A DNA stretch of 64,000 nucleotides from the human T2T-CHM13v2.0 reference genome, Homo sapiens. The translations under genes and the position numbers were made by a program. The stretch lies in the NCBI RefSeq assembly GCF_009914755.1, contig NC_060926.1, one strand, 5' to 3'. Below the pieces are notes generated by a model, which saw only the letters and a list, made by a program, of their open reading frames with translations, was not told the origin of the DNA and searched no databases. Below are positions 1 to 64,000 of the stretch, one piece after another. Numbering within the stretch: position 1 is the first letter of the stretch; the number at the start of each line of letters is the position of its first letter.

Positions 1-191
1 CTGCCTCAGCCTCCCAAGTAGCTGGAATTACAGGCATGTGCCACCATCACTTGGCTAATTTTTATATTTTTAGTAGAGACGGGGTTTCACCATTTTGGCC
101 AGGCTGGTCTTCAACTCCTGGCCTCAAGTGATCCACCCACTTTGGCTTCTGAAAGTGCTGGAATTACAGGTGTGAGCCACCGTGACCGGCC
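1..191 (-). mobile_element. Alu (AluS-like), cut by the window edge
   Basis: Reverse-complement Alu right-arm remnant, linker TTTTTAGTAGAGAC and left arm ending GTGAGCCACCGTGACCGGCC. Confidence 0.95.
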
Positions 192-355
192 TGCTTTTCT
201 TTTATTTATATATTGTGTGGACATTATAATGTGCTGTTAGAATGGAGATATACTTGGTCCTTCATCGCAGTTCATAAACTACAGGGTAAAGGTTTTGGAA
301 GAAGAGCATAGGAGTTATAAGGTAGACTATGCTTCCTGCTTAAAAATATGAATTA

Positions 356-686
<331 letters not shown>

Positions 687-1365
687 TTATGCTTCATTTC
701 CTTGCAGTTGGATTCTGGTGTTGGAAATGGGAGTTTGTCAAAGGAAAACAAAGTTGCTTCACATAAGCTCAGGTTTTCTTCAGGATCATTGTATTTCTCC
801 AGACCTATAAACAAGTGATAGAGCTTAGAAAGTTTCATCCAAGGAAGGAAGAGCACCGCTGGATATTTAAACTTGTTAACATTTCACCTTGATAGAAGGC
901 AGGGGGATTACAGTCTGTAGGAAACCAAGAAAAATATAGGTTACTTAGGAATTGACCAGGACAAGTAAGCTTCTCTGCTACCAGAGGCTGGCAGTCATGG
1001 ACAAGACCTTGTCCAGACATGGCCTGGGGCCAGGCCGACCTTGAAGCGGATGAAGATGAGGTTGGCAGAAGGAAGGAAGGGTTTGTTGACTCACTGTGAA
1101 TGTTTCAGTCCAGCAGTTCTCTTCAAAGTCAGAGTTCAAGGCAGCACTTTGATCAAATATAAGCTTCTTACACCACTCCTCAGAGGCCGATAAATGTTAT
1201 CAGGCCAATGTGTGAGGACCAGCCATGTCATTGGTCCTCATCAAGGTCATTATCAGACCACACCGTGGGGTGGAGTCTGAACTGAGATGGTTGTTCAGCG
1301 GCTGGGACCAAGAGAGTAGAATCCAAGCACTTTGAGGTTAAAACAGGCCTTATAAACCATCTACT

Positions 1366-1747
<382 letters not shown>

Positions 1748-2103
1748 GCTTAAGTTTTATATTTCAGGAATTTATTTTTAAAGTTTTCCTAAGGACATCT
1801 TGCCTTGAATAGTGTTGGCACAGATTTTATTATACTAACATTTCTGCTACTAACAATCATAAATGTCAAACAAGACATATAAAATAGTTATTTGAAAGCA
1901 TAGGATAGTGACAAGCAGGCAGATACTCGAGGGAATAAAATGATTGAAAAAAAGGAAATATACTAGTTGCAATCCATATTTACATGTTTTTCCCCCACTC
2001 TCAAAAATGGCTGGGAATTGAAAAAGGAATCCAGAAAAAGAGGAAGTCCACAGAAGGTAGAAACTCCAAAATCTGCATACATATTCTCTGCATACATCAA
2101 ATC
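1748..2103 (-). other. Non-viral, non-Alu segment carried inside the split Alu: candidate 3'-transduced flank of the source HERV-H
   Basis: Lies between the 3' LTR end (2104) and the tail; no repeat family recognised; contains minus-strand AATAAA at 1776-1771. Confidence 0.65.
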
Positions 2104-2511
2104 TTTCATGCGCGTCCATGTGAAGAGACCACCAAACCTTTGTGTGAGCAACAAGGCTGCTTATTTCACCTGGGTACAGATGGGCTGAGTCCGAAAAGAG
2201 AGTCAGCAAAGGGAGATGGGGTGGGGCTGTTTTATAAGATTTGGGTAGGTAAAGGAAAATTACAGTCAAAGGGGGGTTGTTCTCTGGCGGGCAGGAGTGG
2301 GGGGTCACAAGGTGCTCAGTAGGGGAGCTTTTGAGCCAGGATGAGCCAGAAGGAATTTCACAAGATAATGTCATCAGTTAAGGCAGGAACAGGCCATTTT
2401 CACTTCTTTTGTGGTGGAATGTCATCAGTTAAGGCAGGAACCGGCCATCTGGATGTGTAGGTGCAGGTCACAGGGGATATGATGGCTTAGCTTGGGATCA
2501 GAGGCCTGACA
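2104..2511 (-). mobile_element. LTR7 (HERV-H 3' LTR, complete U3-R-U5)
   Basis: Minus strand starts TGTCAGGCCTC and ends GGACGCGCATGAAA; TATAAAA box; two copies of TGTCATCAGTTAAGGCAGGAAC; polypurine tract AGACAGGAA immediately upstream. Confidence 0.95.
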
Positions 2512-3630
2512 TTCCTGTCTTATGTTAATAAGAAAAATAAAACGAAATAGTGGTAAAGTGTTGGGACGGTGAAAATTTTCGGGGGTGGTATGGAGAAATA
2601 ATGGGAGATGTTTCTCAGGGCTGCTTCGAATGGGATTAGGGGTGGCCTGGGAACCTAGAGTGGGAGAGATTAAGCTGAAGGAAGATTTTGTGGTAAGGGG
2701 TGGTATTGTGGGATTGTTAGAAGAAACATTTGTCGTGTAGAATTATTGGTGATGGCCTGGATACGGTTTTGTATGAATTGAAAAACTAAATGGAATAACT
2801 TCTAAACAGGTATTAAAGGACTAGGAATCGGGAGGACCTAGGACATCTAATTAGAGAGTGCCTAAGGAGGTTCAGCATAGCCTTGCCAGCAAAGAGTATT
2901 TATTTTAAGAGTTAAGAGTGGCGGTTTGGGGATAGCACCAGGAAATATCAGCTGTGATGGCTTGGAGAAACCGGCAGTGTAAAAAAAGCAGGACATTTAT
3001 GAGTAGTTGAGAACGGTGAATAGGAGTCTGACTAGACAGAAGATAGTAGGGATGACAAGTTTTTTGGGGCACAGTCTAAGTTGGTCTGGTGTCTGGAATG
3101 AGACTGGGGCTTAATAAAAAGGAGCATCTATACAGGAGCTTAAATGGGCTGTACCTTGTAGCATTCCGAGGACAGGCCTGAATTCTGAGAAGGGCAAGAG
3201 GTGAAAGTACTGTCTAATCTTTTTTAAGTTGGAGGCTGAGCTTGGTGAGGTGTGTCTTTAAAGACCATTAGTCTGTTCTACCTTTCCTGAAGATTGAGGA
3301 CCATAAGGGATATAAAGGTTTCACTGAATACTAAGAGCCTGAGAAACTGCTTGGGTGATTTGACTAGTAAAGGCTGGTCTGTTATCAGACTGTATAGAGG
3401 TGGGAAGGCTAAACTGAGGAATTATGTCTGACAGAAGGGAAGAAATGACCGTGGTGGCCTTCTCAGACCCTGTAGGAAAGGCCTCTACCTATCCAGTGAA
3501 AGCGTCTACCTAGACTAAGGTATTTTTGTTTACTGACTCGGGGCATGTGAGTAAAGTCAATTTGCCAGTCCTGGGCGGGGGCAAATCCTTGAACTTGATG
3601 TGCAGGGAAGGTGGAACTGCCATCAATAAA

Positions 3631-4152
3631 CTAAATGTGATCAGGGTGAGGAACAGGGAAGAAGCCAATATGGGGAAATGGGGTGAATGTCAGGTGGATC
3701 AGAGAGATACAGTCATGAGGGTCAGGTGTGGTATCCGGAATAATGTGGGAGGCCGGATTGAAGTCCGGGCCAGGAACAATAGTAATTGTGAGAGACTCAA
3801 CAAAGAGTGAGTACAGCTGAAGGAGCCAGGAAGCAGAAAGTACATGCCTCAGGTGTGAGGAAGAAAATAGATTTTGGAAGTTATGAGAGCTGCAGAGAGT
3901 GAGTTGAGCATAGTTTGTGATTTTGAGGGCCTCTGAAACTATTAGGGCGGTGGCAGCCGCTGCACGGAGACATGATGGCCAGCCTAAAACAGTAAGGTCA
4001 AGTTGTTTGGACAAAAAGGCTACAGGACGTGATCCTGGTCCTGGTGTAAGAATTCTGACTGCACAGCCCTGCACTTCAGCTGTGGGTAATGAAAAGGGTT
4101 GGGATGAGTCAGGGAGACCTAGGGTGGGGGCAGTCTTTAAAGCTGTCTTCAA
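3631..4152 (-). pseudogene. pol: HERV-H pol fragment (RT connection/tether region)
   Basis: LKTAPTLGLPD...RPVAFLSKQLDLTVLGWPSCLRAAAATA, typical gammaretrovirus-like Pol. Confidence 0.85.
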
Positions 4153-4332
4153 GGAATGGAAAGAGGAGTGGGGAAAGGATTTAGGATCTATGGGGTCAGT
4201 AGGTTTCCTTTTGTGAGTTTATATAATGGTTTTGTTAGGATGGCAAAACCAGGTATCTAAAGTTAAAAGTATCAACCATGCCTAGGAAGGAAAGGAGTTG
4301 TTGTTTTGTAGAAGGTGCTGGGGTTTGAGAGA

Positions 4333-4899
4333 TCAGTTGGACACAATCAGCATGGAGAGCACGTGTGTTTTTATGAGAATTATGCCGAGATAGGTAACAG
4401 ATGAGGATGAAATTTGGACTTGACTGAAGTAATGGGGGCTGTCTGTGAAGCCTTGCGGCAGTACAGCCCAGGTAATTTGCTGAGCCTGATGGGAGTCAGG
4501 GTCAGTCCAGGTGAAAGCGAAGAGAGGCTGGGATGAAGGGTGTAAAGGAATAGTAAAGAAAGCATGTTTGAGATCCAGAACAGAATAATGGATTGTGGAG
4601 GGAGGTATTGAGGATAGGAGAGTATATGGGTTTGGCACCACGGGGTGGGTAGGCAAAACAATTTGGTTGATAAGGCGCAGATCCTGAACTAACCTGTAAG
4701 CCTTGTCTGGTTTTAGGACAGGTGAAATGGGGGAATTGTAAGGGGAGTTTTTAGGTTTTAAAAGGCCATGCTGTAGCAGGCGAGTGATAACAGGCTTTAA
4801 TCCTTTTAAAGCGTGCTGTGGGATGGGATATTGGTGTTGAGCGGGGTAAGCATGAATAGGTTTTAATGAGATGGTAAGGGGTGCATGATCGGTCGCCAA
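4333..4899 (-). pseudogene. pol: HERV-H reverse transcriptase N-terminal fragment
   Basis: QYPIP...SPYNSPI...YRLVQDLR...YSVLDLKHAFF...FAFTW...VLPQGFTDSP; no YxDD motif follows, so defective. Confidence 0.9.
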
Positions 4900-5073
4900 G
4901 GAGGGAGTAGAGGTATCTTATACTAGTGGGCTAAGGTGGGGAGATACAAGGGGAGGACGTGAAGGAGGCTTTGAACTGGGGGGAAAAAAGCGGCATGTAG
5001 CCCAGGAATAGTCAGGGAAGCAGATAATTTAAAGTGTCTCGGCCTAATAAGGGAACTGGGCAGGTGAGGATAA

Positions 5074-5262
5074 CTAAAAGGAGTGCTTAAAAGAGTATTG
5101 TCTAAGTTGGCACCAGAGTTGGGGAGTTTTAAGAGGTTTAGAAGCCTGGCCATCAATACCAACAATAGTTATGGAGGCAAGGGAAACAGGCCCTTGAAAA
5201 GAAGGTAATGTGGAGTGGGTAGCCTCCATATTGATTAAGAAGGGGACAGACTTACCTTCCAC
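5074..5262 (-). pseudogene. pro: HERV-H protease remnant
   Basis: FLINMEATHSTL (degenerate LxDTGA site) and IVGIDG flap motif. Confidence 0.75.
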
Positions 5263-6630
5263 TGTGAGTTACCCAGAGAGTCTGTGATGGTCCTGTAGGC
5301 TTTCGAGGCAATCGGGCAGTCTCAGTCTTCAGCTGCTAAGCCGAGAAGATCTGGGAAGGAGTCAGAGAGCCTTGGGCCAGAGTTCCAGGGCCTCTGGGAG
5401 TGGCTGCTAGGTGAGTTGAACAGTCCGATTTTCAGTGGCACAGATGGGACACAGCTTGGGAGGAATCCTGGGCTGTGGGCATTCCTTGACCCAGTGGCCA
5501 GATTTCTTGCACTTGTAGCAAGCTCTTGTGGGAGGAGGTTCTGGAGGAACGCCTTGCAGCTGCCGTCAGGCGTTTGGAAGTTCTTGTGTGCTGGAGATGT
5601 GGCTGGGGTTTGGCTCACAGTGGAGGCAAGGAATTGCAACACAGAAATATGTTGCTACTTGGCTGCTGCTACTCTATTATTGTTCACCTTGAAGGTGAGG
5701 TTAATTAAGTCCTGTTGTGGGGTTTGAGGGCTGGAATTTAATTTTTGGAGATTTATTTAATGTCGGGAGCAGATTGGGTAAAAAATAAAATGTATATTGA
5801 GAATAAGACGGCCTTTTGACCTTTCAGGGTCTAGGGCTGTAAAGCGTCTCAGGGCTGCTGCCAAATGAGCCGTGAGCTGGGCTGGGTTTTTATATTTGAT
5901 GAAAGAGCCTAAACGCTAACTGATTTGGGAGAGGTCGGATAAAGAAAAAGGAGCATCAACCTTGACTATGCCTTTAGCTCCAGCCACCTTTTTAAGAGGA
6001 AATTGCTGGGCAGGTGGGAGACGGCTAGTTGCGGAATGAAACTGTAAGCTGGACTGGGTGTGAGGAGGGGAGGTGATAAAAGGATTATAGGGTGGAGGAG
6101 CCGAGGCTGAGGAAGAATTGGGACCTAGCTCGGCCTGGCGAGGAGGGGAGAGGTCAGATGGGTCTGTAGAAAAGGAAGATTAGAAAGACCCAGCAATGCT
6201 TGGGGTTGGGACTGAGGGGACAGGCGGAAGGGAAAGAAGGAAGATTTGGGATGAGTTGCATTGGGAACAGAGGGGAGGGACTGATATGTAAAAGAATGCC
6301 TGGACGTTAGGCACCTCAGACCATTTGCCCATTTTACGACAAGAATTATCTAGATCTTGTAGGATGGAAAAATTGAAAGTGCCGTTTTCTGGCTATTTAG
6401 AGCCATTGTCAAGTTTGTATTGGGGCTAAGCGGTGTTGCAGAAGAAAATAAGATGCTTAGATTTTAGGTCAGGCGAGAGTTGAAGAGGTTTTAAGTTCTT
6501 AAGAACACAGGCTAAGGGAGAAGAAGGAGGAATGGAGGGTGGAAGCTTGCCTATAGTGAAGGAGGCAAGGTTAAGAAAAAGGTAGAGACACGGAGAAGCG
6601 GGTGGGGAGCAGCCCTGGGCTGCAATGTGG

Positions 6631-6924
<294 letters not shown>

Positions 6925-7893
6925 ATTTACTCTATGGTTTTCACCCTCAGCTTTAGATTCTCCTTGGGGCTGCACTGCACGGACGGTCCCTGTCCACGTT
7001 TTTGCCTCTTTCCCAGTGGTAGAATGTACTCCAACAGTTTTCAACGTTTTTGTATTTTAAGTAGTAAAGTCCTTTCTTTGAAGGATATCTCACACGAAAA
7101 CCCCAAAGATAAAAGCAGTGCAGATCTGGTTGAAGGTAGGAGAGTGGCCTAGAACTTTATTGGTGAAACCTTATCCAAACCCCCCAGCACACTCACCCTG
7201 ACGCACTGCAGCCGGGACTCTTCAGCACCTCCCTGTAAGCTGGTGCTCTGCAGACCTTAGCTTGGAGCTCCGATCTAATCTCCAGTCTCTTTTTACTCAG
7301 TTCTCAGAGGCAATGACTTGGTGGATCAGTCAATCCTTGGGTTCTAGGTTACCACTTTCACCTGGTTCTCCTACCTTTCTAGTCTCTCCTTCTGTCTCCC
7401 TTGCTGTGTCTTTTTTTGTCTTTCTGACTCTTAAAAATCAGAATATTCTGGAGCTTAGTTCTTGGACCTCTTCTCCAGCTATACTCACTCCCCAGCTGAT
7501 CACATCTAGCCCCATGGTTTGAAGATTATGTGTAGATAACTTCCAAATTAGTATCTCCAGTCTCAATCTCTCCCAAAACTCCAAACATCTCCACTGGGGT
7601 GTCCCAAAGACACTTCAAATGAGGAAATGCAAAACTGAACTCACAGTTCCGTGCATCCTCCCGAACCTTCTTCTTCCTACATTAGTACATGGACACTTTT
7701 TAAGCCAGGTACTGACTCTTCTTTCTCAGCTCTGGACATTATCAAGTTCTATAGGCTCTCCTTTGTACCCCAGGTCTGTCCCCTTTGAGCAGTGCTCCCC
7801 CTCTGGGTCAAGTCACCATCATCTCTTCCTGGGTCCCCCTGCTCCACCTTGCTTCTGTAGTCTCCTATCACAGGGACTAGAACGATCCTTTTA

Positions 7894-8199
<306 letters not shown>

Positions 8200-8574
8200 T
8201 TGCAATCAGGTCATATTACAGCTCTGAAATGGCTTTTCCTTTCTCTCAGAATAGGATCCAGTGTCATTTCTATGGCTGACAAGGTTCCATATGACCAGGC
8301 TCCTCCATCTTTCTGGTCCCTCCTCCTATGGCTCTCTTCCTACATCACCTCTCCTGGCCACACTGGCCTCCTGGCTTTTCCCAAACAAGCTGAGCACAGT
8401 CCTGAATCACTGCCTTTCTATGTGCTTGCTCCTCTGCCTGGAATGCTTTCCCCTAGATATTTGCGTCGGATGTGCCCACATTTCATCTGAGGTTTTGCTC
8501 AACTAATACTTAATTGGAGGGGCCTTCCCTGATCCCCTTCATCCTGTCCCCTGGACTTGCCCATTTTCCATCCT

Positions 8575-9125
8575 GGAGAGGTCTTAGTGACAACTTACGC
8601 TGTAAAGCCACCACCATCAATCACTTCATCCCCTAACGCTACACATTGCTTCTTCTTTCCCCAGAGATGAGGGTTAGACTTATGTTTGGTAGGAGCTGCA
8701 GCAGCTGCAACACTGAGGTCTGACTCAACTGAATCCAGGGAAGCTCTGGCTTCCCCAGCAGCTGCCCTGGGGGCCAGTGACACAACCCAGAAATACATAC
8801 AGTTAATGTCCTGCACAGTAGACAAATCAATGGAAAGCAGGAGATAGGAAGAGACCGAGGGTTAATTGCTTACCCTTCCTCCCTCCAGTGGATTGTTTTG
8901 ACATGCAGTGATTTTATTTGACCTCTCTGGAAGAGATGGAGATGGAGAAACAAGCTGTATTTGTGGCAAAGCTGGCCATCTTGGTAACACATCCCTTGTA
9001 TTTGCCATTCTTCCTTTCCTGTCTCACTTCCTACTTTCCTTCACTTTTACTCCCCCTAAATTGCACCTTCTCTCATAAAGTCTAAGCCATGAGCTTTTGT
9101 TTCAGGCTCTGATTTCTAGGGGACT
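8575..9125 (+). mobile_element. LTR16-family (ERVL) solo LTR
   Basis: GGGCCAGTGACACAACCCAGAAAT and 3' end TTGCACCTT...CATAAAG...CAGGCTCTGATTTCTAGGGG resemble LTR16. Confidence 0.55.
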
Positions 9126-9619
9126 GTTATCTGTTTATTTGTGTGTTATCTCTCTCTCCTCTCTAGAATGTGAGCCCAGAAGAAGAGTAGGGAGTTTGTT
9201 TCGTTTACTGCTGTATCCTCAATGACCGGCCTAGTACTTGGAACATGGTAGATGCATGTTAAATACTTGTTGAATGAACTTCATGATGAGGAAACTTGTC
9301 TTTCCTAATCCTGGACCTTAAGCCAGGATGATTCACTGAAGCCAGGATGGTTCACTTGTAAGTCACCTGGTAAGTCCCACTCATCTGTGGCAATCCTTTG
9401 GTACCTCTTGCTTTGAATCTGCTCTTGATCTTGCTTCTGCTTCCTCCTCTCTCACCTGTGATATGCAACAGCCTCCCAATTGGACTCCCTGCAGCATTCC
9501 ACCCTGCTTCATTCTAGACTTCATGCAACAGTCAGAGAAATGTTTTAAACACATTAATCAGGTCTCATTGCTATGCTGCATAAAACCCTGTGATGGTTTT
9601 TCACTGCACTGAGAATTAA

Positions 9620-10037
<418 letters not shown>

Positions 10038-10739
10038 TAAAATGCCATTGCCCTCTTTTGTTCCTTGAACTTACTAAGCAGTCCCCTGCCATAGGGAGGC
10101 TTCTGGACATCCTTATCCTCCACATGGGATTCTCCTTTAGTCCCGATTTACATTGCTGTCTCTTTCTTGGCCTTCTCACAGAGGCTGTTCCTCACATCCT
10201 CTTATCCAGAATAGGTCCTTCCCTGTATATTTCTATCTCAGCACTCTACTCATTTCTTTCTTTTTTCTTATCACAACTTGTCATTACAATATTGTTTTAC
10301 TATGGGTGGGGGGCAGCCTGTTTTCATGATCAAATTGTAGGTTTCATGAGGGCAAGGACTATGTCTATGTTTTTCATCATTGTATTCCCAGCAACTTGGA
10401 GATATTTGTGTGTGTCAGAGGTTTAATACATACTTGGTGATTAAACAAATATTCAAGAACTGATCCAGCTTCTATTTCTCTGGCTTCAGGACTTGCCTCA
10501 AATGTCCCTTTATCACAGGCCTTCTCCAACTACCCTATATAAAATGTAACAGTGTATCTCCTGGCTTTTACTCTTGATTGTGGTGAGAGATTTGGTATCC
10601 TTGGTCTGGGCCTTTTGTGTTCTCTAAGAACCTGGTTTGCCCTCTGCCTCTTGGCTCTACTGGCTGCCATGAGCATCTACACCTCCCAGCTCCAGCTCTC
10701 AGGGCCCCTGTCCTCATTCAAGGCCTGCCCTGCTTCATC

Positions 10740-10870
10740 CTGGAGGAGATGGGGCAAACTCAGATACAGAGAGCTTTAGCAACTTGTTCAAGTTTATACA
10801 ATAATGAAGATTGGGCCAGAAGTCAGGTTTTGGGATTTGCACCCAGTCTCATGCCTTTTCACTCTATTAT
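10740..10870 (-). mobile_element. MIR remnant
   Basis: AGATGGGGCAAACTCAGATACAGAGAG...CAACTTGTTCAAG core. Confidence 0.5.
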
Positions 10871-12986
10871 GCTAATCCTGTATCTCTGTTTCAAATCGAA
10901 GTGACTCATTTTGAGTTTTCAGATGAACACTCCAAGTATTATGGAGTACCTGGTTATTTGAAGTAAAAAAAAAAAACAAAAAACCAAGAATTGAAGCTTC
11001 TAGCTAGACAAACAAAGCTTGAAGCACCAGACAGCTATTGAAGACCAAATCTACCCACAGGGCTGGAATTAGGCACCGAGGGAACAGATGCAGGGAGAGA
11101 TCCAAGCTCACAGCCAGGAGCCAGATGCTGGGTGTAAGCTGTCTGTGCCTGTCCTCCTTTCCCAAGGCCCGCCAAAGGGAGGCTCTGAGCTTCAGAGTGG
11201 GGATCTAGACTTCAGTTGCCAGTAGGTTCTGAAAGTGCTGCCCTCAGGGAAATGGTGACTTAGAAACAGAACTGCAACAAGTTTCAGTTGAACTCCAGGG
11301 AATTCCCTAGGTATGCCTCTTGCCTCCTCCTCATCTCTCTCCTTCAAAAGAAGGACATTTGAGGAAGTCCCAGGGAAGAGAGATGAGAAATATGGTTATG
11401 AAATAAAGAGAAATGAAGAACCACAGTATGGAGTACTTTTCTGCATTGGGTAGGATTTGTGGGTGAGACAGAGAATTGGGTGGAGGGCAGAAGGCCAGAA
11501 GGAGTAGGCAGAGGAAGGAGGGGGTGTTGAACCTCCTTCAGGCATCGAGCGAGAAACCTGACCTCGGAATAGTCACACTTGATCTCCTTTTGGCTTCTGT
11601 GTACCAGCAAAGCCTTTAGGTTTAGTCTGTTTCCTCTGTGGCAGAAAAGGAAGCCCAAGACAATTTGCATAGGCAGCTCTCAAGCAAAGCCTCCCTCAAA
11701 GAGTTTCTGACTCATCCCCATGACTTCCTCCCCCATCTGTCAACAGGGGAAACTCCAGGTGGGAGGTTACATTTCCTGCCTCCCTGTTATGGACTAGTTT
11801 CCTTCCTGGGAGGTGAGGCAGAAGTGGAGGGGACTTTCTCCCTCCTCATCATCCCATGCCTTCTCTCTTCTCCCGGTTCCTCTCTATCAAACTCTATGTT
11901 CCCATTTTGAGCTGAGAATAAGGAACAGCAGAGTTGATTAGAAACATTTTAAAATCAAGTGATTAAACTCTGATAATGGCAGAATTTCAAACATGAGTCA
12001 GTATGTAAATCCAATTGTAAAGATGAAGCTTTGAAGATATTTCTGTGTTCTCAGAACCTCAGAAGTTAATTCCTAGACATTGCTTCCTCCTAAGGGCAAC
12101 TTCAGCACATGGTCCACAAGGATATAGGGCAGGATCCTCATAGAGGTAGTGGGCTACATGTCTCAAGTTGTAGGATGCTCTGGGTCCTCAAGTCTATCTA
12201 TCCTCTTCCTCGAGTTCTGCACATCATCTTCTACATGCTGCTGGGCTCCTGAAAGCAGCACAACACCCTGACGGGGAGCTTGTTTGAGCATTCATTCTTT
12301 CTGTGTTTTGATAGTGTTAGGTAGGCCACCATCTGTGGGTTCTGTTTAGATCCACAGTTCTTCCTCTGGACATGGGATGTATCAAAGCAGGAAAGAGGCT
12401 GCCCATCTGAGCTTTTCATGATGTCGCGGCTGTGGCTCTGGCTGTTACCAGAGCTATACAGGAAACCCAGGGAGAGGGCTTGAAATGGTTGGGCATCAGG
12501 TATAAAGAAAAAAGCACTCAGAAGTATGGAATTTGTTTACATTGGTTCAGGGAACCAAAGAAGATTCGAGAATAGAATGTTCTGTCCTGTGTGCCCACTG
12601 AAATTAGAATTGTATGGGATTTTCCTCCAACACCCTGGTGGCTATTTTCCAGTGTCTTTTGCTGATTCCTCTTCATCTTCAGACTTGTCAAGTTTGAAAG
12701 GCTCTAAGACTCAGTTCTTGTTCCTCTTCATTTCTCCATCTCAGTCCATTGTTGACCTCATCCAGCTTCAAGTCTTTAAATACCATGTATATGTTGGCAA
12801 CTCCTGGAGCTCTCAAATGTTTTCTAGACTTGTATGTACAACGGCCTACTGAACAGTTCTACTTGAAGGTCAGATTCAGCAAGTTCCCACTGAACTCCTG
12901 GTCTCCTCCCCACAAATCTGCTTCAGACATTGTTGGATGGCAGTAGCTCCAACCTTCCTGTAGCCCAAAACATAGGAGTCATTCTT

Positions 12987-13274
<288 letters not shown>

Positions 13275-13983
13275 TTGGAGTCATTCTTGATTCTTCTATT
13301 TCACATCCCACACCCAGTCAGAAGGTAGCCTGGCCAGGTCTATCTTCCAAATACATCCAGAATCCAATCACCTTCTACCACCCCCATTGCTGCTGCACTG
13401 GGTCCAAGCCACCATTATCTCTTACCTTGATAACTTTAACAGCCTCTTATCAAGGCTTCCTGGTTCTACCCTTGCCCCCTTCAGTCTATTCTTCATGCAG
13501 CAGGAAGAGCGGTTCTTTAAGGAATTAGGTCCCGTCATGTCACTCCTCTACTCAAAGCCCTGCAATAATTCCTTATCTCATTCAGAATAAATGCCCTTAC
13601 AGTGGTCTGATTGGTCCTCTGTGATCTGTCCTTGAGCACCATTCTGACTTCATCTTTGACTAGTCTCCTCCATTGCTCACTCTTCCTTAGCCACAGTGGC
13701 CTACTTGCTGTTTCTTGAACATGTTAGTCTTAATCCTACCTCAGGACCTTTGCACAGGCTGTTCTCTCTGCCTGGAATATTTTCTCCCCACATACCTGCA
13801 TGGCTATTTTTTAAAAAAATATTATTCCATTCCTTGCTGAACTGTAATTTTTCAACGATGTCTTGCTTGATCCCTCCCCTCAGTTTAAAGTTTTAATCTT
13901 GAGATTTTTTACTCTGTTCTACTTATTTCTGTATCACCCTCTAACATATGGTAAAATTTACCTATTTAATATGTTTGCTTTTT

Positions 13984-14297
13984 GTCTGGGCTTGTTGGCT
14001 TATACCTGTCATCTCAGCACTTTGGGAGGCTGAGGTAGGAGGATCACTTGAGCCCAGGAGTTCAAGATCGGCCTGGGCGACATAGTGAGATCTCGTCTCT
14101 ACTAAAAAAAATAAATAAATAAAATAAAATAAAATAAAATAAAGCCAGGTGTGGTGGTGTGTACCTGTAGTCCCAGCTACTCAGGAGGCTGAGCTGAGAG
14201 GATTGCTTGAGCCCAGGAGTTCGAGGCTACAGCAAGCTATGATCACGCCACTGCACTCCAGCCTGGGCGTCAGAGTGAGACCCTGTTTCCCCAAAAA
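13984..14297 (+). mobile_element. AluJ-like element with (AAAAT)n expanded linker
   Basis: GGAGGATCACTTGAGCCCAGGAGTTC in both arms. Confidence 0.9.
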
Positions 14298-15759
14298 TGT
14301 TTGTTTTATATTATTTGACTTTCCCATTGAAATATAAGTGCCACAAAGGCAGGGATTTTTGTTTTGCTTATTTGAACAGAGGCTGGCAATGGTGAGTTTG
14401 TTAAATGAGTGGATAAATAGCAATGGAATCAGGGATAGTCTCAAAAGAGAGGGCAAATGAAAGGTGGGCAAGTGTCCACAGAGCACCAGAGTTTAAGTTG
14501 TAGCTTGTTATGGTTGAGGACCAGAGAGATTTTAGGTTGTAACTGGAGATAACACTGTAGGCCAGAAAATTGTCAATCCACATGTCCTCTGGGGTCTGTT
14601 TCATGGTCATTGAGAATAAGCCAATCTGATTAAAAGAAAAATCAGGCATCCTATTAGTTAGACCCAGTGAACAGGCATGACCTCTAGATTATTCTCTTTT
14701 ACCTTGCCTTGGTTATTGGGAGGCTACATCATATTTCATGATGCAAAGGGGAATGGATACTTGATTCTGTTTTTCTTCTTTTATGTGGACATAAAAAATG
14801 ATAGGAAAAGTGAAAGGTTTTAGGGGGAAATGCTTTGTTCATAGAATTGCAGCTGGAGTGAGAAGAGAGCTGGAGTGAGCTAAACAGAGAACTTTTTTTT
14901 GTAGTGAATCTTATGTCCATGCATACTCAGTGGGTATGCTGACTTTTAAATTGTTTGTGATACTGGCATATACTACAGTCACTGCTATCACTACCTGTGC
15001 TAAGGCACAGCACCAGAGAAGTGACACCTTGGTACTGATAAAAAGCAAATCATTTGACTGTTTCAGGACCACAACCTGAGGGATCCTCAAACCCAGCTTC
15101 ATCGTTCTGCCTCTGGTCTCATAACCTTTGACTTAGGTTCTGGTACCTCTGTTTCTTGCTAGCTTCTCCTTCAAGATGGTGCTTCTGACAATAGCACCTT
15201 ATGGAGATGGTGACTGTCATGATCAGTAGCATCCCCTTTCACTCTTAAGAGTTCAAGTTAAGATGATAAAATGTGGGGGGCAACGTATATCTAGGGCTTA
15301 GCTTGGCTGGTGACCTTGGACTCCTCCAACTTGTGGGCTCTCTGCCTCCCACCCCTCTGCTCCCTCCCATTGGCTTTGGTGATGGCGAAAACTTGATTGT
15401 GTGGAAGTTCACTTTCCACAGAAATTCAAAGGTTCACCCAGTGCAGTTCAGAATATGTAATTTGGCCATTGAATAACAGGGTGGATTCAAAAGTTTCTGG
15501 TTACCAGCAATGCAGAAGTGGTGCTAAATGAGAACAGAAACCCCAGCCCACTCCCTGAGGTTTGAGTGACCAGGAACCACATTGGCTGGAAGACAATGCC
15601 ATGGATCTTAGTATCTTGTGAAGAGACACTTGTGGTTTCTTGTTAGTTGTAACAGCAAGTCATGTTCCCCTTCTGAGACTTAGTGTCCCCATCTGCTAAC
15701 TACAGGGACTCAGCCTAATGATTTGTTGGGTCCCTTTGTGCTCTAAGAGTCTGTGGAGC

Positions 15760-15975
15760 AGTACAGCCTATTATTTAAGATCCTTACTTTGGAGATAGAA
15801 CCGAATTCAAATCCTGGCTCTGCGATGTAAAACCTGTTCAATTTTGATCAGGTTATAAGTTCAAGTTTCCCACGTGTAAAATGGAGATTATATTCATTCA
15901 TAGGCTTTTTATGATGATTAAATGAAATAATATGTAAGAAAACACCTTGTGAAGTGGCTGGCACCTAATCACTCA
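15760..15975 (+). mobile_element. MIR
   Basis: TTCAAATCCTGGCTCTGC...GTTTCCCACGTGTAAAATGGAGAT. Confidence 0.6.
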
Positions 15976-17455
15976 GTGAAGGATACTGGCTACTATGACC
16001 CTGCATGTGATTCCCACGGGGTTGCTTTCAAAGCATATTATTTCATGTAAAGATTGCAACTGTGGGAGGTCAGTTGGGTGGCTATTGTCATCTTTATTTT
16101 TATCAATGAGAAAATTGAAGCTGAGAGAAGTCAAGTGACTTCCCTTTGGTTTCAGAGTTGGTGTGTGATAGAGCCAGGGCCTCTCCCGATACCGTGGGAG
16201 AAATAAGAGGTACATCAATCAGACATTCATTGAAGAGACAGAGACGGTTGTATGCACTTAGCCAGCAGGGAAGACCTTTTAATCAGTCATTTATGTATGA
16301 AAATTCTCTAGAGATAAAAAGAGAGGGTGTTGTAAGAGTCTGATGATTAGGCCAGGAAAAATAAAAAACTTTCTGCCTCTTAGATAATGACGCAGGCTTG
16401 TATTTTTGTTCTTTTGTTCCACTGTCCTGCAAAGTGGCCGTATCTGATTCTGCTAACGTCATTGCATAGATCAGACTCTGTTTCTCATCGGCCTCTCTGA
16501 TCATAGTCCCTGAGATCTGAGTCTTTACTGTTCGCCTCTGATATTCACCACTATTCTATCAGTGTCTGTTTTGGGGCTCTGGTTCTGTCTTAAAATGTCA
16601 TTGAAATTCTTTTTCTTTATTAAGAATTTATTTTTTATTCTTTTGCTTTATATTCCCTATACATTTCCATTGCAGAAGCATTGAAAAATACTGTCATGTG
16701 TAAAGAAGAAAACACTAATCTTACAGATGATCACTTTCTACATTTCATTCTAGATTTCTTTCTACGAGCATATACATACAACAATTTTACTTAATTATTA
16801 TCCTATTTGTGTTGTTCTATAACCTGCTTTTAGCCCTTATTTTAATACGAGTATTTCTTCATGTTATTACAATGATTTAAAAACAAGCTTTTAATTGTTG
16901 CTTGTGTACTTCCATTGTATGGATGTACCAAAATTTATTTAACCCGTTTCCTACTGTCGAACACTAAAGATTCTTTCCAATATTTCACTTTGATAAATAA
17001 TACTTGATGTAAACTTTCTGCCTGTAAAGTTTTGCTACGTGTCTGCTTGTTTCCTTACTGATAGTATTTTGCCTGCGAGGGCAGCAGGATGAGTACTTCG
17101 AGGATTAATCCCTGCCAAGGCAGCTGAGCAACAGGAAGGTCTCTGCAGGGCCCTCGCGCTGCCAGTAGGTGTCACCTTCGCCTCATGATTTCTCTTAATT
17201 TTTTTTTTTTCAGGATCCTTTTTGAAGGCCAAGAACAGAATAAATTTGTGAGTCAATAAGATTCAGCTTCAAATATTAAAAGTCTCTTACAAGGGATACA
17301 AATTGGCAGTGCCTGAGGGCTGTGGGCCTGGTGATTTTGCTTTTTGTGTTGGGTTGATTTCTTCCAGCCCAGCAGTGTTTGCTGCTGAGCTGATTCTGAG
17401 AAAAAGCAGTCAATCTGGACTGCTGGCAAAACTCCATTCTCTCAGGTTCTCTAGG

Positions 17456-17457
<2 letters not shown>

Positions 17458-17503
<46 letters not shown>
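17458..17503. repeat. (CA)23 microsatellite
   Basis: Uninterrupted CA run. Confidence 0.98.
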
Positions 17504-17506
<3 letters not shown>

Positions 17507-17727
17507 TAAAAAAAGCTACTGCGTACTGAGGGCTTTCTCAAAGCATCTGGTAATAAAAAATTCACAGCAATTTTAAAAGACAGTTATTATCAACACTCTT
17601 TTCTAGATAAGGGGATTAAGGCTCAGAGATGCTCAATGCTAAGGTGCCAATGGCTTAAGGCAGTATTCAGACCTGGGTACATTGATCAGTGAAGCCTGTG
17701 ATTTTAACAATTTTCCTATGTTTGTTA

Positions 17728-18115
<388 letters not shown>

Positions 18116-18429
18116 TTAAATGGTCATCTTGGGAGATTTGTATGTGCACTAAACAGAGGTACTCATTTCATTTGTTCTGCAACCAGCTGAACCAACCAGA
18201 AATCATGAGAGGCTGGGAGAGGCTGGGTAGACCTTGGGTGGTCTGAGTCTTTAAGTCACTTGTCCAGTTTCCATTTTAGGTCAGCAGCAAAGGTCTTGAA
18301 ATAAATTATCTAGAACTGGCTTTGAGAGAGCATGCGATATGCTTTGAAATAAAGGGTTTTGTGGCCTCAGTAACCACTCTTTCTTTGGCTAAAAAAAGAT
18401 TCTTTGAAACCCTTTTCACTCCTTAGCAG

Positions 18430-18680
18430 AGCAGCAGTGTGGCTTAGGGAATAGGCCTGTGCTTTAAAGTCAGACAGGCCTGAGTTTGAACTCTAGCTCT
18501 GCTACTTACCATCTCTCTCTGATCCTGGCCAGGTTGCCAAAGCTCTAAGTCTCAGTAACTTCCTCTGAAAAATGGGAATAAATAGAACCACTTCATAGGG
18601 TTGAGGTGAATATAAATAAGATACTAACATTGAAAATGTAATATCCAGCTCCTCTCTCATGATAAGTGTTCAGGAAATGA
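18430..18680 (+). mobile_element. MIR
   Basis: AGTCAGACAGGCCTGAGTTTGAACTCTAGCTCTGCTACTTAC...CTCTGAAAAATGGGAATAA. Confidence 0.7.
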
Positions 18681-19029
18681 CAAAAACAATAGTTATTTAA
18701 AAAAATTAAGTAATAGAAAAAATGCTATTTTAAACCTAGGTAACTGTCATTTTTCTAGTTACCTAAAAACAGCTTTAGTGAGGTCTATTATACATGCATA
18801 CCATAAAAATCACCCATTGTAAGTGTACGGTTTGATAATTTCTAGTATATTTATTGACTTGTGCAACATCATCACAATCCGGTTTTGGAATATTTCCTTC
18901 ACACCAGAGGCTTCCTCTTGCCTGTTTGCGGTCAATTATTATTTACTCTTAGCCTCAGGCAGCCACTGATCTGCTTTCTGTTTCTGTAGATGTTCCATTT
19001 CTGGACAGTTCCTATAAATGGGATCATAA

Positions 19030-19360
<331 letters not shown>

Positions 19361-19578
19361 TCATAAAATATGTAATCTTTAATGTCTGGCTTCTTTCCTT
19401 AGCATAATATTTTTGAGGTTCATCCATGTTGTAGCATGCATCAGTAGTTTTTATCTTTTTTGCTAAATAATATTCCATTGTGTGGATACATTGGGAGGTA
19501 TCCGCACTACATGTTGTTTATTCTTTTACCCGTCGGTGGCCATTCGGATTGTTTCTACTTTTTGCCTATTACAAATAA

Positions 19579-19923
<345 letters not shown>

Positions 19924-22729
19924 TCAAGTACAAGTTTTTATGTGATTTTATTGTTTCAGTTCTCTTAGGTATATATGTAGGAATAGCATTGCTGGGTAAT
20001 ATAATAACTCTATATAATTTTTGAGAAATGACCAAACTATTTTCCAAAGTAGCTGTACTATTTTACATTCCTATCAGAAAGGTATCAGAATTCCAATTTC
20101 TCCATATTCTTACAAACACTTGTTACTGTCTGTCTTTTTGATGATAGCCTCCTGATAGGCGAGAAATAGAATCTCATTGTGGATTTGATTGGCATTTTAC
20201 TAATGATTAATGATGTTGAGCATCTTCATATACTTATTGACCATTTATATATAACTTCTTTGAAAAAATGTCCATTCAGCTTTTTGGCCTACTTTTTCAT
20301 TGCATTATGTGGCTTCTTATTATTGAGTTAACAAGAGATCCTTACATATTCTGAGTACAAGACCTATAACTGATACATGACTTGCAAGCATTTTCCCCCA
20401 TTTCATGAGTTGTCTTTTCACCTTCTTGATGGTATTTTTTGAAGCAGAAAAGTTCTTAATTTTGATGAAGTTCAATTTATCTATTTTTTCTTTTGTTGCT
20501 TGTGAATTTTAGTGTCATATCTAAGAATCTATTGCCAACCCAAGGTCATGAGGGTTATTTCCATATTTTCTTCTTAGAGTTTTATGGTTTTTAGCTCTTA
20601 CTAAAACATAACTGGATTAAGTGGTCTTTAATCCATTTGGAATTAATTTGTATATGTGGTATGAAGTTAGAGGGTCCAGATTCATTCTTTTACATGAGGA
20701 TATCAGTTGGTCCAGTACCATTTGTTGAAAAGACTGTTTTTTCTCTGTTGAATTGTTTGGGAACCCTTGTTGAAAATAAACTGACCATGATGTAAGGATT
20801 TGTTTTCGGACTTTTAATTCTGATCCATTGCCTATATGTCTCCCTATGCTAGACTACACTCTCTTCGTTATTATAGCTTTCTAATAAAATTTCAAATTAG
20901 GAAGTATAAGTTATCTAAGTTTTTTGTTTTTTCAAGATTTCTTTGGCTGTTTTGGATCCCTTAGATTTCCATATAAAGTTTAGGATTAGCTTGTCAATTT
21001 CTGTAAAAAGGCCTGGTGAGATATTGATTGGGGGTATGTTGAGTCTGTACATCAATTTATGGACTGTGTCCATCTTTACAATATTAAATCTTCCAATCCA
21101 TGAATGTGGGATATCTTTCTATTTGTTAAGCCTTCTTAATTTCTTTCAGCAATGTGTGGTAGTTTTCAATGTTGTTAAATTTATTCCTAAGCATTTTATT
21201 TTTTTGATGCTATTTCACATAAAATTGTTTTTAAAATTTTATTTTTAGATTGTTCGTTGTTTATGTATGCAATTGACTTTTGTAAATTGATCTTGTATCC
21301 TGCAGCATTGCCGAATTCGTTTACTAGTTTGAATAGTTTTTTAAGTGAATTCCTTAGGATTTTCTACAAATGAGATACAGATAGTTTTACTTATTCCTTT
21401 CCAATATGGATGTTTTGTATTCTTTTTCTTGTCTAATTGGCTGGACTAGAACTTCCAGTACAATGCTGAATAAAAGTCTTGAGAGCAGACACCATTCATT
21501 GTCTTTTTCTCAATATCGGGGGTAAATATTCAGTCTTTTGCTTTTAAGTATCATATTAGCTATAGATTTTCCCCAGATACCGTTTATCAGGTTGAGAAAG
21601 TTCCTATCTATTCCTAGCTTATTGAGTATATATTTAAATAATGAAAGGATATAGTATTTTATTAAATGCTTTTATTCATTTATTGAAATTATTTTGTATC
21701 TTATATCCTTTTTAATTAATATTTTTAATTTTGTTGAAAGCAAAAACTTGGAAGCCACATATCTTGAAAAACGATGCTTATTCAGTCATTAGATAATTCA
21801 CTTTCTAAATTTCTGTGAAGTAATAAAAAATCATTACCAAGGCTTATGAAATGACTATGAATTATACTTACTATTCTTTCACCATGTTTAATCGAAAATA
21901 CTCAGAAGTTGTGAAAATAAATATTGCTAATATCAATGCAGCTTTGCCAATATAACATTTTCATAAAATGCTCTAAATTTTTTTTTGTCAAAATCTTTGC
22001 ACTGCACACAGAATTCATTCAACCTTTAGAAAATGCCTACCATATAACCTAAGTGACAAAGCCAGCCAGCCGTGTCAGACTCATCTAACAAACTTTTTTC
22101 TTTCAGAAAAAAGTCTGTTTTCACTTTTATATTAACGACAACAACAGCATGTTAACATATAGCCCCATGGCAATGGTCACTTCTGAGGGAACAATCACTA
22201 AATATGAGCTGATTGCACTTCCTCACATACAACAGTTTTTAAAAATATGAGCTTAGTATCCTGGATTCAATACTATTTACAATTTAATGGCAACAGGTAA
22301 TGCCATGTGAATATCAGGATTCATTTTTTTGGCAACTAAAGCATTTATGAATAAGATGGTATTATAAATTAATGTTTAAAACGAGAATATGAGTAAAAGG
22401 TTGCTGTCTCTTTTCTTTGCAGTAGCTCCATCTGGAGAGATGTTTCTGCACAATTTGAAACCTAAACTCAAATAAGCTCAGAATAAAAAGTTTGAAAATC
22501 TATTTCAAGTTGTATTCCTAAACAAGAATACATTGCATGCCATAATCATGTTCTTGCATGCCATAATCTTACCAGTAATGCGATTTTCTTTTCTGTAATA
22601 GTAGACAAATTATTGGATATGATTGGTAATATCTGTCAATCTGTTAGCTATATCCCTTATCTACCACAACTTTTTGCCTCTTGCAGTATGAAAAATGCCT
22701 CCTGCTATTTCAAGCACCCTATGAAATAA

Positions 22730-22880
22730 AGTAGTTTCTGCTATAATGTGGCATATATATGTCTGAAAACCTTTCATACTATAAAGTTACACATTAAAAT
22801 GATAGGTTTATGGGACAAATAGGTTTGGGGCATAGCCCTCAAAACCTAGGCAACTTTCTAAGCAGTGCATTCACAGAAAC
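22730..22880 (+). mobile_element. Old Tigger-family (TcMar) DNA transposon fragment
   Basis: AGTAGTTTCTGCTATAATG...GGTTTATGGGACAAATAGGTTTGGGGCA resembles Tigger12/13-type termini. Confidence 0.4.
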
Positions 22881-23458
22881 GATAACTGGCTCCTGGGGAA
22901 ATAATTTTGTCTGTCCAAGCGGACTGCCACAGGAGATATAAAAATGCATTTTAAAAAGGATGAAAATATTGGCAACCCTTTAATTAAAGCAGGGCTGGCT
23001 CCAGATATAAGCAGAGCTTGGGTCAGTGGGGTTGAGGTTGCAGTAATGGCAGGGCTTGGGTGGCAGTGAAATCTTCCACAAACCGAGAATCACAGAAGCC
23101 TGGGGTTGTACTTCTCAGCAGAGGTGACCCTCGAAAAAGGCACTTGTTTGAAAATGTCTTAAAATATAGTACTGCCAATACCACAGTGGAACTGAGGGCT
23201 TTTTCTTTTTTACTGAAGGTTATAATTTTACTCCCACTATTGTAACTTCCCTTGCTTAGAAGAAAACCCATACACAAAGCTAATACATGTTAAGAAAAAT
23301 TACCTGAAACTTAGAAATAAGATAAAAGGATGGTAACACATTCTTTTGATATCAGATTGGAGCACTGTTTAACTGGCCAAGGATTATCTAGTTATTTAGA
23401 CTAGTGCACCTTTATTTCACTTGCTATTCACTCTCGAACAAAAGCCCAGATTTTGTGA

Positions 23459-23863
<405 letters not shown>

Positions 23864-25302
23864 TAACATTCTTTTTTCAAAATGATTACAAATACCGTTT
23901 CTCAAATACTTTTTGAACCAACTTCCCCATTTTACAAGTTGCCTCTTCAGCACATGTTCATTCTATATTTTTATGAGTCATGTTTTTTAATTTTTAAAAA
24001 ATTATACTTTGATGCATTGAAGTCAGAGAATATGTGCTGAAACTTTGCAATTTGTCAAGGCTTGCTTTATATAGCACATAGTCAGTTCTCAAATGTTTAA
24101 AAAGAATGAGTTTGATTGTTGCTGGCATAGTTTTTTATATTATTTATGTCAAGCTTGCTTATTGTGTATTTTAAATTTTCTATGACCCTACTGATTTTAA
24201 ATGTGTATTTCATTTATTAATTACTGATAGAAGTGTGTTAAAATTTCCCACTATACTGTGAATTGATCTCCTCTTCTTAGTTATATCAACTTTTACTTTG
24301 TACATTTTCATCCTTTTATTCTCAATAACTTTTTGCTCTGATACTTTAGGTATGCTTCCAGTAAAGGGCATATAAGGAGATTTTGTTTTTGCAGCCAATT
24401 TGATGATCTTTGTCCTTTAACTGGGGTGTAGCGACCATTTTTATTAATTGTGGTAACTTCTGTGTTTGGGTTTATTTCCACCATCTTATTTTGTGACTTC
24501 TATTTGTCTGCTATTCATTCCTCCTTGCCCCTTTCTTGTTTTAGATTGACTATTCTCATTTCTTCACTCTGCCTTCCCATGTTAGTTAGGAACTTACATA
24601 CTCTGTTTCTAATATTTTTACTAATTACCAAAAGAACTTTCAATATGCACATTTTTACTTATACATTATTTTTAGTCTGATATTTTAGTTCTCCCTCATT
24701 TTTTAACACAGTAAATTAGATGGTAGTTTTAGCTTTTGATTAAGTCCATTTATTTAGGTTTTTCTCACATGTATAACAATTTCTTTGCACAACATTTTTC
24801 CTTGGATCTCAGACCCTACTTCTGGAATCTTTTTTTCCTAAAGGAAGTACATCCTTTAGAAATTCCTTTAGATTGGTTGGTAGAAAACTCATTTGTCTTA
24901 AATATTTTTATATGCTTTTGCTGGATATAAATATCTAGGTTGACAGTTGTTTTCTTCAGCCCTTTGAAAATATGTTCTGCTGTCTTCCAGCTTCCATTGT
25001 TACACATTCCACTGAGAATCTTGTCTATTTTTCATTCTTTTGTTAGTAATGTATTTCTTTTTAAGTTCATCTTTTTCTTTGACTTTCTGTAATTTTACTA
25101 CAGCATGCCTAGGTATAAATTTCCTTGTCTTTCATAAATTCAAATACTAATAAATGTATTTTTTATGAATTTATCTTGTTTGCTAATCATTGGCATCTTT
25201 GATTCTAAAGATTTGTGTTTTCTCATAATTTTGAAAAATTTCCAGCTAATATTCTTTGTAATTTTGTATTTTTCTCCATTTTCCTTTGTCTTCTTTCCTA
25301 GC

Positions 25303-25608
<306 letters not shown>

Positions 25609-25642
25609 TTTCCTGGATTTTTGATTAGACACATATTGCATA

Positions 25643-25805
25643 CTTGCTAACCAAGTGTGGTCTGTGAACTAGCAATACTGGCTTGCTCAGGAAGTCTGTT
25701 TAAAGTGCAGAATCTCAGATCCCATTCCAGACTACTAAATGAGAATCTGCATTTTAAGAAGCTCTCCAGGAGATTAATGTACACATTAAAATTTGACAAG
25801 CACTG
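25643..25805. mobile_element. MER5A-like hAT MITE
   Basis: CAAGTGTGGTC...AAGTGCAGAATCTCAG...GAATCTGCATTTTAA...TTTGACAAGCACTG. Confidence 0.75.
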
Positions 25806-26140
25806 CATTACACTTCTTTATGCTGTCCTTCATATCTTTTAACCTTTTATATTGTACATCTTTTGGTCTTTCTGTGATTTATTATGAATAAATTATTCAG
25901 ATTTTATGGTACATGACTCTTTATGTTTAATCTGATGTGTTTATTTTTAATCATGAGTTTCTAATTTGGATTACTATATTTTTAATTTTAAAATATTATA
26001 TTAACAAACTTTTAAGCCTGCTTGAACTCTTTTTTACATTGTCATAATTTCAAACTTGTTAATTCCATTAAACATTTAACGTAATTTATGTTTTATATCT
26101 GATAATTTCAATACCTATATTAATGACGAATATTATTCAA

Positions 26141-26421
26141 TTTTTTTTGAGACAGGGTTTCACTTTGTTACCCAGGCCGGAGTGCAATGGCACAATCTTG
26201 GCTCACTGCAGCCTTGACCTCCTGGGCTCAAATGATCCTCCTGCCTCAGCCTCCCAAGTAGCTGGGACCACAGGTATGTGCCACCATGCCCAGCTAAATT
26301 TTGTGTTTTTTGTAGAGATGGGGTTTCATCATGTTGCTCAGGCTGGTCTTGAACTTCTGAGAGCTCAAGCAATCCACTCACTTGGACCTGGAATTACAGG
26401 GGTGAGCCACCTTGACTAGCC
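26141..26421 (-). mobile_element. AluJ-like element with small left-arm deletion
   Basis: GCAGCCTTGACCTCCTGGGCTCAAATGATCC; lacks CTCCCAAAGTGCT; flanking CAATTTTT on both sides. Confidence 0.9.
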
Positions 26422-28064
26422 CAATTTTTTAATATGGTTTGTTTTTCTGTCAACTCTCAGTCATATTGGCTTGTTTTTTGGTTTCATTTTTGTGTTTATT
26501 TTTGTGATTTTAAAGTATGAGCTCATGTCCCTGAGAACTTTTATCTGTGAAAATTCTCTCAGGACTGGATTATATTGCATTCCTTCAGAGATAACTTATA
26601 TTTGGCTCTTTGATGTGACTAGTGGCACTACCAATCTGGGACTACTTTAAAATAAATGTTCAACTTGAAGGTTTTTTTGGCCATATGCTTACTATAAATC
26701 CAGTCCCAGACCCAATTGGAGATCAGTTTACGGATATTAATTCTCCGAAAATATGCTTTCTCCCTCTTGATCCATAACAAGGAGTCAAGTTTCTTTATGG
26801 TTTATCTTCATGGGGTTATTGCTTTTTCTTTCTCTGAGGGTATTATCTTTTGGGGGTCCAGGCTCTATCAGGAGTCTTTCATCTGGCATCTCACCTTCCT
26901 CAGGATATAAGCTTTGTTACTTGCAGCTCATTGAAACCCAAGGTCTAGGCAACCAGAGGTCACTGTGTCTCTGGGGGTAGCTGTTGGCTTCAATGTTTAG
27001 TTATCTTGCTGGATTTTTATTTCTTAAATAACATTTGACCATAAAGGATTTCTGTTACTCTCTTGCCAGCTCCGCTGCTAGGCATTTACAGAAACACTTT
27101 GTATATTATTTTCAGCGTTATTAAGTGTCCTTTAGTAGGAGAGGTTTTCATAATGCTTATTCAGCTCTGTTGCCAGAAAGAGGAGTTTTGGAGGGTTTCT
27201 TTGGATTTTTAATATGTAAGGGAAAGTGAATTTGATTTTAGACTTAAATCCCTTTGGAATTTTCCCTTTTTAAGACTTAAATTTGTAAAGAGATTTAATT
27301 TGAGTGTTTTAATTTCTTTCTAGGAACTTCATAGTGAGTGGGCTTAAATTTATACATAGGGCATCAGATACTGTCATTAGAGAGTGTTTTTATGATGTTC
27401 TAAATAAATAAATTTAGAACTCTGGCAGAGGAGGGACTATGATTTATTGGGTCCTCCCAAACTCCAATAATAAACAACTGAGGCTATGAAGGAAAAAAAG
27501 AGTAAGAATGAGACAACTCATTGCTTAGTGCTTTCCCCCTCTATCTGATTTGCTGAGTAGGAAAGAAGATGCAGTGGCGTAACGAGGATTGTTGAAAAGG
27601 CAAGTTGATGTTGTGTCTCTGATCAGGTGTAATGAAGAGGTGTTTATTCCTGACCGTTAGTATAGGAGTGGTGAGCCCATGGAAGTTTGACTGCCCTGGC
27701 CCGGAATCCTGTCTCTGGCAACTAATTCCTGTGTGATCCTGGATGAGTTACTTGATCATAATAACCATACTGTGGGGGCAGTTATTGTAATTACTGTACA
27801 TAGATGAGGAAACATGGCCCTGGGAAGTTGGGTGAGATAATGTCTGCAAGGTACTTATCAAGGACTCAGTAAGTGGGAGCTGCAGTAAAGACTTAAAACT
27901 CTAGGATATAATATCTAATCATGAAAGTCCCTAATCAATGGTCTTACTGGCCTCAGGAAAAGGCCCATACCAAGTCCAGAAAGATGGGCAGAGAGATATT
28001 TTTATAGGGGTTGCATGGCATATTCTAAATCATATGAACCCTGTTTGTGTCTTATTTTTAGTAA

Positions 28065-28379
<315 letters not shown>

Positions 28380-28598
28380 AAAGTGACCCAACGCTCTTGA
28401 CTCACTCCTCTTCTCTTAACCTGGTCTTACATCAGAGGCTTAATTATATGATGTTTCGTCTCAATGTATGGCTATTTTACTATTTCTATTTGTGAAGATC
28501 GATACTATTCTGAAATTTGAGGTTTTCTCTTCTGTATATCATTGTCTGCAACTATTTATTGTTGATCTGTTGGTGAGATCTTTGTTCTGTCCATTTTT

Positions 28599-28685
28599 AA
28601 AAAAATTTTATTATTACTATACTTTAAGTTTTAGGGTACATGTGCACAACGTGCAGGTTTGTTACATATGTATACATGTGCCATG
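28599..28685 (-). mobile_element. Extremely 5'-truncated L1PA 3' end (~85 bp)
   Basis: TATACTTTAAGTTTTAGGGTACATGTGCACAACGTGCAGG; perfect 16-bp TSD TGTTCTGTCCATTTTT (28583-28598 / 28684-28699). Confidence 0.92.
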
Positions 28686-28897
28686 TTCTGTCCATTTTTA
28701 TACTTTGTTAATGTGCTAACATGAGCAGTGGTGGCAGAAAGAGTTTTGAATAAGTGAAAGAAGAGTCATAGGGCCTGAAATGAATTCCCTATAGCCCAGT
28801 TCTGTGATTCTTCTTGAATACCTCCAATCCTCCTTATTAACTGCTGAAGTAACTCAGGATTTTGCTCTTTACTTTTCAGATTCACTAGTATGTAAGC

Positions 28898-29107
28898 CAG
28901 TGGTCTCCAAAGTGGGCTTCTCAAGAGGTCTATGTAAAAGACAAAATAACTGTTATTTATACTTAGATTCAATTTTATCCTTTAAAATTCTAAGCTTAGT
29001 GCATTTTAATGGGCAGTATACAGGTATGCATTCTATAAATATACAGTGAGTACATGCACACAATTTTTTATGATGGGAGAGTAATTAAAACAATTTGGAC
29101 ATCACTG
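28898..29107. mobile_element. hAT-Charlie type MITE (family not assigned)
   Basis: Terminal inverted repeats CAGTGGTCTCCAAA / TTTGGACATCACTG; degenerate 8-bp flanks ATGTAAGC / ATATAGGC. Confidence 0.55.
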
Positions 29108-29147
29108 ATATAGGCTATATTTGCAGATTTAGAAATTATCAGTTCTA

Positions 29148-29800
29148 CAATAGATGTTGGCATGGATGTCATGGGAAGGGAATGCTTATACACTACTAGT
29201 AGGAATGTAAATCACTACAAGTTCTATGGAAAGCAGTATGAAGATTTCTCAAAAAACTAAAAGTAGATTTACCATTTAATCCAGCAAGACCACTACTGGG
29301 TATCTATGCCAAGGAAAAGAAGTCATTTTATCAAAAAGATAACAGCACAATTCAAAATTGCAAAGACATTGAACCAGCCTAAGTGCCCATCAACTGATAA
29401 ATGGATAAAGAAAATATGGTATATATACACCATGGAATAATACTCACCCATAAAAAAGAATAAAGTAACATCTTTCACAGCAACTTGGATGGAGTCGAAG
29501 GCCATTGTTCTAAGTGACTTAACTCAGGAATGGAAAACCAAATACCATATATTCTCCCTTATAAGTTGGAGCTAAGCTATGGGTACACAAAGGTATACAG
29601 AGTGGTATAATGGACCTTGGGTGGAGGGTAGGAGGGGGTGGAGGATAGGAGGGGGTTGAGGCATACAAAATCTACATATTGGGTACAATGTACACTACTT
29701 GGATGACAGGCTTACTAAAATCTCAGATTTCACCACGTAAACAAAACCCATCTGTACTCCAAAAGCTATTGGAATAAGAAGTATGTATATTATAAAAAAA
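29148..29800 (+). mobile_element. L1PB/L1MA 3' fragment
   Basis: ORF2 C-terminal and 3' UTR motifs (CCACTACTGGGTATCTA, GGGTACAATGTACACTAC); TSD ATCAGTTCTA. Confidence 0.88.
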
Positions 29801-30433
29801 GATCAGTTCTAGTATATTTTTAATAAAGGCAGAAGCTAACTGTAGGTAATAAGGTTTTCCAAAGTTTATTTATCATTTTTAGGCAGTAATAGCTTTTAAG
29901 TGAACTTCTACTACTTAAATTTTTTAATTTTGTTTTTTGTAAAATTATGTCCAGAACATGTCTAAATTGTATGGTGGAAATATTGAACAAAACACGAGTA
30001 GAAATGAGACAAGACTAAATCTCTTCAGAAGCGTTAGTCAGCGTTGAGTTTCTAAGGTAGAATTATAGCATTTGGCTGGTTCAAACTTGCTTCCTCAAAT
30101 AAAGTATCCCAATGTGGGATAAAGGGTGTTCCTAAGAGGTTCACATAGAATTCCCAAATATGTCATCTTCTAATTCAAAAATAGATTTTCATTTTTAAGT
30201 CTATCTTGGTTTTCAAAATACAAGGGAGAAATTGTCTCAGGTAGCTTTTAGGTGGGGAAGAGGCCACCGGGGAGACTGGAGATAACTCCCCGCAGAGAGA
30301 GAAGGTAATATAATAGGATTGGGAAGGAGAAGTTGGCCATGAAAGGAAGAAAAAGATGTGAGGTTCAACCTTTTGAAATCTCGAAGCGCGCTGCAAGTGA
30401 GCTGAGGTGAGTGAGAGAATTCAAGATGGCTGT

Positions 30434-30870
30434 TGTATTAGCTTCCTACGGCTGCTGTAACAAAGTACCACCCACTGGGTGGATTAAAATGACAGGAATT
30501 TATTCTCTCACAGTTCTGGAGGCTGGAGGTCCAAAATCACAGTGTGGGCAGGGCCACACACCCTCTGAACACGGAGGGAGGTATCCTTCCTTGCCTCTTG
30601 CAGCTTTGGTAGCCCCGGATGTTCTTGGCTTATAGCAGCATCACTCTAACCCTCTTTCTCCCAGCAGCTATCTGCCATTTGTGTCTATGTCCAAATTTCG
30701 TCTTCTTATAAGGAACCAGTCATATTGGTTTAGGGGCCCATCCTATTCCACTATGACCTATCTTAAACACATCTGCAGCAACCCTATTGCCAAATAAGGC
30801 CATATTCTGAGGCACTTGGCGTTAGAGCATCAGCAAATCCTTTTGGAGGGCGCAATTCAACCTATCCACA
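30434..30870 (-). mobile_element. MLT1 (MaLR, MLT1C-like) solo LTR
   Basis: TGTATTAGCTTCCT...GCTGTAACAAAGTACCAC...CACAGTTCTGGAGGCTGG...CAATTCAACCTATCCACA. Confidence 0.85.
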
Positions 30871-32030
30871 GCTCCTGAGTGGTCTGAGGTTTCTTAGGAA
30901 AGAGACGGAGGGAGCCAGCAGTGAGCCTGGATTTCAGGGTTGTTGGTGGGAGCCAAGAATGGTGTGGGGATTCCTATCCTTAGACATTCTAAGTCAGGTC
31001 AAGAACTTGTAGACCTGGAAAAATACCAGTGAGGCATTAGGGAAAAGACATTTTATACTAGCCACCATGCTAGTATTAAATTGAGTGTTTTTGTTTAACC
31101 TTGTAGAATGGGTGAGTATGGGAGGCTGTTCACTTGTGCCTCCCCAACCCCTGGCACTGCTACACTGGCTCTCCATGGCTGCTGCTGGTCTGTTTTGTGG
31201 GTGCTCCAGTTTGGTTGATGCCATTTCAGTTGTTAAATCTTGTGAATCCCACCCCTGGGAATAGCTATTTAAAGGAATCATAGCTTTAAGTAGTGACGAA
31301 GAGGAGTCAGCTAGAGACACATTTTTGAAAACCTTGGTGGTAAAAGGAATTGTTTTAGTAGCCTGATGGGAGGGCAAGGTTAAGGGAAGGCATTTATTTT
31401 ATTTTATTTTTAATGTAGATTTGATGTTCATTGTCAAACAGGAAGGCTTCAGGCCCTGCTATGGGCAGGAGAGTTTGGGATTTGGCCCATTGGTGCTGGG
31501 TTAACATCAGAAGGGAGCTAAGTGTTCTTACTGGGAAATTATTTTATTTCAGGTCTGACCTTTCTAGAATTGTCCCCTAGGCTCTGAGTCAAGGTAGCTG
31601 GGATGAGCGCCCTAATTCATGGATGCTTTCTTAGTTTGGAATCCATCCTGGCCATCTGGCAGGCAAGGATATAGCTGTTTTCTCCTCATGGGGACTATGG
31701 TGCCTGGGCACACACACACACATGCCATTGCCATAGGCAAGTGACTTAGGAGAGGCCAAAGCCATCTTTGATTTTCTCCTTTTTTCTTCAATTGTTTAGT
31801 GGCCAACTGACCTAATTTCCAATGGGAATAAAGACCTATTGGTTTTAAAAACATTTTTTTACCAGTATAACTTCATTGAAGATTCTTGTGCTTGTGAGTG
31901 AATATGATTTATTTTAAAATTATGCCTATAAAAGAGTAATGAGTGGGACAAATGTATAAGTGCCAGACAGAGGTGTTAGAACTTTTAATAAAGCACTTGT
32001 ATCTTATAGGCATCTTAAAAACCCAATGGA

Positions 32031-32332
<302 letters not shown>

Positions 32333-33882
32333 CCCCACAATGGAATGACCTGGGTTAAACAACCTTATCATGAAAGGATATTATTGAACTTCTGTGAGAT
32401 GGTAACCTTGTTCTGAGGTCTTGCCATCATCTATCCAGCCATTATAAAGAGTAGACTAGATATTCAAAGAGAAGTTTGTGAAGCAGGATAGTTTATTGGA
32501 GAGTCCGTTGTAGTCATAGGGAGAGTACCATGGCTCTTCTCTTCTCCTATAATCTCCTGTCCTGACCCCAAGCCACACGACTGTAGGAGAGCCACTCTAG
32601 AGGTGGGATGCCAATGAGAAAGTAGGGCTGATACCTTATTACCCAGTTGGATTTCCCTTATATAGCAAATTAGTGTTCCTCACTTGGCTCCTGTTTGAAC
32701 TGGAGGGTAATGAATTGAAGAGACTGGAAGTGAAGCGAGATGAGCTATAGTAGGGCAGCGTGGATTCCTACTCTATGTTGGATCAATGATTCTTGAATTT
32801 CCTGCAGGCCAAGTGGGCACTGAGCTTGAGCTTGTGCCTTCTTATGGATAACCCACTCAGGAGGGTCTGATGCAGGCCAGAGGGCCCCAGGAGTAAAAAG
32901 GGGGGACAGGGTCTGGGGCAGGAGCCCAGGGAGATCAGGAGAGGTTGTGCAAGGGGATGTCTCACATGTAGGAGCCTGTGCCCTGCCAAGGGAGGCAGCT
33001 TGGAGATACTTGCTTCCAGGAAAGCACAGCCAGCCAAAGCAGCTGGGAGAGCTGAGCAAAACAAACCTCCACCTCTCCTCCTTCCGCACCGTGGAGAGGC
33101 AAAGCAGGGATGCAGGGAGGCAAAGGGAGTGGATGATACTCCTGCCCTTGGGATCCCTTGTAGGATAGGTCCTTTGGGTCAGGGATTAGGCCTGAGCTGG
33201 GTCAAAGGAAAGATCTTGAATTGGACATAAAGGTTGACGTTTTATACTAAACTAGATTAAACTTTTTAATATCTCAAAGAGATGGAAAAGCTGAAGAATG
33301 TGCCTAAGGTGTCATCAAGGGATAAAACATGGATAAAGGCAGTAAGTGGAGAAAAAAAAAAGAGTTTTAGGCTTGTGTTCCACTGGGTACAGAGCTTGTG
33401 GTTTTCTGGTTCCATCTGAGAGCGAGCGAGCTGCAAAGCACAGTTGACCTTGTGGTTGGAGGACCAGCTGTGACACTGTCTGTGTGGATCAATGACTCCT
33501 GTTGGACGTGAATGGGGTATCTCAGGGACACCAGCTGGGCTGTGTGAGGCCAGCTAAGAGCAGATGCCGCCCCTGTCCCTGCCTCTGCACCCCTCCTCTA
33601 CCTTCAAACACTGCTTTGTCACTACGTAAGCTTCCTGTAGTTTAGATGACATTTGAAAGAAAAGGTGTGAAGGGACCGTGAATTGACAAAGATCTAGTTT
33701 CTACCATCTGGCATAATTAGGAAGTAATTTGAATTAGAAATTAAATTATTGTAGAGAAATAACATAAGTTTTATTCCTTGCACAGTTACCAGTGGATCAC
33801 TTTTGAATACTTGTGCTTTCCGGGCACGTCGTATTCTCCAATAAGTTGTTGGTATAAATTTTTTCCACTCAAATAGCCATTA

Positions 33883-34047
33883 AAAGGGTTGAAAAACTAC
33901 CTATTGGGTACAATGTTTGCTATTTGGGTAATGGGTACATTAGAAGCCCAATCTCTACCAGATGCAATATACCCATGTAATAAACAGGCACAGGTACCCC
34001 CGAATCTAAAATAAAATAAAATTAAACAAACAAACAAACAAACAAAC
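33883..34047 (+). mobile_element. Short L1PB/L1PA-old 3' end with (AAAC)n tail
   Basis: GGGTTGAAAAACTACCTATTGGGTAC...GTACCCCCGAATCTAAAATAAAA; TSD ATAGCCATTA. Confidence 0.88.
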
Positions 34048-34709
34048 ACATAGCCATTATGGTTTACTAGATCTGCCCAATCCCTCTTGCTTCAAATCAT
34101 TGGTCCTGGTAATTCAGCAAGGAATTGAAAACCCCAACACATTTTATTTTCTTATTTTTGACTATGAAATTAATATATGGCAATTAGAGAAATTTTTGAA
34201 AATTTAAAATACATAGAAAAAATTTTATCCAAGTATTACCACCTAGAGAATTCTACAGTTAATAGCGTCTTATATTTCTTGCCAGGATCCTGTCTTCGCA
34301 TAGTTAACAAAGTTGTCATTATAGTGTATGTGCAGGTTTTTCCTCTGCTTTTTGAACTCTGTTATAGCATAAACACTTTCCATGTTATAGCAAGTTCTTT
34401 ATAAACATTTCAATGGCTGCATAATAGTCTATCTTGTGAGTTTATGGTAATTTATATAATCACTTAGCTATCGTTGCTATCAAACAAAATTGCTAACACT
34501 GCCAAGGACATCTTTATGCAGTGTGGATGGGATAGAGACCGGAAGGCACTATATGGATCTTTGTTTAGAGACAGTGCCCTCTTAGGAAATACCACTTGCA
34601 GGGGGCCCCATGTTGTAGGCTAGTCTCTTAGCTCTTTCAGAGTTAATGTCTCACAGGGCTCTGAGCAAGCCTGGGAAGAGGTCTGGGGATGGAACATATA
34701 GGCTGAGGG

Positions 34710-34900
34710 CCTGTTATGTGCCTGACACACAGTTAGGCACTTCTGTGACTATTGTTGTGCATTCTTTACAACTGCCCTACAAAGTGGATAGCATCTCCAT
34801 TTTGGAGGAGAATCCCGAGGCTTAGAAATATGAAACGACTTTCCCAAGGTCACAGTCAGGGAGTGGCAGGGTCTGGCTGATTCCACAGTCCAGGTCCTTC
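34710..34900 (-). mobile_element. MIR
   Basis: CTCCATTTTGGAGGAGAATCCCGAGGCTTAGA...TTCCCAAGGTCACAG. Confidence 0.6.
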
Positions 34901-35164
34901 GCGTGGCCCTCATTTTATTCTGCAGGCTTTGGTACCTTGTGGGACACACTTAAAAGGCCAAGGAGTCCCCGGGTTTGGGGCGGTGTGGGGTAGATACAGC
35001 CCTGTCGGCTGCTGCTTTGTCTTGGGGCTGGAGATGGGGTGGATTAGGGCAGGAGACAGCAAAAGGGAAAACTAGCAAAACTAGAGATTTGCTAGTTAAT
35101 GATGTTTTCTTGCAATTTTTTTTGGGGGGGGCACGCAAAACATGTCTTGTGGCTCTTGTACTCA

Positions 35165-35543
<379 letters not shown>

Positions 35544-36009
35544 TTACTCTCTGTCCCTTTAATAGTGAAATGTCTTGGTGCGTTGGGCCCGGACTACCGT
35601 AGAAGTCTGAATAACTTCTCCACAGTTTCTTCCTTACTGGGTCAGTAACTCTGAATGGGCTTTCAGAGTTATTCTGAAAGATCACCACTAGGAGATGCAC
35701 AAGATTCAAAGAAGTTAGAGCAGTGCTTGGTGATTTTTCTTTCACGTTTATCTGAGCTTTGCAGGTTTCTTTTGTTCTAAATTCATTGAGAATTGAGGGC
35801 GAAAATGTCAGTTTCTCAGATCCTATTAATTCTCCAAAGTGAAAAAAATCTACACTTGCCCGTAGTCACATCTAGTGAAACAGGCTGAAGGAACTGACAA
35901 ACCAGATGCCATGTGTTAAGGATAATAATATGCGTAGCGCCTGATTCCTTTCAGGGAGATGTCAACACTGTTTTGTCACTTTGGTAGAGGACAGTGATGA
36001 TGGCAGTGC

Positions 36010-36270
36010 AAATGGTTAACATTTATTGTGATTTCACTTCGCACCAGGTACCATGCTAATGCCTTTAGGTTCTCTTATCACATTTAACCCTCCTGTACAC
36101 TGTCTCAATTCATGGACACAACAGTTTTGTTACCCTCATTTTGCAAGAAGAGGAAATTGAAGCATAGGGAGGTCGAGAAACTTATCCAAGTTTACCCACC
36201 TAGGAAGCAGCTGAGCTGCCATTTAGACTCAAGTTTCTCTGGCCCCAGAGCTGCTCACTTAACCAGTTAA
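36010..36270 (-). mobile_element. MIR
   Basis: AACATTTATTG...CCAGGTACCATGCTAA...CTCATTTTGCAAGAAGAGGAAATTGAAGC. Confidence 0.65.
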
Positions 36271-37347
36271 GTATTCTGCTTCCTGGTTTTTATCCCAACT
36301 TGACAGATGAGGAGCCATTTGATAGAGGTCAGAGTAGTTAAGGAATTTGTTCTGGTTCTCAGCTGATTAGGGAAGAAGCTTAGACTAGGTGTCCCTTCTC
36401 CTGGTCAAGAGCGTTTCCCTTCTTTATCTTGCAGGCGCAGTGTCTGCTAGAGGCTACAAGAAAGAAAGAGGAAAGGTGGGGGCTCATTGGTGGGGCTGAG
36501 TCAAGGGGATAAGGGGATCTCAGCACAGAGGAAACAGTGGAAGGTTGCTGCGTGGCGGATTCTGCTACCACTGGGCCCTTGTGGGCTGCGGCCACCTTAA
36601 ACCTGGCTTAGATCATGGGCTGATTGGATATGGCCTATCTCTGGACGCTGGGTAGAATAAGCTGAAGTGGATGGAGCAGCTTGAACAAAAACACTCTGCA
36701 ACCCTCTTTGAGTCTTCCTGGCTTTGGAACTCCCTAGTCAGCTCTGTCAACACCGGGTGGCAGCCATCCCTTCCTGGAGGGGAGAGGTGCTTTGAGGTCC
36801 TTTCTTCCATCTTTGCTTAGCTCCATGACAGTGTTGGAACACAAAGCTGAATGATCTTACAATCTTTTCCTGTGCTTGTATGGATGTATGGGTTTGCTTT
36901 TTTTTTTTTCCCCTCTAGTCCAGATTTCTATCGCTTAGACACTGGTCTTCAAGAGAGGCTCACAGTTGTCACTCATGCAACCTTTATACTTATTCACACC
37001 CCACTCTATTCTTCTGACCATCAGCAGCTTCCTTTTCTTGGAGACTTCACCCTTGCAATGATCCAGGACTTCAAAGCTTGGCATGGCAGTGGAGGCCTTC
37101 TCCTGCTGTGGGTTAAGACACTGTCCCCAGGAGTCCCTTTGTGCAATACACAGTGCTGAACGACATGGAAGGATGGCACAGTTACCTCTCCAGAAGAGAG
37201 TGAGGCACCAGACCAGCTAGTTGAAATCCTTGGAAATTATGGATGAATGAATGTAATAGAATGTGATTTGATAGAGTGGAGAGGGTGGTTCTGGGAGGTG
37301 GAGGGGAACTCTTCGCAGCATTGCTATCCAAATGACATACTATAAAT

Positions 37348-37683
37348 CAGGGGCCTCCAATCCTTGGACCATGAACTGATACTGATCTGTGGCCTGTTAG
37401 GAACTGGGCCACACAGCAGGAGGTGAGTGGCAGGTGAGTGAGGATTACCACCTGAGCTCCACTTCCTGTCAAATCAGTGGCGGCATTAGATTCTCACAGG
37501 AGGGGGAACCTTATCGTGAACTGCGCATGCGAGGGACCTAGATTGTGTGCTCTGTATGAGAATCCAATGCCTGATGATCTGAGATGGAACAGTTTCATCC
37601 CAAAACCATACCCACCCTCCCTTTGTGGAAAAATTGTCTTCTATAAAACCAGTCCCTGGGGCCGAAAAGGTTGGGGACCACTG
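37348..37683 (+). mobile_element. MER1B (hAT-Charlie), full length
   Basis: CAGGGGCCTCCAA...GGTTGGGGACCACTG; perfect 8-bp TSD CTATAAAT. Confidence 0.92.
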
Positions 37684-37900
37684 CTATAAATGATGAATGA
37701 GAAAACCAGGCTTTAAGTCTTTCCCTCTCTCCCTTCCTTCTTTCTTCCTTTGTTTTTTTTTTTTCTTTTTCTTTTTCTGTTTTCTGACGGGCTTGTGAGC
37801 ACACAGGTATGTGCTTCAGTGGCAGTCAACAGTTTTGCTGATTTCTTATTGTAACCTAGGCTAAAAAAATATTGGACAGTGAGTTGATAGTTGATAGTTG

Positions 37901-37947
37901 ATTAAAAGTAATGGCAAAGACTGCAATTAATTTTGTACCAACCTAAT
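37901..37947. mobile_element. MADE1 (Hsmar1-derived MITE), one arm only
   Basis: ATTAAAAGTAATGGCAAAGACTGCAATTAATTTTGTACCAACCTAATA matches the mariner TIR arm. Confidence 0.75.
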
Positions 37948-39734
37948 AGAATTCTAATAAAGCTGGCTTAACTGGTGAGTATAAACTTTGCTGATGCTAG
38001 TTTCCTCTTCTAAAAATTAGAGATTTGGATAAGAAGAGTTTTTGGAAGTTTTGAGAGTCTCATTCATTCTAATATTTTATTTTTGGGAAAAAATGGGGAT
38101 TTCAAACTGATATTTTGAGCAAGACAATGATACAAATCTTTAAAAACACAATGTGGATAAGGGTGTTGGGGTGGGTTCTTAGTCTCCAGGGTTGTTACGG
38201 ATGCAAAGAGTGAGACCCTTGCCAAGGCCACCTATGTGGTGTGACCCACCATACAGTTTTTAAATGGTATCCACATAGAATACTCTTTAGGTTTGCGTGG
38301 TTATTGCACAAAGCTGACCATTGATAGCCTGCCGGGGTTTGCTTGTGTGTCTTAAACACTCTTAAGACAAATAAATTGTCCAGTGGTCTATATTTGGTGC
38401 TCTTTTTTTTCATCCCTGTGTACAGAGCTGAACTGAGCTGGCTGCTTGATCTTGGTCCAAATATAATGGCCCAATTGTCCCCTTATGTCAGGGGGTCGGG
38501 CTATGGAGCACACCCAGCGCCCTGTGGGAACCCACAGAAGGGAGGTGGCTATTTGGACATATAGTCTGTAGTGGAGACAAGTTAACGACCCTGCCTGGGG
38601 CATTCCAGAGTTTATTTAATGATAAAACTGGCCCCAGATTCTCCACTGGGGCTTGTAAGTCCTGTGCAGCACACGATGGGGTGAGAATGCAGTTAAACAC
38701 ACATCCTAAAGGCATTTTAGCTTGTGAGGAAATGGTAAATCCCCTCTGTGATTTGAAAATACCATTTAAAAAATTGTGCCAAGACAGTTTTTTTTTTTTT
38801 CCCTAACCCAGCTCTTATAAAGCAGAAAAACAGAATGGTAATTTAATCTATGACTATATGTGTCAAAGCATCTGATTGAAGAGTAGAAAGAATTCATCAC
38901 TAGTGTCATGTTAATAAAAAAAATGCAGTTATCTGATTGAATTATCTGTACATATACTATTCTGAATCCAGTCAAATTGATTCATATTGATGTGGCCTAA
39001 ATGTGCCATTGGCCTGAAACTCACAGTCAGTAAATCGGATATGAAAGTCTTTAATAAAACAATAAGCGTTACCCAAATATCAGCTTCTTAACATTATGAC
39101 TCTGGCAGGTACTGAGTTTCTACTTTTGTTGGAGTTGGTGACAAACCTGAGTCAAGGTGTTGCCAAGGGAATGGGTCATTGCTAGGAGGACGTCTCTGAG
39201 CCTGAGGATAGACTCCTGGGGTGTCAATAGCATGGGTGACAGGGACATTGAGAAGAATGGGAAAGTCACCTTCTGAAGACAGGACCACCACTAACATCTT
39301 GCCTTGATGGGCCTTTCATTCCAAACCTAGTGGGTTTTGCAGATGTTCTCTCATTAACTAATTTGTTAAGCTACTTAAGGAGGGTCTGGGAAGGAAGGAA
39401 GGTGGGGGTCACAGGCTCTTGATATGCATTGTATTTTCTGTTCCTTTGGTCCGACCAGGACAGGAGTGATAGTGAATGAGTGGTGAGAGAGAGCACCTTT
39501 TGGGAATGGTTGAGAAAAGCAGTGGATTTTGCTCTCCCCGTGGATTCTTCCCTCTGCTAGACATGTGCAAAAACACATGTAGGCTGGACGAATCCCAGGG
39601 GAATCCCCCCAGGATGGAATCCCAGGGGGTTTTTCAGAGGGAAGACTCACTCTAAGAGGGAAGACAGTATTGGTCCAGCCAGGAAGACTTGTGTTAAATG
39701 TACATATGGGGACTTAACTATTTAAAAATGTGGA

Positions 39735-40075
39735 GGCTGGCCATGGTCAATCATGCCTGTAATCCCAGCACTTTTGGAAGCTGAGGTGGGAAGATCTCCT
39801 GAGTCCAGAAGTTTGAGACCAGCCTGGGCAATGTAGTAATAACCCATCTCTACAAAATAAATAAATAAATTAAATAAATAAATAAAAAATAAAAAAATTA
39901 ATAAATACAAACATTAGCCAGGCGTGGTGGCATGCCCCTGTAGTCCCAGCTACTTAGGAGGCTGAAGTGGGAGAATTGCTTGAGCTCAGAGGTCGAGGTT
40001 GCAGTGAGGTAGGATTGTGTCACTGCATTTCAACCTGGGTGACAGAGTGAGACTATGTCTCTAAAATAATAAATT
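39735..40075 (+). mobile_element. AluJ-like element with (TAAA)n linker
   Basis: Full dimer; TSD AAAAATGTGGA (39724-39734 / 40078-40088). Confidence 0.93.
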
Positions 40076-40274
40076 TTAAAAATGTGGAGATTGGTTTGAA
40101 AACATAGATTTTACTTTGAAGCTAGGGAGGAATAATGCAAAGGCGCTAATGACTCGGATATAGCTCCGGGCAAATGATGCAGCAAGGCAGGACGATCCAA
40201 TAAAAGCGGGGTTAGTACAGGAAGTAGAGAGATCCATGGAAAGAATGGACAAGAAAAAGATGAGTCAAGAGAGA

Positions 40275-40512
40275 ACAACACAAACACCGAGCCCTAATGT
40301 AAACTATGGGCTTTAGTTAATAATAATACATCAGTATTGGCTCATCAGTTATAAGAGATGGACTACACTAATCTAAGAAGTTAAGGATTGGAGAAACTGG
40401 GAAGCCAGATTCAGGAGATATATGGAAACTCTGTACTTTCTGCTCAAGTTTTCTGTAAGCCTAAAACTGCCTCCCTGCAATAAAGTTTATTAATTTAAAA
40501 AAATTAAAAAAA
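40275..40512 (+). mobile_element. L1MB/MC 3' end fragment
   Basis: CCCTAATGTAAACTATGGGCTTTAGTTAATAAT...ATATGGAAACTCTGTACTTTCTGCTCAA. Confidence 0.75.
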
Positions 40513-40967
40513 ATAGGTGAGAGAATGTTGTGGGAAGGCTGAGCAAAGAGCTCTAGTCCTAAAGCTAACCCTCTAGTTGAATTAAAGCTAGAAAGAAAAA
40601 GAGAGAAATTTCAGAATGCATTGAAGAGAGAGTAGGACCTACCCTTAAAGTAAGGGGAAAAATTGCAACATGTCAGAATTTCCTCTGGATCAAGGAAGGT
40701 GGGAGTGCCACAATGTCAGTGTACTTAGAGATGAAAACTTGAACATGGCATGGGGAAGGACCGTAACACTCCGTAATGAGATGGGAGCTAAACCCAGGGA
40801 GAAGACTGAGGGGTAGGCGTGGGAAGGTCCAGTTAATAGCAATAATGACACTAATAACCATCACTCATAATAAGCAGTTACTCTATCAGGCATTGTGTCA
40901 AATAAACTGTTTACGGGCACTATTTTATTTACTCTTCATAACAACCACTAGAGCAAGCACCAATTTT

Positions 40968-42328
<1,361 letters not shown>

Positions 42329-43038
42329 TCACACAGTTCACAAGTGTCAGGGCCAGGATTTGTAATCAAGATGGCTAATGCCATAGGCTGGCACTTAACC
42401 ATTGATCTTTATTCCTTGGGAGTTGCTCTCTGAATAATTTCTTGCTTCAGAAATAGTACTTTAAAACTCTAAGATGACTAAATATCATGCAATTGTATTG
42501 TAAATATTTTGCCTCTGTTTCTACCACATCACACATCCCCTTGCTCTATACAAACTTGTACGATGACATTTGTTTGCTGGACTGGAGAGAAACAGAGGCA
42601 GAGCTGTGCTTTCAGAGAAGGCCTTGAGTCAGAGAAGGGCAGAGACAATGACTTTCTTTTTTTTTCCCTTTAGTAAAAAATTAATCCCTGTTTATTGTAA
42701 CTAATTTAGAAATGGTAAGCACAAAGAAAATGCACACGGTTATTTTGCCTAATTTTAAAGGGGAAACAAGAATCCTTCTGAGAGCTACGTGCAGGTCAGT
42801 GTAGTGCGACAGATTTACTGAGCAATGCCATGTGTTAGACACCACACCAGGCTCTGGGGAGGGAAAAGATAAATCAGACCCGATCCCTATTCTAAATCAC
42901 GGCATATGAGAAAACAAAGAGCCCCACCTTGTATGATAAATAAATTTGAAACTCTGTTCAGTACACACATTCCATCCAGACCACATCACCTCTGACTCCA
43001 GAGAACTCCCAAGGCTGGAGGTAATGCCTCTTCTAGAA

Positions 43039-43364
43039 CAGGGGTCCCCAAGCCCTGGGCTGTGGACTGGTACTGATCAGTTTCCTGTTAGGAACTGGGC
43101 TACTCAGCATTACCACCTGAGCTCTGCTTCCAGTCAGATCAGCCACGGCATTCGATTCTCAGAAGGAGAAACCCTATTGTGAACTGTCCATGTGACGGAC
43201 CTGAGTTGTGTGCTCCTTAGGAGAATCCAACTAATGACTGATGGTCTGAGGTGGAACAGTTTCATCTGGAAATCATCCTTCCACCCCACAACCCCCAGGC
43301 CGCCATCCGTGGTTTTGTCTTCCACAAAACCGGTCCCTGATGCCAAAAAGTTTGGGGACCGCTG
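43039..43364 (+). mobile_element. MER1-family element (MER1B-like, small internal deletion)
   Basis: CAGGGGTCCCCAA...TTTGGGGACCGCTG; flanks TTCTAGAA / TTCTGGGA. Confidence 0.88.
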
Positions 43365-43571
43365 TTCTGGGAGACATTGTAATGATGAATCTCAGCTGCT
43401 GAGTCTTCAGTCTGAGCCAATATCCCGTTGGTGTTAACACGCTGTGTGAAGATGGCCCAGATGAGGAAATCAAAGCTGCATGTGAAACCAAACCCACACA
43501 CGCTCCCAGCAACACGCAAAGCTTTCACCACATTCATGGCTGCCTCCAGTCTTGGTGAAACATGGAGAAAG

Positions 43572-43807
43572 CAAACATTAGCCAGGCGTGATGGCATGTG
43601 CCTGTAGTCCCAGCTACTCAGGAGGCTGAAGTGGGAGAATTGCTTCAGCTCAGGGAGTTGAGGTTGCGGTGAGCTAGGACTGTGTCACTGCATTCTAGCC
43701 TGGGTGACAGAGTGAGACTCTGTCTCTAAAATAATAAATAAATTTAAAAAAATGTGGAGATTGGTTTGAAAACATAGATTTTACTGTGAAGCTAGCGAGG
43801 AATTATG
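43572..43807 (+). repeat. Local duplicate of 39908-40137 (Alu right arm + TSD + unique flank)
   Basis: Shares private Alu variants and the non-Alu flank AATGTGGAGATTGGTTTGAAAACATAGATTTTACT. Confidence 0.92.
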
Positions 43808-44412
43808 AATTTTACTTTATGAACTTTACTTTGAAGCTAGGGAGGATAGATAAATTGAATCTATCAATTACTGATAGATTCAACAATTAACTCTGACCCC
43901 AGAGACCCTGCTATGTGCCAGATATGAGGGTATCAGGCTGGGTCCCTGGGAACCAACAAGACTTGGCTCACCCAGCTATGGAATTCTCAGATGAGCTGGG
44001 CTTGGCTTATCTCCTGTGCCGTTTACAGAGGCCCAAGTGCATTACCATAGACCCATAGTGACTCAAGGAGTAGTGTACTTCACGAACTTTGAAAGTATAA
44101 AAGTAACTCCTCCTTCAGAGTCCACAGGTACCTCTGACTGCACAGATTGGCTATGGGCAATCTATGATAATGCACTCAGCTGCCCGCCATGTGGATATGC
44201 ACACAAGAAGACAATGTAGGTACACTGGATATGCATATTGGAAGACTTAGGTGGTTGCTAACTTCTCCCAAGTACCCACCTACAATTTGGGGTGTGCCGT
44301 TCATCTTGAATAATCCATTGGTTCACTCATTTAGCAAATATTATGTACCCAGTATGTGTCAGGCCCAGTTCTAGTAAATGGAGATAATAGCAATAAGCAA
44401 ACATTTAAGGCC

Positions 44413-44791
44413 TGTTACTGAAATGCCAGGGATTTGGTCTCAGTTCTGTTGCTTGCTGCACAGAATGCCAGCCAGGGAGAATGGGAGATAAAGTCTCAAA
44501 TCCGTCTTCCTGACCCACTAAACTTGGGGGTGTTTATATAGCAGGGAAGGTGGGAAAAACAGGAATTGGGGAGGGGTAAGGGAGCAAAAATGATAGATGA
44601 GGGGTCTGGTGCCTCATTTGGATGTGGTGATCTTTTAAGTTTTAGTTCCTTGCCTGAGGGTTGGTTTCCAGAGGCAGGAACTCGGGTAAGACAAATGTAA
44701 GTTTCCAGTTTTAAGACCAGGGAGGGTCAATTTCAATGTTTATTCAAAAAACTGTAAATGTTAGTTCTACAGGACAATTGGGCCGATTTCA
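44413..44791 (-). mobile_element. ERV1 solo LTR (MER31-like)
   Basis: TG...CA termini (TGTTACTGAAA...GATTTCA); GGGAGATAAAGTCTCAAATCC; interrupts L2. Confidence 0.6.
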
Positions 44792-45350
44792 CCATCATGG
44801 AGCTTGCCTTCGTATGTGTGTGCATTTGTGTATGTAAGACAATAAATAAATTTAAAAAACAATAAATAAATGAATAAAATGTGTAGTATGTCAGATGATA
44901 AGGGTGATGGAGAAAATTAAGAGCAAGAGAGGAAGAGGACTGCTGGGACTTGGGAAAAAGTTAAGATTTTCAGAGCATTCCTGGCAGAGAAAAGAGTGAA
45001 GTGCAAAGGCCTTGAGACAAGGCGTATTTAGCACGTTCAAGAAACATCCAGGAGGGCACTGCCTAGGGGCAGAGTGGGGCAGGGGAGAGGGGGCAGTGGA
45101 GGGAGAGGAGGTCAGAGGTGATGCAAGGCCAGATTGGCCTTAGCTTTTCCTCTGAAGGAGAAAGGGAGCAACCACAGGTTTGGTCAGGGGAAAGGCATGA
45201 TCTGACTTTTGTTTTAAGAGTATAATTCTTGCTGCTCCACTGCGAAAAGACTCTAGCAGGACGAGGTAAGAAGTAAGGAGATCAATTAGAGGCTATTGCA
45301 ACAGCCAGGATGATAGATGACGATGGCTGGGGCTAAGGTGATATCAGTGG

Positions 45351-46060
45351 TGTTATTGGCATTGAATCCGTATCCATATGGGCCTGCAGCAATCTCATTT
45401 CTTGCCTCCTGAGAAGAAAGAATTGGACTGAGCAGCATAAGGCAGAAGGAGAGACTGAGGCAAGTTTTAGAGCAGGAGTGAAAGTTGATTAAAAAGCTTT
45501 AGAACAGGAATGGAAGGAAGGAAAGTACACTTGGAAGAGGGTCAAGTGGGCGACTTGAGTGATCAAGTGCACGGTTTGATCTTCTGACTTGGGATTTTAT
45601 ACATTGGCTTACTTCTGGGGTCTTGCGTTACTTCTCCCCTGATTCTTCCCTTGGGGTGGGCTGTCCGCACGTGCAATGGCCTACTAGCGCTTGGGGGAGG
45701 AGTGTGTGCAGTGTGTTTACCAGAGTTGTATGCGTGCTCACTTAAGGCGTTCTTCCCTTACCAGTCTAGCATTCCTAGAGGAAGGTCATATAACAGTTAA
45801 ACTCCGCCATTTTGCCTCTTAATGCGCATGCTGTAGCCCATTCGCCCAACCCCTGAGATCATATTGGGAAGCTGCTAACCACCAGTTTCAGGTGTTTTCT
45901 ATCTACTAGGAGACTGCCTTTCCCTCGCACTGGCTGTGACCAATTATTATTTTAGAGAGACCCTTAATAACTGACTGACCATCACCTGATGGTCCTGGTG
46001 TGTGTGTTGGGGGAGCCCTCTCCTGCCCCACTCTTGCCTGACTAGCTACCTACTGTAACA
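45351..46060 (-). mobile_element. MER50-like ERV1 solo LTR
   Basis: TGTTA...CTAGCTACCTACTGTAACA; 4-bp TSD GTGG. Confidence 0.85.
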
Positions 46061-46085
46061 GTGGAGGTGGTGACAGTTGAATTCT

Positions 46086-46368
46086 GGCCGGGCGCAGTGG
46101 CTCACGCCTGTAATGCCAGCACTTTGGGAGGCCAAGGAGGGCAGATCACAAGGTCAGGAGTTCAAGACCAGCCTGGCCAACATGGTGAAACTAAAAATAC
46201 AAAAATTAGCTGGGCATGGTGGTGCACACCTGTAATCCCAGCTACTCACGATGCTGAGGCAGAATTGTTTGAACTGAGACCCAGGAGGCGGAGGTTGCAG
46301 TGAGCTGAGATTGTGCTATTGCACTCCAGGCTGGGGTACAGAGCGAGACTCCATCTCAAAAAAAAAAA
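46086..46368 (+). mobile_element. AluS-like (Sg-like) element with short internal deletion
   Basis: GATCACAAGGTCAGGAGTTC; GGTGAAACTAAAAATAC lacks CCCGTCTCTA; TSD AGTTGAATT. Confidence 0.92.
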
Positions 46369-47619
46369 GTTGAATTATGGATGCATGTCGTTAAGTAGTG
46401 TCAAAGGGATTTCACAAGAGATTGGATGCAGAATATTACAGAAAGAGAGGAGTCCAGCATCTGAGCTACAGGAAGGGTGCAGTTGCCGTTAACTGAGATG
46501 GGGAAGAATGGGGAGGAACAGATTTGAGGGCAAGCATCAGAAGCTTAGTTTAAGACATGTAAGTTTGAGATGGTTATTAGACATCCAAGTGGAGATGGCT
46601 ATTTATACAAGCCTGGAGTTCAGGGGACAGGTCTGGGCTAGAGATAAATTATGCTTTGCCAGCGATAGGGGCTATTTACAGTCACCAACTTGGGTGAGAT
46701 CACCGAGGCAGTGAGTGTAAAGAGAGAGAAGAGGCCAGAGCAGGGTGCTGGGCTCTCTCTTCACTGCTGTCAATGGAGGCATGTGAGTGGATATATACGT
46801 ATATAGGTATATGTGTAGTTGTTCACAGGAGTGAGTCCAGCTTTTATTATCTACTTGAAAGAATGGATATTTCAGCACATAATGTCAGAATTGGCTGGGA
46901 CATTAGAGATCATTTCAAGTGGGATCACCTTGTTTTAGAGCTGAGAAAAGAAGAGAAAGGAATTGTTTCCTGCAGATGAGCTGCTTTGTGGCTCCTAGCT
47001 GTAGAAGGGTGTGTATGTGTGTGTGTGTTTTGTGTGTGTGTGTTGTGGTAGAGATGGAGGTGCTACTCACACATTGGGTGCCATTTCTCATTTACTAAGC
47101 CAACAAGTGTCCCTGCCTTTTCTCAGATATGGACCTCTCCAGAGCCATAGGATCTGAAGATGGAGGTTAGAATGGAGCTGAGATGTAATCAAACCATACA
47201 ATTTGTTTTCATCCCTTCTCCTCCTTCCTTTGAGGTTCTAGTGCTCTTAGTTTCAATTCAAGTTTCCCTTCAGGGATTACATCTTATATCTTAAACACTC
47301 TAGTGTGAAATTATTGTATTTTCTATGTCGGCTCTCCCAATGACTATTTGCACTTGAGGCCTTATATCTTCCATAGTAGGATGAAAGGCTTTGTGATGGT
47401 GGGGCTGCAGTGAGAGTGGGGGAGGTAGAGCTGTAAAAAGCAGTCAGCTCATGATCTTCCCCCATGCTTCTCTGAAATGTAGAAGGCACAGAAGCATGAG
47501 AATTGGGGGTCTTCTTAAGCACAGCCTGACCAGACTACAGAGATTCTGGGGACCCAGGACTGGAAGGTGGGAGCTTGAGTCAAGAAAAACAATGATAACA
47601 CTTGTGATCAAGACTACAT

Positions 47620-48020
47620 ATTTTTAATATACATGAACGCATTTAAACTTTGTAACAGTCCATGGAAGAAGGCACATTATCTTTATTTTACAGATAGGGA
47701 AATTGCGGTTCAGAAGACAAGTAACTAAAAGGAGAAGCAGCAGGCTTTGAACATTGGTCTCTAAGACTTCAAAGCCACACTGAGGAACAGTTTTAAAGGG
47801 ATTAAATCTACTAGATACCGTGGAAATTAGGAGCACGGGCTTTGGAAACAATATAATTGATTTTAAATCCTGGATCTGCCATTTACTAGCTGTGAAAACT
47901 TGTTCAAATTGTATAACCTTGAACCTGTGTTTCCTGGGAAGGATTGCTGAGAAGATTAAATGAAGTAATGTATTTTAAAGACACAGCACAGTGCCTGGTG
48001 AATTATTGTGATTAATTAAT
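47620..48020. mobile_element. Two oppositely oriented MIR remnants
   Basis: TTTTACAGATAGGGAAATTG (minus) and AATCCTGGATCTGCCATTTACTAGCTGTG...CACAGTGCCTGG (plus). Confidence 0.6.
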
Positions 48021-48331
48021 GGTAAAAATTACTCAGGTTCTAACTGCTGAGAGGCTGGCATGCAACACTATAGACACACTATAGTTGAGAATTGGCATCT
48101 GTTGTGACTGATTGTCTCATGCTGTACCAGTTGTTGAATATTCTGACTGTCTCTCCTGATCTGGGGGACCAGGGAACACTCCTAAATCCATATAGGGCAG
48201 GTCATAAGAGCTGAAAGCCCAACCAACTGCTGAGGGCAGGGGATTCAGAGTTAGAGTGAGACCAGCAGTAAGAGGATGCAATGCCAAGGCAAAGATCAGG
48301 ACACTATCCAATCTGTATGCCACAATGGGTA

Positions 48332-48939
48332 TGTAAACCAAAAATAAATTCTGAGACCCTCATCCATCTGAATGAACCCATCCTCTTGGCAAAGGGCTTT
48401 CCAGAATTAACCAGAAAAACTGGTCCAGGCCATAATGAGAAGTGGAGCTCAGACATGCCTCATTATACCCTCCTCCCTTTTGGAATTACTGTTAGTCATA
48501 GAACAGACTCTTTAAGTCTGATAAGAAACATTTACCATCTATTCTTTCTAAAACCTGCTCTCTGGAGGCTTCACCAGCATGAGAAAACCTTGGTCTCTAC
48601 TACTTGTTATCTTAACCCAGACATTCCTTTCTAAGTCTTTAGACAACAACTTAACTCTTTCAACCAATTGCCAATCAGAAAATCTTGGAATCTTTAAATG
48701 ACCTGGAAGCCTGCATTTTTAGTTGTCCCACCTTTCCAGACTGAACCAATGTACATTCTACATGTCTGTGTTGATATCCTATGTCTCTCTAAAATGTAGA
48801 AAACCAAGTTGTGGTCCAACCACCTTGGGCATATGTTCTGGGTCTCCTGAGGGCTCTATCATGGGCCATTGTTCACTCATATTTGGCTCAGAATAAATCT
48901 CTTCAAATATTTCATGGAGTTTGACTCTCTTCATCAACA
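48332..48939 (+). mobile_element. MER4-group (MER4B/D-like) ERV1 solo LTR
   Basis: TGTAAACCAAAAATAAATTCT...TTTGGCTCAGAATAAATCTCTTCAAATATTT...CAACA; flanks GGTA / GGTG. Confidence 0.85.
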
Positions 48940-49198
48940 GGTGCTTGGACTATAATAACCTGGAGGGTTCTTCAAGTCAGGCTCCTTGAATTTGGCCAGG
49001 GCTATGTCTGTTTTTCAAGTGTGAAATGAGACTGAATCCAGAGGTGCACCAGAGATAAAGAAGGTGCATCTGGATGAGTTAGAAGGCTGAAGGCATGGGA
49101 GTACAGGCAACGTCTACCTCTTGTTCCCGACTATTGGTCAGCACTGAGGGTGAAACATTCATCCAGGAGCCCAAATTACACATCTAGAGATTGTTTGA

Positions 49199-49998
<800 letters not shown>

Positions 49999-50153
49999 AT
50001 AGCAAGAAATTAGAGCAAAGAACATTGAATTTATTAAGGAGCATGTCCTTTGGGCTATATCGCTGTCAATCTCTATAACAAACATGGGTTCTCTACAAGA
50101 AAATGAACCCTGCCCTCTTTGTCAGGGTTCTCTTAATATTAGTGAATCCACTT

Positions 50154-56093
<5,940 letters not shown>

Positions 56094-56598
56094 GTGACTC
56101 CACTTTGATTCTGACTACTTTTACATCACCTCGACAAGTTCATATTTGTATGCTGGAGGTATTCTGTCTGGGTAACTGGCATTGGCCATTAAGAATCAGA
56201 GCTCCCTTTCTCTTGGGAAGGAGACCTGCTGAGAAATTAACTCTATACAGGAAACTCCTGCTGTTATCAAATATAATGTTGGGCAAAATGCAATAACCAT
56301 TTAAAAATTACTTTTAGACTCGATAACATTTGAGAGCTAACCTATATTCTTTCCTGAGAGTCATGGAAGATTTAATCAGTTTATTTGCAACCCATCTCTT
56401 ACAGTAAATTATCAATGGTCAAGATTCATAGTCAAATATCCACATGGTATCAAAACAAGTAGAGTAGACAAAAAGCCACATAAAAGCTCCATGAAAGGGA
56501 AGGGAATTGTAGGCTAGAGGAATCTGGAGGGTTCAGGAAAGACATGCGTCTTTTTAAATTTTTATTTTATATTTTTAAATTTTAATTTTATATTTTTT

Positions 56599-56703
56599 AT
56601 ATGGAACACTTCACAAATTTGTGCATCATCGTTGTGCAAGGCCATGCTAATCGCTGTATCATTCCAATTTTAGTGTACGTGCTGCTGAAGCATCATGAAG
56701 CAC
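56599..56703 (-). pseudogene. U6 snRNA retropseudogene with A-rich tail (tail ~56550-56598)
   Basis: Minus strand GTGCT..TGCTTCAGCAGCACGTACACTAAAATTGGAATGATACAG..ATTAGCATGGCC..CAAATTTGTGAAGTGTTCCATAT matches U6; ACAGAGA box damaged. Confidence 0.92.
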
Positions 56704-56878
56704 ATTATGGGTAGAATTTTTTTACTGATTCTGAGAAACCCACAAAAAAATCCTCTAAAAATTCATTCACTTCTTAGCAATTTATTTTGAAAAATGCATA
56801 TTAACAAGAAAATGAATTAGATATTTCTTGTTTAAACTAATTAGCTATCTTTTATGATGAATCTTTAAATAGAAAATT

Positions 56879-57218
<340 letters not shown>

Positions 57219-58946
57219 TTAAAAGTGTGAGCCATTAATTTATTTCTGACTTTCACTTACAGGATTTCAGGAAAAGAGAACTTTGCTTGATGTATTTTTC
57301 TATATAGCATTAGTTCAGGAATAAAAATGGCTTTTGACCTTTTTACTGGTCTCTTTAGAATTTCTGGCTCAGAAATTTTTCATGAGGAATTTATTTCCCC
57401 AATTTTATCAATCAGTTGTAAAACAAAAATATTTAAGTAGTGAAAGAGTTCCTGAACCCAGTAAACCCATCATGCTGATAGTGCTATGACCATGACATCG
57501 GAGTTCAATATATCAAAACTGTTGCAACACAAAGTGAATTTTATCCTCTGGAAAGCTCATAGCTGGTTTATTTTGAGCTTACTAAGATTTCAAACATTCT
57601 GGTGAAGTCAATTGCAATCTCCTTTATTTATTTTCTAAGTGTACATGCTCTGTGTTTGTCTTTGTGGTTGTCGTTAGTGCTAAGACTCATAGTTTATCCC
57701 TCAGCCAACATCACTGGAAGCTTTAGTTCATTTTCTTTGGGGTAAGTCAATAGCTGAGTGCACATTTGCAATGTTAATGGACTAAACACACCAATTAAGA
57801 GGGAGGAATGGTCAGAATGGGTAAAAGTTGCTAGACCCAACTACATATGACTAGGAGAGAAATGTAGAGATACAGATAGCTTGAAAAGAAATTGATGGAA
57901 CAAATTATGTTAAAAAATAGCAATATGAAGGCTGAAGTAGGCTAAATTAACATCAGATAAAACAGATTTGAAGAAAAAGAGTATTGCCAGAGATAAAAAG
58001 GAATGACAAAAATTATTAATTCTTCAGAAGACAAAACAAACATAAATGTGTATGGGCCTAAAACAGAGCCTCAAAGTATATGAAACAAAAATGACAGAAT
58101 TAGAGGGAAAAAATTCCAGAATTTTAGTGGAATATTTTTATTCACTGTTTCTCAGGATTTGAGAGGACAGCTCGCCAAAAATCAGTGTAAGACAGGATTC
58201 GAACACATTATCAACTCTCTTGATCTAAGTAATAATTATGGATGGCTCATTCAACCACTGAAAAATGAATACCTTTTTGTGTAATACACATTTGTTTTAG
58301 TGAATATGGTATGTTCACCAATATACAACATATTTTGGGCCATAAAATAAACCTTAATATAGTTACCAGATTGTAATAGTATAGACTGTGTTCTCTGATC
58401 ACAATGAAATTAGAAACCAACATCATTAATATTTAGGTAAATCCCAAATATTTGGCAATTAAAAAGCATTTTAAAATATTGATAGGCCAAAGGAGAAGAC
58501 ACACATAAATTATATTTTTAACTCAATGATGGTAAAAATATTTCAAAATTTGTGGGATTTAGCTGAAGAGATGCTTAGGGAGAAGTTTGTAGCTTAAATG
58601 CCTATTTAGAACAGAACAAAGAAAAGTGATGTAAGGTACCACCTCAAGACACTAGAAGAAGAAGAGCAAAGTAAATCCGAAGTAATTGGAAGGAAGGAAA
58701 TCATAAAGACAAGAGAAAATATCACTAAAACAGACACAAATGAAAAAGGACATAAATCAGCAATGTTGGGAAAAAAGAAGGCTTATCACTACAGATCCTA
58801 CAGAAATTAAAATAACAGATAATATTGTGAGCAAATGTATGCCAAAAATGAGAAAACTTTGATGAAATAGACAACTTTCTAGAAAAATACAACTAAAATT
58901 GATGTAGGATGAAACAGAAAATCTGAATAACCTTCTGTCTAATAAT

Positions 58947-59590
<644 letters not shown>

Positions 59591-61243
59591 TCAAGAACTT
59601 ACATTACTTGGCTTTATAACTTACCATAAAGTTAGAGTAATTAAGACTGTAATATTTGTGAAAAGATAGGCATACAGATCAATGCAAGTAATATAGATCA
59701 ATAGAAGAGAGAATAGAGTTCATAAATAATTTCATATGTATTGTATACGTACATACATGTGTTCAATTGATTTTCAACAAATGGTGCTAGAATAACCAGG
59801 TATTCACATGAAAAAAGAAAACAGCCCATATCTTACTCTGTACAGAAAGTTAACACAAAACTAATTATAGACTTAAATATAATAGCCAATATTATAAAAA
59901 TTTTAAAAGAAAACATGGGAGAAAATTTTGTAGCTTTGTGTAGTCATCTTAGATATGACACATTAGGCACAAACCACAAAAGAAAAAAGATAAATTGAAT
60001 TTTATTAAAATTTAAAACTTCTTATCCAGAGACACCATTAAGAGTGTAAAAAGGTAAGCCACAGAATAGGGAAAAATATTTGTAATGCATATATCTGATG
60101 CATACAAAGGACTCAATTTCAGAAAATATACAGAATTCTTCTTATAACTAATGAGACACACAACTCAGTTTTAAAAATGGGCAAAAGATTTGCACATATA
60201 AATGTAAATGTTTCTATTTTGGAAGAGTGTGGCAGTTTCTTTAAAAATTAAACACATGCTTAATACACAAACCAGAATACCTCTTCTAGGTATTCACTAA
60301 AGAAGATTGAAAACTTACATCCACAAAAATATCTGTACACAAATGTTTTTAGTATAATTATTCATGATAGCCCAAAGCTGCAAATAACCCAAATGTCCAT
60401 CAATATTTGCTGAATTGACAAATAAAATGTGATTATATATCAGTATAATGAAAAATTACTCAGTAATTAAAATGAAAGAACCACTGACAGATGTAGTAAC
60501 ATGCAAGGATTTCAAAAACCATTATGTTGAGTGAAAGAAACCAGACACAAAAGAGTGCATACTGCATGATTCCATCTATATCAAATTCTAGAAAATGCAA
60601 ACAAATCTATAGTGATGAAAAGTACATTAGTGGAGGCTGGGTCTGAGGTGGAGGAAACAAATAATCTTTTGGGAGGTGATGGAAATGTTTAGTATTTTGA
60701 TTGTAGTGGTGTTTTCATGTGTGTTGTCAAAAGTCATCAATCTTACATTTTAGAAGATGCAGTTTGTTATATTTTCATTATGCTTCACTAAGGCTAATTT
60801 AAAAAAGAACTTCTTAAAAGCAAGAAAAAGAAGGTATTGACAAGAAGTATAAATGGTATTTTAATTAATTTATAAAAGAGTAAATTGATGAGTCTTTGTA
60901 ATGGTCTTTTAAATAATAATTCAGTTCCATTTACTACCATTAATACTACAAAGTACTGTGTTGCAACAGTCTATTAAAGTAATGAATCACCATTTCTGCC
61001 AGTATTATAATAGAAACCTCAGCATTAATTTAACAACTCTAGTATTAAAAAATGTTGACAATTATAACCAATTGACTTTCTGTATATTTGGGATAAAGGT
61101 TAAAAACCCTGCAATGGATTATTTGCTGAGAAATGTTTCTAAACAGTTGAAAATCTTCTCTTAAAAAGAAAAGAAAAGAAATCTTCTCTTTTATGTGTTT
61201 TAAAAACAAAACATAAAATCATCAATATAAATTCTTTAATTTT

Positions 61244-61795
61244 AATTTTTATTTTTTACTTTTATTATACTTTAAGTTTTAGGGTACATGTGCACAACGT
61301 GCAGGTTTGCTATATATGCCATGTGCCATGTTGGTGTGCTGCCCCCTTTAACTCATCATTTACATTAGGTATATCTCCTAATGCTATCCCTCCCCCCTCC
61401 CCCCACCCCACAACAGGCCCCAGTGTGTGATGTTCCCCTTCCTGTGTCCAAGCGTTCTCATTGTTCAATTCCCACCTATGAGTGAGAACATGCGGTGTTT
61501 GTTTTTTTGTCCTTGCGATAGTTTGCTGAGAACGATGGTTTCCAGCTTTATCCATGTCCCTACAAAGGACATGAACTCATCATTTTTTATGGCTGCATAG
61601 TATTCCATGGTGTATATGTGCCACATTTTCTTAATCCAGTCTATTATTGTTGGACATTTGGGTTGGTTCCAAGTCTTTGCTATTGTGAATAGTGCCACAA
61701 TAAACATACGTGTGCATGTGTCTTTATAGCAGCATGATTTATAATCCTTTGGGTATATACCCAGTAATGGGATGGCTGGGTCAAATGGTGTTTCT
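61244..61795 (-). mobile_element. 5'-truncated L1PA (about PA3-PA5)
   Basis: L1PA 3' UTR and ORF2 end (WNQPKCP...YTMEYYAAIKNDEFMSF); TSD AATTCTTTAATTTT. Confidence 0.95.
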
Positions 61796-61855
61796 AATTC
61801 TTTAATTTTTAAAAAACCTAAAATATAAGAATCTTAAATGTTGAGTCACAATTGC

Positions 61856-61870
61856 GTGTGTGTGTGTGTT

Positions 61871-61901
<31 letters not shown>
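61856..61901. repeat. Interrupted (TG)n microsatellite
   Basis: TG run with TT and GC interruptions. Confidence 0.9.
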
Positions 61902-62159
61902 ATGCCGGGACACATAGTTAAATTTAGTCAATAGTTTCATAAATACTTAGACCCTAATTCACACATGATATATCTCATTAAAAAAATCGATTTGCTGGGA
62001 AATCATATTTTATGTTATGTAGTTAAAATAAATTAAGCATTTAATGTTATTTGTTAAGTAGTGAACAGATGGATATTTTCTTTGATTAAAAATATTAAAT
62101 ATGGTAATAAAATAATTTATTTAATACAACTTCAGTAATAAGCTGTTCTAAATGAAATA

Positions 62160-63200
<1,041 letters not shown>

Positions 63201-63479
63201 GTTTAAAATCTTTAACATAAAGTATAAAAATCATAAAATGATTATTGAAAATTCTTGGGGTGGGAGATCTCTTAGTAATGTACTGTGAAAAGGGTTTAAA
63301 AGTGAAAAACTTTGTGCAATGGGCAAGTGTAACCACCACTTAGGGAAGAGCAGATTCTCAGCTCTGTAACCCAAATGTGCAGCTACAGCATCTAGATGGC
63401 TGTTTTTTGGTAGACATTCATATTATTTCAGGACTGTGCTGACCATTTGCTATTTTAGCTTATTCCTCCCTTCTTTTTT

Positions 63480-64000
63480 TGTAGTAGACTCTGATTTGTG
63501 TTTAGAATTTGCCCCTCTGAACTTTCCAAGCCTCCCATTCCATATATACTTCTGTTTCTTGAGCAGAAGACTACAACCAACTTTAAATCCAGTAATTATT
63601 TTGGCTTAAGCCCAATCAGCACATTTATTTCCTTTATCCACAGTGGTTGACTTATGTGGCCCATTTTGGTTCAATGAGCTGTGGAGAGATATTTTCTAAG
63701 GGTTTCTGGGAAAGAGATTTTCTTGAAATTGCAAAAAGCCTGCCTGACAAGACACTCACTTTCTGCTGGATATTAGGGAGAAAATATGTAGTTACAGAAA
63801 CCCTTGGTAGCCATCTTCCAAACACAAGATAAAACCTTAAGAGGAAGAAGACGCTGCAGACGGCAGTTTGTGGTATCAATGTTGAACAGCTTATTTGAGC
63901 CAGCCCTGAGGCTTATATGACCTCTGAAATTTTCATGTACATGGGTAAATGCATTCCCTTTACTGTTCCAGTCAGTTTGGATCAGTGCTTTCTGATTCTT
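63480..64000 (+). mobile_element. Old MLT1 (MLT1J/K-like) LTR
   Basis: TGTAGTAGAC start, GGCTTAAGCCCAATCAGCAC, GGGTTTCTGGGAAAGA, CCAGTCAGTTTGGATCAGTGCTTTCTG. Confidence 0.55.

What the first reader, a model, noticed from the sequence alone, without database searches (positions are those of the whole stretch)
1748..2103. ~356 bp 3' transduction: host DNA carried along by a HERV-H read-through transcript
Seen: a normal retroviral RNA ends at R, but this copy has the whole 3' LTR including U5 followed by 356 bp of non-viral sequence, a minus-strand AATAAA (1776-1771) and, ~23 nt later, the A-rich tail, all enclosed between the two Alu arms. Inference: the source provirus read through its LTR into flanking DNA and was polyadenylated there, so this segment is a barcode for the parent locus. 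Its first bases (minus GATTT) should be the parent's 5-bp TSD. An LTR-initiated, L1-mobilised transduction is a little-described route of sequence shuffling.
Basis: partly seen in the sequence, partly recalled or inferred. Interest (0 to 1): 0.8.

Follow-up and report, generated by a model that had tools for sequence, protein, structure and literature searches.

The report
HERV-H retrocopy carrying chr5 flanking DNA
An old endogenous retrovirus on chromosome 5 was transcribed past its own end, and the LINE-1 machinery pasted that RNA, with 376 bases of chromosome 5 DNA attached, into an Alu on chromosome 2; it is a tidy molecular fossil and a new variant of a known process.

Summary
Window 1682-6693 (minus strand) is an RNA-derived copy of a HERV-H-type provirus inserted into the middle of an Alu. 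It has no 5' U3. It starts, after one extra G, at the base where three other HERV-H retrocopies start, 29 nt past the TATA box. It keeps the complete 3' LTR including U5, then continues with 376 nt (1728-2103) of non-viral DNA.

That DNA has one other copy in the assembly, on chr5 (363 of 372 aligned bases identical).

Corrections:
- The segment is 376 nt, not 356.
- The hexamer most likely used is 1744-1739, not 1776-1771.
- The tail is now a (GT)15/TA microsatellite.
- The flanking duplication is certain for only 4 nt.
- The copy lacks 537 nt (U5, primer-binding site, leader).

The source's 3' LTR reads AATAAG where its 5' LTR reads AATAAA, which plausibly explains the read-through. A genome scan found at least 19 ordinary HERV-H retrocopies, so the transduction is the new part. 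Confidence 0.9.

The parts
1516..1681 (-). 3' half of the target Alu (poly-T on plus at 1516-1523), ending ...GCTAATTT
   Evidence: Aligned to two whole Alus of the window; coordinates
1682..1727 (-). Degenerate tail. On plus it reads ATATATAAATATATTT plus (GT)15; on the sense strand (AC)15 followed by AT-rich bases, 50% A
   Evidence: Read directly; no similarity to the chr5 flank
1728..2103 (-). Transduced chr5 DNA, 376 nt, copied from G000:C5:145143095-145143466
   Evidence: Only 2 places in the assembly; 363 matches, 9 mismatches and one 4-nt gap against L003 595-966
1739..1744 (-). AATAAA, the most likely polyadenylation signal used. Homology to the parent ends 11 nt downstream, or 15 nt if GTG at 1724-1726 is counted
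   Evidence: the same hexamer is present in the parent at L003 606-611
1771..1776 (-).
2099..2103 (-). Copy of the parent provirus's 5-bp target-site duplication (AAATC on plus, GATTT on minus)
   Evidence: AAATC flanks both ends of the chr5 provirus, L003 962-966 and 6518-6522
2104..2511 (-). Complete 3' LTR (U3-R-U5). TATA at 2237-2230, start-site equivalent at 2207, usual R/U5 border at about 2144
   Evidence: 387 of 406 aligned bases identical to the parent's 3' LTR; R end defined by 21 R-plus-poly(A) loci
2160..2165 (-). LTR polyadenylation hexamer reading AATAAG instead of AATAAA
   Evidence: Shared with the parent's 3' LTR. The parent's 5' LTR reads AATAAA. AATAAA read directly in the 12 canonical retrocopies
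2512..6630 (-). Decayed internal retroviral region with pol remnants
   Evidence: 3855 of 4109 aligned bases identical to the parent; Pfam RVT_1 E 1.4e-12 and RT_RNaseH_2 E 4e-7 on minus-strand frames
6631..6637 (-). Junction of a 537-nt gap relative to the parent (U5, primer-binding site and leader missing), inside a 7-nt direct repeat GTGAGCA (9 of 10 over 10 nt)
   Evidence: the junction was found nowhere else among the 40 scored of 1843 candidates
6638..6692 (-). 5' R region. Together with the 7 junction bases at 6631-6637 it spans R from the transcription start to the usual poly(A) site. No U3 upstream
   Evidence: 57 of 60 identical to the parent's 5' LTR against 55 of 60 to its 3' LTR; 5'-LTR-type bases at the discriminating sites
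6693..6693 (-). One extra G (C on plus) not templated by the LTR, between the Alu and R
   Evidence: All three LTRs compared have a different base here. The same extra G occurs in the chr5 12.43 Mb retrocopy. Cap origin is recalled knowledge
6694..6827 (-). 5' half of the target Alu, starting ATTTTTGTATTTTTAG
   Evidence: overlaps the other arm by ATTT (1678-1681 and 6694-6697)

Best explanation
Window 1682-6693 is a LINE-1-made retrocopy (processed pseudogene) of a HERV-H-type provirus that sits on chr5 at G000:C5:145143467-145149017, minus strand.

The proposed sequence of events:
1. Transcription began at the normal start in the source's 5' LTR.
2. It ran through the provirus and failed to stop in the 3' LTR, whose hexamer reads AATAAG.
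3. It continued 376 nt into chr5 DNA.
4. It was cleaved about 11-15 nt after an AATAAA in that DNA and polyadenylated.
5. LINE-1 proteins reverse-transcribed this RNA at a nick in the A-rich linker of an Alu on chr2.

The source locus, the start, the end, the absence of U3 and the carried DNA are shown. The agent (LINE-1), the reason for read-through (the weak hexamer) and the origin of the tail from poly(A) are inferred.
For: - The carried segment has exactly one other copy, with 363 of 372 aligned bases identical, directly against the U5 end of a provirus on chr5.
- That provirus has two full LTRs, a primer-binding site next to the 5' LTR, and AAATC on both sides. It was therefore placed by integrase and is the source, not a sibling.
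- Its flank continues as unrelated DNA where the window copy ends.
- The whole copy aligns to it with 4605 of 4887 aligned bases identical.
- The copy's 5' end is GCTGACTC preceded by one extra G, 29 nt after TATAAA.
- 3 of 3 full-length canonical HERV-H retrocopies examined start at the same base. Their flanking duplications are 14, 15 and 13 (one mismatch) nt.
- The 5' R matches the source's 5' LTR better (57 of 60 against 55 of 60). It has the 5'-type base at the hexamer site, while the copy's 3' LTR shares 17 sites with the source's 3' LTR against its 5' LTR.
- All 12 canonical retrocopies read directly have AATAAA. The source's 3' LTR and the copy have AATAAG.
- The two Alu arms rebuild one Alu with a 4-nt overlap.
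Against: - The flanking duplication is certain for only 4 nt (ATTT on plus). It extends to 10 nt only with 2 mismatches in AT-rich sequence. The three canonical copies have 13-15 nt.
- The nick site reads AC/AAAAAT on the sense strand rather than the textbook TT/AAAA.
- The tail is not a poly(A) run now.
- The copy lacks 537 nt that the source has, so it is not a simple end-to-end copy.
- The carried DNA is less diverged than the viral part: 1.9% against 4.0-4.7% at non-CpG sites, Fisher p 0.011. No test here explains this.
- AATAAG is not private to the source. The same 19-mer is at 11 places in the genome, and its weakness as a signal was not measured.
- No other primate genome could be searched, so no empty site was seen.
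Confidence: 0.9

Rival explanations
1. A DNA-level duplication (segmental duplication or repair-mediated capture) moved a chr5 piece, provirus plus flank, into the chr2 Alu.
For: Two-copy homology of about 5 kb between chr5 and chr2; a very short flanking duplication.
Against: One end falls on the transcription start used by 3 of 3 other retrocopies, with an untemplated G. The other end falls 11-15 nt after an AATAAA and is followed by a tail. A DNA break would have no reason to respect either point. 5' U3 is missing exactly.
Confidence: 0.03
2. The read-through RNA was reverse-transcribed and inserted by the retrovirus's own enzymes in a virus-like particle, as in retroviral capture of host sequence, not by LINE-1.
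For: The 4-nt duplication is closer in size to the source's 5-bp integrase duplication than to the 13-15 nt of the canonical retrocopies.
Against: Retroviral reverse transcription rebuilds two full LTRs, and integrase needs LTR ends. Here the 5' end is R with no U3, and the 3' end is host DNA plus a tail. The primer-binding site is absent from the copy.
Confidence: 0.03
3. Two separate events: an ordinary HERV-H retrocopy or provirus arrived first, and the 376-nt piece arrived next to it independently.
For: None beyond the fact that the piece is non-viral.
Against: The LTR-to-flank junction, including the 5-bp AAATC, is base-for-base the same as on chr5. The junction therefore existed before the move.
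Confidence: 0.01
4. Same RNA route, but insertion independent of the LINE-1 endonuclease, at a pre-existing break in the Alu.
For: A short (4-nt) duplication and a nick site that departs from TT/AAAA.
Against: The site is the A-rich Alu linker, on the strand and in the orientation expected for priming on a T run. The tail region has since been reshaped by microsatellite slippage, which can hide a longer duplication.
Confidence: 0.1

Closest known systems
HERV-W processed pseudogenes made by LINE-1 (Pavlicek et al. 2002, as summarised in Grandi et al. 2016, PMC5016936; passages read)
   Same: A retroviral genomic RNA starting at R, without 5' U3, inserted with a tail and a flanking duplication outside the retroviral integration route.
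   Different: The group is different (HERV-H type). The 3' end is not U3-R: it is a whole LTR plus 376 nt of host DNA. U5 is also absent from the 5' side because of a 537-nt gap.
3' transduction by LINE-1 and SVA elements
   Same: A weak element-borne poly(A) signal is bypassed and a downstream genomic signal is used. The unique flank travels with the element and identifies the source locus.
   Different: The transcript is driven by a retroviral LTR and the element is not a non-LTR retrotransposon. LINE-1 acts purely in trans.
Canonical HERV-H retrocopies in the same genome (found here)
   Same: Same start base and same family. Inserted with duplications of 13-15 nt in the three examined in full.
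   Different: They end at the R/U5 border right after GTTGCTCAC with poly(A) and, in the 12 read directly, carry AATAAA. The three full-length ones keep U5 and the primer-binding site.

Membership tests
LINE-1-made HERV processed pseudogene (criteria quoted in PMC5016936) | 5' LTR truncated to begin at R (no U3) | tested here: met
   The copy begins at GCTGACTC (6692) with the Alu directly upstream; no U3. This is the same start as 3 of 3 canonical HERV-H retrocopies.
LINE-1-made HERV processed pseudogene (criteria quoted in PMC5016936) | 3' LTR truncated to U3-R, ending at the LTR's own poly(A) site | tested here: not met
   The 3' LTR is complete, with U5 at 2104 to about 2143, and is followed by 376 nt of chr5 DNA. 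This departure is what makes it a variant.
LINE-1-made HERV processed pseudogene (criteria quoted in PMC5016936) | Poly(A) tail | tested here: inconclusive
   46 nt of (AC)15 plus AT-rich sequence on the sense strand, 50% A, at the right place. Origin from poly(A) is inferred.
LINE-1-made HERV processed pseudogene (criteria quoted in PMC5016936) | [quoted passage not shown] | tested here: inconclusive
   Only a 4-nt overlap (ATTT on plus) is certain; 8 of 10 if extended. The site reads AC/AAAAAT in the Alu linker.
3' transduction | Unique non-element DNA between the element's 3' end and the tail, which at another locus lies directly 3' of a source element | tested here: met
   2 places in the assembly. 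On chr5 it abuts the U5 end of a two-LTR provirus.
3' transduction | A poly(A) signal near the end of the carried DNA, also present at the source | tested here: met
   AATAAA at 1744-1739, 11 nt before homology ends; the same hexamer is at L003 606-611.
HERV-H / LTR7 group | LTR and internal similarity to the group, and a histidine-tRNA primer-binding site | not testable with these tools
   No repeat library (Repbase or Dfam) is on hand, so the names HERV-H and LTR7 and the His assignment of the primer-binding site are recalled. Tested here: a retroviral pol remnant; the R region matches 21 other LTR loci; the internal part matches many loci.

The most novel reading that the evidence does not exclude
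HERV-H, not only HERV-W, was repeatedly copied by LINE-1: at least 19 separate events still carry an intact tail in this genome. A source with a weakened 3'-LTR signal exported host DNA this way. If so, this would be the first described LINE-1-type 3' transduction borne by an endogenous retrovirus. Such flanks could serve as barcodes showing which HERV-H loci were transcribed in the germ line or early embryo millions of years ago.
Probability: 0.45. Interest if true: 0.6.

Novelty: new variant of a known kind. Interest (0 to 1): 0.5.

Why it matters
- **A traceable source.** It shows that an LTR-driven read-through transcript can move host DNA between chromosomes through LINE-1. It ties a retrocopy to its exact source provirus, which is rarely possible for a high-copy family.
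- **A record of past expression.** The chr5 provirus must have been transcribed in the germ line or early embryo when the copy was made. HERV-H transcription in early human development is much studied (recalled), so a fossil record of active loci is useful.
- **A correction to the reviews.** The side result of at least 19 ordinary HERV-H retrocopies conflicts with a review abstract calling HERV-W the sole HERV group mobilised by LINE-1 (PMC5537654, abstract read).
- **Limits.** The DNA moved here is short and non-genic, so no functional consequence is shown.

Tried and rejected
- **Splicing as the cause of the 537-nt gap.** Rejected. No GT or AG lies at the junction. A base inside the junction is of the R type, so the break must lie in TGCTCAC.
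- **The gap junction as a shared variant.** Only the window spans it among the 40 scored of 1843 candidates. This is a lower bound only.
- **AATAAG as a private mutation of the source.** Rejected. The 19-mer is at 11 places.
- **A longer target duplication.** 8 of 10, or 9 of 14, in AT-rich sequence is not convincing (own reading).
- **Literature.** Pavlicek 2002 (PMC155283) and Sjottem 1996 (PMC189804) are not held, so I could not check whether HERV-H pseudogenes or the LTR start site are described there. Searches listed no paper on a HERV-H retrocopy or ERV-borne transduction. From those listings I read search-hit passages in eight papers, not whole texts. Six exact phrases for HERV-H pseudogenes or retrocopies gave 0 papers.
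- **Direction of the changes.** I did not polarise substitutions with other HERV-H copies as outgroup, so it is not known which lineage carries the excess divergence of the viral part.

Full report
**What is in the window**

Read on the minus strand, the region runs as follows.
- The 5' half of an Alu lies at 6827-6694.
- One extra G sits at 6693.
- A 62-nt stretch of LTR (6692-6631) begins GCTGACTC.
- About 4.1 kb of decayed retroviral interior follows (6630-2512).
- A complete 408-nt LTR lies at 2511-2104.
- 376 nt of non-viral DNA lie at 2103-1728.
- A 46-nt microsatellite lies at 1727-1682.
- The 3' half of the same Alu lies at 1681-1516.

Aligned to two whole Alus of the window, the two arms are complementary halves that overlap by only ATTT. 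Minus-strand reading frames in the interior match Pfam RVT_1 (E 1.4e-12) and RT_RNaseH_2 (E 4e-7). The names HERV-H and LTR7 are recalled, because no repeat library was available.

**The carried segment has one source**

A search of the window's own assembly with 1748-2103 found exactly two places: itself and G000:C5:145143115-145143466, at 96% identity over the full length.

On chr5 the segment lies directly against the U5 end of an LTR. That LTR belongs to a provirus with two complete LTRs, at L003 967-1376 and 6107-6517. A primer-binding site sits next to the 5' LTR. The pentamer AAATC lies on both sides, at L003 962-966 and 6518-6522. The provirus was therefore placed by a retroviral integrase.

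Homology between the two loci runs from window 1728 to 6626 (L003 595-5607) and breaks down inside the shared repeat at window 6631-6637 (L003 5612-5618):

| Part | Identical of aligned bases | Identity |
|---|---|---|
| Flank | 363 of 372 | 97.6% |
| 3' LTR | 387 of 406 | 95.3% |
| Interior | 3855 of 4109 | 93.8% |

Below window 1728 the chr5 sequence continues as unrelated unique DNA, while the window turns into microsatellite and Alu. So chr5 is the source and chr2 the offspring.

**The copy went through RNA**

The window copy has no 5' U3. Its first templated base is the G of GCTGACTC, 29 nt downstream of the TATAAA seen in the intact LTRs.

To test whether that base is the transcription start, I looked for ordinary retrocopies of the family. 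The pattern TGTTGCTCAC, up to 8 bases, then A12 gave 63 matches at 23 distinct places, against 3 for the reversed control.
- 12 of 12 places inspected are LTR U3-R ending in poly(A).
- 9 of the other 11 inspected are LTR R ending in poly(A), in most with U3 upstream. One of them is R alone, and one is truncated inside U3.
- That makes 21 of 23 in total.
- Three places on chr9 share flanks and are one event, leaving at least 19 events.

For three of these I fetched the upstream DNA. All three are full-length copies that start at the same GCTGACTC, one of them with an extra G as in the window. They are flanked by duplications of 14, 15 and 13 (one mismatch) nt. This fixes the start of R, and fixes its end right after GTTGCTCAC.

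In the window copy the 5' R piece resembles the source's 5' LTR (57 of 60) more than its 3' LTR (55 of 60). It also has the 5'-type base at the hexamer site. The copy's 3' LTR shares 17 sites with the source's 3' LTR against the source's 5' LTR. A further 11 sites are private to the source's 3' LTR, 6 are private to the copy, 2 differ in all three, and 369 are the same in all three. So the transcript began in the 5' LTR and read through the 3' LTR.

**Why it read through, and where it ended**

The hexamer in R reads AATAAA in the source's 5' LTR and in all 12 canonical retrocopies read directly. It reads AATAAG in the source's 3' LTR and in the copy's 3' LTR. The change therefore predates the copying event.

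That this caused the read-through is inference. The variant is not unique, since the same 19-mer is at 11 places in the genome, and its strength was not measured.

In the carried DNA there are minus-strand AATAAA hexamers at 1831-1826, 1776-1771 and 1744-1739, all also present on chr5. Homology ends 11 nt after the last of them, or 15 nt if GTG at 1724-1726 is counted.

**Departures from a textbook insertion**

- The target duplication is certain for only 4 nt.
- The site reads AC/AAAAAT in the Alu's A-rich linker.
- The tail is now (AC)15 plus AT-rich sequence on the sense strand. Poly(A) tails are known to decay into microsatellites (recalled), and this may have overwritten a longer duplication.
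- The copy lacks 537 nt present in the source (U5, primer-binding site and leader). The break lies inside a 7-nt repeat, GTGAGCA at L003 5612-5618 and 6149-6155, which matches at 9 of 10 over 10 nt.
- There is no splice signal at the break. Among the 40 scored of 1843 candidates, no other locus spans the junction.
- The three canonical full-length copies keep this region.

The gap could have arisen by a reverse-transcriptase jump or by later slippage; the data do not decide between them.

**Timing**

The source's two LTRs are 92.6% identical (378 of 408). The copy's and the source's 3' LTRs are 95.3% identical. Under a clock, the site counts place the copying at roughly two thirds of the provirus's age before present.

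With recalled rates of 0.13-0.2% per million years per lineage, the provirus would be about 18-28 million years old and the copy about 12-18 (from the LTR), or about 6-9 (from the flank alone). These are rough figures. No other primate genome could be searched.

**Comparison with what is known**

HERV-W processed pseudogenes are defined by three features (passage read in PMC5016936, quoting Pavlicek 2002):
- R-U5 and U3-R truncated LTRs;
- a poly(A) tail;
- a TT/AAAA site with a 5-15 bp duplication.

The window copy meets the first half of the first criterion and fails the second half. That failure is the point of interest. It is built like a LINE-1 or SVA 3' transduction (recalled), but is carried by an LTR-driven retroviral transcript.

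A review abstract calls HERV-W the sole HERV group mobilised by LINE-1 (PMC5537654, abstract read). Five topic searches listed nothing on HERV-H retrocopies or ERV-borne transduction, and I read only search-hit passages in eight of the listed papers. Six exact phrases gave 0 papers. The original 2002 paper is not held, so an earlier mention cannot be excluded.

**Verdict**

The piece moved is small and non-genic. The value lies in the clean source-offspring pair and in showing that the family was a recurrent LINE-1 template.

Noticed in passing
G000 places listed (loci L010-L039, L043-L053): 21 of 23 places where TGTTGCTCAC is followed by at least 12 A are HERV-H-type LTR R ends with poly(A). 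That is at least 19 separate LINE-1-type retrocopies of this family, although a review abstract names HERV-W as the only such group.
   Followed up: partly
L047 (G000:C14:33487170-33487410): A retrocopy consisting of R alone (transcription start to poly(A) site, about 64 nt) plus a tail, flanked by a repeat of AAAACTCTGTTC. Short R-only LTR transcripts therefore existed and were also copied.
   Followed up: no
window 6631-6637 and L003 6149-6155: The 537-nt gap in the copy ends exactly at the usual R/U5 border, so the 5' piece equals a whole R RNA. This may be coincidence of a 7-nt repeat, or a template switch onto the end of a cleaved R transcript. It remains unexplained.
   Followed up: partly
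window 1728-2103 against 2104-6626: The carried host DNA is less diverged from the source than the viral part: non-CpG 1.9% against 4.0-4.7%, Fisher p 0.011. Possible causes are base composition (31% against 47-50% G+C) or gene conversion of the viral part by other family members. Neither was tested.
   Followed up: no
window 2175 and 5256-5392, minus strand: The supplied RefSeq table has predicted lncRNA LOC107985868 exons starting at 5392, inside the retroviral interior, and one spanning -441 to 2175. The latter begins 32 nt past the start-site position of the copy's 3' LTR and runs through the whole carried segment. The copy's own LTR may therefore also drive read-through transcripts.
   Followed up: no
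L003 955-966 and 6518-6530: The rebuilt pre-integration site of the chr5 provirus reads CATCAAATCTTTGATG, a near-perfect palindrome centred on the duplicated AAATC.
   Followed up: no
L031, L038, L039 (G000:C9 at 42.4, 47.6 and 77.3 Mb): Three HERV-H retrocopy ends share the same downstream flank. One retrocopy was later spread by duplications on chr9.
   Followed up: no
L003 about 5048-5200 against window about 6120-6200: The source has a 71-nt tandem duplication in the interior that the copy lacks. Which state is older was not determined.
   Followed up: no
L049 (G000:C19:61264600-61264840): An unrelated sequence ending ...GCAATAAATCTTACTGTTGCTCAC plus a tail looks like the poly(A) end of another LTR family's retrocopy. 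It does not match the window's LTR.
   Followed up: no
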